A stretch of 51,974 nt of DNA. It comes from a bacterium. Its GTDB lineage: Bacteria; Patescibacteriota; Minisyncoccia; Phycocordibacterales; SBAW01. The position numbers and the translations under genes were made by a program. The number at the start of each line of letters is the position of its first letter. Positions within the stretch are counted from its first letter, which is position 1. Of the stretch, positions 1-51,974 are shown in pieces. The DNA lies in contig SBAW01000024.1 in assembly GCA_005239955.1 (NCBI GenBank), positions 1 to 51,974 of the forward strand. Direction: 5' to 3'. The notes beneath the pieces were generated by a model. It had not been told where the DNA came from and did no database searches. It saw only the letters and a program-made list of their open reading frames with translations.

Positions 1-32
1 AAGTAGAGATTTCGGTTGCGAATGATGTGCAT
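1..32 (-). CDS. secF: Probable N-terminus of protein translocase subunit SecF (runs off the window edge)
   Basis: ATG at 32..30 lies directly after the secD stop and reads MHIIRNRNLY. secD-secF adjacency is standard. Only 10 codons are visible. Confidence 0.55.
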   Translation of the reverse strand, partial: MHIIRNRNLY

Positions 33-33
33 A

Positions 34-1362
34 TTAGTTACGGATTCCGCTTCTCATGAGGAATCCTGCAATGCCCTTCCCTTCCTTAAACCCAACCGCA
101 AGAAGGAGGCTGCGCGACACCAGGAGCGCTGAAACGAGCGAGAGAACGGTACCGATGATGAGCGTAAAGGCGAAGCCTTCAATAAAGACGTCACCAAACC
201 AAAAGAGGATAACGCCACAGATGATGTTGATGACGTTCCCGTCGCGAATGGAACTCCAGGCGCGCGAAAACCCTTCCTCAATGGCGTCATAGGGCTTCCG
301 GCCAGCGCGCAATTCTTCTTTGAGGCGCTCGGCAATAAGGATGTTGGCGTCAACCGCGAGGCCAATGGAGAGAATGAGAGCAGCAATACCGGCCGCAGTA
401 ATGGTGACCGGAATAAGTTTAAAGATCGCGAGCATGAGGATGATATAGATAAGGAGGGAGAGTGCGGCGACGAAGCCCGGCAGACGGTACCACAAGAGCA
501 TAAAGAGTGAGACCGCCAAGAGACCCACAAATCCTCCCAAGACTCCTGCCTGCGTTGCGCGCTCGCCAAGTGTTGCGCCAATAGTTTGTGTTGAAACGAG
601 CGAAATGGGAACCGGGAGCGCACCAAAGTTGAGATTACGCACCAGAAGGCGGGCCTCATCTGGTGTAAAGTTTCCTTGAATAATGGCGCTCCCCCCATCA
701 ATCTTTTGGCGAATGACCGGAGCCGACTGGAGTTCACCATCAAGGAAAATGGCGAGGAGGCGGCCAACATTCTCTCCCGTTATTTTTGCGAAGAGCTCGG
801 CACCTTGAGCGTCAAAATTAATAAGCACCACAGGTTCGTTCTGGAGACCCGTCCCACTGCCATCGCCAAACTGGAGCGCAGCGCTCTCCAGGTAGCGGCC
901 GGTGAGCCCTGTATCCGCAAACGCTTCCCCGTTGAGGGTTCCGTCATCGTTGACGAGCTTCTCTTCAAAGCCCGCTTTAATGAGTTTGAATTCAAGAAGC
1001 GGCGTTTCTCCAATGATGCGTACCGCCTCCGCAACATCGGTTACGCCAGGAAGCTCGATAATGAGGCGATCGGCCTCGCCCTGACCCAAGGTGCCACTTC
1101 GCTCCACTTGCACGAGCGGTTCTGAGACCCCGAAGAGATTGGTACGCCGCTCCACCACATCGCGAAGCGACGCCATGGCGTCGCTTCGGTTTCCCGCCTC
1201 AACGCCCGAGAGATTGGCTTGATAGACCAAATGCGTGCCGCCTCGCAAATCAAGACCGAGTTTAAACGCAAATGACGACGGCACGCTTTCGGTTCGGTAG
1301 ACGAAATATCCCACCGCCACGGCGGTAAGGAGGATGGCGATTGCGGCTATGCGTGGCCACAT
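34..1362 (-). CDS. secD: Protein translocase subunit SecD
   Basis: LGLDLRGG motif, RLIIELPG, AIFLDG-SAPVI, GALPVP, GLAVDANILIAERLKEE and C-terminal TM helices. Confidence 0.97.
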   Translation of the reverse strand: MWPRIAAIAILLTAVAVGYFVYRTESVPSSFAFKLGLDLRGGTHLVYQANLSGVEAGNRSDAMASLRDVVERRTNLFGVSEPLVQVERSGTLGQGEADRLIIELPGVTDVAEAVRIIGETPLLEFKLIKAGFEEKLVNDDGTLNGEAFADTGLTGRYLESAALQFGDGSGTGLQNEPVVLINFDAQGAELFAKITGENVGRLLAIFLDGELQSAPVIRQKIDGGSAIIQGNFTPDEARLLVRNLNFGALPVPISLVSTQTIGATLGERATQAGVLGGFVGLLAVSLFMLLWYRLPGFVAALSLLIYIILMLAIFKLIPVTITAAGIAALILSIGLAVDANILIAERLKEELRAGRKPYDAIEEGFSRAWSSIRDGNVINIICGVILFWFGDVFIEGFAFTLIIGTVLSLVSALLVSRSLLLAVGFKEGKGIAGFLMRSGIRN

Positions 1363-1400
1363 ACGCCCGCCATACTAGCAAAAAGGCGAAGGCCGCACCA

Positions 1401-2204
1401 TCATGAGCGCACCGTGGCCAAGGTGAGCAGATTTTTGTAAATCATCGCAACGGCAACGGGTCCCACGCCTCCCGGTACCGGGGTAAAGACACTCGCGATG
1501 TCGGCACAGGAAGGATGCGCATCGCCAACAACCTTCCCCGCCGATTCGCTGGTACCCGCATCAATGAGCGCAACACCTTTTTTGAGCATCTCCGGCGTCA
1601 CAAAGCCCGGCTTCCCTACTCCAAGAACGACAATGTCGGCTTCTTTAAGTTCTTCCATCGATCCCTGCCGGCGCGTCACAGTCGAAACGTTGGCGCCACA
1701 TGTTTTAAGCAAAACGGCCGCAGGCGCGCCGACGAGTCTTCCTGCCCCCACCACAACCGCACGTGCATTTCTTTGGGGAATGTTTGAACGATCAAGAATT
1801 TCAAGAACCGCAAGTGCAACCGGTGCATGGACGGGCCGGCTATCTTCGGAGATGGTTGGGTTAATCGCGTCCACATCCTTTTCTGGAGGAATAGCTGCAA
1901 GGACTACCTCGGTGTCAACCTGTGTTGGTAGAGGCAGCTGGACAATGAGTGCATCGGTATCTGCCACCATTCGCTTGGTTTCAACAATAACTTCTTCTGT
2001 GGTCGCTGTTACGGGCAGATCATGCCGTACCACAGTCACTCCAAGACGTTTTGCTGCCCGGGTTTTAATACGCACAAATGACTCAATAACGGGGTCATGC
2101 CCGACCACAATAATGCCGAGCCGGAGAGGCTCGGGCAACTTCTCCATAGCAGCCGTAAGCTGCTGATAGATATCTCTTGCAATCGCCCTGCCGTCGATAA
2201 TCAT
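1401..2204 (-). CDS. folD: Bifunctional methylenetetrahydrofolate dehydrogenase/cyclohydrolase
   Basis: MIIDGRAIA start, IVQLPLP, PEKDVD, TPVPGGVGPVAVAM. Confidence 0.95.
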   Translation of the reverse strand: MIIDGRAIARDIYQQLTAAMEKLPEPLRLGIIVVGHDPVIESFVRIKTRAAKRLGVTVVRHDLPVTATTEEVIVETKRMVADTDALIVQLPLPTQVDTEVVLAAIPPEKDVDAINPTISEDSRPVHAPVALAVLEILDRSNIPQRNARAVVVGAGRLVGAPAAVLLKTCGANVSTVTRRQGSMEELKEADIVVLGVGKPGFVTPEMLKKGVALIDAGTSESAGKVVGDAHPSCADIASVFTPVPGGVGPVAVAMIYKNLLTLATVRS

Positions 2205-2328
2205 CCGGTAGTGAAATTTCGGCTTGATAAATCGATGGATGATGCGGATTTGATCATAGGTGGCATTGTGACGATAGATGGCATTTGGTGCAACACGCGA
2301 AGCGCGAGCCGAAATTCTACTACGGGAT
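2203..2328. repeat. Inverted-repeat-bounded intergenic element (family C, copy 1)
   Basis: Ends ATCCGGTAGTGAAATTTCGGCT and AGCCGAAATTCTACTACGGGAT are inverted repeats. The right end TCTACTACGGGAT is identical to that of the copy at 13470-13609. Confidence 0.75.
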
Positions 2329-2332
2329 CATG

Positions 2333-3250
2333 TTACGAAAGTCCGAATGCACGCTTCAGCGCCGCAATACCCTCTTCAAGACGCACGGTCGGCGACCACC
2401 CGAGAAGTTCCTTGGCGCGGGTAATATCAGCTTTGGTATGCGCCGGTTCATGGCGAGGTTCGATGGATATAGTCTCGCCGCCGATCATAGCAGCAAGATC
2501 ACGTATCGAAACATTTCTCCCCGCCCCAATGTTGAGTACTTCTCCTTTCCCGACCGCGTCACTTTCCATTGCTAAAAGATTTGCTCGTACGACGTCCGAG
2601 ACATGCGTAAAATCGCGGGTATTCGTGCCATCTCCGGTGATGGTAAGCGGTTTCCCATCCCTCTTTTGTGTAAGGAATTTTCCAATAACCAGCGCATAGG
2701 GACCCTCGGGATCAAAACGTGGTCCATAGACGTTGAAATAGCGCAAACTCACGGTTGGCAGGTCATACATCTCGCTCCAATTCGAGCACAAGAGTTCGCC
2801 TATATGCTTCTGAAGACCATAGGGGCTTTTAGGGAGTGCCGGCAAGTCTTCAGAAAGTGGCAGACGCTCCTGATCGCCATAGGCCGAACTCGAGGCTGCA
2901 TAGATAACACGTTTCACTCCTCCTTCCTTTGCCGCACGCAAGACAGAGGCCGTCCCCTGAACGTTGACTGAGTACGTGAGGAGTGGTTGCTCAATTGAAT
3001 ATTGTACGCGCGGAAGCGCCGCTCCATGAAAGACATAGGTGGCTCCGTTGATGATGGGAGCGAGTTTGTCATAATCGCGAATATCAACCTCGTGATAGGT
3101 AGCGCCCTCGTGGATTCGATCCTCTCGCTTTCCACCGGCATAATTATCGACAACGTGGACGTCAAACCCTTCTTTGAGAAGCGCCTCAACAAGATGAGAG
3201 CCGATAAACCCGGCTCCTCCCGTAACAACGACTTTCTTTTTTGTAGCCAT
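2333..3250 (-). CDS. NAD-dependent nucleotide-sugar epimerase/dehydratase (extended SDR)
   Basis: GGAGFIG, SSSAYG, YxxxK (PYGLQK), LRYFNVYGP, TRDFTHV. Start placed at MATKKK (ATG 3250). Confidence 0.93.
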   Translation of the reverse strand: MATKKKVVVTGGAGFIGSHLVEALLKEGFDVHVVDNYAGGKREDRIHEGATYHEVDIRDYDKLAPIINGATYVFHGAALPRVQYSIEQPLLTYSVNVQGTASVLRAAKEGGVKRVIYAASSSAYGDQERLPLSEDLPALPKSPYGLQKHIGELLCSNWSEMYDLPTVSLRYFNVYGPRFDPEGPYALVIGKFLTQKRDGKPLTITGDGTNTRDFTHVSDVVRANLLAMESDAVGKGEVLNIGAGRNVSIRDLAAMIGGETISIEPRHEPAHTKADITRAKELLGWSPTVRLEEGIAALKRAFGLS

Positions 3251-3276
3251 AGATAGATATTTTATCAGTACATACT

Positions 3277-4623
3277 TCAAACGCCGCTTCGTGACAAAAG
3301 GGTGCGAATGGTTTTCAGTGCAATGTGGAGATCGAGGAGAAGCGAGCGATGTTTAATGTAGTAGAGGTCGTAGGAGAGTTTGCGACTCGTTTTGACGCTA
3401 TCGGGCATGCCTTTGGGTGGCAATTCACCGTCCTTAATTTGCGCCCAGCCAGATACCCCCGGTTTTACCAGGTGACGCAAGTTGTAGTATGGCACTTCTT
3501 GTTCATATATCCTCGCTATAGAAGGTATTTCAGGACGCGGACCAACCAATGAAAGCTCGCCGCGCAGGACATTGAGGAACTGGGGAAACTCATCAATCCG
3601 CGTCTTCCGTAAAAACTCCCCCACCCTGGTGACCCGATTTTTAGCATGAAGGGTGGGGTCACCTTTATCGTCGAAAAGCATGGTGCGAAACTTAATGAGT
3701 TTAAAGAGCCGTCCATCTTGTCCGACACGCTCCTGGAAAATGAAAAGCGGACCCTTTCCCGAAAGAGCGATCGCGACCCCGGCAGTGAGAGTAAACGGAA
3801 GCGTCACCAGAAGACCAACAAACGCGCCGCTGTAATCAATAAGTGCTTTGAGCGCTCCATAAAGTACCGTTGCAGTCTTAAAGGTTTGCTCAAAAAACCA
3901 GTGGCGCCGTACGAACGAGAGTGGAATGCGCTCAAAAATGTTCTCGTAGAGACTGCCGACGTCAACGAAACGTACGCCGCGAAGCATGAGCGTGTACCAA
4001 TTGGGAAGCTTCTCTTCAAGAATGCCACCCTCAGTGTCCATCACAACGATTTGGACGCCCCCGTCTCGCACGCGCGTCGTAATGTAGGACCCCAGCGACG
4101 GATCACGAAGGTCCTTGTAGCGCAGAAGAAAATGCATCGTATACCTTGAATTCGCATTGATTTCAAGGTAGAGCTCCTCATGTTCCGGGCTGTCGCCGAC
4201 CAGTATGGCGCCATAGCGGCGACGCGATCGCAGGAGCGAAAAAAGCCACAACCGCCAGAGTAAGATGAGCGCCGAAGAAAAAAGAAGGTAGAGTGCCAAG
4301 GTGATTTTTGGTGTGATACCAAATCCGGTAATAAAGAAAAAGAACAGTGCGGCAACAATAATGTTGATAACCTGTGCCGTGAGAATGGTCTCTCGGAGCG
4401 CTGCTCTAAGCACCATGGTGTGCTTGTCATAGAGGCCCGCGATAAAAAACACGATAACAGAAAAGAAAAAGAGTAACGAAAACGGCGTCAGATGGTTATA
4501 GAACACATCAAGTGAGGGGAGCGCAAAAGAGCGCGCGAAAAGCGCTAGCCACAGCGCACAGACGAACGCCGCGACGTCGCCTATGAGCAGTACGAAAAAT
4601 TCTCGCCTCGTGATGCCGTACAT
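3277..4623 (-). CDS. Polyprenyl-phosphate sugar phosphotransferase (WcaJ/WbaP-like initiating glycosyltransferase)
   Basis: N-terminal TM helices, then FIFQERVG, KFRTM, RIDEFPQFLNVLRGELSLVGPRPE, KPGVSGWAQ and DLYYI. Start at MYGIT inferred. Confidence 0.93.
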   Translation of the reverse strand: MYGITRREFFVLLIGDVAAFVCALWLALFARSFALPSLDVFYNHLTPFSLLFFFSVIVFFIAGLYDKHTMVLRAALRETILTAQVINIIVAALFFFFITGFGITPKITLALYLLFSSALILLWRLWLFSLLRSRRRYGAILVGDSPEHEELYLEINANSRYTMHFLLRYKDLRDPSLGSYITTRVRDGGVQIVVMDTEGGILEEKLPNWYTLMLRGVRFVDVGSLYENIFERIPLSFVRRHWFFEQTFKTATVLYGALKALIDYSGAFVGLLVTLPFTLTAGVAIALSGKGPLFIFQERVGQDGRLFKLIKFRTMLFDDKGDPTLHAKNRVTRVGEFLRKTRIDEFPQFLNVLRGELSLVGPRPEIPSIARIYEQEVPYYNLRHLVKPGVSGWAQIKDGELPPKGMPDSVKTSRKLSYDLYYIKHRSLLLDLHIALKTIRTLLSRSGV

Positions 4624-4695
4624 ATAACCCGCGCATTGTATAACAGTATTTCGCTCTGACAAGATACACGATCCTATAGAGTAGACTAGAGAGAT

Positions 4696-5823
4696 ATGCG
4701 TGTCCTTATAGTAGTCACGAAAGGAACCTTAGGAGGCGCCCAACGGTATGTGTTTGATATCGCGAGTGCCGCAAAAAAACGCGGCATCAAGGTGACTGTT
4801 GCGCACGGCACGGGAGGTTGGCTCGGAACCGAGCTCGATCGCATCGGCGTAAAACGCATCACACTCCCTCATCTCGGACGCGATGTGAAGGTGCGTAATG
4901 ACCTCGCTGCCTTCGTTGAATTGTGGCAAGTAATTTCCCGTGAACGACCTGAGGTACTCCACCTCAATAGTTCAAAAGTGGCAGCGATGGGGGCGTTTAT
5001 CGGGAGGCTTCGTGGCGTTCCACGCGTCATTACAACCGTCCACGGGTGGGCCTTCCATGAACACCGCAACTCTTTTGAGCGTTTTGCTATTTTTCTTATT
5101 CAATGGCTCGCCACCCTTCTCTCCCACCAATCGATAGTCATTTCTTATGCTGACGTACGTGCGGGGCAGCGTATGCCGTGGTGTAAGAGAAAAATAACTC
5201 TCATTCACAATGGCGTCGAACAATTTGGACATTTGGCGAAACAAGAAGCCCGTGGCGCACTCTCTGCACATGCGCGAAACATCCCTCGCGACGCACTCTG
5301 GGTTGGTACGGTGGCAGAGCTTACCCGCAACAAAGGCCTCGATATTCTCATCCGAGCCTTTGATGAGTTTGCACGAAAGAACGTCAATGCTCATCTGGTG
5401 GTTGTAGGAGAAGGTGAGTTATGGGGAACGCTCACGGCGCAGGCGCGTGATTCTCATGCGACAAAACGCATCCATCTGGTATCCCTAAAGCATCAGGCGG
5501 CGCGAGAAATTCTCAGTGCGTTTGATATCTTCGTTCTTTCCTCGCGCAAAGAAGGCCTGCCGTATGCACTATTGGAGGCGGGACGAGCGGCGCTGCCGGT
5601 TATTGCAACACGGGTGGGTGGAAATTCTGACATCATTGAACATGGGGCATCGGGTCTTTTAGTACCCCCTGAAGATCCGCACGCACTCGCGAGCGAACTT
5701 TCGAGCCTTGCACCTAACGTACCAATGCGCGTTGCGTTTGGACGAGCGCTACAGAGTCGTGTGGGATCTCTCTTTACGCTCTCTCGAATGGCCGAGGAGA
5801 CCTTTGCACTCTACGAGCGATAA
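4696..5823 (+). CDS. GT4-family glycosyltransferase
   Basis: GGAQR, TVHGW, KGLDILIRA and EGLPYALLEA (E-X7-E) motifs. Confidence 0.93.
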   Translation: MRVLIVVTKGTLGGAQRYVFDIASAAKKRGIKVTVAHGTGGWLGTELDRIGVKRITLPHLGRDVKVRNDLAAFVELWQVISRERPEVLHLNSSKVAAMGAFIGRLRGVPRVITTVHGWAFHEHRNSFERFAIFLIQWLATLLSHQSIVISYADVRAGQRMPWCKRKITLIHNGVEQFGHLAKQEARGALSAHARNIPRDALWVGTVAELTRNKGLDILIRAFDEFARKNVNAHLVVVGEGELWGTLTAQARDSHATKRIHLVSLKHQAAREILSAFDIFVLSSRKEGLPYALLEAGRAALPVIATRVGGNSDIIEHGASGLLVPPEDPHALASELSSLAPNVPMRVAFGRALQSRVGSLFTLSRMAEETFALYER

Positions 5824-5827
5824 GTCT

Positions 5828-6958
5828 CTACATTCCCAAGAATTCGTTTTTCATGTCCTCTTTGTGAACTGCCCGGCTGTAGCGACGCATGCCCATGAGG
5901 ATGCCGAGTGCGACAAACTCAGTGATGAGATGCGAACCTCCGTAACTCATAAAAGGAATCGTGGTGCCCGTAACGGGTAGGAGTCCTACATTAATCCCCA
6001 CGTGAATCACAATGTGGCTCATAAAGTAGATTGCGAGACCAACGCCATAGAGGACTTCAAAATTGGTAGCGCCTCGCATCGCCGCCGCCAGGATCCGCAC
6101 AATAACAATGCCATAGAGCACAAAGAGGAGGGTGACGCCGACAAAGCCCCACTCCTCCGCAAATGCAGCGAAAATAAAGTCGGTCTCATACTCAGGCAAA
6201 AATTGGAGTTTGCTTTGGGTGCCGTACCCAATCCCCTTTCCCCACCATTCTCCTGATCCAACGGCAACGGTTGATTGGTACGCGTTATAGCCCGCGCCAT
6301 GAAGATCGGTTAAAGGATGAAGGAATGTGAGGATGCGTTGTTTTTGATAGTCTTCAAACCCAAACGACCACAGGAGAGAGAGGGCCAGAGTTCCCAGAAA
6401 TAAAACACCAAGAAGGTGCTTGGCGGAGATCCCTGCAAGGAGCACCATGCCAAACCAAATGGCCACAATAATGATCGCTGATCCAAAGTCTGGCTGGAGA
6501 AAAATGAGGATCGAAAGGAATCCCGCGTAGGCACCCGAGACAATAATGTGGCGGATGTGTGCGATCTCGACGTGGCGCCTCGAGAAGTATTTCGCCAAAA
6601 GAAGAATGAGGACCAATTTAACCAGATCGGTTGGCTGAAAATCAAAAAAGCCAATATCGAAACGGCTTTGTGCTCCTTTGGTTATTTCGCCAAGTCCAAA
6701 GAGAAGAATAAGTAGTCCAGACGAGACGACAAAAAGAGCCACAATGACGTCACGACGTCGAAGAAACCGCCAATCAATGAGGCTCGCGAATACGAAGGCT
6801 ATGAGCGCCACGGCGCCCCAGATGAGTTGTTTGTCAAAGAAATAATTGTCATCTACGAACGAGTTCATAGTGACAAGGCCGGCTGCCACAAGAAGGACGC
6901 TCGCACCCAAGAGAACCCAGTCTATATGGAAGAGTCGTGGGAAAAGACGTGCAAACAT
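5828..6958 (-). CDS. rodA: SEDS-family peptidoglycan polymerase RodA
   Basis: GAQSRF, FQPTDLVK, QPDFGS, GYNAYQS, GSGEWWGKG, LPEYETDFIF, PVTGTTIPFMSYGGS. Confidence 0.9.
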   Translation of the reverse strand: MFARLFPRLFHIDWVLLGASVLLVAAGLVTMNSFVDDNYFFDKQLIWGAVALIAFVFASLIDWRFLRRRDVIVALFVVSSGLLILLFGLGEITKGAQSRFDIGFFDFQPTDLVKLVLILLLAKYFSRRHVEIAHIRHIIVSGAYAGFLSILIFLQPDFGSAIIIVAIWFGMVLLAGISAKHLLGVLFLGTLALSLLWSFGFEDYQKQRILTFLHPLTDLHGAGYNAYQSTVAVGSGEWWGKGIGYGTQSKLQFLPEYETDFIFAAFAEEWGFVGVTLLFVLYGIVIVRILAAAMRGATNFEVLYGVGLAIYFMSHIVIHVGINVGLLPVTGTTIPFMSYGGSHLITEFVALGILMGMRRYSRAVHKEDMKNEFLGM

Positions 6959-6960
6959 GG

Positions 6961-7184
6961 GGTTAGAACCTATCCCAAAAATAATCGCAAAGAAACTCCC
7001 ATTCCTGACCGCTCGACTATGCGGTCAGGAATGGGAGTGCTTGCCTGCTCAACGAGCAGGCTTTCTACTGCAAATCGCTCATCACTCATCGTCGAAGCAC
7101 CACTTCGCCTCTTCGCGCTTCGCGCTTGTCGTGACGAAATACTGCTGTTTCGCATAGGCATTCTTTTCGAGGTAGGTTCTAGCC
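6961..7184. repeat. Hairpin-rich MITE-like element bounded by inverted repeats
   Basis: GGTTAGAACCTATCCCAAAA and TTTTCGAGGTAGGTTCTAGCC are imperfect terminal inverted repeats. Internal hairpins include ACTCCCATTCCTGACCGC/GCGGTCAGGAATGGGAGT and GCCTGCTC/GAGCAGGC. Confidence 0.65.
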
Positions 7185-7216
7185 TACCCTAAAAAGGAAC
7201 GGGGTGCGATTCCTCT

Positions 7217-7981
7217 TTAGAGTGGTGGGAGTGCAATGAGGGGGACAATTTCGCTCCGGCTCGGCCTCCCCTCAAACGGAATGGGCCAGGTAAAGACAAG
7301 CTCTTCCCTCCCATCTCGCGGGAGTGAGGGCAAGATGGTTTGGGAGGCGCCAATCGCGTTGTCGCTCGTGTCATAGATAATAGCGGTCACCAACTGCGCC
7401 GGAAGCGTTGCTCGCGTCGTGTTTTCAATGAGCGTCGTAAGGCGCGGGGCCGTTTGTTCATTTTCCAGGCGCGACTGTGCCACACGAATGGGGGAGGTTG
7501 GTGTATCCATACGCTCCCACTCGACGGGGCGGTCAAACTCAAAAAAAGTTTGTCGCGGAGTGCGGCTGCCGGTTGGAATATTCGCATAAAAGACGGCGGT
7601 CACACTGTTAGGGGCGAGCGGTGTTTCTCCTTCTTTGATGGCGACAATGACATTTTCTTCATCAAAAAGTTTAATGACGTAATGCGCACTACGTGTCCCC
7701 GCGCCTTGGTTTTGGTTTTCAACATAGGCAACCGCGCTCCAAAGACCCTCTTTCACTTTAAAAGAGCGGCTCCACTTGATAATGGGCGCCTGCGCCTCGT
7801 GCGGACAGATTTTGACGCACGCGCCCCCACAATCAATACCCGTTTCCATCCCGTTACGAATGCCATCGTCACATGTCGCCTCACGGTAGAAAAAGAGAAA
7901 CATCAAAAGCGCAATCGTGATAAGCGAGATGGTCCCGAAGGTAACAAGGTAAAGATTGCGACGGCGCGAGGCCCACGACAT
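7217..7981 (-). CDS. Membrane-anchored extracellular hypothetical protein with a Cys-rich CxDGxxNxxExxxDCGGxC motif
   Basis: Basic N-terminus and TM helix (start MSWASRRR, ATG 7981), Cys motif, then beta-rich domains. Confidence 0.75.
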   Translation of the reverse strand: MSWASRRRNLYLVTFGTISLITIALLMFLFFYREATCDDGIRNGMETGIDCGGACVKICPHEAQAPIIKWSRSFKVKEGLWSAVAYVENQNQGAGTRSAHYVIKLFDEENVIVAIKEGETPLAPNSVTAVFYANIPTGSRTPRQTFFEFDRPVEWERMDTPTSPIRVAQSRLENEQTAPRLTTLIENTTRATLPAQLVTAIIYDTSDNAIGASQTILPSLPRDGREELVFTWPIPFEGRPSRSEIVPLIALPPL

Positions 7982-8004
7982 ATAAAAAGTGTAACACCAC
8001 ACGC

Positions 8005-8036
8005 ACAAACGCGCCTCCGTACGGAGGCGCGTTTGT
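8005..8036. terminator. Intrinsic terminator downstream of the 23S-5S unit
   Basis: Perfect palindrome ACAAACGCGCCTCCGTACGGAGGCGCGTTTGT. Confidence 0.65.
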
Positions 8037-8246
8037 TACTTTCAGTGCTTTAAACTGGCGGCTACCTATTGCCGAGCGAGTGAGTGAAATGGCTCGCGTG
8101 CGTAGACATTTCCGAGCGAGTGATGGCTATATGGTATGCCATACTCTTGCCCCGAAGGAGTACCATCGGCGGGCTGAAGCAACCCCGTTGCTTCAGCCGG
8201 CTGCACTTCTGTGCCTGTCCCGTACTAAAAATTTCGGTACACTGTA

Positions 8247-8353
8247 CCCGGCATCTAGCTACTCTTCCCCCGAAGGAGTACCATCGCCACTAGTGGGCTT
8301 AACTGCTGTGTTCGGAATGAGAACAGGTGTGTCCCCACCGTTAAGACACCGAG
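8247..8353 (-). rRNA. rrf: 5S rRNA (intact inner copy)
   Basis: Minus strand reads CTCGGTGTC...ACACCTGTTCTCATTCCGAACACAGCAGTTAAGC...CGATGGTACT...GAGTAG...GATGCCGGG. Helix I pairs, and an inverted repeat (8218-8238 / 8362-8384) flanks the gene. Confidence 0.93.
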
Positions 8354-8402
8354 AACGGTACACCGAAATTTTTTAGTACTGGGATTCGGAATTGTAGGGT
8401 GT

Positions 8403-8490
8403 GTCACGCATCATTTTCTGCTGAAAATGTGCGCGACCCCGCCTCGTCTGCCTTCGCAGACTCCGGCTGCAAAACACTCCGTGTTTTGCC
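8403..8490 (-). repeat. Family B structured element inserted in the outer 5S relic
   Basis: GCAAAACAC-GGA-GTGTTTTGC hairpin, then GCCGGAG-stem-CGAGGCGGGGTCGCG-stem-CGTGAC, the same core as the efp and rpsR copies. Confidence 0.8.
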
Positions 8491-8670
8491 CCCACCGCCA
8501 AACCACCAGATTGAAGCACTGAAAAACAACACACATTATTGCGATTCTCACGTTCCCAAGTGGGATCGGATCATTAGTACTCCTTGGCTAAGCGCGTTAC
8601 CGCGCGTACACCGAGAGCCTATCAACGTCATCATCTCTGACGATCCTTAACGATTCCTCATCTTAGGGTT

Positions 8671-8703
<33 letters not shown>

Positions 8704-8782
8704 ATTCCCGACTTAGCTACGAGGCGATGCCGTTGGCACGACAGCCCCCACACCAGAGGTCAGTTCATTCCGGTCCTCTCGT

Positions 8783-9605
8783 CACGTACATCCGACTTCG
8801 CTCAGTATCGTGAGCCTGTCGAACGATATCCCCCACTTTCATGGAGCGTAGACTATATCTTCTTCCGTCCGATAGGTATCGGCGAGGAAGGCGGCATCTT
8901 ACCTGTATGAGCCGTCGCTCTCTGTGGAGCGATTCGCCGTCATACAAGTCCGAGTGTCTTTCAACTCAAGTCGTTACGGGGTCAAACCAAGAACCGTAAG
9001 CAGCTCTGGTAGCGTTCTTTTGCGCCTTGTTGCGTAATTCTCATTTTGAATCACGAGCATAAGCGCCGCTAACCGTCTCAGCTGCTTTTCACCTAGCTTT
9101 TTGTGTGGAGATTCAGAAAGAATATGTGCCGCCGTATACAGGGCACGTGCTTGCGCACGTTTAAACCGTATATGCGGCATGAGCATACGGAGTATGTTCC
9201 GTACTTGGGCATGCCCGTTTACTCGGAGCTCGGTCATGCCGTCGTTTCGTCTTGAAACGTAGCCGATACCAAGCACCTTTTGAATCCAATACAACTCTTT
9301 TTCATGCCGAGTATCTTGATAGAAGCAGATCGTAGTCATGAAGCGTCGCTTCAGGGCTCCATCTTTTCGCTTTTTGATTTGGAGCATCAGACTACCATCG
9401 CCATCAAGAAAACCGGCAATGTACGCTAGGGATGTTTTTGGTCGACTTCCCACGGTATTATCGTATCGCTTTTCTGGTCCTCAAGCAAGTCTCTTATCCA
9501 CGGACTAGGGGGATAAAAGACTCTCGGACCAAAACGCGATAGACGACTTCACCGTTATAAGCCGCATTGTCATCGCGCATCTCTGCGCGAAGTAGCAATT
9601 TATTT
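8783..9605 (-). mobile_element. Group I intron in the sarcin-ricin loop (after U2656 equivalent) with a LAGLIDADG ORF
   Basis: Removing 8783-9605 restores CTAGT|ACGAGAGGACC. The 5' exon ends in U and the intron ends in G. R-like CGTAACGACTT and S-like AAGATATAGTC elements are present. Confidence 0.88.
8974..9453 (-). CDS. Intron-encoded single-motif LAGLIDADG homing endonuclease
   Basis: YIAGFLDGDGS motif; 159 aa; lies inside the 23S intron. Confidence 0.92.
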   Translation of the reverse strand: MGSRPKTSLAYIAGFLDGDGSLMLQIKKRKDGALKRRFMTTICFYQDTRHEKELYWIQKVLGIGYVSRRNDGMTELRVNGHAQVRNILRMLMPHIRFKRAQARALYTAAHILSESPHKKLGEKQLRRLAALMLVIQNENYATRRKRTLPELLTVLGLTP

Positions 9606-9668
9606 ACTAGGAACGAATCCCTTCAAGAATCAACGCCTGCAGTAGATAGGAGACCAACCTGTCTCACG

Positions 9669-9984
9669 CATGTTCTCACAGATTGCTCTGTGCATTGGAC
9701 TGTAGCTTTGTCTGCGTACGCAGACATCTGACGTTCAGTCTCTACGGGTCGATTCTTATCACTCGTGGTGAGCGAAGTCGAACCATTCCCTCGGTATAGC
9801 CCTTCGCTTGCGCTCAGGATTCCACCGATATTAGTCAGCTTGTTTGTACTGATGCGCAATGCGCAGAAGTACAACCGCCGTGATGTGATTGGTTTATCTT
9901 TTTGATGACGAAAAAACATTTTTTAACGATAACTCTCTCAATGGGATTCAGACTGTCCTGAAGCGAAACGTATTTCGCTGAAGG
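9669..9984 (-). mobile_element. Group I intron at 23S position 2593 equivalent, with no intact homing endonuclease
   Basis: Removal restores TTCAGACCGT|CGTGAGACAG with U|...G boundaries. P1/IGS pairing TTCAGACCGTCCT with AGGACAGTCTGAA; R-like CGTAGAGACTG and S-like AAGCTACAGTC. Confidence 0.9.
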
Positions 9985-10647
9985 ACGGTCTGAACCCAGC
10001 TCGCGTACCTTTTTAATTGGCGAACAGCCAAACCCTTAGGACCTTCTCCAGCCCCGGGATAAGGTGAGCCGACATCGAGGTGCCGAACTCCGCCGTCGCT
10101 CTGGACGCTTAGGCGGAACTAGCCTGTTATCCCCAGAGTAGCTTTTGTCAGATGGTCTTCCGCCGCGTCTAACGCGTACGGTCGGTTCACTATGTCCTGC
10201 TTTCGCACCTGCTCGGCACTTACGCCTTACAGTCAAGCCCTCTTATGCCATTGCACTATCGGCACGGTTTCCATCCGCGCCTAGAGGACCTTAATGAACT
10301 CCTCCGTTACTTTTTAGGAGGATAGCGCCCCACTAAAACCGCCTGCCAGATACTGTCTCCGCTCGTTTTTGCCGCTCGGGTTAGTGCATACAACTAGAAA
10401 GAATGGTATTTCACTGACGAGTCCATACCAGCCGAAACCGATACTTCAATCTCTCCCATCTATGCTACGCAGTCACGTCGTATACACAATATCAAGCTAC
10501 AGTAAAGCTTCTGGGGTCTTTTCGTCTAACTGCAGGTAACCGGCATCTTCACCGGTACTGTATTTTCACCGGGCTGTTCTCCGAGACAGTCCCCCACTCA
10601 TTACACCATTCGTGCGCGTCGGAACTTACCCGACAAGGTATTTCGCT

Positions 10648-11331
10648 CTTCGATACCTTCACGAAGGACTCTATCTTCATCCCGCAGTAGCGGGAGCATG
10701 GCGTTTGGTCTCTGAGGATTTCAAGAATTGAGATTTTTGCTTACGGTTCATCGACTCAATTGTACGAGCAATTAACCGCAAACCAGACATTGTGAGATGT
10801 CTCTTTTGATACACTAGCTTCACAATATCCGCGAATAACTCAAAATCTTTTTGTTTTGCAGTACGCAATCGATGTGCACGGAAGAAAGGAATTATTTTCT
10901 CCTGTAGGTCCACAATGGATCTCACACAAAAACGATAGAGATTCTCACGATGATTGTCGTATCGCTTATTCCGAAAGATTTTTCCACATTGGAAATATCG
11001 TTCGAAGATTTCAAGTGCTGGCAAGCTTTTCTGACCTTGTGTTATCACAAATTCAGGAAATACTTGCCATCCGTACTTAGTGGTTTTGTTTCGAAAGATG
11101 CTGACGGTAAAGCATCCTTCTCCGTCGGTAAATCCGACGATCCACTGCTCAATTCTTGACCTTTCCTGCTGATTAATCATCTATGGGATAAATATACCAT
11201 AGACACTTTCTAGCATATGGCCATGTTTGGACTGACTATACATTGCTGTATAGCGAGGTAGCTTATTCGTTTACCATCCATAATCGTCCCAGTCCTACGC
11301 CGCACGTGCGCGTTGTGCGCACCCGCGGCAT
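10648..11331 (-). mobile_element. Group I intron at 23S position 1931 equivalent with a LAGLIDADG ORF
   Basis: Removal restores TCCTAAGGT|AGCGAAAT with U|...G boundaries. Q-like AATCAGCAGG, R-like CCTCAGAGAC and S-like AAGATAGAGTCC. Confidence 0.9.
10677..11180 (-). CDS. Intron-encoded single-motif LAGLIDADG homing endonuclease
   Basis: WIVGFTDGEGCF motif, FVITQ and IIPFF..L.T.K..DF. Confidence 0.93.
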   Translation of the reverse strand: MINQQERSRIEQWIVGFTDGEGCFTVSIFRNKTTKYGWQVFPEFVITQGQKSLPALEIFERYFQCGKIFRNKRYDNHRENLYRFCVRSIVDLQEKIIPFFRAHRLRTAKQKDFELFADIVKLVYQKRHLTMSGLRLIARTIESMNRKQKSQFLKSSETKRHAPATAG

Positions 11332-12807
11332 ACCTTAGGACGATTATAGTTATCGCCGACATTCACCAGGGCTTATACAGCGTCAGCACAACATCTTGCG
11401 ACATTGCACCGGCCGTAGTTGACCTTCTGGCATTGGTCAGGTGTCACCCCCTATACATCCTCTTACGAGTTCGCAGGGAGCTGTGTTTTTGGTAAACAGT
11501 TGGCAGGGGTACTTTCGCTGCGGCCCCGCCCCGCTTGCGCGGGAAAGGGCAGGCCTTATTCCGAAGTTACGGCCGCTTTTTTGCCGAGTTCCTTGGAGAA
11601 CACTCACCCGTTCGCCTTACTCTTCTCGAGCAGACCACCTGTGTCGGTTTGTGGTACGGATTTAGCTGTCATGAGTTTAGAAGTTTTTCTTGGAAGCGTG
11701 CTTTGTCGATTCGCCACGGCCTAAACCGCGACTAACCGCAGGGCTCGCGATTGCCATTAAAGGCGGATGCCGGATTTGCCTAGCACCCTCACTTACCGCA
11801 CGGACGCAAATCCAATAATGCGCCCGACATACTACGCTCCGTCACTCCATCACTGACAGCCAAAGTCACGGAATATTAACCGTGTATCCATCAGGTCCGG
11901 CTTTCGCCATACCCTTAGGACCGACTAACCCTTCGCTGATCACCGTTGCGAAGGAAACCTTGGTCTTTCGGCGTGCGGGGATCTCACCCGCATTGCGGTT
12001 ACTTGTGCCTGCATTCTCACTTCCATGCACTCCAGTATGGGTCACCCCTTTACCTTCATCGCAGCATGGAACGCTCTCCTACCACGCCACCTCGACGGAT
12101 CGAGATAGCATCCTCAGTTTCGGTACGACGTTTGAGCCCCGATTATCTTCGGCGCGAAATCTCTGGATGAGTGAGCTGTTACGCTTTCTTTGAATGATGG
12201 CTGCTTCTAAGCCTACATCCTCATTGTCAGAGAAATTTCACCTCCTTGTGATGCACTGAACGTCGATTTTGGGACCTTAACTTGAGATCCGAGCTCTTCC
12301 TCTTTTGACCACCGGAGCTTAGCCCCCGGAGTCTGACTGCATGCTAGTGGCCGCGGGTATTCGGAGTTTGATAGGATTAACGGGCTTTCGCTCTATTTAA
12401 TCCTTCCAGTGCTCTACCCCCCGCGGGTACGGCATACGCTAGTCCTAAAACTATTTCGGAGAGAACCAGCTATTACCAGATTCGATTAGCTTATCACTCC
12501 TTACCACAGGTCATCCGATAGTTTTGCACGGCTAACCGGTTCGGGCCTCCCTCCCGCTTTCGCGGAAGTTCACCCTGCCCATGGCAAGCTCATCTGGCTT
12601 CGGGTCTTTTTTGTGCTACAGGGTCGCGCTATTCACACTCGCTTTCGCTATGGCTCCGGGGGTTCGCCCCTTAGCCCAAAGCAGCACAAAAAAACTCGCA
12701 GGCTCATTCTTCAATAGGCACGCCGTCGAGGTCTCGCTTGCGCTTAACCTCTTCGACTCATTGTAAACACATGGTTTCAGATCTATTTCACTCCCCTTAT
12801 CGGGGTG

Positions 12808-12847
<40 letters not shown>

Positions 12848-13469
12848 TCCGAGAGTATTTAGCCTTACCGGTTAGTTCCGGCAGATTCACCCGAGCTATT
12901 CGTGTCTCGAGCTACTCAAGAACGATAACGAGAGAGATGATTCCTTTTCGTCTACGGGCCTATTACCCTCTGGGGCTATGCTTTCCAGCATATTCGACTA
13001 AAAAATCATTTTGTAACTCTCCGCACGTATAAGGTGCCGTTATCGCCTTACAACCCCCAGCATCAGTTACGCCACTCATCTTTCGATAAGTAGCTTAGCT
13101 GAAGCTAGGTTTGGGCTTCGTCCGTTTCGCTCGCCGCTACTTAGGACATACCAATTGGTTTCTTTTCCACCAGGTACTGAGATGTTTCACTTCCCTGGGT
13201 ATGCTCCGTGCGTCTATTGACGCTCGGTTCCTGTGATTTCTCACAGGAGAGTTTCCTCATTCGGAAATCTCCGGATCGAAGGTTGCTTGGCACCTCCCCG
13301 GAGCGTATCGCCGCCACGCTACGTCCTTCTTCGCCTCTCATGAGCCTAGGCATCCACCATGTGCTCTTGTTTCCACACTGGGAAACGTAAGAACCGCAAT
13401 AATGTGTTTTGTTTTCTTTTGCTTCCCCGCATCGTGTCCGCAATGCATGGGAAGTTACAGTTACTTGTT

Positions 13470-13609
13470 ATCCCGATAGTGAATTTTGCCGTTGATGCGC
13501 TTTGCATTTCCACGAACATACGGACCTTCGTTATAGATGGCGCGTAGTCAAAGATATGCAGAGTACACCGCGTCGCATCGAAATGCGACGGCAAAATCTA
13601 CTACGGGAT
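13470..13609. repeat. Inverted-repeat-bounded element (family C, copy 2) in the 23S leader
   Basis: ATCCCGATAGTGAATTTTGCCGT and ACGGCAAAATCTACTACGGGAT ends; similar to the ends of 2203-2328. Confidence 0.7.
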
Positions 13610-13730
13610 TGTTACCTTGAGCATGTCTGCTGTGATGCAGCATGCTCTTCCACCTCCGCATCAACTAGACCCCAAACGTTGTTTGAGTCAGATGCGTGAT
13701 GGGATTCTGTTGTCAATGACCACGTTTGAA

Positions 13731-13847
13731 GTCAAGTAAAAATCGATGAGATGCGCGGCGCAGGCGAGGAGTGAACCGAGCAATAGTTGTCGCTATTGCG
13801 AGGGAACACCGGAGCCTGCAACAAAGCAGATCGCGATTTTCACTGAC
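13731..13847 (+). repeat. Structured repeat family A, copy 1
   Basis: ATCGATGAGATGCGCG...GAGCAATAG-loop-CTATTG...CCGGAG...ACAAAGCAGAT aligns with the reverse complement of 38951-39040. Confidence 0.85.
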
Positions 13848-13961
13848 GTCGATATGAGAACAAAAAAACCGCTCTTGTGAGCGGCTCGGCTAATCTCGCA
13901 TATGCGAAATCACCAAGGCCGCGCCGTGAGGTTTTTAATAGTAACCATATCGATAAAAAAC

Positions 13962-13990
13962 AGTATATGCGCCGCGAAAACCTTTGTCAA
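13962..13990 (-). promoter_or_regulatory. Sigma70-type promoter of the 23S-5S unit
   Basis: TTGACA-N17-TATACT on the minus strand. Confidence 0.85.
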
Positions 13991-14037
13991 ATATGGGCGA
14001 AAATAGGCTTCGGGGGACAATGGTGGGGATAGTGGCG

Positions 14038-15942
14038 TTAGGCCGCACTCCCTCGTTTTTTAGGCCCAAAAGAAGGGGTTTTGTCATCCGAGATTGAGGG
14101 AGAGATATCCTTCCGCTCCGCTTCATCTTCAAGACGCGGCGCGGCGAATGTCTCCTCTTCCTCTCCCACACCAACAAAACCGCCGGCTTGAATGTTCCAA
14201 AGCTCGGCATAGAGCCCGCCGGCACGAATAAGCTCGTCGTGGGTACCGCTCGTCGCAACTCTCCCCTTCTCCATGACCACAATGCGATCCATAGAACGAA
14301 TAGTTGAGAGGCGGTGCGCAATGACAATCGTTGTTTTTCCTTTCATAAGAGTGGCGAGCGCTTCTTGAATAAGACGTTCCGATTCGGAATCGAGGCTCGA
14401 CGTTGCTTCATCGAGAATAAGAATGGGTGCGTTTTTAAGAAGCGCCCGTGCGATTGCAATACGCTGACGCTCGCCTCCGGAAAGCCTCACCCCGCGCTCA
14501 CCGACATAGGTCTGGTAACCTTCTGGAAATTTTTCAATAAACTCTGTGCAGTGTGCCAGCCGCGCAGCTTCAAAAACCTCCGTATCGGTCGCGTCACGAC
14601 GGCCGTAGCGAATATTGTCCATAAGGGTACGATGAAACAAAATGGGGTCTTGTGGTACTACCGCAATCGCATCACGGAGACTCTCTTGCGTGACATGCGC
14701 AATATTTTGTCCGTCAATAGAAATCATTCCGCTCCCAATGTCATAAAAGCGCAGGAGAAGTTTTATAACCGTCGACTTCCCTGCCCCGGAGGGACCAACA
14801 AGCGCAATTTTCTCGCGCGGTAGAACGGAGAGTGAGTAACCATCAAGAACTCGTCGTGTTTTTTTAAAATTAAAAGTAACGTTGCGAAATACAATAGCGC
14901 CTTCTTTGACAACGAGTGTGCTCGCCCGGGGCTTATCAGCCACTTCGTAGGGTTTCTCCATAATGGCGACCGTCTCCGCCGCGTCAGCAAAAGCCTCGAA
15001 CATCCGGCGCATCGTGCTCCCCAGGTTCCAGAGCCGTTCAAACAAGACCAGGAGGTACGCCTGAATAAGTGCAAAATCGCCGATTGTGAGAACCCCTCGC
15101 TGCCAGAGTTTTATTGCGGCGAAAAAGAGAACGAATTGAATGACGAGCATAAGGAGGCCGGTAACGCCACGTATAGCCTCATCAATATTCCACGAGAGTA
15201 CGCTCGCTCCCCGGAGCTCCTCGGTGACCTTCGAAAACCTTGCCGCTTCAGCTCTCCGCCCTGAAAAGAGTTTGACATTTGTCTCATTGGTAATGATGTC
15301 GGCGAGCACGCCGGTCTGCTCGGTATCTTTTGCCGATTTACGTTCATTGTATTTTTGCTTCCAGCGCGTTACGAGGTACTCTGCAGTCAAAAAGAGCGCG
15401 AGCCATATTGAAAGTGCTGCGCCAAGAAACACGTGACGATTGAAGAGAACGATCAAAATGCCCACCATAGAAATGGTAAGGGGGAAGAGATGGAAGAATA
15501 CCTGATCATAAAATTCCTCGTATGACCGTGCGAGACGACCTACTCTGCGCACCAATGAGCCGGCAAAATTATGGACAAAGAAATCGTAGGAGTGACCAAT
15601 CATATAGGAGAACGCGGCAGTAGAAAGATCGGCCATACCTCGTGCTTCGGAATACGTGAGCGCAACATGACTAATGCGCCGCCAGAACCATCCAAAGAGG
15701 CCAAGCAGGGATATGGTGATGAGGATTGCCAGGAGCGACTCAATGACGTTTGGCGTAGCGACGTCCGCCCCTGCCACAATATCGAGGAGTTTTTTAAAAT
15801 AGAGCGGAAGGATGATTTCGGTGAGGTGGACAAGACATGCGCCGCCGAACACAAGAAGGAGGAGCACGGGGTGCCGTGCCGTAAACCCCCAAAAGAGGCG
15901 GAGAATACTTTTTATTGAAGCGCGTTCGTACATGGGAACCAT
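14038..15942 (-). CDS. ABC transporter, fused permease/ATPase (MsbA/Atm1-like exporter); true start may be 15933
   Basis: Six-TM N-terminal domain, Walker A GPSGAGKS, LSGGERQR signature, ILDEATSSLD and IAHRLST. Confidence 0.95.
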   Translation of the reverse strand: MVPMYERASIKSILRLFWGFTARHPVLLLLVFGGACLVHLTEIILPLYFKKLLDIVAGADVATPNVIESLLAILITISLLGLFGWFWRRISHVALTYSEARGMADLSTAAFSYMIGHSYDFFVHNFAGSLVRRVGRLARSYEEFYDQVFFHLFPLTISMVGILIVLFNRHVFLGAALSIWLALFLTAEYLVTRWKQKYNERKSAKDTEQTGVLADIITNETNVKLFSGRRAEAARFSKVTEELRGASVLSWNIDEAIRGVTGLLMLVIQFVLFFAAIKLWQRGVLTIGDFALIQAYLLVLFERLWNLGSTMRRMFEAFADAAETVAIMEKPYEVADKPRASTLVVKEGAIVFRNVTFNFKKTRRVLDGYSLSVLPREKIALVGPSGAGKSTVIKLLLRFYDIGSGMISIDGQNIAHVTQESLRDAIAVVPQDPILFHRTLMDNIRYGRRDATDTEVFEAARLAHCTEFIEKFPEGYQTYVGERGVRLSGGERQRIAIARALLKNAPILILDEATSSLDSESERLIQEALATLMKGKTTIVIAHRLSTIRSMDRIVVMEKGRVATSGTHDELIRAGGLYAELWNIQAGGFVGVGEEEETFAAPRLEDEAERKDISPSISDDKTPSFGPKKRGSAA

Positions 15943-16044
15943 CTTACTCTACGGCGTACGGCCTTCATGCGGGAAACGCATGAAGGCCGTCGCATCTTAA
16001 TCGAGAGAAACCTAACCTATTGTCTCTTGGTGAGCGAGAGGCTC

Positions 16045-16737
16045 TTATTTGCCGTTCTTACCGACCTCTTGTCGCATCTTCTCGAGGAAACGCTGTGCTG
16101 CATCCTGGCCTCCGAGGCCAAACGCAAGACCGAACGCCAGCGAGATTGCAACGACAATGCCGGTAAAGAGCGTTTGGACGAAGGGAGTTGCAACACCTAG
16201 TTGTCCAAGAGCGGTGAGCGCAGCGAAGATCCAGATTGCCCACTGCGTGGTCGTACCAAGGAAGTTTGCTGACATCATCCCCGCGGCTTTTGCAGCCCCG
16301 GTGACGACATTGCGCATAACTTCCGCGACAACAGCGGAAACGAGTAGGATAAGAACCGCGACGATGACCTGTGGAAGGTAGAGAAGCACGACCTGCTGCA
16401 GGAAGACGTTGACTTGGCTAAGGCCCAAGACTTCAAGAGCCGTAACCAAGAAGACGATGATGACGAACCATTTCACTAAGGCGCCAAGGAATCCGCCTGA
16501 ATTAAGTGAAAAGCCCGCGCGACTAAGAACTTCGTCGACTCCTGCACTCCTGAGTGCATTGTCGATCTTCACCGCTTTGACCACCTGCTCAATGACGCGA
16601 GCAAGGATCGATCCAATAAGCCAGCCAATGACGAAGATGACTATTGCGACAATGAGATTGGGCAGGAAGTTCACTACCCCTGAGAGCAGGTCCTGAAACG
16701 ATTGCTGAAGGACCTCAAGCCATGTTTGCAATAACAT
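16045..16737 (-). CDS. Conserved TM-helix repeat membrane protein (CmpX/MscS-N-like)
   Basis: Two LP-NL/QV-I.A repeats and a C-terminal LAFGLAFGLGG motif. Confidence 0.75.
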   Translation of the reverse strand: MLLQTWLEVLQQSFQDLLSGVVNFLPNLIVAIVIFVIGWLIGSILARVIEQVVKAVKIDNALRSAGVDEVLSRAGFSLNSGGFLGALVKWFVIIVFLVTALEVLGLSQVNVFLQQVVLLYLPQVIVAVLILLVSAVVAEVMRNVVTGAAKAAGMMSANFLGTTTQWAIWIFAALTALGQLGVATPFVQTLFTGIVVAISLAFGLAFGLGGQDAAQRFLEKMRQEVGKNGK

Positions 16738-16915
16738 AAAGGTTGTTGATATGCCGAAAATCCGGCATATGCAAGTTAGTAATGGATTCAGAGCTCCGTT
16801 CGCACGAAACGGAGGCTATCGACCTTTTACCCTCTTCATTTTATCAACTCTCCCCCATCCTCGGTGAGCATCCTGTGGATAGTCTGTTGAAATGGTGCGG
16901 AAAGGTTGTGGAGGC

Positions 16916-17539
16916 TCAGTTGAGACCGATGCGGTCAAACGCGACGCGGTGGGGATAATCAAATACATCCCGGACCAGTCGATCGTTAATCCCCATGCGA
17001 TAGGTGAAATCAGGCGTTGAAAAAACAACGTAGCGCAACTCCCGTCCAAGCTCCGCCTCAACCGAGCGCATGATGCCGTCGAGTCGGCGCATTTTTATTC
17101 TGTCTCCCACAATGAGAAGGTCGATGCGACTATCCCACTCCCCCAAAAAGAGACCGGCCATCACAATGAGTTTAATTCTCCCGGCCTTCCCCACACGCTT
17201 TTTGAGCTCTGGCCCTGAAAGCGCACTACTGATAAGCAGCCGCTGAAGTGAGAGTGTGTACGGAAAGGCGCTGTGTAAGACGGCACCCGAGAATCGTTTT
17301 CGTTTGAGGATCTTCCTGCGCCGAGTGCGCACCAGAACCTCTCGAGCAACTCTTTTGCGCTTCAGAAGTCCGCTCGCAAGGAGAATAGGAAATTCTTTCC
17401 GAACTTCTTTGGGGGCGCTTTTGATGCGCACGGCTGCACCATCGGGATCGAACGCAACTCCTGGGTTAAAGAGAAAGAGACGCAAGAGTTTAACGCGAGT
17501 TCCCGATCCGAATAGCTTCCCTAACTGCGTAACGCCCAT
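16916..17539 (-). CDS. Hypothetical protein, N-terminal winged-HTH-like plus C-terminal nucleotidyltransferase-like domain
   Basis: LFGSGTRVKLLRLF N-terminus; GLF...SRIDLLIVGD and E.ELGRELRY. Confidence 0.6.
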   Translation of the reverse strand: MGVTQLGKLFGSGTRVKLLRLFLFNPGVAFDPDGAAVRIKSAPKEVRKEFPILLASGLLKRKRVAREVLVRTRRRKILKRKRFSGAVLHSAFPYTLSLQRLLISSALSGPELKKRVGKAGRIKLIVMAGLFLGEWDSRIDLLIVGDRIKMRRLDGIMRSVEAELGRELRYVVFSTPDFTYRMGINDRLVRDVFDYPHRVAFDRIGLN

Positions 17540-17586
17540 ATATTCAGTATTGCGCCGATTGTACCACCGCTTGGGATGGAATCCAG

Positions 17587-18462
17587 TCAGGAAGGGGCGC
17601 GAGGGCTCCGTGTTACCGCATCGCTAAACCGAGCCACACGGACCATTTGCTCTACATCGTGAACTCGGACAATATCAGCCCCTCGATCAATCGTGAGAGC
17701 AACTGCGGCTCCTGTCCCCTCAAGCCGCTCTTCCATCGGGAGATTAAGCGTATACCCAACAAATGATTTCCGCGATGGCCCCACGAGAAGCGGAAATCCG
17801 AGGGATCTAAATTCGTCTAACCGGTTGATAATTTCGAGATTTTGTTCGACGGTTTTCCCAAACCCGAGCCCCGGGTCAACGATGATGCGGTCGGACGAAA
17901 CTCCGGCCCTAAGAGCCCACGATACCGACTCCATGAGCTCGCGTTTAATATCTTCAATAAGGTTTTCATACACAACTCCCACATATCTGCCTCCCAGTTT
18001 GTTTTCTTGCTCAGCATCTTTTGGGCGACTGCGATTGTGCATAAGCACGAGGTAGACACCTGTTTCTGCCGCCACTTTTGCCACTTCTCTATCCATGCGA
18101 AGTCCCCACACATCATTAATAATCTGTGCTCCTACCGCGACGGCCTGCCGCGCTACTTCCGCTTTGTAGGTATCAATAGAAATAGGGACGTTGATGGTGC
18201 GCGAAAGTTCACGAATAACCGGAATGACACGCGCCAACTCTTCCTCGAGGGACACGGGAGTTCCTCCTGGTCGCGTTGACTCGCCTCCGACATCAATGAT
18301 GTCAGCGCCCTCTTTCACGTGCGCCTGTGCTTGCGCCAGAGCGTTCGCTACCACATCGCCTGAAGACGTCATGACGCCGTCGCCTGAAAAAGAATCGGGA
18401 GTAACGTTCACGATCCCCATCACATACGTGCGCGTGCCCCACGAAAAGAGCGGCTCTTTCAT
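17587..18462 (-). CDS. folP: Dihydropteroate synthase
   Basis: MGIVNVTPDSFSGDG, DVGGESTRPG, ISIDT, DPGLGFGK, SRKSF, RVHDV. Start at MKEPL overlaps the folK stop. Confidence 0.96.
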   Translation of the reverse strand: MKEPLFSWGTRTYVMGIVNVTPDSFSGDGVMTSSGDVVANALAQAQAHVKEGADIIDVGGESTRPGGTPVSLEEELARVIPVIRELSRTINVPISIDTYKAEVARQAVAVGAQIINDVWGLRMDREVAKVAAETGVYLVLMHNRSRPKDAEQENKLGGRYVGVVYENLIEDIKRELMESVSWALRAGVSSDRIIVDPGLGFGKTVEQNLEIINRLDEFRSLGFPLLVGPSRKSFVGYTLNLPMEERLEGTGAAVALTIDRGADIVRVHDVEQMVRVARFSDAVTRSPRAPS

Positions 18463-18953
18463 AGAGAAATACCGGCAGGCCAGACCTGTCTGTGCCAATT
18501 CCCGAGCCCATCCAATAGTTCTTGTACTGTTTTCTTGCTTGGAAGAAGCACGAGCCGAGGATTAAGGTCGCGAAGCGGCACCAACACAAACGCACGTTCA
18601 GAAATTCGAGGATGAGGAATAGTTAGTTCATCTGTCTCTATGCACTCCGACCCATAGAACAAAATATCGATATCAATAACGCGAGGGCCGAAACGCTCTC
18701 CCGCTTCGCGCCCGAGCTTCATTTCTATGTTCTTTGCTTCCATGAGAAGCTCTCGCGGAGAATAAGTGGTAACGCCCTGACACACCATGTTGTAAAAAGC
18801 AGGCTGGGTGGTGAGATAGAGTGGTGCAGTTTCATACAACGGAGAGAGACGCTCAATCGTGACATGAGTCCCAAGGGCCGTCAGCGCTTGTTGGATGTTT
18901 TTCATCCGGTCACCAAGATTTGAGCCGAGGGCGAGATATACCGTTTCGGTCAT
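18459..18953 (-). CDS. folK: 2-amino-4-hydroxy-6-hydroxymethyldihydropteridine diphosphokinase
   Basis: YLALGSNLGDR, GPRVIDIDIL, IPHPRISERAFVLVPL. Confidence 0.97.
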   Translation of the reverse strand: MTETVYLALGSNLGDRMKNIQQALTALGTHVTIERLSPLYETAPLYLTTQPAFYNMVCQGVTTYSPRELLMEAKNIEMKLGREAGERFGPRVIDIDILFYGSECIETDELTIPHPRISERAFVLVPLRDLNPRLVLLPSKKTVQELLDGLGNWHRQVWPAGISL

Positions 18954-18979
18954 GCGTAGCTCATAGTAGCGACCGAAGA

Positions 18980-19019
18980 AAAAGAAAACAACCGCGAACG
19001 GGCGGTTGTTTTCTTTTTG
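18980..19019. terminator. Bidirectional-type intrinsic terminator after the rplJL operon
   Basis: AAAAGAAAACAACCGC-loop-GCGGTTGTTTTCTTTTT. Confidence 0.75.
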
Positions 19020-19035
19020 CCTGCGGCTGCAAGGT

Positions 19036-19191
19036 CTACTTTAATTCGACCTTGCCACGTGTTTTCTATTCGCCGTCGCTCATAGAAACTCGCGGCCCCA
19101 CCTCACTTCTGAGCCCTACTGGGCTCAGCCTGCGGGCGTTCCGGTCGAAAAGTCCTCTAAAACAACTCCGTTATTTTAGCTCGACTTTTCC
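19036..19191 (-). repeat. Family B element with a duplicated rplL 3' end
   Basis: GKVELK* is encoded at both 19171-19191 and 19036-19056. An antisense segment lies at 19143-19166, and the core reads GAGGTGGGGCCGCG...CGTGGC. Confidence 0.85.
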
Positions 19192-19569
19192 ACCCGCAGC
19201 TTCAATCTTTTTCTTGATTTCTTCAGCCTCTTCTTTCTTTACCCCTTCCTTGAGGTTTGTCGGAGCGCTATCAACAAGATCCTTTGCTTCCTTAAGACCA
19301 AGGGCAAGTGCCTCTTTCACTACCTTAATAACTTGGATCTTCTGTGCTCCCCCATCCGCGAGGTGAATCGTAAAGGAGCTCTTTTCCTCAGCCGCTTCAG
19401 CCGCCGCTGCCGGTGCGGCAACCGCAACCGCCGCTGCCGAAACACCAAACTTCTTCTCAAGCGTCTTCACGAGTTCGTGAAGCTCGAGGACTGACATTTT
19501 CTCTACCTGGTCGATGAGTGCTTTGAATTTCTCTGGCACTTCAACCGTTACCTGTGCGTCATCTGCCAT
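19171..19569 (-). CDS. rplL: 50S ribosomal protein L7/L12
   Basis: [49 protein letters not shown]. Confidence 0.98.
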
Positions 19570-19590
19570 AACGTTATTGTTTGCTGTTAA

Positions 19591-20085
19591 TTAACTGCCG
19601 CGTTTCTCTCTCATCCGATCAAGCGCCACGACAAAACCCTTAAGCGGCGAATTGATGAGGTAGACAAACTGTGTAATAAGCGAGTCGCGAGACGGAATGG
19701 TTGCGACACTCATAATGGCGGGCTTATCCATGTAGCGTCCTTCAAAGACACCGCCAAGGAGCGAGAGCACGCCCTCCACCTTCTTACCGAAGGCAAAGAC
19801 TTCACGTGCAGGCGCCACCTGATCGCTGTCGCTCCACGCAAGAGCAAGTTCGCCCGGAAGCTCTGGCTGATTTCCTTCGTAGGACATTTCGCCAAGCGCT
19901 TTCTTAATGAGGGTCTTTTTTGCGACGAGGAACCGCACCCCATTCTCGCGAAGCTTACGGCGCAACGCCGTAATGTTCCCGATCGTGAGGCCATGGAAAT
20001 TCACAAACGCAACCGCCTGCGCACCCGAGAGCGCGCCGCGGACTTTGTCAAGAATCTCCACTTTCTTTTGTTTATTAACTGCCAT
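19591..20085 (-). CDS. rplJ: 50S ribosomal protein L10
   Basis: GLT...LRRKLR, VAKKTL, LLGGVFEG; directly upstream of rplL. Confidence 0.96.
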   Translation of the reverse strand: MAVNKQKKVEILDKVRGALSGAQAVAFVNFHGLTIGNITALRRKLRENGVRFLVAKKTLIKKALGEMSYEGNQPELPGELALAWSDSDQVAPAREVFAFGKKVEGVLSLLGGVFEGRYMDKPAIMSVATIPSRDSLITQFVYLINSPLKGFVVALDRMREKRGS

Positions 20086-20109
20086 TGTTTTTTCTCTGGA
20101 ATAAAAACA

Positions 20110-20182
20110 GCCAGAGTGCTAATCCCCTGGCATTAGAGTCGACCTTGCGTAGGGCTTATGGGGTGCCTACGGTCTTGAGGCC
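20110..20182 (-). promoter_or_regulatory. Probable L10 leader (autogenous control RNA)
   Basis: The minus strand reads AAGACCGTAGG...CCTACGCAAGG in the rplJ 5' UTR, matching the L10-leader pattern from memory. Confidence 0.65.
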
Positions 20183-20192
20183 AGGTACAAGC

Positions 20193-20254
20193 ATCTTAGC
20201 GGACAGAAAAATTTCGTCAATCATCATTGACTTTTCATGAAAAAATGGTACTAT
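20193..20254. promoter_or_regulatory. Back-to-back sigma70 promoters (rplJL on minus; small-ORF cluster on plus)
   Basis: Minus: TTGACG-N16-TAAGAT (20220-20193). Plus: TTGACT-N16-TACTAT with TG extension (20227-20254). Confidence 0.65.
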
Positions 20255-20289
20255 TGCTTGGTTGAGTTCACAATATCGGGGGTATAAAC

Positions 20290-20658
20290 ATGGACATCGG
20301 GTTGAGGAACGCAATCGCGGTCGATCTTGGAGGAGCGCTTCGAATCTGCCATCGACTGCGTGTCTTGCTATGGAAGGATTCGCAATTGGCGCTACGGCTG
20401 GTTTCTCTCGCCGATCGTGACGCTGAGTCGGACTCCACCCTTTTTGACGCGAGCGACCTGGAGACGCTGCGCGAATTGGACTTCTTTTATACGACAGCTA
20501 CCGGCGTGTTTCACCAGGACATCCGGGCGGTCGTTCACGCAATGAATGTCCGCCTCCAAGGGGAACTCGTCGTATTCGATTATCCGGTGAAGCCGGATAG
20601 CCCCTACTACAACGTGTTCGCGGAAATCTTCCGCACTCCACATACGTTGGTTGCCTAG
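20290..20658 (+). CDS. Hypothetical protein (122 aa)
   Basis: Promoter and G-rich RBS upstream, hairpin downstream; no recognised motif. Confidence 0.6.
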   Translation: MDIGLRNAIAVDLGGALRICHRLRVLLWKDSQLALRLVSLADRDAESDSTLFDASDLETLRELDFFYTTATGVFHQDIRAVVHAMNVRLQGELVVFDYPVKPDSPYYNVFAEIFRTPHTLVA

Positions 20659-20775
20659 CGGACCACGGCCGGCTATCCCCCAAAGGAGCCGGTCGTTCGC
20701 TTTTCCACACCCTAAGGAAGCATCATTTTTCTTATTTGAAATACTTATTGTAGGACTATCATAGCGAGGGGTGCC

Positions 20776-20970
20776 ATGAGTAGTGATGCAACTTCCCCCG
20801 CTGATATTCGGCTTAAAAAGGCCTGTGACGAGCTGCGACCTCAAGGCGACAAAGTAGTAGAGCGGTTCAAGGCGTGGGTCGGCGGCAATGATGCCGCGCC
20901 GATTGACGAGACTGAGCGTTCTCTATTCTTCGAAGCCGTCCGGACGTATCTCACTATCAGCGAATTTTAG
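20776..20970 (+). CDS. Small hypothetical protein (64 aa)
   Basis: GAGGGG RBS before ATG and a GC-rich hairpin after the stop. Confidence 0.55.
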   Translation: MSSDATSPADIRLKKACDELRPQGDKVVERFKAWVGGNDAAPIDETERSLFFEAVRTYLTISEF

Positions 20971-21085
20971 TCAATGGGGGCCGGCCTTGGAGGACCGGCC
21001 CTGAACGTTTTTAAAGAAGAGTTGCTTTTTCGTTCTCCAATTTGTTATACAGAATGTATCCGGTCTTTTAGTTAGGGAGGCGGCC

Positions 21086-21286
21086 ATGGCCACGCTAAAT
21101 CGGAGGCGTGCCAGCGGCCGCCTCGCCAGAGAAACCAACAAACGGGGTAGACGCGCCCGCGAGTTCGTGAGGCACGATTTCGGTCGCGCCGCACTCGGGC
21201 GGTTTGACGCTGGGAGACCGGCAGACCGTCTCGAGCAGATGTTTTTCGCCACGCTCCGGACGTTCATCGGCCACAAACGCCGATGA
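21086..21286 (+). CDS. Small Arg-rich hypothetical protein (66 aa)
   Basis: AGGGAGG RBS; followed by hairpin CAAAGGCCCGCG/CGCGGGCCTTTG. Confidence 0.5.
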   Translation: MATLNRRRASGRLARETNKRGRRAREFVRHDFGRAALGRFDAGRPADRLEQMFFATLRTFIGHKRR

Positions 21287-21325
21287 ACTCCAAAGCCAAA
21301 GGCCCGCGCACCGCGGGCCTTTGTA

Positions 21326-21673
21326 CTATCGCGACCTTGTAATCGTGAGCCCGGGGATGCCGTTTGGAAGCACTGACGGTTTTCGTATTGTCACGGACAC
21401 TTCAGTAACCTTGTTATCTTCTAACACTTTTGTAGCAATCTTTTCAGCAAGTGTTTCGATGAGGTAACAGGACTCGCCCTTAACTACCTCCTCGGTGATT
21501 TTCCGAAAGAGAAGATAATCAGCGGTATCAGAAAGAGCGTCGCTCTTTGCCGCCTGGCGCGTATCAAGTGTTGCGGTTATGGAGACCTCAAACTCTTGTT
21601 CGATGTTGCGTTCTTCGGGAAACACTCCATGAACGCCGGATATCTTGAATCCGTTGAAGAAAATTTTATCCAT
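21326..21673 (-). CDS. folB: Dihydroneopterin aldolase
   Basis: MDKI, HGV..EER..Q.F, SD.L.DT.DY, LIETLAE, V.IRKP. Confidence 0.95.
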   Translation of the reverse strand: MDKIFFNGFKISGVHGVFPEERNIEQEFEVSITATLDTRQAAKSDALSDTADYLLFRKITEEVVKGESCYLIETLAEKIATKVLEDNKVTEVSVTIRKPSVLPNGIPGLTITRSR

Positions 21674-21675
21674 GA

Positions 21676-21831
21676 TTACTCGACTGCTTTGATGGGAGCT
21701 GCAACCTCTTGATCAGCAGTTTGATACTCATTGGCAAGCCCGGCCGCCACAATGAGCGCGAAGGAAACGGCAAGAATGGTAACAAATCCGAAGAAGAATT
21801 TGAAGAATGTTTTGGTGAGTATCTTGCGCAT
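21676..21831 (-). CDS. Small single-pass membrane protein (51 aa; below the ORF-track cutoff)
   Basis: MRKILTKTFFKFFFGFVTILAVSFALIVAAGLANEYQTADQEVAAPIKAVE*; fills the gap between the TPR gene and folB with 2-nt spacers. Confidence 0.7.
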   Translation of the reverse strand: MRKILTKTFFKFFFGFVTILAVSFALIVAAGLANEYQTADQEVAAPIKAVE

Positions 21832-21833
21832 GA

Positions 21834-22553
21834 TTATTGTGGGGGTGCTTTGAGCTCGGCATCAATTTGACCAACAAGTCTGGTGTTTCCTAATGCAGCT
21901 GCGGCCGCACGCGCTTTGAGGAAGTATTCGCGCGCTTTGGCGTTATCCTTCGCGACATCGCGATAGTAGTTCGCAAACGGAATGAGGAGGTCTGTGTTGT
22001 TGGGGTTCGCGACAAGCCCCTCCTCGAGAGGCGCGATCATGGTTGAGGCATCGCTTTCGATGTTATAGCGATACAAGTAGTGAAGCTCGCGATAGGCGGC
22101 AATGAAGTCGGGTTTCAGCGCAACAACCTTACGCCAGTACGTTACAGAATCATCGTATTGTTTGAGCTCATACCGGTACATATCGGCAAGATTGCCATAA
22201 GCTGTTACTTCCTCTGGCCACTTTTCTATCACATAGAGGTAAATTTCTTCCGCGAACTCGTAATCGTACACGCCTTTATATTGGGCCGCGAGCTCAAGCC
22301 AGCGACTCATAAGCTCGGGGTTATCCCGGAGTTCCGTCTTTGCTTGTGCTACTTTTGCCGCCGACTCCTCTTGAACGGACTCCGGAAGGTCCGCGCGCGG
22401 CGTGTATGGATAATCAAGGTCAGGCGTCGTTTCGCGCAACAGCAGGTACCATGCCGCACCCGCTACGGCGAGAATAAGAACCGCGGCAATAAGATAACTG
22501 GTAAGGCTTTTTCGGGGAGCTTCAGGAGCTCCGGTTGGTTCTATGTCATTCAT
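21834..22553 (-). CDS. Membrane-anchored TPR-repeat protein
   Basis: N-terminal TM helix, then helical repeats (AYGNLADMY, ALKPDFIAAY). Start at MNDIEP. Confidence 0.8.
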   Translation of the reverse strand: MNDIEPTGAPEAPRKSLTSYLIAAVLILAVAGAAWYLLLRETTPDLDYPYTPRADLPESVQEESAAKVAQAKTELRDNPELMSRWLELAAQYKGVYDYEFAEEIYLYVIEKWPEEVTAYGNLADMYRYELKQYDDSVTYWRKVVALKPDFIAAYRELHYLYRYNIESDASTMIAPLEEGLVANPNNTDLLIPFANYYRDVAKDNAKAREYFLKARAAAAALGNTRLVGQIDAELKAPPQ

Positions 22554-22699
22554 GGGAGCTATTTTACACCGACCTTTCACTTCAATCTAGCGAACGCTAA
22601 GTAGTTTGAGTTTTATGAAAATCGATATCAAATCCATATAACCGTCGCTCGTTCGGGAATGAAAGACTAGCCTTTCATTCCCCTCACTCTGCTAGGTTA

Positions 22700-22770
22700 T
22701 GAAATGCGCGGAGAGGCGCGGAGTGGATGAGGGCCGCAACCTGCCTGCGCAGGCAGGCAAAGCAGCCAGC
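22700..22770 (+). repeat. Degenerate family A repeat containing an inserted 18-bp palindrome
   Basis: ATGCGCGG..AGGCG.GGAGTG...GCAAC[CTGCCTGCGCAGGCAGGC]AAAGCAG, compared with GCAACAAAGCAG in copy 1. Confidence 0.55.
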
Positions 22771-22789
22771 GTTTTCTGCGAGCGAAAAA

Positions 22790-22821
22790 CAGAAAACCGC
22801 CCCTTGCGGGGCGGTTTTCTG
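22790..22821. terminator. Intrinsic terminator of the surface-protein gene
   Basis: CAGAAAACCGCCCC-TTGC-GGGGCGGTTTTCTG. Confidence 0.75.
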
Positions 22822-22870
22822 CATTCTGACGACTACTACAAGACGTAGCCAGTCGGTTGCCAGACGAAGG

Positions 22871-25800
22871 TTAGTTCGTCGAGGTGAGGGAGACCGAACC
22901 CATGCTTGAGCTCGGGAGACCCTGAACCTGGTAACCGTTGGTGAAGTCGAGATCGTAGATCGTGTTCGCCGTTGTCGTTGAGATCGGCGACCAGATGAAG
23001 TCGTCGTTCGTGTCAGCGTCAACACCAGCGGGGATACCTCCCGTCGTCGCCGTCATGTTCATGAGCGTCGAAGCGTTTACCGGGAAGGCTGCATCGCCGA
23101 GGAGATCAACAGTGACCGTCTCAGAACCCGAGGCCGTCTCCGTGCGGTTCACGGTTGCCTGGAGTTCGAAGTAGCGCGTTGAGCCCTTCGGAATGATGTA
23201 GGTCGTCGTTGCCGACGCCTTATCCATGTACACCTCAATCACGACTGGGCGAAGCGCATCTGCCAGAGCGTCTGCGTTCACACCCAAACCGTTGATGTAG
23301 TTGTTGGCGTTGAGAAGACCCGTTGACGAGAACGTCGTGTCAGCCTGGCTGAAACCAGAGTCCGTGTAGGCGTAGAGGCCGTACGCAGACGTGGTTGCAG
23401 AACAGATCGAACAGGTCGTTGACGGGATATCGAAGGTCACTTTGAAGAGTGAGACATCGTTATCCACGGCCGTTACCTTGAAGCGGTAGAGCTTCTTGTT
23501 CGAGCCGTCAGTGAGAAGCGTCGACGAGAGATCCAACTTCGCGAGGACTGGGTAGCCCCTCATGATGCGGACTCCGGACGATGCGCTGTCGCTGGCTGCT
23601 GGCGTGACGTTGCTGCCTGAGGAAACACCGACACCGTAGTTACCGTTCGTGCCCTCGTTGTCACCGTCGTAGTCAACGACCAGAAGGTCGCCGGAGGCGG
23701 TGAGAGGACCAGAAGCGGTAATGGCGGCGATATCACCCTTGATGACGAGGACTTTCGAACCATTCTTGAGGACCCGGAAGGCGCCAGAAGCGATGGCCGA
23801 AGAAGTCGCGTTGTCACCGGTTGGGAAGACTGCGGTACCAATCAAGGTTCCTGCCTCGTCGTAGAGCTTCACTTCGCGGTTGACGAGGTCAACCGGCGTG
23901 TTTGAAGCAACGCTCGAAAGCTGGAGAGCAACTTGACGGATATCAATGTCTTCGTTGGTTGCCGAGTACTTGATGCGCGCGAGTTCAACCCCCGTCGTGC
24001 CAGAAGATACGATCTTGTAGCCTGGGCTGTTTGCATCAAGCGCTGGGGTGAGAGATCCACCAGAAGCTGCGGTCATGATCTGACCGGAACCGTCGGTGAA
24101 GGTCTCTGCAATGGTGGTACCGCTCGTGAGGCCCGAGACTCCCGTGAAGGAGCTGTTCTGGCCTGCGTCGATACCCCACCAGTAGGTACCCGTTGCACCG
24201 GAGCGAAGATCACACTTCATTGAGAAGGTCTTCGAGGTGCCCTTCGGGATCGTCACACCCGCACCACTGAAGGTGAGCGTCGTTGAGGACGCCGTGTCAG
24301 AGGTTGATGGGTTGAGCGTGTTGCTGTCGTTGAGGACCGTGGTGCCATCGTACATCTTGCAGTTCGTGAGGTCCGTGCGCGTACCGCTCGTGTCGTAGTA
24401 GAGCGGAACCGACGTGATGCGGACATCCTCACCGGAGCTCGTAGCGTCGAAGATGTAGCGAGCGAACTCAAACTGCGATGAACCGGCAATAACGGTCTGT
24501 GCGATCGGCACCGAGGAGACTGACACCGTGAGGGCGCCAGCTTTGACCGTCATCGTCGGACCGGTAAGGACCGAAGATGGCGTTGGTGTGATCGTGTTGC
24601 CTGTTACCTGGCCGGTAACGGAGGTCCAGCCTGAACCCGGCGTCGTCGACGCGGCGATTGTGTCGTTCGTGTCGAAGTCGCTGGAGAGTTTGGCCTTGAG
24701 CGTCACATTCGTGACACCAACCGGGAAGGTAACCGTGTCGGTGAAGGTCAGCGTGCCGTTAACGGCGTCAACGCCACCGTCGCCTGCGTCTTTTGGACCG
24801 GCGAGAACGGTACCATTTTGGTCAACCAAGGAGACGTTCGTCACGTCTGCGTAGGTGACTGCGGAGCCTGAAGATTCTACGTGGTAGAGGTTGAACACCA
24901 TGGAGGCGACCGAAATCGGCTCGCCTTTGACGTCAACCGCAAACCCCGCGATTGTCTGGTTGTTCTGATTTGACGAGATGTTCTGGGCGGAGACACCGGT
25001 CCAGACGGAAACCGTCATGGAACCAGTCGAAACCGTGACCTGGAACGCATCGTAGTAGTAGTCGTCAGCGTTGTTGACTGCGCCGCTATCGGCAGACGCC
25101 GCAGAGCTCGCGAGCCCGGCCGTAATGCCGTAGCCGAAGGTTTCGCCGACCATGTAGATGTCGGTTCGCTTCGCGATGTCGAAGTCTACCGTGCGACCTG
25201 AGCCAGAAACGATGTCGCCCTTGATCGTGATGTCCTTGCTGGCGCCCTTATCAATGAGGATACCGTTACCGGGGAAGACTGTTGTGTAGTACTTGCCATC
25301 TGCCGAGACAACCGTGTCGTACGACGTGCCATCAACCGTCGTCTTGACGTTTTTGATGTCGTTGTTGGCAGAGGCGGAGCCTGTCTGGTTCCAGCGGATC
25401 GACTTGAGAAGAATCTTCTCAGCCGAGCCGGCCGTGAGCTTGATTGACGAGAAGTTGTAGTTCAGCGTACCAACTTCCTTGGTTTGTGATGCACCAGGAT
25501 CAAGCGCGCCGCGCGCAGCCGTTACCGAGCCAAGCGTGAGCGTTGTGTTGATCGTGTGGTTCGCACCGACGATCGGAAGTGACCCAACGACTGACGCCGA
25601 GGCATTGACCGCGACAACAGACATGGACATGACCGCACCAGCTTCATCGCCCGATGACGAGCGATTGACCGCGATCGTAAAGGTTTTCGATGTACCCTTT
25701 GCAATCGTGACTGGCTCACCGACCGTAGTCTGGTGATTGCTATTAAGCGTGCGAGTCACGCCGATCTGAGTACCGTTCTCATCGAGAAGCATGACGCCTG

Positions 25801-26419
25801 AGACGTTGCCGTCTGAAGCGAGGCCGGTGCGCTCGGCGACGACGCTGTTGAGCGTCACATCGCCGTCAGCACCTGCGGTAACCGTGAAGCGAGTGAACGG
25901 AACGCGTGTCGCACCGCGAGGCGCGATCGAGTTCGCCGGCTGGCTAGCCGCTGTGACCGTGAGGCTCGTGCCTGCCGACGGAGTCGGAGTCGGGCCCGGA
26001 GTCGGGGTCGGAGACGCCGTCGAGCAGAGGCTGTTTGCCTTTGCGCGGGACGATGCGAAGAAGTTACCGGTACCAAGTGAAAGGCCAACCGGTGTCAGGA
26101 TGTCTGCAGTGTATTTCTGCTGGAATTTGATGACGGCTGCTTTGGTGAGACCACCGAAGTAGCTCGTCTCGCCTCCCGGAGAACCGGCGCCGGAGGCAGC
26201 AACCTGCGTATCCGACATCGTGTTGAGGAACTGCTGGAGCGCTTTGACATCAGCACCCGTTGAACCCTGTCGGAGATTTACCGAGAAGGTGTAGGGGCAC
26301 GGAGATGCCGCTTCCGCCGTCGTGGTGAAAACACCACCGACAAGCGTGAGCGCAACAGCAACACCCACTGCGACCGCCGCGAACTTGAAGGCGGACGTGT
26401 GTGTAATGCTAAGACTCAT
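22871..26419 (-). CDS. Large secreted surface (S-layer-like) protein with N-terminal peptidoglycan-binding domain
   Basis: Signal/TM segment; PG_binding_1-like L.QGS.G.DVKALQQFLN...YFG.LTKAAVIKFQ; Pro/Thr linker; about 1000 aa of Ser/Thr/Gly-rich beta repeats. Confidence 0.8.
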   Translation of the reverse strand: MSLSITHTSAFKFAAVAVGVAVALTLVGGVFTTTAEAASPCPYTFSVNLRQGSTGADVKALQQFLNTMSDTQVAASGAGSPGGETSYFGGLTKAAVIKFQQKYTADILTPVGLSLGTGNFFASSRAKANSLCSTASPTPTPGPTPTPSAGTSLTVTAASQPANSIAPRGATRVPFTRFTVTAGADGDVTLNSVVAERTGLASDGNVSGVMLLDENGTQIGVTRTLNSNHQTTVGEPVTIAKGTSKTFTIAVNRSSSGDEAGAVMSMSVVAVNASASVVGSLPIVGANHTINTTLTLGSVTAARGALDPGASQTKEVGTLNYNFSSIKLTAGSAEKILLKSIRWNQTGSASANNDIKNVKTTVDGTSYDTVVSADGKYYTTVFPGNGILIDKGASKDITIKGDIVSGSGRTVDFDIAKRTDIYMVGETFGYGITAGLASSAASADSGAVNNADDYYYDAFQVTVSTGSMTVSVWTGVSAQNISSNQNNQTIAGFAVDVKGEPISVASMVFNLYHVESSGSAVTYADVTNVSLVDQNGTVLAGPKDAGDGGVDAVNGTLTFTDTVTFPVGVTNVTLKAKLSSDFDTNDTIAASTTPGSGWTSVTGQVTGNTITPTPSSVLTGPTMTVKAGALTVSVSSVPIAQTVIAGSSQFEFARYIFDATSSGEDVRITSVPLYYDTSGTRTDLTNCKMYDGTTVLNDSNTLNPSTSDTASSTTLTFSGAGVTIPKGTSKTFSMKCDLRSGATGTYWWGIDAGQNSSFTGVSGLTSGTTIAETFTDGSGQIMTAASGGSLTPALDANSPGYKIVSSGTTGVELARIKYSATNEDIDIRQVALQLSSVASNTPVDLVNREVKLYDEAGTLIGTAVFPTGDNATSSAIASGAFRVLKNGSKVLVIKGDIAAITASGPLTASGDLLVVDYDGDNEGTNGNYGVGVSSGSNVTPAASDSASSGVRIMRGYPVLAKLDLSSTLLTDGSNKKLYRFKVTAVDNDVSLFKVTFDIPSTTCSICSATTSAYGLYAYTDSGFSQADTTFSSTGLLNANNYINGLGVNADALADALRPVVIEVYMDKASATTTYIIPKGSTRYFELQATVNRTETASGSETVTVDLLGDAAFPVNASTLMNMTATTGGIPAGVDADTNDDFIWSPISTTTANTIYDLDFTNGYQVQGLPSSSMGSVSLTSTN

Positions 26420-27228
26420 AATTGAGTATATGTGTAAGTTCTAATGCTAATGACTGATTCCGACAGATACCTGTCGGATGTAATGAACACGGGATTCTCG
26501 TTTGTTTCGACCATACGAGACTCGACGTGCTGTTTTTGGCTGATACAGAACGCGGGTTAGGCGCCTCAGCTTTTCTCCACCCTCCCACGCCACTCTTGTT
26601 ATCGACACGAGAAACGTGGGGCGAGTTTGCGTAAGTAATGACGGGAGTTTGACGTTACGGTTACATGAATCGGGACAGTGCTTCATTCCTCCCATGAGAG
26701 TTTCTGTTGACTGATATTCGCTATTGCCTAAACGAGCGAGGGTAATGAAAACTTGTTTTCATACCCCTGCGAGTAACGGCAATATGGAATTTCTTTTCCA
26801 TATTCAATTGTCAACGAGCGTTTCCGCCCTCCGCTTACGGAGTCCGGCTGCCCGCTTTTCACCCCCTAAAGGTTTGATGAAACGTTTCTGCTTCACCCCC
26901 TGTTTACGTATGTGATGAAGAGCAAGCGGGACACGACGCACGACAAACTGCCGCGCCGTGGGCTCCCGCCATTATACGAGGCAAAGACGGGCTCCAAAGG
27001 CGACCGTGTGGATAAGGTTTTTTATGCCTGAGGCATAAGAGACCTTTGTGCTATCGCTTGTTGGGGAAATGAAAGCCTGCTTTCATTTCCCCCGCACAGC
27101 TCAGACAATAACAAACAGGCAGGAAAGGCCTTGGGGAGGCCCTTTTGCATGTTCCACACGTATCGGCACAGTACGAAAAAAGGGGCCAATCGTCAATTTT
27201 TTGGCCATATATATTGGTTTTGTCTAGA

Positions 27229-28110
27229 TTAGGCTGTTTTGGCGAGGCTATATTGGCTCCAGCGACGCTCACCTTCCCTTTTGAGAGTCCCCCGAGAGAC
27301 AAGGTCCGCAAGGAGCCTCTGGATCGTCTTTTCACTACACCCAGGGATGCCGTGAGCTATTTCCTTAATTCCGAGAGGCCCCTTCTCCCCAACAATCTTC
27401 AAAATGGTTACTTCTCGATTTTTCTTTTCAGAATGTCCTTTTTCCGGGAACTCAGAGGGATGCTTTTCAAGGACACTTTTGGGGGTTTTATAGGACACCT
27501 GTTCGGGATTTGTATGGAGCCTCCCTCTGATGACAGGAGCCTCACTTCTTGAGGGGGATTGTGGGTTACGTACTCCGGTGCTTGAAATATAGAAATTCGA
27601 ATGGCTCGAAGAAGAAGTGCCCGGTATAGGTTCCATTCGGACCGAAAGGAGTTCGGGGGAAAGAATCTCCTCAGATGCTTCTCCTCCGGTAACTAACAGA
27701 AGATTTCGAAGCAGGTTCTCATACTCTTTTTCAAGGAGCGTAAAATTCATCCGGGAGGCACCTGGATTTGTCAAGGCAATACGACATAAAGAGCTTATTT
27801 CTTGGACTATTGCCAAAGCGTCCTGCCGTCGCTCATCCACCCCCATCCTCGAACGGAGGGCAAGTACAAAATCAAGAATGAGGGAGAGCGCAGAAAGCGA
27901 AGAATGACGAAGGTTCTGTTTGAGTGGATTTGATTCAGGAACAAGCTCGGTAACAAGAAAGACTGCACTCGCGAGCTTTTCTGCCTTTGCGTAAACAAAA
28001 TAAAGCTTCCGGGAACTAGAGAAAAGACTGGCCTCCAGTGATTTATAAAGGACAAGATCCTTATCGGACTTTTGTTCATTCTTGGCGCTGCTTGTGTCCT
28101 TTATATCCAT
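27229..28110 (-). CDS. Putative DNA-binding protein: N-terminal helical bundle, low-complexity linker, C-terminal winged HTH
   Basis: KAEKLASAVFLVT N-domain; C-terminal IKEIA...SEKTIQRLLADLV..G.L.REGERRWS.Y resembling a DeoR-type wHTH. Confidence 0.7.
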   Translation of the reverse strand: MDIKDTSSAKNEQKSDKDLVLYKSLEASLFSSSRKLYFVYAKAEKLASAVFLVTELVPESNPLKQNLRHSSLSALSLILDFVLALRSRMGVDERRQDALAIVQEISSLCRIALTNPGASRMNFTLLEKEYENLLRNLLLVTGGEASEEILSPELLSVRMEPIPGTSSSSHSNFYISSTGVRNPQSPSRSEAPVIRGRLHTNPEQVSYKTPKSVLEKHPSEFPEKGHSEKKNREVTILKIVGEKGPLGIKEIAHGIPGCSEKTIQRLLADLVSRGTLKREGERRWSQYSLAKTA

Positions 28111-28281
28111 TTTGTCCTTTATAAGTCCTTGAGAAATTCAAGGACGTTTTGTCGGACAATTATATAAGGGACATTGCGCTCCGCAATACATTTCCTCATT
28201 AGGGAACAGCAAAAAACGAAGCGCAATACAGGCCTCGTTTCTGCCTCGTGACCTGCCGGCCCATGATAGTATTCCCTTGAC

Positions 28282-30435
28282 ATGGCAAAGAGACGACGAG
28301 GCAGAGAGGAATCAGCTTTAGAGAAACTATCGGCAGGCATAGGGTCAGAGACCGGACGCACCATACTCGCTATCTTCTTTTTCGTTGCCGGCATCTTCCT
28401 TACGCTCGGAGCATTTGGCGTTGCGGGGGTAGGCGGCGCCGCTACCTATAGCCTCCTCACGAGCGCGGTCGGGGTGGGGTATTTCCTCCTCCCTCTTTTC
28501 TCCCTTGGCGCCTCGATTCTCCTCATCCGGAACACGACTGCGGGGATTGGGAAGCTCAAAACCATTATGGGCATACTTGCACTCCTCGGAACCCTCGGGC
28601 TCTTGGGACTATTCAGTTCCCAAGGCGGCATCGTAGGAGACGCTATTGCAGCGCCGCTTGAGGGACTTTTTGATTTCTATGCCTCCCTCCTTCTTTTGGT
28701 AGCGACCGTGACCATTGCCCTTCTCATTCTCTTTGACGCCTCCCTTCCCCCAGAACTTTTTGCACTCCTCCAAAGCATGTTTACGAGACGAAAAGACAAA
28801 GAACGCGAAATAAAAATTACGGGCGCTCCAGAGGATAGTGAGGAAGCCGTTGATGACGAAGAGTTCGTCGACGATGAAACGGAGAACGATGACGAGGAGC
28901 CGCAGATTGCCGAGCCTCGTCCCCTTAAAAAGCCGATCATTATTTCCGGTAATGTGGGAGCGTACACTCCCCCTCCCCTCTCGCTCCTTGAACGCGATCG
29001 CGGCAAACCGGGAGTGGGCGATATTAAAGCAAACGCCAACATCATTAAACGCGCGCTCCAAAACTTTGGCATTGACGTAGAAATGGATGAGATATCGATT
29101 GGTCCCTCCGTCACACGGTACGCCATAAAACCGGCAGAAGGTGTGCGGCTTTCAAAAATTGTCTCGCTCCAAAACAATCTCGAACTCGCACTTGCCGCTC
29201 ACCCGGTGCGCATTGAGGCGCCTATTCCGGGGAAATCGCTCGTTGGTATCGAAGTTCCCAATTCGACAAAGGTTACGGTCGGACTTGCGAATATGTTTGA
29301 GGCCGTCGACTTCCAAAATGCACCAAAGCCCCTCACGGTTGCTCTTGGTCGGGATATCGGGGGGGCTTCTCATTTCGCCAATCTCGCAAAGATGCCGCAT
29401 ATGCTCATTGCTGGTGCGACTGGTTCAGGCAAATCAGTTGCTATCCACGTCATCATTAATTCCCTCCTCTTTCGCAATTCCCCCGAGGCACTTCGGTTTA
29501 TTATGATTGATCCTAAGCGTGTTGAATTAACGCTCTACAATAAAATCCCCCACCTCCTCACCCCGGTCGTCACTGATGCCAAAAAGGCCATCCTCGCACT
29601 GAAGTGGGCCGCGAAAGAAATGGACCGACGCTACGACATTCTCGAAGCCGAATCCGTGCGTGACATTGAGTCCTACCACACCAATGTCTATATTCCCGCA
29701 ACAAAAAAAGGCACCAAGGGGGATGAGAAAGAGCGTGCGCCTGAACCCCTCCCCTACATTGTCATTATTATTGATGAGCTCGCTGACATTATGCAGGCCT
29801 ACCCGCGGGAATTGGAGGCAGCGATAGTGCGTCTTGCGCAAATGAGTCGTGCGGTCGGCATTCATCTCCTCCTGTCAACACAGCGCCCGTCAGTGAATGT
29901 CATAACGGGTCTCATCAAAGCAAATATTCCTGCCCGTGTGGCGCTTCAGGTAGCATCTCAAATTGACTCGCGTACCATCCTTGACGGCAGCGGCGCAGAA
30001 AAGCTTCTGGGGGCTGGTGACATGCTCTATCTCTCAGGCGATATGGCAAAGCCGACACGCCTCCAGTCTCCCTACATTGGCGAAACAGAGGTGAAGAAAG
30101 TGGTGCAATTCATTGCGTCACATAACGATCCGGAACTCCCCAGCGACCTGGGGTTCACGGGTAGCAATGAATCGTCGTCGGTATCTGACGAAATGTTTTC
30201 CGACGTGGGAGAGGGGGACGACGACGAGCTTTATGAAGAGGCGCGCAAGGTAGTCATGGAGGCGGGGCGCGCATCAACATCCTACATTCAACGAAAACTT
30301 CGGGTTGGTTACGCACGCGCGGCACGTCTTATGGATATGCTTGAGGAGCGCGGCGTTATTGGGCCCCAAGACGGCGCACGACCGCGCGAAGTGGTGCAGG
30401 GCGGCGTGCCTACCGACGAGTCTGTATCAACATGA
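28282..30435 (+). CDS. ftsK: DNA translocase FtsK
   Basis: N-terminal TMs, GPSVTRY, RIEAPIPGKS, PHMLIAGATGSGKS, IDELAD, TQRPS and gamma domain QRKLRVGYARAARLMD. Confidence 0.97.
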   Translation: MAKRRRGREESALEKLSAGIGSETGRTILAIFFFVAGIFLTLGAFGVAGVGGAATYSLLTSAVGVGYFLLPLFSLGASILLIRNTTAGIGKLKTIMGILALLGTLGLLGLFSSQGGIVGDAIAAPLEGLFDFYASLLLLVATVTIALLILFDASLPPELFALLQSMFTRRKDKEREIKITGAPEDSEEAVDDEEFVDDETENDDEEPQIAEPRPLKKPIIISGNVGAYTPPPLSLLERDRGKPGVGDIKANANIIKRALQNFGIDVEMDEISIGPSVTRYAIKPAEGVRLSKIVSLQNNLELALAAHPVRIEAPIPGKSLVGIEVPNSTKVTVGLANMFEAVDFQNAPKPLTVALGRDIGGASHFANLAKMPHMLIAGATGSGKSVAIHVIINSLLFRNSPEALRFIMIDPKRVELTLYNKIPHLLTPVVTDAKKAILALKWAAKEMDRRYDILEAESVRDIESYHTNVYIPATKKGTKGDEKERAPEPLPYIVIIIDELADIMQAYPRELEAAIVRLAQMSRAVGIHLLLSTQRPSVNVITGLIKANIPARVALQVASQIDSRTILDGSGAEKLLGAGDMLYLSGDMAKPTRLQSPYIGETEVKKVVQFIASHNDPELPSDLGFTGSNESSSVSDEMFSDVGEGDDDELYEEARKVVMEAGRASTSYIQRKLRVGYARAARLMDMLEERGVIGPQDGARPREVVQGGVPTDESVST

Positions 30436-30788
30436 AGCGCTTTCCTGCCCGGTGGTACGCCGGCATGGCGGCTATCATTCTCTTTGGCACTGGATTGGTG
30501 GTATATACCGGCATTAAGGCAGGCCCGCTTCTCCGGGGTCCGCAAATTACCGTTACTTCCCCTGCCCCCGGAGCAGTTAGTAGTGGGGGGCGCGTTGCCG
30601 TCATTGGTACAGCTGAGAATGTCTCCTACTTGACGCTTAGTGGCCGTCAAATATTTGTCGACGAGCGGGGCATTTTTAACGAAGTAGTCCTGGTGCCATG
30701 GGGGTATACTATACTTGAGATTGTCGGAAGCGATCGGTTCGGACGAGAGACGAGAGAGTATGCAGAGATAGTCAGAAAATCAGAGTAA
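30432..30788 (+). CDS. Small membrane-anchored Ig-like-domain protein
   Basis: TM helix, then [16 protein letters not shown]...I.I...DRFG. Confidence 0.65.
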
Positions 30789-30804
30789 TCAGAATAAAAA
30801 AATT

Positions 30805-31863
30805 ATGGCAAAAAAAGATACGACCAAAGGTGAAGGAGGCAGTGTATCTCCGGCAGCGATTGAAGCGGCACTGCGGCAAATAAAAACAAAATTCGGCGAG
30901 GAAGCTATTATGAAGCTCGGCGAGCGACCAAAAGTCGCGGTGGGGGCCATCCCCACGGGCTCTATTGGTCTTGATTGGGCCTTGGGTATTGGCGGATTCC
31001 CCCGTGGTCGCATTATTGAAATTTTTGGGCCAGAATCATCCGGGAAAACAACGCTGGCCCTTCATGCAGTTGCGGAAGCACAAAAAGCGGGAGGTATTTG
31101 TGCCTATGTCGATGCCGAGCATGCGCTTGACCCTGACTACGCAAAACGTTTGGGGGTAAAAACAGATGATCTCCTTGTTTCGCAACCTGATACCGGCGAG
31201 CAAGCGCTTGAAATTGTTGAATCACTCGTGCGAAGCGGTAAGGTAGACATTATTGTTATTGACTCGGTTGCCGCCCTCACGCCAAAAGATGAAATCGAGG
31301 GAGAGATGGGGTCGTTTCATGTGGGAAAACAGGCGCGCCTCATGAGCCAAGCACTCCGGAAGTTGACCGCGATTGTTGCAAAAAGTAAAACCATCGTTAT
31401 TTTTATCAATCAAATTCGCATGCAAATTGGGGTCATGTTCGGCAACCCCGAAACGACGCCCGGCGGCAAAGCACTGAAGTTTTATACCTCGGTGCGGCTT
31501 GATATTCGCCGTATCGCTCAAATTAAGAAGGGGGATGAAATTATGGGTGGGCGTGTTCGCGTAAAAGTCGTTAAAAACAAAGTTGCGGCGCCTTTTAAGG
31601 TGACGGAGTTTGACCTCATGTACAACGAAGGAATATCGCGTGAAGGTGAACTTATTGCACTCGGTGAGAAACTGGGCGTCATTGAAAAATCAGGTAGTTC
31701 CTACTCCTTTGGAGAAGAAAAGCTTGGTCGCGGCTACGATGCCACCAGGGTGTACCTCCGTGAACACACCAAGACTGCCAATCAAATCCTCAAGGAAATC
31801 AGAAAGCGGCTCGAGGAAGGCGCGCCAGTTGTGGCGAGTAGTAGCTCCGAAGGAAGCGACTAG
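30805..31863 (+). CDS. recA: Recombinase RecA
   Basis: [47 protein letters not shown]. Confidence 0.99.
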
Positions 31864-32183
31864 CGCGTTGCGAGTACGCGCGTACGCGAAAGTGACTGAA
31901 GGTCGCGAACCATTAAGACGAAGGCGAGCGCAGCGGTTATAAGGAGAAGCTGCACCGACATTTCAGTATTGAGGACAGCGGACGCGGCAAAATCAAAGAG
32001 ACCAGTGATTCCTTTCACTCGAAGCGCATTTTCAACAATATGAGCGAGCGACACCGCAAAGGCCATCGCGCCAAGGGAAATCCCCAGAACGTATGCTTTA
32101 ATCGCGGTTGCCGAGTAGGCCTTCCGTAAAAGATAGACCGCGTATATACCCCCCATAATTTTGCTTCGCAGTGGCTGTTTCAT
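31860..32183 (-). CDS. Small membrane protein, candidate anti-sigma factor
   Basis: Overlaps the ECF sigma stop codon; two to three hydrophobic segments. Confidence 0.55.
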
Positions 32184-32764
32184 AATGATGAATTGTTAGT
32201 AACCTTTCTAAACGCTTCTTTTGCCCGGTGAATGCGGGTCTTAATTGCCCCCACTGATCCCTTTTCTTTTTTGGCGATCTCCGCTTGCGAATAGTTCTCC
32301 AAAAAATGTAGGGCGAGTGCCTTACTCATGTGCTCGGGAATCTTTGAGAGCCCGCGCGCCACGAGATCGCCTACCTCACGCTTCTCTACCTCATCAATGG
32401 TATCGGGGAGGCTCTCATAGAACTCCGTATCAAGTACTACGGTTGCAGTACGATCGCGCTTCTTTTTCTTGTAGTGGGTAAGCGCCGTATTAATGAGGAT
32501 GCGGTACCCCCAGGACTTAAACGTCGCCCCTTCAACCTTTTTAAAGCGCTTCGCATTGAGATAGATCTTCGTGAATGCTTCCTGGACGATGTCTTCCGCC
32601 TCCGCTTCATCCTTAATAATGGAAAGTGCTTTGCGCAAAAACGCATCCTGATAGCGATCAAGGAGGAGCTCAAAATGGCGTGGATCCTCTAGGGAGCCGG
32701 CTAACACCTCTTCATCAGACCGCGTACTTTCCTCCGCGTTCTCCTCGAGTCGTAGATATTCCAT
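32180..32764 (-). CDS. ECF-type RNA polymerase sigma factor
   Basis: AEDIVQEAF, FKSWGYRILIN (region 2); YSQAEIA..GAIKTRIHRAK (region 4). Start at MEYLR. Confidence 0.92.
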   Translation of the reverse strand: MEYLRLEENAEESTRSDEEVLAGSLEDPRHFELLLDRYQDAFLRKALSIIKDEAEAEDIVQEAFTKIYLNAKRFKKVEGATFKSWGYRILINTALTHYKKKKRDRTATVVLDTEFYESLPDTIDEVEKREVGDLVARGLSKIPEHMSKALALHFLENYSQAEIAKKEKGSVGAIKTRIHRAKEAFRKVTNNSSL

Positions 32765-32982
32765 TGCCGCAATCGTAGCTGCCATTCCTCCCCTATGCAA
32801 CTGTAAAGGAACACAAAAGGTTGCAAAACCACTCTGTGTAGGTACAATGCAGCCAGAACTTCCGCGGTTGGATGCAGTTCGCGAAGGCGAGGAACAATAC
32901 CGTCGAGCAATACGTATCTGTATTGTGAGCGGTTTGTAACGATGCCGACAATGAAATGCGCCGACCACGGAAGTTCTTATTT

Positions 32983-33552
32983 ATGCTCCAGTACAATGAA
33001 GCAACATCTGGCAAATACATCATCCAAGACGGAGAGCCCTACGAGGTGCTTTCTTCCCATGTATTTCGCAAGCAACAGCGAAAACCGGTCAATCAGGTAA
33101 AGATGAGGAATCTCATTACGGGAAAAGTTGCTGACCGCTCGTTTCATCACACCGATAAGCTTGAGGAAGCGGAGATCACCACCAAGACCATTAAATATTT
33201 GTATACCAATCGTGGGGAGTCGTGGTTTTGTGAAGAAAACAACCCATCCGCGCGCTTTACTCTCCCCGGGGCGGTTGTGGGCGACGGCGTCCACTACCTT
33301 ACTGGCAATACGCTCATTGAAGCGCTCATTTTTGACGATAAAATCATCAGTGTTCACATACCAGTTAAGGTTGAGCTAAAAGTAAAACAATCCGCTCCTG
33401 CAGTACGGGGTAATACCGCACAAGGCGCGTTTAAAGAAGCGGTTCTTGAAACAGGCGTCACGATTCAAGTCCCTCTTTTCATTAACGAAGGCGACATCAT
33501 TCGCCTCAATACGGACACTGGCCAGTATGTGGAGCGGGTGAGTAAGCTATAG
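32983..33552 (+). CDS. efp: Elongation factor P
   Basis: KMRNLITG, YLY, PAVRGNTA, LETG..IQVPLFINEGD.I..NT.TG.YVER. Confidence 0.95.
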   Translation: MLQYNEATSGKYIIQDGEPYEVLSSHVFRKQQRKPVNQVKMRNLITGKVADRSFHHTDKLEEAEITTKTIKYLYTNRGESWFCEENNPSARFTLPGAVVGDGVHYLTGNTLIEALIFDDKIISVHIPVKVELKVKQSAPAVRGNTAQGAFKEAVLETGVTIQVPLFINEGDIIRLNTDTGQYVERVSKL

Positions 33553-33687
33553 AAGCACACTGCTGTGCTTCTATAGCTATACGAACCGGCCGGAGACATG
33601 TTTTTGCAGCAGCAAAAAACAGTCGAGGCGGGGTCGCGGAATTTTGTGAGCTGGCGAGCAAAATATCCGTGACTAGAGAAGTCGTGA
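33538..33687 (+). repeat. Family B element at the efp 3' end
   Basis: The stop region pairs with an antisense segment (AGCTATAGAAGCAC/GTGCTTCTATAGCT). Core GGCCGGAG...CGAGGCGGGGTCGCG...CGTGAC is followed by TAGAGAAGTCGTGA. Confidence 0.8.
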
Positions 33688-34136
33688 TGCTCCGCTTTCA
33701 GGATCTCTTCACCTGCTGGAGGTATAGTGTCTTTGGTACGTCACGGCTCGTCTAGGGAGGACCGCGCTGAAGGGCCCGCCGCAGAATGTGTCAAAACACA
33801 CGCGGCGGCCCTTTTTTATTCATTGCATAACTTCCTCGCATGCTTTCTATGAAACGCTATGCTTATGCAACAAACTGGCTTTGTGAGACGCCCCCGCAAA
33901 GTCGGCAACGGGCTTCACCAAAGCCCACCTGAGAGCCGTTTGCTTCTGTGGGAGGAGAAACGGCCCTCTTTCTTTTAGTAGTTATCCCCACGTACGCCCG
34001 AGGCCGGTAGGTATTCCTGCTATGTTGGCGTTATAGGCTCAGCCGTCCCGACTCCTCCCTCTCCTCCCGGGAGTCGCGGAACTGGCCACCACTCGTCCTG
34101 CGGCAGGACGAATAGTGGTGGCCACTTTGTTTATGG

Positions 34137-34346
34137 TTAACGTTGAACGTAAGGCAAAAGCCCACATGTCGGCCCGCGGCAAGCGGGCCACACGCAGGCC
34201 CCGCCTCGCGATCCCAAGCGCCGTCGCGCTTGGGGCCCTCGCTCCGGCCGCTCTTGCCTTTCAAACGCTGCGCGTTCTCCAGGAAATCAAAAGCCCGGCG
34301 AATGCCGGGCTTTTGGTATTTATCTTTGAACGTAAGGCAAGAGCCC
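34137..34346 (-). repeat. Family B element with a duplicated rpsR 3' end
   Basis: GLLPYVQR* is encoded at both 34320-34346 and 34137-34163. Antisense segment at 34250-34265; core GGCCGGAG...CGAGGCGGGG. Confidence 0.88.
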
Positions 34347-34556
34347 CATAAAGCGCGCGCGCTTCACGGCCTGCGAGAGAAGTTTTTGATGCTTTGCAGA
34401 GAGCCCGGTCTTCTTTCGGGACATAAGACGGGCATGGGGATTAAGAAACTTCCGCAAAATCTCGATATCTTTGTAATCGATGTGGCGGATATTATTGCTC
34501 GAAAAGAAGTCGCTCTGTTTCGATAAGGTCTCTTTTGTTTCTTTTACTTCTCGCAT
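34320..34556 (-). CDS. rpsR: 30S ribosomal protein S18
   Basis: IDYKDIEILRKF, TGLSAKHQ, AVKRARFMGLLPY. Confidence 0.96.
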   Translation of the reverse strand: MREVKETKETLSKQSDFFSSNNIRHIDYKDIEILRKFLNPHARLMSRKKTGLSAKHQKLLSQAVKRARFMGLLPYVQR

Positions 34557-34570
34557 GTCTTCAATGATAA

Positions 34571-35029
34571 TTAAAATGGAATGTCGTCGGGATTGATATC
34601 TTCTTCTGGATATTCAATGGTGTCAAGGTCTTTGCCTTTTCCTTTCGCAGGAGCGCTTTCATCAGCGACTGCTGCGGGAGCTGTGCTACCGCCTCCCCCA
34701 CCGCCTCCGCCGCGTGGTCCAAATTGGACACGCTCTGCGACAATTTCCGTGCGATATTTCTTTTCGCCATTACTTTCCCAGCTTCTCGTTTGCATGCGGC
34801 CTTCAACAAAAACACCGCTCCCTTTTTTGAGGTACTGCGAAACAATCTCGGCCTGTCGGCCAAAAACCACAATGTTGTGGTAGTCGGTATTCTCTTGTTT
34901 CTGTCCATCCTTCTTCCACACTCGATTCGTCGCAACAGAGAACGTTGCCACCGCCATACCGGAAGGGAGGGAGCGCATTTCAGGATCGCGCGTCAAATTT
35001 CCGTAGACAAGAGCTTTATTGAAGTACAT
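34571..35029 (-). CDS. ssb: Single-stranded DNA-binding protein
   Basis: GNLTRDPE, VEGR.QTRSW, Gly-rich linker and DDIPF tail. Confidence 0.98.
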   Translation of the reverse strand: MYFNKALVYGNLTRDPEMRSLPSGMAVATFSVATNRVWKKDGQKQENTDYHNIVVFGRQAEIVSQYLKKGSGVFVEGRMQTRSWESNGEKKYRTEIVAERVQFGPRGGGGGGGGSTAPAAVADESAPAKGKGKDLDTIEYPEEDINPDDIPF

Positions 35030-35033
35030 GCGA

Positions 35034-35555
35034 TTACTCTACCACCATTTTCTCGATGCTTCGATCGAGCTCTTCTTCTGAAACTGGAGCGGTAGAAGTT
35101 TCTTTTTTGACTTCGCGGCGCTTAATAGTCTCCCCTTCCATGCGATCGGAAACGAAAATGCGCTTCCCAAGCATCGTATTCTCGCGCACCGTCTTAATGA
35201 GAATGGCGCGGAGCACCATTGGCATTGCCTCTACGTTCTTGAGGATTGTAGCGGCTTCAGCAGGGTTAGCCTCAAACTTAAACCAGCCAAAATAGGCTTT
35301 GCTGTGGCGAGACCGCTTCCCCACCGAAACTTTTACCATCTCATAGGAGAGTGGGGTTTCTTTGGGGAATTCATCAGCAACGAAAACGCCGCCGCGAGCT
35401 TCTATAGCGGCACGAATGGCCGTCACTTCGGCTCCGAGATCTGCTTCGGTAACCGAGGAGAGGATATGGTAGCCAAGTTCATACACGCTGGACTCACTTG
35501 CGCCGCTCTCTTCTGTCGTCGTCACTTTTCCTTCTTGCATTTCTGATTCTGGCAT
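35034..35555 (-). CDS. rpsF: 30S ribosomal protein S6 with acidic terminal extensions
   Basis: YELGY, PLSYEM, AYFGWFKF, VLRAILIK; rpsF-ssb-rpsR synteny. Confidence 0.88.
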   Translation of the reverse strand: MPESEMQEGKVTTTEESGASESSVYELGYHILSSVTEADLGAEVTAIRAAIEARGGVFVADEFPKETPLSYEMVKVSVGKRSRHSKAYFGWFKFEANPAEAATILKNVEAMPMVLRAILIKTVRENTMLGKRIFVSDRMEGETIKRREVKKETSTAPVSEEELDRSIEKMVVE

Positions 35556-35578
35556 TGCAGGAAGAGCCTACCAAAAGC

Positions 35579-36400
35579 CTACGCGGTGCGCAACTGAAAG
35601 GTGCGCACCGCGTTCGCGACGGCGGCTGCCTCTATCTCATCTATCGAGCGTCCTTTTATCTCTCCTATACGCTTTACTACTTCCCGTACGTGGAGCGGTT
35701 CATTGCGCTCTCCACGATGAGGCGCGGGGGTTACATAGGGCGCATCGGTCTCGGTAAGAAACATATCCAAGGGTACGTTTCGTACGACCTCGTCATAATC
35801 CTTGGTAAAGGTAATGACACCGGTAAATGAGAGTGTAAATCCAAGATCAAGAAACCATGTTGCCTCCTCCCACGAGCCGGCAAAAAAATGAACGTTCCCT
35901 TTAACCTTTGCGAGACGCTTCACCATATCAAACGCATCTTTATACGCCTGCCGAATGTGAAGCATCAAGGGCTTCCCGACTTCGTTTGCAAACGCAATCT
36001 GCGCTTCAAAGGCAGCGAACTGTGCTTTTCGTGTTTCCGGTGTAAGACGGTAGTAGTCAAGGCCACACTCCCCTATGCCGACAACCTTGGGGTCACTCGC
36101 AAGTGCGCGATACATCGCGCTATCGAAAACTTCACCCGCGGAATTAAATCCTTTATGATCGCCGCCGCCAATCTCAGCGACATCGTGATAAGACTTTGAG
36201 GTATGAATTGGGTGGAGCCCAATGGTTGCCCATACATTCTCGTGTGTTCGTGCAAATGCAACCGCTTCTTGTGAAATCGACAACTTAGTCCCAACCGTTA
36301 TGAGCCCCACGTCTTCACTTCGTGCACGCAGAAAGGCAGCCTCCCGGTCTTCTCCATAGGCGGCAAACTGGAGATGCGAATGAACATCGACAAATTTCAT
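35579..36400 (-). CDS. tatD: TatD-family nuclease
   Basis: DVHSH, GLHP, IGECGLDY, LHIR, HFF, ETDAPY, RNEP. Confidence 0.95.
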   Translation of the reverse strand: MKFVDVHSHLQFAAYGEDREAAFLRARSEDVGLITVGTKLSISQEAVAFARTHENVWATIGLHPIHTSKSYHDVAEIGGGDHKGFNSAGEVFDSAMYRALASDPKVVGIGECGLDYYRLTPETRKAQFAAFEAQIAFANEVGKPLMLHIRQAYKDAFDMVKRLAKVKGNVHFFAGSWEEATWFLDLGFTLSFTGVITFTKDYDEVVRNVPLDMFLTETDAPYVTPAPHRGERNEPLHVREVVKRIGEIKGRSIDEIEAAAVANAVRTFQLRTA

Positions 36401-37854
36401 TAGTCTTTACCTGCCTGCGCAGGCAGGCGCGGAAAGAGATTTTCCGGCTTCTTATTTGCTTTGATGGCCTCTTTAATGGCCGCAGCGGTGCCGGGCACAA
36501 TGGGGGTAAGCATCCGCGCAATGGTATAGAGATCGACTACCAGTTCCTCAATGATTTTCTTTGCTATCTCCGGATCCGTTTTTACCATTTTGAATGGTTC
36601 AGTCTCTTGAATTTTTCGATCGAGCCGGCCAATCCACTCCCAGACAATGTTCGCGCCCGCATTTACATTGAAGGCTGCGAGTGCATTTTTATACTCGTCA
36701 GGAATGGTCATTTCGGGAATAGTGGGAGCGGTAGGGAGCTCTTTTTGTGCCATGGTGAGGATACGTGACGCGAGATTGCCGATCCCATTTGCCAATTCTG
36801 CATTATAAGCCTCTTTCACACGCTCCATCGTAACGTCACTGTCTTCAAAAAAGGATACGTGACGCGCGAGAAACCACCGCGTTGCGTCAATACCGTATCC
36901 ACTGACCAAATCCGTCGGAGCAATGACGTTCCCGAGCGACTTACTCATCTTCTGTCCCCCACTCGTAATAAATCCGTGATAGACAACGGTTTTTGTAGTT
37001 GGAAGATCCGCAGACATAAGCATCGCCTGCCACATAATTGACTGGAATCGTACTTGATCCTTGCCGGCAAACTGAATCGTATTGCCGTTTACCCAAAAGG
37101 TTTTAAAATCGCCCGATTCATTCGGCCATCCGAGGGTGGAAATATAATTCGTGAGCGCATCGAACCACACGTACATCACCTGCGAGTCATCTCCCGGCAC
37201 CGGCACACCCCACGGCAGACGTGCCTTATCGCGCGAAATACTGAAGTCCTCCAAACCCTTCTTCACGAACTGAAGAGCTTCTTCGCGTCGCCAGTCAGGT
37301 ATGACTGAATCTTCTTTCGAGAGATACGTAAGAAGTCTTTCTTGATACGCACTGAGACGAAAAAAATGATTCTCCTCGGCAATTTCAATTGGATCTAGGG
37401 TCGGATGGTTCGGGCACTTCCCCTCCACCAGCTCTGTCTCTTTTATAAACGCCTCATCGCCCACACAGTAAAGCCCTTGGTACTTTTTCTTATAAATATC
37501 TCCCTTAACAGCGCACCGCTGCCAGAGTTCTTGCGCGGCTTTTTTGTGAGCGGGATCAGTCGTCCGAATGAAGTGGAGATCTGGGGAGAGGTTGAGGAGC
37601 GGCTGAAGCTGTCTGAATTTTTCTGCATACTCGTCCACATAGGCATGCGGATCTTTTTTCTCCTCAAGCGCCTTGCGGTAAATCTTAAGCCCGTGCTCGT
37701 CAGTTCCGGTATTAAAAAAAACGTTATTCCCCGAAAGCTCCTGCCACCTTGCAATGATGTCCGCGTGTACTATTTCAAGCGCAAAACCGATATGCGGGTC
37801 GGCATTTACATACGGAAGTGTCGTCGTGAGATATAGATTGCGCGCGCCGTGCAT
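36400..37854 (-). CDS. metG: Methionine--tRNA ligase (short form)
   Basis: YVNADPHIGF, GTDEHG, YVWFDAL, KMSKS, ANGIGNLASR. Confidence 0.97.
   Translation of the reverse strand: MHGARNLYLTTTLPYVNADPHIGFALEIVHADIIARWQELSGNNVFFNTGTDEHGLKIYRKALEEKKDPHAYVDEYAEKFRQLQPLLNLSPDLHFIRTTDPAHKKAAQELWQRCAVKGDIYKKKYQGLYCVGDEAFIKETELVEGKCPNHPTLDPIEIAEENHFFRLSAYQERLLTYLSKEDSVIPDWRREEALQFVKKGLEDFSISRDKARLPWGVPVPGDDSQVMYVWFDALTNYISTLGWPNESGDFKTFWVNGNTIQFAGKDQVRFQSIMWQAMLMSADLPTTKTVVYHGFITSGGQKMSKSLGNVIAPTDLVSGYGIDATRWFLARHVSFFEDSDVTMERVKEAYNAELANGIGNLASRILTMAQKELPTAPTIPEMTIPDEYKNALAAFNVNAGANIVWEWIGRLDRKIQETEPFKMVKTDPEIAKKIIEELVVDLYTIARMLTPIVPGTAAAIKEAIKANKKPENLFPRLPAQAGKD
36410..36427. repeat. 18-bp palindrome CCTGCCTGCGCAGGCAGG within the last codons of metG
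   Basis: The 20-mer ACCTGCCTGCGCAGGCAGGC is identical to 22739-22758. Confidence 0.8.
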
Positions 37855-37863
37855 TGCGAAAGA

Positions 37864-38928
37864 CTACACGCCCGCCTTTCGGTGAGCAACCGCCTCTGCT
37901 TTCTCGCGCTGAATGTCACTCACAAACTCTTGAATGGCCGCTGCAATAGGAACAGAAAGTAAGATACCTAAAAAGCCGGCAACTTGGGCGCCAATAATAA
38001 GCGCGAGAATGACGAGAAGTGGCGGCACGCCGACGACTTTTTTAACGACCAGAGGGTAAATGAGGTGGTTCTCGAACTGTTGAATAATGAGATAGAAGCC
38101 AATGACGAGAAACCCGAGGCTGGTACCACCATCCACAAATCCGAGAATGACCGCCGGCACCGCAGCGATGATGGGTCCAAAGAGTGGGATAAGCTCCGCA
38201 ATTGCCGCAAGGACCGCCAGAAGGAGTGCGTAGCGAACTCCTAAGACCGTAAGGCCAAGGTAGGTGAGAACACCAATGATGAGTGCCAGGATGAGTTGCC
38301 CTTGCATCCACAAGCCAATTTTCTGCTGAGCCCGACGCCAAAGTCCCACCACGTATTCTTGATGCCGCACCGGCGTAATGACACGCAAAAAGTCATCAAT
38401 CCCTGTCTCTTGCATGGCGAAATAGAAGGAAAAGACGATGACAAGCACGAGCGAGAGAACACCGCCAAACACCCCCGACACGGTCTGAAGAAAACCACCG
38501 GAGAGGTTGGAGAGCGATGATTCAAGATTGCGAAGGATATCGGGAATCGAAATGTTCCCTCCAATTGCCCCCGCACCTTCAATGGCTTCTCGCGCGCTTT
38601 CTGGCACGTTGAAATTTTCGAGGAACTGCGGTACGAGGCTAAAGAAATTTGACGCTTCATTGAGAACCGGCGGAATGAAGAGGTAGAGAACGCCAAAAAT
38701 AGCACCAAAAACAATGACGTAGACAAGGAGGACTGCGAAAACACGCGGGACTCTATGTCCTACAAACCATTTCGCGCCCGGCTCAATAGCAGAGGCAATA
38801 ACAATAGCGGTGAGGAGAATGAGCACGAGGTCGCGAAGATAAAAGAGGAGCGCGACAAGAAGAACCAGCAAAATGACGTTGACTATTGTTCCGGAGCTTA
38901 TAGTGATCGTAAAATGCCTGTCGCTCAT
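37864..38928 (-). CDS. AI-2E family transporter
   Basis: Multi-TM protein with GQLILALIIG, IPLFGP, QQFENHLIYP, GFLGILLSVPIAA. Confidence 0.92.
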   Translation of the reverse strand: MSDRHFTITISSGTIVNVILLVLLVALLFYLRDLVLILLTAIVIASAIEPGAKWFVGHRVPRVFAVLLVYVIVFGAIFGVLYLFIPPVLNEASNFFSLVPQFLENFNVPESAREAIEGAGAIGGNISIPDILRNLESSLSNLSGGFLQTVSGVFGGVLSLVLVIVFSFYFAMQETGIDDFLRVITPVRHQEYVVGLWRRAQQKIGLWMQGQLILALIIGVLTYLGLTVLGVRYALLLAVLAAIAELIPLFGPIIAAVPAVILGFVDGGTSLGFLVIGFYLIIQQFENHLIYPLVVKKVVGVPPLLVILALIIGAQVAGFLGILLSVPIAAAIQEFVSDIQREKAEAVAHRKAGV

Positions 38929-38929
38929 G

Positions 38930-39054
38930 TGGAGTTAGGTAAACATCCCAATCTGCTTTGTCGCCGCCTCCGGTCCTCCTTCACAATAGGCTCGCTATTG
39001 CTCAGTTCAGTCCTCGACCGCTTCGCGCATCTCATCGATGTTTTCCAAGCTCCA
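38930..39054 (-). repeat. Structured repeat family A, copy 2
   Basis: Homologous to 13731-13847. Outer inverted repeat TGGAGTTAGGTAAACATC / GATGTTTTCCAAGCTCCA. Confidence 0.85.
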
Positions 39055-39092
39055 GTGTAGCATGGCCCTATTGCGCCACAACACAAGGCTCT

Positions 39093-40397
39093 TTAAGCTT
39101 TAAGTTTAGAGATGAGCTCACCAATGGCGACGCGCTCCTGCTCTCCTGAGTCGCGGTCGCGAACCGTCACCGTATTATTTTCGAGCGTATCGAAATCGAT
39201 CGTAATGCAATAGGGCGTACCGATCTCATCTTGGCGACGGTAGCGCTTCCCAATATTCCCGTTGTCATCCCATTCAATCTGCGGGATTTCTTTTTTAAGC
39301 ATTGCATATACCTCACGCGCTTTTTCGACAAGCTGTGGTTTGTTTTTAAGAAGCGGAAAGACCGCCGCTTTCACGGGTGCCAAATGTTTGGGGAGTTTAA
39401 GGTATGTGCGCTTCTCTCCCCCAAGCTCATCCTCGGTGTACGAGGAGAGGAGCACCGCAAGAAGAGTCCGACCAAGGCCAAACGTAGGTTCGATGACGTG
39501 CGGCCAGAAGCGGTCGCCGGTTTCTTCGTCGGTAAACTTTAGATCAACAGCACTGAACTCTTCGTGATTACGAAGGTCGTAGTCGGTGCGATAGGCAAGG
39601 CCGTAGAGTTCTTTGCGACCAAATGGCCAATCAAATTCAAAATCGACGGTGCGCAAACTATAGTGTGCGCGCTCACCATCAGGAACCTCAAGCTCATGGA
39701 CTTTCCCGCTATCTATGCCGACTTTGGTAATCCAGTCGTGCATTTGTCCTCTCCAGTATTCAAAAAGATCTTTCCACGCGGACGGTTTTACGAAATATTC
39801 AATCTCCATTTGCTCAAACTCACGCACACGGAAAAGAAAATCGCGCGGCGCAATTTCGTTACGAAACGCCTTTCCTATTTGTGCGGTTCCAAACGGGAGC
39901 TTGGGGTGGAATGAGTCGACTATATTTTTAAAATTCACAAACATACCGCCGGCTGTTTCGGGTCGAAGGTAGGTCACCGATGAGGAGTCCTCGGAAGCGC
40001 CAATCGATGTCTTAAACATCATATTGAACTGACCTGCCTCTCCGAGTTTTCCCCCACACTCAGGACATTTCGGCCCTTCCACATGGTCCGCGCGGAACCG
40101 TCGCTTGCACTTCGCACACTCGACCATGGGGTCGGCAAACCCACTCACATGCCCCGACGCTTCCCACGCTTTGGGGTTCATAAGAATCGCGGCGTCAACG
40201 CCGTACACATCTTCCCTATCTTCAACAAACATCCGCCACCACAAGCTCTTAATGTTGTTATTCAGCGCCACACCATAGGGTCCTAAATCCCAGGTGCCCG
40301 CGAGGCCGCCATAAATTTCCGAGCCTTGGTAGACAAAACCACGACGCTTCGTGAGCGCGATAAGTTTTTCCATAAGAGCCGAGTCGTGTGTTGTCAT
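39093..40397 (-). CDS. glyQS: Glycine--tRNA ligase, homodimeric (alpha2) type
   Basis: KRRGF..SEIYGG, LRPETA, FRNEI.PR..FR.REFEQMEIE, HVIEPTFGLGR, IGKRYRRQDEIGTP. Confidence 0.96.
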   Translation of the reverse strand: MTTHDSALMEKLIALTKRRGFVYQGSEIYGGLAGTWDLGPYGVALNNNIKSLWWRMFVEDREDVYGVDAAILMNPKAWEASGHVSGFADPMVECAKCKRRFRADHVEGPKCPECGGKLGEAGQFNMMFKTSIGASEDSSSVTYLRPETAGGMFVNFKNIVDSFHPKLPFGTAQIGKAFRNEIAPRDFLFRVREFEQMEIEYFVKPSAWKDLFEYWRGQMHDWITKVGIDSGKVHELEVPDGERAHYSLRTVDFEFDWPFGRKELYGLAYRTDYDLRNHEEFSAVDLKFTDEETGDRFWPHVIEPTFGLGRTLLAVLLSSYTEDELGGEKRTYLKLPKHLAPVKAAVFPLLKNKPQLVEKAREVYAMLKKEIPQIEWDDNGNIGKRYRRQDEIGTPYCITIDFDTLENNTVTVRDRDSGEQERVAIGELISKLKA

Positions 40398-41827
40398 CGA
40401 CTCGACTGTACCAGAGAGTCGCCCATCTGCCCAATGATTGAGCCGTAAGCTTCGGAGAGCTGGCTCGCCCCCTCCCGCTCACCCATAAAGAGGATGAGTT
40501 TATCCCCGTCTCGAAAGCCAAGTACCACCGTCACAATCCCGTCGCCAAGCGTATAACCAAAACCAAAGGTGGGAAGACCGCCTCCGGAGGTAAAGACGCG
40601 CGGCTCGCTTACCGAGCCGTCCGGATTATCACTGAGGAGTGCGAGCGCAAAGGCGTTTGCGTAGGCCGAAAGGGAGAGGTCAAACGGCTCGATAATGGTG
40701 AGCGAGACGTTTTCCTGAAAGAGGTCGAGTGCGCTTTCAGGTGGCGCCGTGAAGGTAATCATGGTGCCGTCTTCGTTTTCTTCGATCTTCCACGAGGCCG
40801 GATATTGGAGCGCGACGTCCCACCGATCAATGGAGTGGGTAACAAAATCGCGCACATCAGGATCAGGTTGGTACGTTGCCTCATCGGTAACGCCAGCGAT
40901 AAAATCGCGAATGAACGACGTCGAGAGAATGAGACCGAGGTTCGAGCCGGAACCATCAAAGTCTGTCGTCGTCCACGTCGGTACACCAATAAGGCATCCT
41001 TGCTCCGCATCAATGGCGATGCCGCCGGAATTTCCTTGATTGATGGAGACCGATGATTTGACGACCTCTCCATTATCTCCTCTGAAACCAGAGACGACTC
41101 CCTCCGTAAAGGTAAGGCTGTTCCCCCCAACGCCAGGATACCCAAGCGCCACCAACTTATCCCCGAGCTGAAGTGCACTGCCGCTCTCGTGGCAAATATC
41201 TTTCCATTTTGGTCCCAAGTCGGCACCGAAACCGGCCTGTGCCGGTGGCCAGGGGTAATCAATACCTTGATCCGTTTGACGAGGTGCGGTGAGATATACT
41301 TCTGCGAAATCGATGCCCGATACCTTGGTGCCATTTACGACGGCAATTTTATTGTGATGGAGCGTCGCGGCGCCCGCAAAGTAGGCCGCATTATAGAAAC
41401 CACCATCATCGGGGTGCGGGAAGTAAATGTTACATCCATGGAATGCCCCATCGCTTCCCACAACCACATGCGCGTTGGTTTCCACAACACCGCCATCCTC
41501 ATTCCAATAGTAGATACCACTGCCATGCCCCGCCTCCTCTCCCCCCTCTTCATCCATGCACGCCACCATAACGACATTAGGCACATAGGCTTCCCGAATG
41601 TACTGAAGGACTTCCGCTTCGGTATATGTCGTAGGGCCACCGAGGAAATAGTAGGCGGCCGCACCTCCTCCGCCAACCACCAAAAGTGCTAAAATTCCCG
41701 AAATAATTTTCCAAACCCCGCCGCGCCGCGGCGGAGTGGGGAGCGGAGGAGAAGCAACGGGAGCGCTGCTATTTTGCAAAGGAGCGGGCGGTGGCGAAGG
41801 GGGCGGAGGAAGAGGATTTGCTTCCAT
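40394..41827 (-). CDS. Membrane-anchored trypsin-like serine protease with C-terminal PsbP/DcrB-like domain
   Basis: Pro-rich N-terminus and TM; TNAHVV (His), IDFA (Asp), GNSGG (Ser); C-terminal LQYPASW...FQENVSL. Confidence 0.8.
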   Translation of the reverse strand: MEANPLPPPPSPPPAPLQNSSAPVASPPLPTPPRRGGVWKIISGILALLVVGGGGAAAYYFLGGPTTYTEAEVLQYIREAYVPNVVMVACMDEEGGEEAGHGSGIYYWNEDGGVVETNAHVVVGSDGAFHGCNIYFPHPDDGGFYNAAYFAGAATLHHNKIAVVNGTKVSGIDFAEVYLTAPRQTDQGIDYPWPPAQAGFGADLGPKWKDICHESGSALQLGDKLVALGYPGVGGNSLTFTEGVVSGFRGDNGEVVKSSVSINQGNSGGIAIDAEQGCLIGVPTWTTTDFDGSGSNLGLILSTSFIRDFIAGVTDEATYQPDPDVRDFVTHSIDRWDVALQYPASWKIEENEDGTMITFTAPPESALDLFQENVSLTIIEPFDLSLSAYANAFALALLSDNPDGSVSEPRVFTSGGGLPTFGFGYTLGDGIVTVVLGFRDGDKLILFMGEREGASQLSEAYGSIIGQMGDSLVQSSR

Positions 41828-41842
41828 GAAAGGCGAGGAATT

Positions 41843-43771
41843 TTATTGTACTACGGTTTCCTGGCCATTCTTAAACGACGGATCGTTATCAAGCCTTGTT
41901 GAAAGTGACGGAGCGCTATCCTCTACTTTCGTACTGGTAAAGCGATCGTCTCCCACTGCCTGTGCTGGTCCAATAAGATTTGGAATTTGATTGATCTGGC
42001 TCGTTGATGGCACGAGAACCACTTGGAATGCCGCTTCGCGGGCGGGCGAACCAAAACCAACTCCTGCTTTGAGGTCCCCAACATCCCAGACAATGGTGCC
42101 GCCTACTTCACTGAAGGTAATGCGCTCGCTTCCTGGCGACACGCGTCCACTCCACTGCATATAGGGTGGAAGTGCTGCGGACACTTTTACATTGGAGAGT
42201 GCATTACTTCCGTTCGCCAGGGACCAGACAATCGTATAGGTTGTTTGTTGTTCAACTTTAGGCGGCAGTGGCCCAGTGTTGCTAAAAGGTCCGGTGCTGT
42301 GAAGTGCTTTGGCAGAGAGGACGAGATCTGAGGCGACAACGACTTCCCGGCTGACGAACGAGCTCACTTCCTCCGGTACGTTATCTTCTCCGAGTCGCTG
42401 ACCTTTTACGCTTACCTCGAGAATCATTTTGGGATTACGGAGCGAACTTCCCCCTGACCCCACCGAAAGCGGTGCGAAGGTAAAGGACACGACTCCTTGC
42501 GCACCTGCGGCAACTGACATGAGGCTCGGGTCGCTCGTTTTATCCCACACGATGGTTGAATCTGCAGAGCGGTAGAATCCTCGCGAGACTGAAACACTTC
42601 TTTTATCAAGTGCTGACCCGGTAAGTTTCGCTTCGATCGCAACTTCCTGAATTTGATTAGGTAAGTTGTTGGTCCAGGTGATGTCCCCTCGCACGGTTTC
42701 GCCTCCCTCGGCCACCGTCGTCTTACCACTCTCACCATTGAGGGCTAAGGTAATGCCAATAAACGGGCGCTTCAGCACGATCGACTCAGTGGTTGTCAAA
42801 AAGGCAGTGCCAAGCGTTCGCACATCTTTCGGGTTTGCGGTACCAGCACTAAATCGAAAGATGCGCTCTTCGTTATCCTGCCCCTCGAGTCTCCCGGTAA
42901 TTTTTACGATGCGCTTGTCGCGTGGCTGTAAGGTCCCCAGCGCAAACACACTGTTTCCGTAGGAAGGTTGCGGGGTGGCAGTGGTAAAGGTAAATCCAAA
43001 TGGATATTCAAGCCGGAGCATCGCCGCTTCGATGGGTGCTGTGGCATTGCTTGCCACCGTGACGGAGATGACGGTGTCTTGGCCGGAGGTTAACTCTTCA
43101 ACGCTATCAACGGTAATGGATACAGGTGAAGTGCCAATGGTGATTTCATAGGCAGTGTCTTTTACAAAGATGGCATTTGACCCCTCAACGCGGTACTCCA
43201 GTTCAATAGCAATCGTGTGTGTACTCCCCGATTCACCAAACAGCACGGCTCGAACCGTTTTTTTAATTTCTTGTCCCGGCAAAATAGTGCCGATTGACTC
43301 GCGATGGCGCGGCAAAGGTACATTCACATCTTCAGCGCTTCTTGTGCCCTCGGGGTATTCAAGCAAAAGATCAGCGAGCTGGAGCGCTGCCGCATTATCA
43401 TTGCGGATACTAATTTCAAGAGAGAGTTCTTGCCCGCCATCAACGCTCGAGGGGCCATGTACTTCGAAGGCGACTTGAGAAGAAGAGACGATGTTTCTCC
43501 CACCAAAAAAAACAAAGAGTGCGACCGCAAGAGAGACCACAAAAAATGCCCCCGACAGAAGAAGGAGAAGTCCGGTATGAGAGCGTTTGCCGCGAGAAGG
43601 CGTCAGGAATGGATTGAGCGAGGTCTTCGGCCGCTCTCGATCTTCCCAGTGTTCCCGCGTCGACGAAGCGCCGGGGGATAGTGGCGCACGCGATGGCGGA
43701 ACTGCACTTGGTGTTCTGGAATAAAGCCCCTTCTTGAGGCGCTCTAAACTATGATTGTCTCCCGCATTCAT
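41843..43771 (-). CDS. Membrane-anchored multi-Ig-like (DUF11/CARDB-like) extracellular protein
   Basis: Single TM followed by repeated beta-sandwich-like segments (L.YP.GF, W..G.L). Confidence 0.65.
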   Translation of the reverse strand: MNAGDNHSLERLKKGLYSRTPSAVPPSRAPLSPGASSTREHWEDRERPKTSLNPFLTPSRGKRSHTGLLLLLSGAFFVVSLAVALFVFFGGRNIVSSSQVAFEVHGPSSVDGGQELSLEISIRNDNAAALQLADLLLEYPEGTRSAEDVNVPLPRHRESIGTILPGQEIKKTVRAVLFGESGSTHTIAIELEYRVEGSNAIFVKDTAYEITIGTSPVSITVDSVEELTSGQDTVISVTVASNATAPIEAAMLRLEYPFGFTFTTATPQPSYGNSVFALGTLQPRDKRIVKITGRLEGQDNEERIFRFSAGTANPKDVRTLGTAFLTTTESIVLKRPFIGITLALNGESGKTTVAEGGETVRGDITWTNNLPNQIQEVAIEAKLTGSALDKRSVSVSRGFYRSADSTIVWDKTSDPSLMSVAAGAQGVVSFTFAPLSVGSGGSSLRNPKMILEVSVKGQRLGEDNVPEEVSSFVSREVVVASDLVLSAKALHSTGPFSNTGPLPPKVEQQTTYTIVWSLANGSNALSNVKVSAALPPYMQWSGRVSPGSERITFSEVGGTIVWDVGDLKAGVGFGSPAREAAFQVVLVPSTSQINQIPNLIGPAQAVGDDRFTSTKVEDSAPSLSTRLDNDPSFKNGQETVVQ

Positions 43772-43807
43772 GGAATCTATGTATTCTACGACAAGAATAT
43801 GAAGGCC

Positions 43808-44389
43808 CTAGAGAGAGGATGCGTTGAGGGAATCATTAATCCGCGCAATCGCACTTTGCCGGATGGGCGAAACAGCCTCGAGAAGTTCGCGCGAGAGAGG
43901 CCGGTCGAGGTAGGACGCCAGCGGCTCTTCTCTTCCCAGGTAGCCAAGATGAAAGAGGATGCGAAGTACAATGACGCACTCCATGTTTTTCAATTCCTCG
44001 GTGGTCAAAGATGAGGTGGTTAAAAAAGAAAGTGAGTCAGAAAGGGTGGTAAAGAGAAGCGGCGCCGCCTCTTCTCCTTGAAGAAGCCGTCGGAGAAGAC
44101 GCGCCGCATTGCCGACAACCGCAAGGGTCGCCGGCGAGAGATTCTCCATACTTCTCTCGCTCTCCACTCCGACCAGTCGCCACTGCGCCTTCCCTCGAAC
44201 GAGTGAGACCATAACAAAGGTGCGCAGAAGGAGATGGTAGCGTAATTTTGATTTTTCGAGCCGTACACCACGCGCAAGTGCGCGGAGGCGTCCATGAGAC
44301 TCGGTAAAAAGATCAATGAGACGATTTGCTTCGCCGACCGATGTGCTTCCCAAAATAAAGGCCCGCGTTGTATAGAGATGCTCCGCCAT
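43808..44389 (-). CDS. recO: DNA repair protein RecO
   Basis: GEANR...LFTE.HG...A.ARGVR...SKL N-terminal OB fold. Start at MAEHLY. Confidence 0.85.
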   Translation of the reverse strand: MAEHLYTTRAFILGSTSVGEANRLIDLFTESHGRLRALARGVRLEKSKLRYHLLLRTFVMVSLVRGKAQWRLVGVESERSMENLSPATLAVVGNAARLLRRLLQGEEAAPLLFTTLSDSLSFLTTSSLTTEELKNMECVIVLRILFHLGYLGREEPLASYLDRPLSRELLEAVSPIRQSAIARINDSLNASSL

Positions 44390-44391
44390 AC

Positions 44392-47300
44392 CTATTTTGA
44401 AATCGCGATCGAGACGCTCCCGCAAGAGAGCTCAATACTCTCTTCCCCCTTCCCTTCCGTAAGACTCCGGAGGCCTGCTGCCTTCTGGAGTTCATCTTTG
44501 TGGGCAAGTGCGAGAGCTGCGCCATCTCCTTCAACAAAAAGAGCGGGGCGATCGGTTGGGGTGAGTCCGGCGCGTTTACGCAGATCTTGAATCGCGCGAA
44601 TAAGTTCACGGAGGTCTCCTTCCTCCCGGAGCTTTGGAGTAAGGACCACATCGAGGAGGATTTCGTCCTTCTGTTTCTCATCTATACGAACCTCCTGGAC
44701 ATTCACCTCGTCCTTAAGGAGCATTCGATAGGCATCTTTAAGCGCGTATCGCAGCGTCAGCCGGGAGAGCGGTTGTCGGATTTTGATGCCAGCCGCACTC
44801 CTCGCCTCAAGCGCAAGCGATACGGCGTGTCGTGTTTTTTGCATCTCTTCAAGAACAACCGTATCCGGCGTTGACGCCTTTGGCCATGACGAGAGATGCA
44901 CACTTTCTTCCTTTCCTCCAACTCCTCGGTAAACCATTTCTGCAATAAAGGGGATAAGTGGCGCAGCAAGAACGGCAACGGTCTCAAGAACCTCTCGTTG
45001 TGTGGCAAGCGCGAGCGTTTTGTCGCGCGCATCATCTCCTTTGGTGCGCTCTCTCGAGCGACGCACGTACCAGGTGGAATAATCCTCAACAAAGGCACGC
45101 AGCGTCTTAACGGCGCGCGGCATATCGTAGGCATCAAATGCTGCGGTCAGGGTATTCGTCGTTTCATCAAGACGCGCAAAAATCCATCGATCAAGGACGT
45201 GGGTGCTCGTGCGCCCCAAAACCGTCGCGTCCTGTTCTTGTCGGTACAAATCGAAGAATTTATACGAGTTCCAGAGGATGCCAATAGTGCGATTGTGCGC
45301 CTCCCGCACGTCATCGTCACGAAAATTAAGGTCCTCTGCCTGCATAACGACACTCCCCAATAGATAGAGGCGCAGCGCATCAGCGCCGAATCGGTCCATC
45401 AACACAAGCGGATCGGTATAATTTCCTTTCGACTTACTCATTTTTGAACCATCCTGCGAAAGGATGGTGCCGGTCGAGACAACGGTTTTAAATGCGCGTG
45501 CATTGAAAAGAAGCACTCCCATGGCGTGCATGTAGTAAAACCAGGTGCGTGTTTGCGCGATGTACTCCGCAATAAAATCACCCGGGAATCGTTTACGCTT
45601 CTTTAGAAGTCCGCCGCGCGGATCAAAGTGTGGGAGAGGATGCCCAACATAATGCTCCGCCGCAAAAGGCATCGAGCCCGACTCAACCCAGCAGTCAACG
45701 ACTTCCGCAATGCGCGTCAGTGGCTCGCCCCCCTCATCTTCAAGCGGCAGTTCATCAATGTAGGGGCGATGGAGATCGAGGTCAAATTCTTCATTGTGTG
45801 GGTAGGGCGTAAATGACAGGACGCGGTATTCAGCGTTTTGAAGATATGCTTCTTGCTCGTGATAGGGTTTCTCTTTTGGTGCGAAGACGCTACAGGACTG
45901 ACACGCCGCAACCTGCTCGAGAATAAACCCGGGTTCCGCATGGGTCACCATAAGAATTTTTTTGTTGGCATACGTCGCATCAACCGCAAAGAGGAACGCT
46001 CCCATGCGACGACGAAGATCATTCATGGTCTCTGCGGCATCAATCTTTTTATGGAGGCGTTCAAAATAATTTGAGAAAAGCGCAATCCAATCGGCGCGTG
46101 ACTGCCCTGAATAGGCCCCAAACCCGACTTCTCGCAGTCGCGGATCAACGACAAGCGCGCTCTCGGAGAGTCCAAGCGTATGCCGAACCAATTCAGCAGT
46201 TTCTTTGGCACGTGGAAGCGGAGAGGAAATGATGAGATCAATCTTCTCGTCGCGAAGTGTAAGCGCTGACGCGCGCACTTGTTCCTTTCCTTTCGTGGTG
46301 AGGTGGTTGTCTGCCATCGTGCCGGAGTCAACGAGCGCTTCGACATTACTTTTCGCCTCTCCGTGTCGCATGACGATATAACGATTGCCGGAGGGCTTCA
46401 CGAGGGAGAGGAATTCCGCAACTGAACCGATAACCCGCAACGCGCCGTTTTTTGTTTTCCAAATAGGAAGGGGTGAGGCCCAGTAGCGGTTCCGAGAGAT
46501 CGTCCAGTCAGGCGCACTCTCCACAATATTCTTAAAACGCCCTTGTTTAAGATGCGCCGGCACCCACGTTACCTTCTCGTTTTCTGACAGCATGGCTCCT
46601 TTCACTTTTTGAATATTAAGAAACCACGATGTGACTGCGTTATAGATAAGGGGGGTCCCACAACGGTAGCAGTGAGGATAAGAGTGAGTATTCATTTCGC
46701 GCGCAAAAAGAAGCCCGCGCTTCTCAAGATCGGCAACAATGTCCTTTTCTACCTTCTTGATGTACTGCCCGCGCAAAAATGTCGGAGCGTTCTCGTTGTA
46801 ATTCGCTCCTGCGTCAAGGAGCTGTACCATCGGAAGATTTTCTTTCTGCCCGAGCGCAAAGTCATCTTCGCCGTACATAACGGCGGTATGGACAATCCCC
46901 GTTCCCTCTTCGGTTGAAACAAAATCCGCATCATATACTTTGTACGATGTGGCGGAGCGAAGCACGGGTATGTCAAAAAGTGGCTCGTATTCTATACCAA
47001 CCAAGTCTTTCCCAAGAACTTTTTTTTGAACCTCCATCCCTGCGGGAGTTAAGGCTTCGGCAGCAATGACCGTGCCTCTCCCGTCTATTCCAACTGCATA
47101 GCTCATATCAGATTTAACTGCCAGAGCGACGTTACCGGGAAGCGTCCACGGTGTCGTCGTCCACGCAAGCAGATAGGTATTTTCCGGAAGTCCGTGCTTT
47201 GAAGGATTGTTTGCTTTAAACTTCACCGTCACCGCTTCTTCGGTGAGGTCTTTGTAGGTGTGGTCCATCGCGATTTCCGCTTTCGCTAAGGGTGTCTCGC

Positions 47301-47850
47301 AGTGCGGGCAGTACATGAGGACCTTCCGTCCTTCATAGAGAAGCCCCTTCGTGTAGAGTTCTTTGAGGGCCCACCACACGCTCTCGATGTAGGAGGAGTC
47401 CATCGTTTTGTAGGAGTTTTCAAAATCCACAAAGCGGCCCACCCGATCGACATATTGCTTCCAGTCATCAACATACTGAAGAACCGAGAGACGGGCCTCA
47501 CGATTAAAGGTACCCACGCCAATCTTTTCGATATCTTTTTTTGTTTTGAGTCCTAACTTTTTTTCAATGAGGCTTTCAATGGGGAGCCCATGGCAGTCCC
47601 ACCCCCAGCGACGCGGTACACGATACCCCTGCATTGTTTTGTAGCGGGGCACCACATCTTTAATAATGAACGAAAGAAGATTGCCGACATGGGGGAGCCC
47701 TGTGGCGAACGGCGGCCCGTCGTAGAAGACAAATTCGCCTTTGGGCGCATCCTTTTTGAGTGACTTCTCGAAGATGTGATGTTTTTTCCAAAAGGAAACA
47801 ATGTCTTCTTCCCGCTTCGCCGTCTCTGATTTCTGTTGATTTTCGGCCAT
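44392..47850 (-). CDS. ileS: Isoleucine--tRNA ligase (type 2-like) with an inserted histidine-phosphatase-superfamily domain
   Basis: DGPPFATGLPH, GWDCHGLP, WTTTPWTLP, GTGIVH, WTISRNRYW, QTRTWFY, KMSKS. The insert contains MRHGEA and SSPLPRAKETA. Start at MAENQQ. Confidence 0.93.
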   Translation of the reverse strand: MAENQQKSETAKREEDIVSFWKKHHIFEKSLKKDAPKGEFVFYDGPPFATGLPHVGNLLSFIIKDVVPRYKTMQGYRVPRRWGWDCHGLPIESLIEKKLGLKTKKDIEKIGVGTFNREARLSVLQYVDDWKQYVDRVGRFVDFENSYKTMDSSYIESVWWALKELYTKGLLYEGRKVLMYCPHCETPLAKAEIAMDHTYKDLTEEAVTVKFKANNPSKHGLPENTYLLAWTTTPWTLPGNVALAVKSDMSYAVGIDGRGTVIAAEALTPAGMEVQKKVLGKDLVGIEYEPLFDIPVLRSATSYKVYDADFVSTEEGTGIVHTAVMYGEDDFALGQKENLPMVQLLDAGANYNENAPTFLRGQYIKKVEKDIVADLEKRGLLFAREMNTHSYPHCYRCGTPLIYNAVTSWFLNIQKVKGAMLSENEKVTWVPAHLKQGRFKNIVESAPDWTISRNRYWASPLPIWKTKNGALRVIGSVAEFLSLVKPSGNRYIVMRHGEAKSNVEALVDSGTMADNHLTTKGKEQVRASALTLRDEKIDLIISSPLPRAKETAELVRHTLGLSESALVVDPRLREVGFGAYSGQSRADWIALFSNYFERLHKKIDAAETMNDLRRRMGAFLFAVDATYANKKILMVTHAEPGFILEQVAACQSCSVFAPKEKPYHEQEAYLQNAEYRVLSFTPYPHNEEFDLDLHRPYIDELPLEDEGGEPLTRIAEVVDCWVESGSMPFAAEHYVGHPLPHFDPRGGLLKKRKRFPGDFIAEYIAQTRTWFYYMHAMGVLLFNARAFKTVVSTGTILSQDGSKMSKSKGNYTDPLVLMDRFGADALRLYLLGSVVMQAEDLNFRDDDVREAHNRTIGILWNSYKFFDLYRQEQDATVLGRTSTHVLDRWIFARLDETTNTLTAAFDAYDMPRAVKTLRAFVEDYSTWYVRRSRERTKGDDARDKTLALATQREVLETVAVLAAPLIPFIAEMVYRGVGGKEESVHLSSWPKASTPDTVVLEEMQKTRHAVSLALEARSAAGIKIRQPLSRLTLRYALKDAYRMLLKDEVNVQEVRIDEKQKDEILLDVVLTPKLREEGDLRELIRAIQDLRKRAGLTPTDRPALFVEGDGAALALAHKDELQKAAGLRSLTEGKGEESIELSCGSVSIAISK

Positions 47851-47934
47851 ATATTGGCCATATGGTATCACGAATACAGCGAAATTTATTAAAGGTACCC
47901 ATCTTTTTCTAAATTTCCCTAAACACACCAGTGA

Positions 47935-48023
47935 GGAGTTCTCCTTTGGAATCCTCGCACAGGCGAGTAGCCGAGCGGAGCGGCCAGTATCAAGTGGGAC
48001 GCGTGATTTCAAAGAAGAACTCC
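47935..48023. repeat. Inverted-repeat-bounded intergenic element between argS and ileS
   Basis: GGAGTTCTCCTTTGGAATC / GATTTCAAAGAAGAACTCC. Confidence 0.55.
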
Positions 48024-48032
48024 GAGCGCCTT

Positions 48033-49700
48033 TTACATCCGCTCCAAGGCCTTGATACCAAGAAGCTCGAGGCCGTTTCGCATCGTGATACGAAAGGCGT
48101 CGGTGAGCGCAAGTTTATACGGACCAAATTCGGTATCCTCAATAATCCGCTCCTCGGCATAAAAGCGATTAAACGCCGCCGCAAGGAGCGTGAGATATGA
48201 CACGACGTGGTGCGGTTCAAATTCCGCCGCAGCTCGCTCCACCACTTCGGGGAATCGGTACAAAAGTCGCTCCAACTCGCCGGGCTCTTTTGGTTTTGCG
48301 GTTGAGGCGCGCATACTCGCTTCTCTTGCTTTGCGTAGAATTGAAACACTGCGAGTGTGCGCGTACTGAAGGTAGGGCCCTGAGTCGCCTTCAAGTGAGA
48401 GCGATTTTTCGTGATCAAACACAATATCCTTTCCCGTTCCCTGCTTGAGGACCGCGTACTTAATTGCGGCGACACCAATCGCGTCGGCAATGTCATCTGC
48501 TCCGGGAGCGTTGCGCTCTTTCATTTTAAGAAGCGCCACCGCTTTCAGTTCATCAAGAAGATCTTCACTACGCACAATATTTCCAGTTCGCGACGACATT
48601 TTTCCAGAGGTTAAACGCAGCATGCCGTTACTTATCTGCACAATCTTTCCGGCGAGCTTCGCGTCAACCAACTCGAGTGCTTTTTTTACCACTTTGAAAT
48701 ACTCCGCCTGCTCCGTCCCCGTAACCGTAATCGACTGATCAAAAGGAAACGCTTTCTTTTTTAAGTGTGCGAGCCCCAGATCTTTTGCCTCGTAGGTAGG
48801 CAACTCTTCTTTGGTAAGGAAGACGCGCGTATGAAGGCCATAGCGCTCACCGCGAAACACCACCGCATCGTCGCTTTTCTCAAAAACGCCTTTGTTGAGC
48901 CATTCTAAGACAATTGCTTTACCGACAGGACCCGTCTCACTTTCAAAGAAGTAAAAATCAAAAGTGGTTCCCAGGCGCTTATACATCACTTCAAATTGAT
49001 CGAGTGAAAGTTTGCGCCCCTTCGTGTAGAGTTCGTTTACGTTCGAATCGCTCTTGGTATATACCGCACGATTAATCGCGACAATTTCTTCCTTTGCCTG
49101 ACTGCTTTCTTCATACGCGGCGGCTCCTTCTGCATAGCCCCGCCCCAGATCCCCTGCGGTCTCTGCTTTTCCTAATTTTTTGATCCCCCAAATCGCCTTC
49201 GCAACATGGAGCCCCACATCGCCTTGGTAGTTGGCGCGCGCCACTTTCGCACCGGAGTGTTCAATAAGGCGCGACAGCGACTCTCCAAGCGCGTTTGGAA
49301 CAAGGTGGCCGATATGAAATTCTTTAAACGGATTGGGGTCGGTATACTCAACCATTATCCTTTCGCCTTTGCGTGACGTGTTGCTTCCCCACTTTTCATC
49401 CGCGGAAACAATTTCGCGTATACTTTTGTGAAGAAAATCGGGTGAAAGCGTAATGTTAATAAACCCCGGTCCCGCAACTTCTGTTTTTGCGATGAATCCT
49501 TTTTCATCGCGGATAAGTGAGGCGATCCGCTCCGCAAGCGCGCGAGGTTGCTCGCCGGCTTGTTTGCCGACCATGAGCGCAACATTGGTCGCATAATCCC
49601 CAAAGGAGAGTTCCGGATGTTCAAGGTGAATGTCGGGCACCGGAAGAGTGAGGCTCTGGAGTGCCTTGGTAACGATGTTCGTAATGTGTTGCTTGATCAT
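48033..49700 (-). CDS. argS: Arginine--tRNA ligase
   Basis: GDYATN, AGPGFIN, PNPFKEFHIGH, KMSSRTG, GPYLQYAHTR, C-terminal ERM. Confidence 0.97.
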   Translation of the reverse strand: MIKQHITNIVTKALQSLTLPVPDIHLEHPELSFGDYATNVALMVGKQAGEQPRALAERIASLIRDEKGFIAKTEVAGPGFINITLSPDFLHKSIREIVSADEKWGSNTSRKGERIMVEYTDPNPFKEFHIGHLVPNALGESLSRLIEHSGAKVARANYQGDVGLHVAKAIWGIKKLGKAETAGDLGRGYAEGAAAYEESSQAKEEIVAINRAVYTKSDSNVNELYTKGRKLSLDQFEVMYKRLGTTFDFYFFESETGPVGKAIVLEWLNKGVFEKSDDAVVFRGERYGLHTRVFLTKEELPTYEAKDLGLAHLKKKAFPFDQSITVTGTEQAEYFKVVKKALELVDAKLAGKIVQISNGMLRLTSGKMSSRTGNIVRSEDLLDELKAVALLKMKERNAPGADDIADAIGVAAIKYAVLKQGTGKDIVFDHEKSLSLEGDSGPYLQYAHTRSVSILRKAREASMRASTAKPKEPGELERLLYRFPEVVERAAAEFEPHHVVSYLTLLAAAFNRFYAEERIIEDTEFGPYKLALTDAFRITMRNGLELLGIKALERM

Positions 49701-50341
49701 AGAAATTTCCTGACTGCGGTATATATTTTTTCGTGCACTGCTTCACGCGAAAGAACGCGACCGCGCAATTCACAAGAAATAGTGATCCATCCTTCTTTTT
49801 TTGCGAGTTCCTTCCCTGTCTTAAAGCTTGCTCTATTGTATCTCGTACTTCGTTCGACGTGGTCTTTACGTGAGAGAAGCGCCATCGCGAGAACTGGCGA
49901 GAGTGAGAGATAGAGTGTGGCAGTGGGGCGCGGAAGTTTAAAGATGCCGTACTCAATCTTCTGAAGCCATGAGAAAAAACGTGCGCGTTCTTTTGGTGAA
50001 GAAATTTTCCCTCCCTGGTGCATTTTATTGGCACTCACATAGCGATCACAAATAACAATGGTGCCTTTCGCGAGCCACCCTTCAAGTTTCGTTTTCGTTT
50101 CAAATCGATCAGCGGCATAGAGCGCCGCCGAAAGATACGGATCGGTTTTCGTTGGGTCACCGTGTCGTCCATCGAGAAACTCCCGAATAAGGCGCCCAAA
50201 CACGTTCTCCTTATACTGCGGAAAGCTTAAAAAACGAGCGCTGTAGCCTTCCTTTTGGAGACGACGCAACAGAAGGCGCCCTTGGGTCGTCTTTCCCGAA
50301 CCGTCAACGCCATCAAGCACAATGAGTTTTCCGCGCCGCAT
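49697..50341 (-). CDS. tmk: Thymidylate kinase
   Basis: DGVDGSGKTTQ P-loop, LYAADR, ICDRY. Confidence 0.93.
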   Translation of the reverse strand: MRRGKLIVLDGVDGSGKTTQGRLLLRRLQKEGYSARFLSFPQYKENVFGRLIREFLDGRHGDPTKTDPYLSAALYAADRFETKTKLEGWLAKGTIVICDRYVSANKMHQGGKISSPKERARFFSWLQKIEYGIFKLPRPTATLYLSLSPVLAMALLSRKDHVERSTRYNRASFKTGKELAKKEGWITISCELRGRVLSREAVHEKIYTAVRKFL

Positions 50342-50371
50342 AGCGCTTACGCTATCACGCGATTCCCTCCT

Positions 50372-51472
50372 TTAAAACACACTCCATGTGAGAGGCGGGG
50401 TTGAGGTTGCAGAGATAATGGTAAAGCTTTCGCGCCCAATGAGGGCACCGCGCGGAGTCTCCACACTACAACGCCATTCTCCAGCCGAGAGTGCAGTTTT
50501 TATGCTGTAGCCGCGATAACCGGTCTCGCGCCCGCCCACAATTGAAAAGGAAACGAGGGAAAGCGTTTTCCATTCTCCCGATGCTTCTTGGCGCTCCCAC
50601 CGATGATTAATAGAAGTGCTAAGGCCTGTGGGGGCGAAGACAGAGGAAAAACAGTAGGCGTGGGCTCCGGGCGAGGCGGTAAAGGTATTGGAAGTCGTAT
50701 TAAAAAATTCATACCAGCGCGGCGCCTCATAGGCGGCGATGTAGGAACCGTCCGTCTCTCTGGTGAGCCCATGATAAATTCCGATCTCCCGAAGCGCGAG
50801 CGGCACCGGCGGCAAAATATTGACGAAGTAAAGAAAGTTAAAGACGCCATAGACTCCCCCAACCACGAGTCCAAGTGCAAGAAGGTTCTTTGCCATCACG
50901 CGCCGATTGACCGCAAAAAGAACTCCAACAAACGCCGCAATGGTAAGGAGTGCGGTCGCACCGCTAATGAGAAACGCCTGCGTGCTGATGTCATTGAGCG
51001 CAATCGGCACAACGAGCGCAAAGTACGCAAAAAGAAGGAGGAAGTAGGCGCCGATGTGGGCACGAATGAGTGAGTAGCGATCGCGCAAAAATTCATTTCC
51101 GATTAAAAACCCGCCAAGAATGAGGAAGAAGAGAAGACTCCCCTCAAATGTTCCGCTGTGCCCATAGAGGACCAAAAGTGCTGATGCAAGGTTACCAAAA
51201 GAAAATTGAAGAAGGGCGACCAGAGGGAGTGTGTTCCCTTCTTCGCCACGTCGTTGCTTGAGGTTAAGGAGAAGAATCGTCCCGCCCGCAATAATGAGAT
51301 AAGAAATGATGACAAGATTCTCAAAGAGCCGATCAGGACGTCCGAGCGTGAGAAGATCCCACACAAAACCAAAAAGGAGTGCCGCCGCCGGAATGTGCCG
51401 ACGATATTTGAAGAGAAATTCTTTTATGGGCTTAAGTCGCGGATGTTCAAACCACCCCCCAGGTGTATCCAT
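50372..51472 (-). CDS. Multi-TM protein with C-terminal DUF2914-like domain
   Basis: C-terminal YCFSSVFAP...GGR..GYRGYS.K....G.WRC.VET. Confidence 0.7.
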   Translation of the reverse strand: MDTPGGWFEHPRLKPIKEFLFKYRRHIPAAALLFGFVWDLLTLGRPDRLFENLVIISYLIIAGGTILLLNLKQRRGEEGNTLPLVALLQFSFGNLASALLVLYGHSGTFEGSLLFFLILGGFLIGNEFLRDRYSLIRAHIGAYFLLLFAYFALVVPIALNDISTQAFLISGATALLTIAAFVGVLFAVNRRVMAKNLLALGLVVGGVYGVFNFLYFVNILPPVPLALREIGIYHGLTRETDGSYIAAYEAPRWYEFFNTTSNTFTASPGAHAYCFSSVFAPTGLSTSINHRWERQEASGEWKTLSLVSFSIVGGRETGYRGYSIKTALSAGEWRCSVETPRGALIGRESFTIISATSTPPLTWSVF

Positions 51473-51510
51473 ATCGTTTCCACCATATCACACCGCCCCA
51501 AACCACCATC

Positions 51511-51552
51511 TCACAACATTCTAACATTCTATAGAATATTAGAATGTTGTGA
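51511..51552. repeat. 42-bp near-perfect palindrome overlapping the HTH gene's 3' end
   Basis: TCACAACATTCTAACATTCTATAGAATATTAGAATGTTGTGA, one mismatch. Confidence 0.9.
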
Positions 51553-51817
51553 AGAAGCGAAAAAATGCTTTGCCGTAGGGAGACAAGGAATGTCGCACCT
51601 CTCTTCCGTCATATTTTTTATTGAGAAGCCCTGCGTGAACCAGTTTGCTCGTGTGTGCTGAAATATTTTTGATGTCGCATTGGAGATGCGAGGATATGTC
51701 ATCAAGGCTCAAACCCTCTTCCTTCCCCAAAAGCTGCACAATCTCAATACGCCAATGATTTGCGACTCCTTTAAAATGGCGTTCCAATTGCCGCGATGTT
51801 CGAGTTTTCTCTTTCAT
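51539..51817 (-). CDS. ArsR-like winged helix-turn-helix protein
   Basis: FKGVANHWRIEIV.LL, ISAHTSKLVHAGLL.K...GREV. Confidence 0.85.
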   Translation of the reverse strand: MKEKTRTSRQLERHFKGVANHWRIEIVQLLGKEEGLSLDDISSHLQCDIKNISAHTSKLVHAGLLNKKYDGREVRHSLSPYGKAFFRFFTTF

Positions 51818-51849
51818 ACCTCAATAATACCTCAGCACCTCAATACTAA

Positions 51850-51883
51850 AACATTCTGACATTCTATAGAATGTCAGAATGTT
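51850..51883. repeat. 34-bp perfect palindrome upstream of the HTH gene
   Basis: AACATTCTGACATTCTATAGAATGTCAGAATGTT. Confidence 0.9.
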
Positions 51884-51974
51884 GATAATGTGTGGAGATA
51901 ATGTTGGTAGCTTGTGGGTAATATGTGCAACCTTTAAGCGGACTGTGGGTGATACGATTCGTTCATGAAGTTCT

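What the first reader, a model, noticed from the sequence alone, without database searches (positions are those of the whole stretch)
8041..8523. Russian-doll 5S rRNA: an intact 5S gene nested inside an older 5S gene broken by four insertions
Seen: an outer 5S (8055-8509) keeps its helix I (CTGGTGG/CCGCCAG), helix II arms and flanking stem (8041-8050/8514-8523). It is split by (i) a family B element, (ii) a ~170-bp insert between CCGAA and CACAG holding a complete, sequence-divergent 5S with its own long processing stem (8218-8384), (iii) a GGCTGAAGCAAC/GTTGCTTCAGCC hairpin and (iv) a ~70-bp insert (about 8069-8141). Inference: a second 5S, possibly foreign, was inserted into the resident gene and took over its function under the same promoter, after which the relic collected small elements. 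This would be whole-gene replacement echoing the 3'-end replacements.
Basis: partly seen in the sequence, partly recalled or inferred. Interest (0 to 1): 0.85.

Follow-up and report, generated by a model that had tools for sequence, protein, structure and literature searches.

The report
Live 5S gene inside dead 5S
The only intact 5S ribosomal RNA gene of this small uncultured bacterium sits inside the broken remains of an older 5S gene, and the same Russian-doll layout recurs in several other uncultured bacteria, pointing to an undescribed way of replacing an essential RNA gene.

Summary
All features lie on the minus strand. An intact 5S gene (8246-8353; Rfam 77.7 bits) with its own roughly 28-bp flanking stem forms a 171-nt cassette. 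The cassette sits inside a second 5S homologue (8053-8510) split into five pieces by four inserts of 85, 171, 22 and 75 nt. My spliced profile alignment scores the outer copy 64.4 bits, against a best null of 17.4. With the inserts removed it scores 65.4 bits against an HMM of 29 relatives' 5S.

The outer copy is decayed: 4 of 52 near-invariant columns are changed and 8 of 37 pairs are lost. The inner copy is clean.

Two inserts belong to dispersed repeat families. An independent contig assembly of the same sample spans the whole structure.

The layout recurs: four distinct nested 5S genes in metagenome contigs, a 5' relic in a Paceibacterota MAG, and 3' relics in three relatives.

A foreign origin, the order of events and which RNA is mature remain inferred. 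The mechanism is unknown: no target-site duplication and no reverse transcriptase were found. I found no description of nested 5S genes in print.

The parts
8566..8811 (-). True 3' end of the 23S rRNA gene (model positions 2655-2912)
   Evidence: Rfam LSU_rRNA_bacteria, 170.6 bits
8513..8562 (-). 3' arm of the 23S processing stem. It pairs with 13376-13425 and overlaps the outer 5S flank arm at 8513-8524.
   Evidence: Inverted repeat I1, 50 nt, 82% complementary
8503..8524 (-). Outer 5S: 5' flank arm plus the 5' strand of helix I
   Evidence: Inverted repeat I3 with 8040-8061, 22 nt, 86%; closes the predicted fold
8491..8510 (-). Outer 5S piece 1 (profile columns 1-20: helix I, loop A, 5' strand of helix II)
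   Evidence: Spliced profile alignment
8406..8490 (-). Insert 1: one copy of the family B element (three hairpins), in the 5S sense orientation
   Evidence: query 73-138 matches many genomes of the family; 57 bits; 14 of 23 predicted pairs show compensatory change
8385..8405 (-). Outer 5S piece 2 (columns 21-43: helix III and loop C, with two 1-nt deletions)
8354..8384 (-). Cassette 5' arm (processing-stem arm of the inner 5S)
   Evidence: Inverted repeats I2 and I8; fold
8246..8353 (-). Inner 5S rRNA gene: intact, and the only Rfam-level 5S in the genome
   Evidence: RF00001, 77.7 bits, model 1-120; 36 of 37 consensus pairs; 0 of 52 near-invariant columns changed
8214..8245 (-). Cassette 3' arm
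   Evidence: Inverted repeats I2 and I8; fold
8194..8213 (-). Outer 5S piece 3 (columns 44-64), with two changed invariant bases in the GTTAAG motif
8172..8193 (-). Insert 3: 22 nt that create a 12-15-bp hairpin (8169-8201)
   Evidence: Inverted repeat I7. No other copy in the genome.
8144..8171 (-). Outer 5S piece 4 (columns 65-98: helices V and IV), nearly the same as in the inner copy
   Evidence: Direct repeat D1, 27 nt, 96%; 28/30 identical
8069..8143 (-). Insert 4: one copy of a dispersed intergenic repeat of about 60 nt
   Evidence: 11 other copies in the genome, 9 of them free of ORFs of 90 aa or more; copies also in relatives (query 408-476)
8053..8068 (-). Outer 5S piece 5 (columns 99-114: 3' strand of helix I)
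8040..8061 (-). Outer 5S: 3' strand of helix I plus the 3' flank arm
   Evidence: Inverted repeat I3
8005..8036 (.). Perfect 16+16 palindrome just downstream of the outer 5S; likely the end of the operon
   Evidence: Inverted repeat I6, 100%. Logan contigs break here.

Best explanation
The rRNA operon (minus strand) once ended in an ordinary 5S gene with a short flanking processing stem, as in all relatives. A complete transcription-and-processing unit, made of a second 5S gene with both arms of its own flanking stem (171 nt), was inserted into that gene. The break lies at the 3' side of loop C, between profile columns 43 and 44.

The inserted copy is co-transcribed from the operon promoter, is released through its own stem, and is now the cell's only working 5S. 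The split resident copy became a pseudogene. It lost base pairs and conserved bases. It then took up a family B element (85 nt), a 22-nt hairpin-forming insert and a copy of a 60-nt intergenic repeat (75 nt). Helix I and the flank stem of the relic survive.

Shown: the anatomy, the homology of both copies to 5S, the decay of the outer copy, the repeat-family membership of two inserts, and recurrence elsewhere.

Inferred: which RNA is mature, the order of events, DNA-level illegitimate insertion (possibly of DNA taken up from a relative), and later gene conversion of helix IV/V between the two copies.
For: Anatomy and statistics:
- The outer copy scores 64.4 bits against nulls with a maximum of 17.4.
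- The excised outer copy scores 65.4 bits, E 1.7e-18.

Only one Rfam-level 5S:
- One in the genome, which is 91.6% complete.
- Mostly one per genome in the family: 72 of 88 genomes are over the cut-off.

Decay of the outer copy only:
- Outer: 29 pairs kept, 5 mismatched and 3 gapped of 37; 4 of 52 near-invariant columns changed.
- Inner: 36 of 37 pairs kept; 0 of 52 changed.
- Relatives: 33-37 pairs kept.

Native context of the outer copy:
- It abuts the 23S stem arm.
- Its first 21 nt equal those of relative G008.

The cassette looks like a native unit:
- In 29 of 29 relatives' loci the 5S is flanked by arms that pair right next to the gene.
- No promoter-like site lies in 7900-8700.

The copies diverged as working genes:
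- 3 compensatory pair differences between inner and outer.
- Inner is nearest to G001 (91/108); outer is nearest to G008 (87/104).

Inserts 1 and 4 are members of dispersed families.

Assembly:
- A 689-nt Logan contig of runs X1 and X2 covers 8007-8695 with 0 differences, at depth 55.6 against 55 in the flank. This is the same sample, so it is not independent.
- A 233-nt contig of a lake metagenome (X4) covers 8206-8393, both cassette junctions, with 23 differences and 6 gaps.

Recurrence:
- 6 of 11 metagenome loci found by a loop-C nesting pattern are true nested 5S genes, giving 4 distinct sequences: L076, L078=L080, L083, L084~L075. Their outer scores are 56-82 with the inner copy masked, apart from the cut-off L075, which scored -23.6.
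- Their inner copies are over the Rfam cut-off and lie downstream of a 23S.
- L076 has the cassette as its only long insert.
- ComEC is present, so DNA uptake is possible.
Against: - No RNA data: which molecule is mature is not shown.
- No donor lineage was found. The best relative is only 84-85% identical. The 23S 3' end does not say which genus is nearest, with identities of 73-85%.
- Inner and outer share a helix IV/V stretch (28/30, against 52/75 elsewhere; Fisher p 0.01) that none of the 29 relatives has. Origin by local duplication followed by divergence is therefore not excluded.
- There is no target-site duplication or other mechanistic signature at the junctions of the 5 dolls.
- The nesting pattern I searched with allows only insertions near loop C, so the apparent hotspot is an ascertainment effect.
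- The layout is rare: 0 of 400 other genomes sampled from the phylum match the pattern.
- My alignment forces complementary halves by construction. Its jump cost was my choice.
- The RF00001 model was not run on the excised sequence.
Confidence: 0.72

Rival explanations
1. Reverse order of events. The resident 5S was first damaged by a small element, such as family B, which has a marked preference for this 5S site. The intact cassette was then acquired and fixed as a rescue.
For: The family B element lies at the same 5S position (between columns 20 and 25) in five relic-bearing loci. It is forward in G000 and L085 and reversed in G018, G083 and G088. This indicates targeting of 5S rather than random landing in dead DNA.
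Against: A cell with one 5S gene would lose it at the moment of insertion. L076, L078, L083 and L084 are dolls without a B element at that site. L076 has the cassette as its only long insert. Targeting of a dispensable relic explains the same data without a lethal intermediate.
Confidence: 0.1
2. Not an insertion. Two or three tandem 5S copies were reduced by deletions to a 5' piece, a whole gene and a 3' piece.
For: Tandem or partial tandem 5S genes exist. G038 has two full copies 90 nt apart. L086 has a 5' partial copy before a full one, and L085 has a 5' relic only. G018 and G083 have a 3' relic after a full copy.
Against: Two deletions would have to leave exactly complementary halves in each of five separate dolls. 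The inner cassette in each carries both arms of its own stem and little else. Inner and outer differ by compensatory changes, not as fresh duplicates.
Confidence: 0.07
3. The outer copy is still a working, expanded or split 5S. The four stem-closed inserts are removed or tolerated like intervening sequences, so one transcript gives two 5S molecules.
For: Every insert folds into closed helices. Helices I, IV and V of the outer copy are intact. Expanded 5S rRNAs with 13-109-nt helical insertions at 17 sites are documented (PMC7812874, abstract).
Against: Inserts 1, 3 and 4 interrupt helix strands. Two invariant bases of the GTTAAG motif and two positions of loop C are changed. Helix III has two deletions. 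An intact copy is present, which removes the need for the outer one.
Confidence: 0.06
4. Assembly artefact: a chimera of two strains' 5S alleles.
For: The genome is a 56-contig metagenome assembly. rRNA regions are prone to misassembly.
Against: A second assembler's contig spans 8007-8695 with no difference, at the same depth as the flank, with no joint or loose end inside for X1 and X2 other than a stray 5S read at 8340. A contig from another study covers both cassette junctions. Four other nested 5S genes come from unrelated assemblies.
Confidence: 0.03

Closest known systems
5S rRNA gene remnants (pseudogenes) with insertions next to normal 5S genes in Peptococcaceae and Pseudoalteromonas (Stepanov and Fox 2021, PMC7812874; abstract and passages read)
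   Same: These are decayed 5S copies that carry insertions. They lie at the distal end of an rRNA operon beside a normal 5S. The 3' relics of G018, G083 and G088 look like this.
   Different: There the remnants lie downstream of the normal gene, after a terminator, in genomes with several operons. Here the normal gene lies inside the remnant, in a genome with a single 5S. That study set aside sequences 'with internal duplication', so nested cases may have been discarded. Its supplements were not open to me.
Expanded 5S rRNAs (for example the Halococcus 108-nt insertion; 89 cases of 15 types in PMC7812874)
   Same: Helical, stem-closed insertions within a 5S gene.
   Different: Those keep an intact core and are often the only 5S. 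Here the core is mutated, and one 'expansion' is itself a complete 5S gene.
[quoted passage not shown] 2024, PMC11270868; passages read)
   Same: Same group of organisms. The 23S of this operon is itself about 4.8 kb, with inserts and weak group I matches.
   Different: That survey of 645 CPR 5S genes reports no insertion of 100 bp or more in any 5S gene. Its method (Infernal hits) would report only the inner copy.
RNase III-excised intervening sequences of bacterial 23S rRNA (recalled, not from a call)
   Same: A stem-closed insert in an rRNA transcript that can be cut out at the base of its stem. This is how the inner pre-5S is probably released.
   Different: Intervening sequences are discarded and the host rRNA stays functional as fragments. 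Here the insert is the functional product and the host is the discard.
Integrative elements that target tRNA genes and carry a replacement 3' end (recalled). Seen here in miniature with family B elements in relatives.
   Same: Insertion into an essential RNA gene is made harmless because the incoming DNA restores a working copy. The displaced part stays as a relic.
   Different: Those replace 15-45 nt of a tRNA through an integrase and an att site. Here a whole gene is replaced. No integrase, att repeat or cargo is seen.

Membership tests
5S rRNA (RF00001): inner copy 8246-8353 | Covariance-model score over the curated cut-off across the full model | tested here: met
   77.7 bits against a cut-off of 38, model 1-120
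5S rRNA (RF00001): inner copy 8246-8353 | Helices I-V and the conserved loop bases shared with relatives | tested here: met
   36 of 37 consensus pairs; 0 of 52 near-invariant columns changed
5S rRNA (RF00001): inner copy 8246-8353 | A stable RNA of about 108 nt is made and enters ribosomes | not testable with these tools
   No RNA run holds the stretch. The one RNA run listed had 5% of the words.
5S rRNA: outer copy, as a homologue | Significant similarity to 5S over its whole length once the inserts are removed | tested here: met
   Spliced profile 64.4 bits against a null maximum of 17.4. Excised sequence 65.4 bits, E 1.7e-18, HMM positions 1-112.
5S rRNA: outer copy, as a homologue | RF00001 score over the cut-off | tested here: not met
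   No RF00001 match on the native sequence, even at E up to 10 on each flank alone. The excised sequence could not be given to the Rfam tool.
5S rRNA: outer copy, as a working gene | Intact helices II and III and invariant loop bases | tested here: not met
   5 mismatched and 3 gapped pairs of 37; 4 of 52 near-invariant columns changed; three inserts interrupt helix strands
Expanded 5S rRNA (Stepanov and Fox) | Insertions form helices that leave the conserved core intact | tested here: not met
   The helices form, but the core is mutated.
Transposable element or MITE: the 171-nt cassette | Terminal inverted repeats, a target-site duplication and several copies | tested here: not met
   Inverted arms are present. 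No duplication beyond 4-5-nt chance words at 5 dolls. The arms have no other copy in the genome.
Group I or other catalytic intron: any of the four inserts | Match to an intron covariance model | tested here: not met
   No intron family at E up to 10 in 8035-8245 or 8354-8530
Dispersed structured repeat 'family B': insert 1 | Many copies with a conserved core and a structure kept by compensatory change | tested here: met
   Dozens of matches in the 88 genomes of the family. 22 copies aligned: 15 invariant columns, and 14 of 23 predicted pairs have changes on both sides. No Rfam family.
Retroposed pre-5S (RNA-mediated copy) | A reverse transcriptase available in the genome | tested here: not met
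   No RVT_1 match in the 91.6%-complete genome. Absence from an incomplete genome is not proof.

The most novel reading that the evidence does not exclude
Nesting is not an accident. It may be the product of a recurring process in Patescibacteria-type bacteria that moves a whole '5S plus processing stem' unit into a resident 5S gene. That would make it a self-sufficient RNA-gene cassette which becomes indispensable by destroying the copy it lands in. The dead shell then serves as a safe harbour for a second, 5S-site-specific small element, family B, which elsewhere docks at the 3' ends of tRNA genes. If so, essential structural-RNA genes in these one-operon genomes turn over by insertional self-replacement, by a mechanism not yet known.
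Probability: 0.2. Interest if true: 0.88.

Novelty: new variant of a known kind. Interest (0 to 1): 0.72.

Why it matters
5S rRNA is a single-copy, essential gene in these reduced genomes. rRNA genes are usually thought hard to replace. Here an essential RNA gene was replaced in place, and the evidence is preserved around it. The same layout appears in several lineages.

The finding gives a dated, readable record of rRNA gene turnover, and possibly of transfer between relatives.

It shows that standard annotation (Infernal/Rfam) reports only the inner gene. This may be why a survey of 645 CPR 5S genes saw no insertions.

It identifies a small structured element with a preference for one 5S site and for tRNA 3' ends.

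It offers natural examples of what a 5S transcript can carry and still be processed, which is relevant to 5S engineering.

Tried and rejected
- Rfam on each flank alone at E up to 10 gave only chance-level microRNA, snoRNA and sRNA matches. It did not detect the outer pieces.
- An exact 23-nt junction word found nothing in metagenome contigs.
- Five of 11 metagenome loci (L074, L077, L079, L081, L082) and 2 of 4 genome loci (L087, L088) from the nesting pattern have no real 5S and were dropped.
- 0 of 400 other genomes sampled from the phylum match the nesting pattern.
- A pattern for the B-to-5S junction over 300 other genomes of the order hit one genome (G515). Its match does not look like a B element. 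The sample held only 4 genomes of the family, so it says little.
- The 23S 3' end does not place G000 nearer to one genus, so 'which 5S is native' stayed open.
- The frame-openness printout around B copies was uninformative.
- Junction words gave no target-site duplication.
- Runs X3 and X4 hold only parts: the conserved 5S core and B-like sequence from other organisms. The one exception is the 233-nt X4 contig.
- Supplementary files of the papers were not opened. Supplemental File S2 of PMC7812874, and its discarded 'internal duplication' sequences, may hold nested cases.
- No tree of 5S was built: 105-114 columns give too little signal. I used pair counts and identities instead.

Full report
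WHAT IS THERE

The window is contig C54 of a 716,084-base, 56-contig genome that is 91.6% complete. Its size, its rRNA inserts and the run labels (groundwater metagenome) fit a Patescibacteria-type bacterium.

The rRNA operon runs on the minus strand. Rfam reports a 23S match at 9908-13376 and one 5S gene at 8246-8353 (77.7 bits). The true 23S is longer than the Rfam match:
- Its 3' end (model 2655-2912) is at 8566-8811.
- A 50-nt stem pairs 13376-13425 with 8513-8562.

The 5S region therefore follows the 23S directly.

I took the 5S genes of 29 relatives, aligned them to 114 columns and built a log-odds profile. I then aligned 8540-8030(-) to it with a dynamic programme that allows long jumps at a flat 10 bits. 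The intact copy was barred from matching.

The best path scores 64.4 bits and has exactly four jumps:
- 85 nt after column 20
- 171 nt after column 43
- 22 nt after column 64
- 75 nt after column 98

The outer pieces are 8510-8491, 8405-8385, 8213-8194, 8171-8144 and 8068-8053.

The same programme was run on two nulls:
- 250 random chunks of the genome: mean -6.9, sd 6.9, max 17.4
- 250 dinucleotide shuffles: mean -5.9, sd 6.5, max 14.5

An HMM of the 29 relatives scores the excised outer copy at 65.4 bits (E 1.7e-18, positions 1-112) and the inner copy at 92.6 bits. Rfam itself does not see the outer copy on the native sequence, and the tool cannot take an excised sequence.

The 493-nt RNA folds at -221 kcal/mol, z = -10.0. 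The outer flank stem with helix I encloses everything, and the long inner stem encloses the inner 5S.

LIVE AND DEAD COPIES

Measured on the consensus structure of the relatives (37 pairs; the relatives keep 33-37):

| Copy | Pairs kept | Mismatched | Gapped | Near-invariant columns changed |
|---|---|---|---|---|
| Inner | 36 | 0 | 1 | 0 of 52 |
| Outer | 29 | 5 | 3 | 4 of 52 |

The four changed columns in the outer copy are two in loop C/helix III and two in the GTTAAG motif. Helices I, IV and V of the outer copy are intact. Three of the four inserts cut helix strands. No promoter-like site lies in 7900-8700.

I infer that the inner copy is the working 5S and the outer one a relic. No RNA data were available to show it.

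WHERE THE COPIES COME FROM

The outer copy is at the native place, and its first 21 nt are identical to those of G008.

In all 29 relatives' loci the 5S is flanked by arms that pair next to the gene. The cassette, a 5S with both arms, therefore looks like a complete native unit.

Identities:
- inner against outer: 80/105
- inner against its nearest relative, G001 of another genus: 91/108, with the same unusual helix I
- outer against its nearest relative, G008: 87/104

Inner and outer differ by three compensatory pairs. This argues that they diverged as working genes.

They nevertheless share helices V and IV almost exactly: 28/30, against 52/75 elsewhere (Fisher p 0.01). The 27-nt repeat D1 is this stretch. 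None of the 29 relatives has this version. Gene conversion after insertion, or a chimeric donor, would explain it.

The 23S 3' end is 78-85% identical to all relatives, with no clear nearest genus. I cannot say which copy is native in type.

THE INSERTS

Insert 1 (8406-8490) is a full copy of a structured element of about 90 nt.
- It has many matches across the 88 genomes of the family.
- It has 15 invariant columns in 22 aligned copies.
- It has compensatory changes in 14 of 23 predicted pairs.
- It has no Rfam family.

In 19 loci of relatives, 14 have a same-strand tRNA just upstream of this element. In 8 of the 14 the element starts within 0-4 nt of the tRNA's end. In 7 of the 14 it is followed by a 12-19-nt duplicate of the tRNA's 3' end.

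Insert 4 (8069-8143) belongs to a repeat of about 60 nt with 11 other copies in this genome. Nine of them are outside ORFs of 90 aa or more. Copies also occur in relatives.

Insert 3 (8172-8193) is a local hairpin with no other copy.

IS IT AN ARTEFACT?

Logan's contigs of two runs of one sample, possibly the source, include a 689-nt contig covering 8007-8695 with no difference. Its depth is 55.6 and the flank's is 55. This is a second assembler on the same reads, not an independent sample.

A 233-nt contig from a lake metagenome of another study covers 8206-8393, both cassette junctions, with 23 differences and 6 gaps. I could not retrieve its sequence.

IT RECURS

A pattern demanding two 5S loop-C regions 40-70 nt apart found 11 metagenome loci. 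Six are nested 5S genes, giving four distinct sequences: L076, L078=L080, L083, L084~L075.
- Each has a complete inner 5S over the Rfam cut-off, with its own stem.
- The inner copy lies inside an outer 5S broken after columns 49-62.
- With the inner copy masked, the outer copies score 56-82; the exception is L075, whose contig ends inside the structure and which scored -23.6.
- Each lies downstream of a 23S.

L076 has the cassette as its only long insert; the 297-nt jump near its 5' end is an alignment artefact. The others also carry extra hairpins in the relic. Compensatory differences between inner and outer number 5 in L076, 5 in L084, 1 in L078 and 1 in L083.

The same pattern on species-representative genomes gave 4 loci, of which 2 are real:
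- L085, a Candidatus Paceibacterota MAG, has outer columns 1-20, a family B element in the same place and orientation as in G000, outer columns up to about 55, and then a complete 5S with its own stem. It has no 3' relic.
- L086, a Vicinamibacterales MAG, has a 5' partial copy before a full one.

Within the family:
- G018 and G083 have a full 5S followed by a relic that starts at about column 13. The relic carries a reversed B element after column 24 and further inserts.
- G088 keeps a stub of the same arrangement.

With the intact copy masked, 2 of 53 relatives' loci score above 30: G083 and the tandem pair of G038.

The layout is rare. 0 of 400 other sampled genomes of the phylum match the pattern. 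The pattern can only find breaks near loop C, so no hotspot can be claimed.

MECHANISM

The junctions of the five dolls show no target-site duplication. The cassette arms have no other copy in the genome. No reverse transcriptase was found. A ComEC homologue is present.

My best reading is DNA-level illegitimate insertion of a complete 5S unit, possibly from DNA taken up from a relative. Only insertions that bring a whole, processable unit into the transcribed operon can survive the loss of the resident copy. That would explain why the cassettes are always complete and stem-closed.

The family B element occupies the same 5S site in five relics, in either orientation. I read this as site preference that can only be tolerated in a dispensable copy. 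Its invariant core holds a 9-mer that is also the helix II/loop B sequence of the relatives' 5S. I cannot tell whether that is chance.

COMPARISON WITH WHAT IS KNOWN

- Stepanov and Fox (PMC7812874; abstract and passages read) describe expanded 5S rRNAs, and also 5S remnants with insertions downstream of normal 5S genes. They excluded sequences with internal duplication.
- Tsurumaki et al. (PMC11270868; passages read) found no insertion of 100 bp or more in 645 CPR 5S genes.
- My searches for nested, interrupted, truncated or fragmentary 5S genes and for 5S pseudogenes returned no bacterial nested case among the papers listed.

I therefore rate this as a new variant of a known kind: 5S relics and rRNA insertions are known, but a gene nested in its own predecessor is not.

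VERDICT

Function, order of events and origin are inferred. The mechanism is open.

Noticed in passing
L055-L072 (relatives); window 8406-8490: The family B element is a structured element of about 90 nt. In relatives it sits directly after the 3' ends of diverse tRNA genes (Arg, Val, Leu, Trp, Ile, Glu, Ser). In 7 of 14 loci it is followed by a 12-19-nt duplicate of that tRNA's T-loop-to-3'-end. This looks like a miniature integrative element that carries a replacement tRNA 3' end. It has no Rfam family.
   Followed up: partly
window 8431-8439; alignment A1 columns 64-72: The invariant core of family B contains the 9-mer GGCGGGGTC. This is also the helix II/loop B sequence of most relatives' 5S genes, and the element inserts into 5S at just this region. 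Whether this is chance, mimicry or descent is unresolved.
   Followed up: no
window 8563-13376 (-): The 23S gene spans about 4.8 kb. Rfam's full-length alignment stops at 9908, but the real 3' end is at 8566-8811. The roughly 1.1 kb between them holds a weak group I intron match (8830-9012, 19 bits) and a 159-aa ORF (8974-9453, -). A second weak group I match lies at 10657-10834.
   Followed up: partly
window 8513-8524: The same 12 nt belong to both the 3' arm of the 23S processing stem and the 5' flank arm of the outer 5S, so the two stems are mutually exclusive alternatives.
   Followed up: no
window 33553-34030: A stretch of about 480 nt has no ORF of 60 aa or more. It begins with a hairpin and a B-like core (33622-33673, 23 bits against the B HMM). 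It has no Rfam match at gathering level.
   Followed up: no
window 1-51974: The 52-kb window holds no 16S rRNA gene and no tRNA gene, so the 23S-5S pair is unlinked from the 16S.
   Followed up: no
own genome C32:4312-4371, C54:22634-22689, C54:26731-26787, C22:1115-1171 and others: The insert 4 family is a repeat of about 60 nt, mostly intergenic. It has short terminal inverted words, an inner 7-bp stem, and the same CTCGCTCGCT word on both arms, so the two words cannot pair with each other. There are at least 11 copies in 716 kb.
   Followed up: partly
L019 (G038:C13:510-814): Two full 5S genes lie in tandem 90 nt apart in a genome of the same order. The second scores lower (46.6 against 75.9 bits), which may be an early stage of relic formation.
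   Followed up: no
L033 (G018:C2:1-310): In G018 the new 5S and the relic are identical over columns 50-101 but differ in helix I and in the flank stem. This is the same pattern of shared interior and different ends seen in G000, L078 and L083.
   Followed up: partly

Follow-up and report, generated by a model that had tools for sequence, protein, structure and literature searches.

The rplL locus and its two 3' ends

The window, by which I mean the whole 51,974-nt stretch of DNA that was analysed, carries rplL on its minus strand. The gene is an uninterrupted open reading frame with the full N- and C-terminal Pfam domains of ribosomal protein L7/L12 (Table 1). In the rplL reading frame, a GGT codon precedes the last seven codons (copy 1), and a second version of these seven codons (copy 2) sits 135 nt further downstream on the minus strand. 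Both copies translate to GKVELK followed by a stop. Six of the 21 bases differ and all six differences are silent, affecting five third-codon positions and the first position of the CTA/TTA codon. A doubled rplL end with six synonymous differences had been described in a first-pass annotation of this DNA, and reading of the minus strand confirms it. The same annotation held that a dead local duplicate would not stay purely synonymous. Simulation bears this out: in 200,000 sets of six random substitutions, the frequency of an all-silent outcome was 5e-6 when copy 1 was taken as the starting sequence and 2.5e-5 when copy 2 was.

Table 1. Coordinates of the features of the rplL locus and of the two other family members in the window
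Feature	Position	Strand	Basis or remark
rplL coding sequence (ribosomal protein L7/L12)	19171..19569	-	ORF listing; Pfam PF00542 and PF16320; the last seven codons are copy 1
Copy 1 (C1), GGA AAA GTC GAG CTA AAA TAA	19171..19191	-	functional rplL end; 5' strand of P1; putatively brought in by the element
P1 loop, CGGA	19167..19170	-	fold
Antisense arm (3' strand of P1)	19143..19166	-	fold; pairing energies
Conserved core: junction CCGGAA, branched P2 hairpin, GAGGUGGGG, P3 (GCCGCG...CGUGGC), P3 loop GAGCGACGGCGA	19054..19148	-	covariance model
Copy 2 (C2), GGC AAG GTC GAA TTA AAG TAG	19036..19056	-	untranslated; first codon overlaps the 3' strand of P3; putative displaced earlier rplL end
Short arm GACCTTGC, antisense to GCAAGGTC of copy 2, then AGCCGCAGGC, which resembles a core start	19019..19036	-	by eye
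Hairpin and U run, read as operon terminator	18979..19018	-	fold; consensus scan without flag
Second family member, 33 nt downstream of the efp (elongation factor P) stop codon	33586..33674	+	model R1
Third family member, 23S-5S rRNA spacer, ~50 nt upstream of the 5S rRNA	8403..8470	-	model R1

The sequence that separates the two copies includes an arm which, as had been proposed, is antisense to copy 1: the computed pairing energy is -21.8 kcal/mol with copy 1, compared to -11.3 kcal/mol with copy 2. Copy 1 and the arm are the two strands of a helix (P1), and the core that follows matches the family covariance model with a score of 46.9 bits (E ~1e-9). The 226-nt stretch containing the locus has a predicted folding energy of -109 kcal/mol (z = -8.9), and none of 200 shuffled sequences folded as well. 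In the same fold, a 17-bp hairpin followed by a U run lies 3' of copy 2. The earlier annotation placed the operon terminator after copy 2; the hairpin and the U run, read here as this terminator, are present in the fold, whereas a consensus promoter and terminator scan of positions 18700-19700 flagged nothing. By eye, the GACCTTGC and AGCCGCAGGC segments found between copy 2 and this hairpin are possibly the stump of an older, mostly deleted element, and copy 2 may itself, on the same visual evidence, be the relic of an older insertion.

Contigs produced by another assembler, probably from the source sample, contain positions 18700-19700 in one piece at ~55x, with an identical sequence and no joints. 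This argues against an assembly slip, although the sample is probably the same and not an independent one. Of the sequencing runs listed, only these contigs contain the locus, and no RNA run does. A third run from the same study contained only short rplL pieces from other organisms. No near-identical rplL was present among the relatives and metagenome contigs searched. The rplL genes of the relatives align only up to copy 1, with a best identity of 79-83% over part of the gene, and because none is close enough the native copy cannot be assigned from them. Codon usage does not discriminate between copy 1 and copy 2 in this respect.

A conserved core behind tRNA and housekeeping genes

The insert between the two rplL ends belongs to a large and apparently undescribed family that sits behind tRNA and housekeeping genes in ultra-small (CPR) bacteria. 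The element of the rplL locus spans ~150 nt, counted from copy 1 through the core; sizes in the family range from 100 to 250 nt, and no gene is contained. The family consensus core, GCCGGAG...GAGGCGGGGUCGCG...CGUGACC, forms a three-way junction that can be reduced to a minimal core of 65 nt. A core-start variant, GCCGCAG, occurs in other copies of the element. The 5' strand of P1 consists of the last 10-25 nt of the upstream gene, with the stop codon or, at tRNA genes, the 3' end of the tRNA among them. It is connected to the arm by an apical linker, which is CGGA in the window and, behind tRNAs, often a hairpin flanked by A and U runs. A linker hairpin with loop AAACUGCUUU and varying stems was found in 25 of 114 copies, as against 3 of 114 in the downstream control, and this enrichment upstream of the core indicates that the linker is part of the element. 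The arm is followed by one to three unpaired bases. Next come P2a (GCC/GGY, covarying to GGC/GCC), an internal loop (GGA/GA), a variable P2b hairpin and a GG. P3 (GGUCGCG.../...CGUGACC) includes a variable inner hairpin and an almost invariant G.U pair, and the second gene-end copy starts immediately 3' of it. A kissing interaction between an ACUGCU loop and AGCAG loops of P2b or P3, noticed by eye in a few copies, fitted only some of them and was discarded.

The secondary structure is strongly backed by covariation. RNAalifold applied to a MAFFT alignment of 27 copies gave 18 pairs, 11 of which display compensatory changes. Over 114 distinct copies, in an alignment that was fitted to the model and therefore favours the structure somewhat, 96.5% of the cells pair (73.2% after shuffling, 32-46% after sliding) and 455 cells carry double changes (124 after shuffling). 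One G.U pair is kept in 112 of the 114 copies. The retention of G.U pairs points to a constraint on one strand, which is the sense strand of the upstream gene. A conserved G.U pair and a GA-rich internal loop look more RNA-like than DNA-like, a feature that counts against reading the family as insertion elements.

The 716-kb genome from which the window comes contains 19 copies of the element (covariance model R1, E <= 0.01). Thirteen of them are located 29-239 nt behind a tRNA or tmRNA gene on the same strand, namely ten tRNA genes, two of which have two copies each, and the tmRNA gene. The remaining six lie behind efp, topA, rpsI, rplL and the terminator of a hypothetical gene, and in the 23S-5S rRNA spacer. 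The efp stop codon is located in a hairpin with an ACUGCU loop. A BLAST-type search of the element in its own genome had returned the self match only, a misleading result given that the covariance model later revealed 19 copies. All the copies that were closely examined are oriented like the upstream gene.

The family extends well beyond this genome. The core motif GAGGYGRGGYCGCG was detected in 153 of 301 genomes sampled from the order, with ~376 matches compared to ~15 for a reversed control pattern. The model gave 119 matches in the collected loci, corresponding to 117 distinct copies, 77 of which have a tRNA gene on the same strand within 200 nt upstream. An even sampling of the phylum gave matches in 6 of 151 genomes, four of these being outside the order. 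Model-confirmed copies are present in records titled Paceibacterota, Kaiser-, Adler-, Zambryski-, Nomura- and Yonathbacteria, and also in records titled Minisyncoccia, Saccharibacteria and Berkelbacteria and in two Elusimicrobia bins; among named public genomes, a few other phyla gave weak model hits only. Part of the window insert (positions 19098-19063) matches loci other than rplL in two genomes (G001 and G004), where the same core is found behind tRNA genes. The arm of these loci is antisense to the tRNA segment that runs from the T-loop to the acceptor, and is followed by the core and then by a repeat of that segment. In G071, the core and the next 14 nt are common to two copies whose arms differ, which requires an added assumption such as gene conversion between arrays.

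Doubled rplL ends also recur. An insert followed by a second rplL end is present in G035, in G036, where it forms a tandem array, and in G038. Among 99 further rplL ends (19 from relatives and 80 from metagenome contigs), seven are followed by a second end, three with the core described here (G035, G036, L112) and four with unrelated inserts (L094, L097, L108, G038); in this count L137 (IWLK* 239 nt downstream) was left out as spurious and G038 (L012) was added by eye. The unrelated insert behind rplL of G038 is single-copy by BLAST in G038, G036 and G071. The rplL end of G007, one of the 19 relatives, is not duplicated. Rfam 15 gave no relevant match to the window element at E <= 10 or to six other loci at E <= 1, and none to four loci with other cores; in the literature, titles and abstract beginnings yielded no description of such an element. 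What emerges looks like a new and widespread type of miniature integrative element among CPR bacteria.

Origin of the two gene ends

In 63 of the 117 copies, a repeat of the upstream gene end begins at the last base of the core. At tRNA genes the repeat extends from C56/R57 of the T-loop to the discriminator or to CCA. Two repeats extend identically into the non-coding spacer, over 30 nt (L078) and 41 nt (L234). Repeat length varies from ~9 to 75 nt with no fixed ruler, and the 75-nt repeat of topA (25 codons) places the insertion point well inside the gene. Other species have empty sites at orthologous positions: the topA site is filled in this genome (G000), G002 and G029 and empty in G027, G004, G030 and G028, while the tRNA-Tyr site is filled in G257 and empty in G187. 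In G089, tRNA-Tyr is inverted relative to its neighbour. The tRNAs upstream of elements are intact according to ARAGORN. Behind tRNAs, the second copy often lacks a terminator and the linker that follows copy 1 is often terminator-like; at these sites, insertion may occur downstream of the native terminator. The contigs of the probable source sample contained no excised circle, excision product or empty-site joint.

Comparison of the paired ends bears on which of them was imported. Ten repeat pairs at protein genes, totalling 80 codons, comprise 24 identical, 49 synonymous and 7 non-synonymous codons, so that 49 of the 56 differing codons are synonymous; in all ten pairs (10 of 10) the differences are nearly all silent. 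The topA pair of this genome differs at 27 of 75 bases, with 18 synonymous and 3 non-synonymous codons. Divergence at silent sites combined with a like protein indicates that both copies diverged as working gene ends, in different lineages, and that one of them was imported. When the fit of the arm was compared at sites where the copies differ (n = 26), copy 1 fitted better in 13 cases and copy 2 in 3, the fit being equal in 10. The arm and the first copy consequently seem to travel or evolve together. Second copies, for their part, show non-synonymous changes (K>E in L112, F>L in L097 and, by reading, about six in topA of G002) and decay, with a 1-nt deletion in the tRNA-Lys copy of G001 and a tRNA-Tyr copy of G257 cut to 12 nt. 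In rplL, topA and rpsI of this genome, a terminator-like hairpin follows the second copy. Judging from these sequence comparisons, copy 1 probably arrived with the element, the incoming unit comprising copy 1, loop, arm and core, and copy 2 is probably the displaced native end. One of the two readings put forward in the first-pass annotation, import of copy 1 from another genome's rplL, is favoured by the recurrence of the layout, the synonymous pairs, the arm fit and the position of the terminator-like hairpin. I therefore regard the doubled rplL end as probably the two edges of a ~150-nt non-coding insertion that brought in a replacement gene end.

A model of the event can be sketched as follows. 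A small integrative element, non-coding and non-autonomous, would be bounded on the left and on the right by the two rplL ends as its junction repeats, and would consist of the last codons of the target gene, an arm antisense to them (P1) and the three-way-junction core. The element would enter rplL a few codons before the stop and complete the gene with its own copy, while the old end, pushed downstream beside the old terminator, would no longer be translated. The six silent differences would reflect the separate histories of the two copies, each a working rplL end in a lineage of its own, and this in turn implies horizontal transfer of the element with its replacement end. This part of the model, an insertion element with an imported gene end, is likely to be right. 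The data directly show the family, its fold, its range of targets, the repeats and the occupied and empty sites, whereas the choice of the imported copy is deduced from them.

How integration takes place is a more speculative matter, and the scheme preferred here is a tentative one. The layout is as expected if a small element, circular or folded, brought along a copy of the gene end and recombined through it with the chromosomal gene, plausibly by one crossover of the Campbell type located at the repeat's 5' edge, beside the conserved end of P3. The recombining form might be a folded single strand in which the arm and the gene copy rebuild a duplex that mimics the target; a single-stranded form offers the simplest account of the arm. 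Alternatively, the arm could serve as a guide. An extreme version of this idea, which I consider unlikely, makes the three-way junction the active part of a programmable mobile element, the arm reading the target by base pairing, in the manner of an intron guide sequence or a bridge RNA, and the junction either catalysing strand transfer itself, as a small ribozyme acting on RNA or single-stranded DNA, or recruiting a housekeeping recombinase. The enzyme may act in trans, and one may guess at a host recombinase or at recombination following DNA uptake.

A survey of candidate enzymes mostly counts against the insertion-element reading. No recombinase ORF was found within or beside the paired copies inspected. 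Two PF00589 genes, encoding XerC/D-like recombinases, are present in this genome, both on other contigs, whereas neither a reverse transcriptase (RVT_1) nor an IS110-type DEDD recombinase (PF01548) was found in it (91.6% complete). Y1_Tnp gave two hits. Across genomes, the Y1 (IS200/RAYT) transposase is weakly associated with the element (counts 100/53/80/68, odds ratio 1.6, p = 0.047, uncorrected for relatedness), and it is absent from 53 of the 153 carrier genomes, including G071 (one contig), with seven motif matches, and G111, with nine. A GIY-YIG ORF that follows one copy in L081 was treated as a coincidence. In viral contigs, a 14-mer was found in at least 119 stretches, but only one of the 80 loci examined (L254) contains a true copy by the model; since the neighbours of this single match are, from a reading of their ORFs, host-like housekeeping genes, no phage vector was found.

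The RNA-like traits of the core suggest another interpretation, in which the core is primarily a functional RNA that forms part of the upstream transcript at its 3' end. It could, for instance, be a ribozyme capable of self-cleavage or ligation, could help to process or stabilise the transcript, or could serve as a guide or scaffold. The arm would then be the target-specific helix of this RNA, and the repeats a by-product of its spread by a process that resembles reverse splicing or is guided by RNA. The strong covariation applies to the sense strand only, the G.U pair kept in 112 of 114 copies being a C.A mismatch on the other strand. The junction with its GA-rich internal loop, the ~25 conserved nucleotides, as in small ribozymes, and the orientation shared with the upstream gene in all closely examined copies point the same way, as does the location of the rplL element between the stop codon and the terminator-like hairpin, where it is presumably transcribed with the operon. 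Conversely, no Rfam family matches, ribozymes included (E <= 10 or <= 1), and the genome has yielded no reverse transcriptase. Moreover, many tRNA sites display a terminator-like hairpin and a U run between the tRNA and the arm, so that most transcripts would stop short of the core, and the patchy, multi-copy distribution and decaying second copies are typical of selfish DNA. On balance, the functional-RNA interpretation is improbable.

A further proposal does away with a dedicated recombinase altogether and lets the element spread by DNA uptake and homologous recombination. Both crossovers could take place inside conserved sequence, because the insert is flanked by the gene body on the left and by the second copy on the right, and both flanks are indeed conserved gene sequence in every case. 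That the copies are allelic versions from different lineages, that no recombinase is linked to the element and that the repeats, ~9 to 75 nt long, obey no fixed ruler are all as expected from such a process. However, the homology on the right-hand side is often just 9-20 nt, which is very short for RecA-type recombination, and the arm, the conserved core and the sharp, constant junction right after CGUGACC are left unexplained. Spread by uptake and homologous recombination also seems unlikely.

The first-pass annotation had offered, as its other option, that both rplL ends are used. On this view the element would be removed at the RNA level like an intron, or bypassed, and copy 2 would stay under coding selection. 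The full synonymy of copy 2 with copy 1 in the window would agree with this, removal from GGT to GGC would yield the same protein, and at tRNA genes the junction and the start of the second copy fall at the same tRNA position. Yet copy 1 already ends with an in-frame stop, no known intron family matches in Rfam, and elsewhere second copies have changed at the protein level (L112, L097, G002, and topA of G000 at 3 of its 25 codons), have suffered a deletion (tRNA-Lys of G001) or, in the case of tRNA-Tyr of G257, are cut down to 12 nt. Use of both ends is thus unsupported and very improbable. Finally, two similar 21-mers lying 135 nt apart on one contig of a metagenome-assembled genome could in principle be a drifted local tandem duplication or a chimera of two strains, an explanation that is barely credible in view of the all-silent differences (about 1 in 1e5 under dead-copy drift), the membership of the intervening sequence in a family with 119 model matches, the same layout in other genomes and the identical, joint-free contig obtained at ~55x by a second assembler, probably from the same sample.

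If the insertion-element reading is true, CPR/Patescibacteria genomes of 0.5-1 Mb carry up to ~20 gene-free integrative elements, and essential genes (tRNAs, tmRNA, rplL, rpsI, efp, topA) are entered without being broken. The elements would mark horizontal exchange among uncultured CPR lineages. They would also account for the odd, partly duplicated gene and tRNA ends met with in CPR assemblies, a possible source of annotation errors. The way in which a ~100-nt element finds and recombines with dozens of different sites would constitute a puzzle that can be tested by means of the 65-nt minimal core. The element also occurs in records titled Saccharibacteria, a group that includes cultivated members. 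Should the guided reading be true, a ~100-nt gene-free element would retarget to any conserved gene end and repair the gene that it enters, which would amount to a new class of integration guided by nucleic acid, and this in the smallest bacterial genomes.

Comparison with known integrating elements

Integrase-bearing elements that generate repeats of 12-54 bp holding the exact 3' end of rplL, of tRNA genes and of others are described in PMC4701971. ICEs, IMEs and prophages with a tyrosine integrase share with the present family their targets (the 3' ends of tRNA, tmRNA, rplL and rpsI genes), the direct repeats of gene ends, the completion of the gene by element sequence and the tandem stacking (PMC4701971). 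The family examined here inserts at 3' ends with gene-end repeats (63 of 117 copies; rplL, topA, rpsI) and keeps its target genes intact, as judged from the rplL ORF and, for tRNAs, from ARAGORN. By contrast, the ~150-nt element of the window has no ORF and hence no integrase inside it. Unlike ICEs, IMEs and prophages, the element is gene-free, possesses a folded core and a site-specific arm, and occupies dozens of sites per family. That dozens of unrelated target sequences are used by one family, a range not known for any single classical integrase, counts against the insertion-element reading. Integrase-less derivatives of integrative elements are known as CIMEs. In Escherichia coli, phage 21 and e14 are prophages that, by means of their own integrase, replace the 3' end of icd with a version that is mostly synonymous with the native end. 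The likeness to the rplL case is that an integrating element supplies an alternative 3' end to a protein gene; neither an antisense arm nor a folded core is known for the icd-replacing prophages.

Among small non-coding elements, MITEs, REP/RAYT sequences and IS200/IS605 derivatives resemble the family in being multi-copy, hairpin-rich, mostly intergenic and, as is proposed for the family, mobilised in trans. Unlike MITEs, the element has neither terminal inverted repeats nor a short fixed target duplication, and its repeats of 9-75 nt are anchored to gene ends: its right end is CGUGACC, its left end is gene sequence, and its inverted segment is internal and site-specific. Kinship with IS200/IS605 or REP/RAYT elements fits poorly with the lack of Y1 in 53 of 153 carriers and with the presence of long repeats. 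Elements of these two kinds insert beside a fixed site of 4-5 nt and do not duplicate their target, and no common tetranucleotide was seen at the non-tRNA targets of the family.

Parallels to the arm come from systems in which a folded or complementary segment specifies the site. In the integron attC site and in attP(+) of CTX-phi, inverted segments of a single strand pair into a target-like duplex. In both cases only one strand conserves the structure, and arrays build up as further insertions occur at the regenerated site. The arm and the gene copy of the element are predicted to form a target-like duplex, and the G.U pairs suggest that one strand matters. The stem of the element is, however, variable and target-specific while the rest is conserved, unlike in attC, and, in contrast to both systems, boxes of the IntI or dif-like type were not seen, and gene ends take the place of attI or dif as targets. 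Group I and group II introns, through their IGS and EBS, and IS110 elements, through their bridge RNA, also carry a segment complementary to the insertion site. Unlike group I and group II introns, the element is far too small and has no Rfam match; IS110 bridge RNAs work with a recombinase family (PF01548) that was not found in this genome (91.6% complete). The complementary segment of the element, like theirs, varies from copy to copy, and what sets the element apart from both introns and IS110 is that it duplicates its target.

Unrelated inserts at the rplL end

Inserts of 90-160 nt are present in four rplL genes that belong to other CPR genomes or contigs. Their sequences are unrelated but their layout is shared: a hairpin spans the stop codon, a structured middle part follows, and then comes a second end of rplL. 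An Rfam match was obtained for none of the four. In most relatives, an MxDTLxKLFG... ORF directly follows rplL, whereas in the window folK- and folP-like ORFs lie between the two; the region downstream of rplL has therefore been rearranged in the window's lineage.

Features discussed in the text, with their coordinates
Feature	Location	Strand	Position or motif
Unrelated rplL insert	L094:1873-1990		
Unrelated rplL insert	L097:1873-2030		
Unrelated rplL insert	L108:1861-1995		
Unrelated rplL insert	L012:1391-1490		
folK- and folP-like ORFs	window 17587-18953	(-)	
Inverted tRNA-Tyr	L174 = G089:C3, about 112800-112970		
Small GIY-YIG-type ORF	L081:181-438		YVYVLK...GYSG...; directly between family A copy and next tRNA gene
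159-aa ORF, LAGLIDADG-type motif	window 8974-9453	(-)	LAYIAGFLDGDGS; between the two 23S parts

Elements and inversion behind tRNA genes

Behind a tRNA-Gly(ccc) gene (locus L086:480-830, from G300:C13), the whole 149-nt element unit is perfectly duplicated in tandem and followed by a truncated third unit. Either repeated insertion or unequal crossing-over may account for the growth of such arrays.

Another small element, family B, unrelated to family A, likewise lies behind tRNA genes (loci L074-L076, L083 and L084; genome G071). Its arm comes first, followed by GCCCGAUUGAG...CCAAUCGGGGUACUGAACCUGUAAGGUUC and by a repeated copy of the 3' part of the tRNA. It is often stacked with family A copies.

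In genome G089, tRNA-Tyr and its terminator are inverted relative to the same neighbour gene in G257 (L067) and G187 (L173), and a tRNA-end-like fragment adjoins the inverted gene. This arrangement hints at inversions occurring at these T-loop sites.

Endonuclease-type ORFs

The position of the GIY-YIG-type ORF next to a family A copy is treated as coincidence; ORFs of this type are reportedly common in CPR genomes. In the 23S rRNA gene of the window (region considered, about 8560-9609, (-)), the Rfam match ends at 9609, and 23S-like 3' sequence resumes beyond that end, near 8560-8700. With the LAGLIDADG-type ORF between the two parts, the interruption looks like an intron carrying a putative homing endonuclease.

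Follow-up and report, generated by a model that had tools for sequence, protein, structure and literature searches.

Why does a ribosomal protein gene end twice? In the window (the whole stretch of 51,974 nt analysed here, contig SBAW01000024.1 of a patescibacterial genome), rpsR is the last gene of a rpsF-ssb-rpsR row and converges on efp (32956-33552, identified by Pfam), and between the two genes the end of rpsR appears a second time, 183 nt away from start to start, beyond a 156-nt insert that is ORF-less, folded and non-coding. The parts of the locus, in the rpsR sense, are as follows, R1 and R2 being two covariance models introduced below.

34320-34556, minus strand: rpsR, an intact gene of 78 aa (open reading frame; Pfam Ribosomal_S18, E 1.3e-21).
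34320-34346, minus strand: proximal repeat X, the last eight codons and stop of rpsR, its functional gene end (sequence, repeat and peptide scans).
34289-34314, minus strand: terminator-like hairpin, 5 nt past the rpsR stop (sequence; forms in the minimum-energy fold).
34250-34265, minus strand: antisense arm (anti-X) of 16 nt (sequence; minimum-energy fold).
34160-34253, minus strand: structured core, treated as a divergent member of the R1/R2 family (motif scan; R2 17.7 bits; R1 28.9 bits at 34186-34252, a score that is not independent since the rpsR sequence was in the R1 seed).
34137-34163, minus strand: distal repeat X', the second gene-end copy, outside any long ORF (sequence, repeat and peptide scans).
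34084-34123, no strand assigned: long GC-rich hairpin just past X', without a U-run (sequence; paired in the fold).

In a direct-repeat scan the two copies agree at 24 of 27 nt, with a longest identical run of 15 nt; a peptide-level scan finds LPYVQR and a stop in both, which by eye extends to GLLPYVQR and a stop. A sequence-only reading of this stretch had claimed both the duplication and the silence of its three nucleotide differences, and each claim holds, one difference falling in CTC/CTT and two in AGA/CGT. Running from X to X' in the rpsR sense, the insert consists of 5 nt, the hairpin, a small hairpin, the 16-nt arm and a GC-rich stretch. In the terminator-like hairpin, 34289-34299 pair with 34304-34314 around the loop 34300-34303, giving an 11-bp stem that includes an A-tract/U-tract; read on the rpsR strand, it is a 7-bp G+C stem lengthened by A/U pairs, with a U-rich run behind it. 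A terminator scan flags it on the plus strand only (34286-34317, 14 pairs), because the scan counts the A/U pairs into the stem. The earlier reading had the position of this hairpin right but put it between X' and the arm, whereas it lies between the arm and the proximal copy, directly after the rpsR stop. The arm is complementary to X in blocks of 11 nt and 5 nt around a bulge of 4-5 nt, X to arm making up a single long, imperfect palindrome with the hairpin loop at its centre, and in the minimum-energy fold the arm pairs with X and encloses the hairpin between them. At both informative sites the arm agrees with X and not with X', just as had been noted. Within the core, the box G-N-C-GGA occupies 34240-34249 and is followed by a P3 hairpin and the motif GAGGYGGGGYC (34197-34207). 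The rest of the efp-rpsR intergenic region (window 33700-34136, ~430 nt) is unusually long for this genome; it is GC-rich, contains more strong hairpins (that at 34084-34123, for example) and holds no notable ORF and no model match.

Could the second gene end be an artefact of assembly, or a chance resemblance? The genome is, after all, a metagenome assembly of 56 contigs (716 kb, 91.6% complete), and an assembly artefact is among the things that the sequence-only reading had named as its own undoing. Among Logan contigs from two runs of one sample, positions 33500-34700 lie in a single piece of 21,491 nt with 0 differences at a depth of ~55; this assembly is independent, but the sample is probably the source of this genome and therefore does not amount to independent DNA. 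The exact shared runs, 15 nt at rpsR and ~5 nt at the rplL locus described below, are also too short to mislead a k-mer assembler. As for chance, hand arithmetic over ~2e7 position pairs within 400 nt, each with a probability of ~4e-12 of at least 24 matches in 27, gives an expectation of ~1e-4 such repeats per window, and the architecture recurs 21 times. We consider the likelihood of artefact or coincidence next to negligible. The 221-nt rpsR stretch moreover folds at -121.4 kcal/mol (z = -7.19), with 0 of 200 shuffles as stable.

Is this second end a feature of rpsR in general? The comparison of rpsR 3' regions that the earlier reading had proposed found the gene-end duplication in none of 29 and none of 80 other loci, and no R1 match near rpsR among the 80 other rpsR loci searched. 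None of the 40 relatives is a genome of the same genus, and the closest S18 in a metagenome scan reaches 78% identity at best; there is therefore no empty site that would fix the boundaries of the insert. Nor is the spacer a dispersed repeat: a blastn-short search of 33553-34360 against the genome returned nothing beyond the two gene ends and a single 30-nt match in the core.

The core is one of a family. The motif GAGGYGGGGYC occurs 12 times in the 716-kb genome, in the same context each time, and we built one covariance model (R1) from an alignment (A1) of 19 copies, with a fold by RNAalifold, and a second (R2) from relatives' copies only. R1 finds 21 copies in this genome, all co-oriented with the upstream gene, the hosts being 12 tRNA genes (among those named, tRNA-Ser, tRNA-Val three times, tRNA-Leu twice, tRNA-Glu, tRNA-Arg three times and tRNA-Trp), tmRNA, 23S, efp, rplL, rpsR, an S21-like gene and a few second-in-line positions. 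All 21 sit just downstream of a terminator-like hairpin and have a 5' arm complementary to the gene end, so that the unit reads gene end X, terminator-shaped hairpin, arm antisense to X, core, sense copy X'; several of the terminator-shaped hairpins have the common loop ACUGCU. R2 recovers four copies in the window, that of rpsR and the following three.

33585-33674, plus strand: efp copy, in the same intergenic region as the rpsR insert and directly behind efp (R1 75 bits; R2 69.2 bits, E 3.4e-13).
19036-19191, minus strand: rplL copy, of rpsR-like architecture (R2 46.1 bits; also R1 and the peptide scan).
19171-19191, minus strand: proximal rplL end.
19053-19149, minus strand: rplL core.
19036-19056, minus strand: distal rplL copy.
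8402-8471, minus strand: copy in the 23S-5S spacer (R1; R2 32.3 bits, E 2.5e-5).

At rplL, the last six residues and stop recur 135 nt downstream with six silent differences, which bears out the claim that rpsR repeats an rplL pattern, and the inserts of both genes match one covariance model drawn from other genomes (17.7 bits for rpsR and 46.1 bits for rplL). Around the 23S gene of the window we also observed an ORF for a LAGLIDADG endonuclease (Pfam E 2.6e-9) within a 23S insertion (8974-9453, minus strand), and long processing-stem repeats that flank the gene (8513-8562 with 13376-13425).

What do these cores have in common? The core is predicted to span ~90 nt, with three helices, P2/P3 and P4, around a junction, and to be closed by pairing of the arm with sequence past the core. 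Its signature is the 5' box G-N-C-GGA, the P3 hairpin and GA-G-N'-Y-GGGG, in which N pairs with N'; this pair is C:G in the rpsR copy, and over 49 distinct relatives it is CG in 23, GC in 19, AU in three, UG in two and UA in one. RNAalifold on the seed alignment gives double changes in 13 of 16 predicted pairs. Among 52 relatives' copies, aligned by fitting to the model, pairing holds in 96.1% of cells and 15 of the 16 pairs change on both sides; none of 500 shuffles reaches the observed value, and slid registers are 24-44% paired. Several G.U pairs are conserved among the same 52 copies, and the fold is therefore strand-specific, formed by the sense strand as RNA or single-stranded DNA. The rpsR copy departs from this plan in its last part: it has no family P4 (loop motif GAGCGA..GCGA, ending YGTGAC), another GC-rich hairpin ending GTGGGC stands in its place, and R2 aligns only a short stem there (17.7 bits in total, E 0.033). 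We treat it as a probable divergent member, with a typical 5' half and a different last hairpin.

The family is, as far as we can tell, previously undescribed: it is without an Rfam match, and open-access word searches gave no description, although a prior one may exist. With Rfam 15, only 23S and 5S pass the gathering threshold in the window, and at eight element loci searched at E up to 5 only tRNA and tmRNA appeared, along with weak rows at chance level. We also considered the hatchet ribozyme, for its likeness to a core labelled type C, and dropped it, as the type C loci had no Rfam match.

How widely is the core distributed? R1 is present in 32 of 41 genomes of the order (31 of 40 relatives) at 0-30 copies each, a range found within one genus, and nine of the 41 are without a match; in a phylum-wide sample, it is present in five of 151 genomes including this one (four of 150 others). 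In one relative (G006), 30 of 32 matches lie within 310 nt downstream of a same-strand tRNA or tmRNA, often two or three in tandem, and up to 21 of 46 tRNA/tmRNA genes are followed by a core in one genome. Some hosts, namely tRNA-Leu(gag), tRNA-Val(tac) and the S21-like gene, are the same across genera, and occupancy can vary at a single site, as at one tRNA-Leu locus within a genus, where three of 11 loci carry R1, two carry another type and six are empty. Many matches are found at contig ends and in tandem arrays. A search of IMG/VR for a phage origin gave 58 pattern matches, none of them a model match.

We examined 53 copies, 41 of them with a tRNA within 260 nt upstream. In 19 of these tRNA-linked copies, X' repeats the T-loop of the tRNA and everything 3' of it, and the arm terminates in the T-loop complement, the repeats being mostly near-identical (13 of 19 score at least 18); of the 22 without a T-loop repeat, 21 start 40-46 nt past the tRNA end, and X' is a few bases. 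Of these 19 T-loop cases, 17 have an arm that matches the proximal copy more closely, two are ties and none favours the distal copy, with the proviso that ~2 points of the margin come from geometry and that six cases stand clearly above it; at one tRNA locus (L059) the arm matches, by eye, the distal copy slightly better. The rplL arm, like that of rpsR, agrees in sequence with its proximal copy. A core's own 5' and 3' flanks pair at -14.9 kcal/mol, against -11.5 kcal/mol for foreign flanks (Wilcoxon p 6e-5). Between paralogous copies (C20b and C49; tVal3 and C48b), similarity spans the hairpin and bases 5' of it, a sign that core and arm may move as one block with the hairpin and the gene-end copy. 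The proposal that the element carries a gene end and its terminator as cargo looks plausible, given the proximal fit of the rpsR and rplL arms, the tRNA arm fits and the paralogue similarity; as worded, it misplaces the hairpin, which adjoins the proximal copy, and the rpsR insert is only a divergent family member.

Two further observations at tRNAs deserve mention. Behind tRNA-Leu in genus g4, loci L165 and L166 carry a second, unrelated core type with the same logic, in which a hairpin interrupts the arm that is complementary to the tRNA 3' end, and the core is followed by a sense-strand repeat running from T-loop to 3' end; this core has no match in Rfam. At G000 C14:8843-8939, an exact repeat of the 3' 39 nt of tRNA-Ala(tgc) lies 58 nt downstream, across a 19-nt spacer; the tRNA that comes next, tRNA-Val, has an R1 copy.

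Is rpsR alone among protein genes, together with rplL? A scan of the genome for the last six residues and stop of a protein repeated within 600 nt downstream found four exact duplications, in rpsR, rplL, fusA and rny, and 0 exact in the upstream control. The end of fusA (EF-G; G000 C32:37387-37501, locus L046) is duplicated 94 nt downstream with silent differences only. That of rny (RNase Y; G000 C32:2598-2689, locus L047) is duplicated 62 nt downstream, ten codons with ESRAIEYAR and the stop twice, in copies that are 67% identical and differ in up to eight of ten codons; the rny insert is a palindrome, found also at window positions 22739-22758 and 36409-36428. Elsewhere, rplL of G036, in another family of the order (L240), has its end duplicated 91 nt apart with six silent differences, and efp of a metagenome contig (L149) has 60 nt repeated 175 nt downstream with one. 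The same peptide scan in G006 gave only spurious ORFs inside repeats. Among RNA genes, the 5S rRNA of the window (8246-8353, minus strand) has 27 nt of its 3' part (8260-8286) again at 8142-8168, 118 nt downstream and 26 of 27 identical; past the repeat, the distal copy shows by eye no fit to the 5' strand of 5S helix I, and no R1 or R2 match lies between the repeats. The inserts at fusA, rny, 5S, G036 rplL and L149 efp have no family-model match, and the duplication therefore does not depend on the core.

The proximal and distal copies of the six protein-gene cases differ at 28 nucleotides in total, and every one of these differences is silent (three in rpsR, six in rplL, three in fusA, nine in rny, six in G036 rplL and one in the metagenome-contig efp). 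The gene-end repeats measure 19-60 nt and are up to 33% diverged, at silent sites only; the rplL copies have identical runs of at most ~5 nt, and in rplL, fusA and rny a good terminator follows the distal copy. In four of the six cases the distal copy does not continue the frame of its gene, and we dropped read-through translation of it on that ground. Such silent-only divergence is not what one would expect of a duplicated target that decays neutrally, or of a need to pair. A neutral relic formed in place would differ mostly at non-silent sites, and 28 of 28 silent is therefore a poor fit; had only the coding copy changed, the relic would have stayed frozen while most silent sites turned over; and a pairing constraint accounts neither for the faithful repetition of a bulge that does not pair nor for the reading frame. 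These sequences would be read most simply as two gene ends that, until recently, each worked in a lineage of its own, the two lineages having diverged. In the case of rpsR, those lineages may well be close, as the ending VQR is common to both copies and found in 0 of the 60 relatives' rpsR ends listed, which would make the two alleles close kin.

How, then, might a gene come to hold the ends of two lineages? The account we tentatively favour, at a little short of an even chance, is that recombination brought in a small ORF-less cassette of gene-end copy, terminator, arm and core and placed it directly before the gene end already there. The block of X, hairpin, arm and core would enter by recombination with DNA of a related lineage already carrying it at rpsR, the conserved gene serving as left homology and the gene end as right homology, and would land just upstream of the resident end. 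rpsR would now end in the incoming copy and use the incoming terminator, whilst the displaced resident end, X', would persist untranslated, as a relic of no great age. The repeat, its anatomy and the family with its structure and distribution are observed directly; the assignment of the copies to two lineages, the choice of the resident one and the route by recombination are points we infer. This recombination account would cover the intact host genes, the presumably working terminator after the proximal copy, the linkage of arm to proximal copy, the divergence at silent sites only, the confinement to the most conserved genes and the patchy presence among relatives. It leaves unexplained how arms were first gained for each new gene (~15 hosts) and why the junctions are so exact; a 27-nt arm of homology is at the lower limit for recombination, and for rny, at 67% identity, it is not credible.

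Two rivals to the recombined cassette are serious. Perhaps nothing here is mobile, and the core is a host-functional, cis-acting 3' RNA module that helps tRNAs, tmRNA, rRNA and a few mRNAs to form their 3' ends, to be processed or to stay stable, with a distal copy that is there to form the closing helix with the arm. Several observations would suit such a module: the strict co-orientation with the upstream gene, the conserved G.U pairs, the stereotyped start 40-46 nt past the tRNA in 21 of 22 copies without a T-loop repeat, the 30 of 32 G006 copies behind tRNA or tmRNA, the better pairing of own flanks (-14.9 against -11.5 kcal/mol, p 6e-5) and the presence of the core at tRNA-Leu(gag), tRNA-Val(tac) and the S21-like gene in different genera. 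However, a module of this kind would have to be dispensable, with nine of 41 genomes without a match, 0-30 copies in one genus and six of 11 tRNA-Leu loci empty; the core sits past a terminator-shaped hairpin, many copies lie repeat-like at contig ends and in tandem arrays, and the arm tracks the proximal copy and not the distal one. Pairing constraint would also leave the exact copy of an unpaired bulge and the 28 of 28 silent differences unexplained, and overall we find the module unlikely. Alternatively, the locus could be a plain scar of recombination between lineages, without an element-specific mechanism, in which homology through the conserved gene at one end and an illegitimate join a few codons before the resident stop leave the order of donor gene end, donor 3' flank and resident gene end, the core being simply the donor's rpsR 3' flank. 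Silent-only differences in six cases, all in very conserved genes (S18, L7/L12 twice, EF-G, RNase Y and EF-P), are what a scar would leave, as are inserts unrelated in sequence and length (about 30-156 nt), each ending at a hairpin foot, and the good terminator after the distal copy in rplL, fusA and rny; homology-facilitated illegitimate recombination is, moreover, already described (PMC3240628). Random joints, however, would not place the junction at exactly the same core position in every family copy, nor start the distal copy at the same T-loop position in 19 tRNA cases, and the matched antisense arms behind tRNAs go unexplained, which leaves the scar a rather unlikely explanation.

The repeats could also have arisen in place, as a 27-nt target-site duplication or by template switching at a hairpin (copy, inverted copy, copy), with later drift of the distal copy. 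Two template switches at a hairpin would produce a sense copy, an antisense copy and a second sense copy in that order, everything from X through the arm forms a long imperfect palindrome around the loop, and the tRNA repeats are mostly near-identical (at least 18 in 13 of 19 T-loop scores). We nevertheless hold this to be improbable: a neutral distal copy should, we reason, change at all codon positions, and 28 of 28 differences are silent; change in the coding copy only would need an unchanged distal copy while up to eight of ten codons change, as in rny; and the rpsR arm would need to have changed along with it at two sites. More improbable still is a remnant or miniature of an integrase-driven element, whose copies would be attL and attR and whose interior was deleted, possibly remaining mobilisable in trans. 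Repeats of gene ends and tRNA ends with silent differences are typical of such integrations, the T-loop and 3' end are known sublocations of crossover in tRNA and tmRNA genes, and the genome holds two Phage_integrase ORFs, on contigs other than that of rpsR. A sequence-specific integrase could not, however, serve the ~15 targets beside which one core is found; no larger version with an integrase beside the core appeared in the loci examined, a Xer pair would presumably account for the two integrase genes, and identical runs of at most ~5 nt in rplL are too short for a crossover core.

Or could the core itself direct insertion? We regard it as unlikely, if worth setting out, that CPR bacteria have a new class of mobile elements, ORF-less and guide-bearing, whose active part is the core. 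In that case, a folded RNA or single-stranded DNA would pair by its arm with the 3' end of a conserved gene and insert there, bringing or templating a replacement gene end and terminator so that the host gene is never damaged; integration would be programmable and protein-light, possibly ribozyme-based or served by an unrecognised host enzyme. Searches of the genome for RVT_1 (PF00078) and for IS110 DEDD (PF01548) gave 0 matches each. Y1_Tnp is found in two ORFs of the genome and does not track the family across 41 genomes, 22 having both, 10 the family only, four Y1 only and five neither. A diversity-generating retroelement was also considered for the repeats and rejected, the differences being C/T, A/C and A/T, not confined to adenine, and RVT_1 giving no match. 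As a separate observation, the genome holds about ten pairs of perfect 20-40-nt palindromes, 335-710 nt apart and mostly bracketing ORFs of ~200 aa (G000 C32:43539-44268, further pairs on C37, C43, C6, C11, C22, C36, C4 and C21, and window 51515-51884), two of which have a Y1_Tnp domain; these look like a separate small mobile gene family.

If the recombined cassette is the right account, tiny cassettes that swap out the ends of the most conserved genes, yet leave these genes unharmed, would be tolerated in these very small genomes and passed from one species to another, and the duplicated ends would record directly that uncultured bacteria recombine across species borders. As a structured motif, the folded core is in itself new and well supported, with tRNA 3'-end biology or a new form of insertion targeting as candidate roles. 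A matched antisense arm and sense copy at ~15 host genes are yielded by no mechanism that we can name.

How does this compare with known systems? The elements e14 and phage 21 integrate in icd, bring a substitute for the gene's 3' end with them and leave gene-end repeats with silent differences, and Williams is said to have identified, in 2002, the T-loop and 3' end as crossover sublocations in tRNA and tmRNA genes. As in such prophage-type integration, the gene here is intact, a second 3' end lies past the insert, the differences are mainly silent and the tRNA repeat runs from the T-loop or the 3' end; the cases here differ in an insert of about 30-160 nt, without an integrase, in one core at many targets and in an internal antisense arm. 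An att-site duplication would be recognised by an integrase or excisionase gene inside it or by a full-length relative that has one; the rpsR insert, at 156 nt, is ORF-less, and the loci examined showed no larger version. With MITEs, REP/BIME and cis-mobilisable elements, the family has in common that it is short, ORF-less, multi-copy, intergenic, hairpin-rich and assembly-breaking, with a copy number that varies among relatives. MITEs have repeats of 2-10 nt, as against 19-60 nt here, and here there are no fixed terminal inverted repeats, the ends being host gene-end copies specific to the locus, whilst the fold is strand-specific with covariation and G.U pairs; the rpsR insert accordingly has neither the identical short repeats nor the fixed inverted termini of a transposon target-site duplication or MITE.

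Guide-bearing elements include group II introns (EBS/IBS), IS200/IS605 with its end guides and IS110 with its bridge RNA, and class C group II introns insert after terminators. Like these, the units described here have an internal segment complementary to the flank of the insertion point, just past a terminator hairpin; they differ in that arm and sense copy cover the same target stretch and not adjacent halves, and, as regards group II introns and IS110, in having no reverse transcriptase, no DEDD recombinase and no Rfam intron or ribozyme match. TIGR dual-spacer guides, which read both DNA strands and occur in CPR bacteria, have units of 36 nt with 9-nt spacers (PMC12045711), and we dropped a TIGR array as a candidate, as neither the units nor the spacers agree in size. 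Homology-facilitated illegitimate recombination of DNA that a cell has taken up, a described process (PMC3240628), resembles the present case in placing foreign DNA beside the most conserved genes with short resident duplications, and it explains silent-only divergence; it differs in predicting neither the fixed core and T-loop junctions nor the matched arms. Free-standing homing-endonuclease genes in organelle genes likewise come with a gene-end duplicate recoded at silent sites only and occupy highly conserved hosts, and the present genome has its LAGLIDADG ORF in 23S; here, no endonuclease ORF lies in or beside the inserts, and the part that is conserved is a folded, non-coding core.
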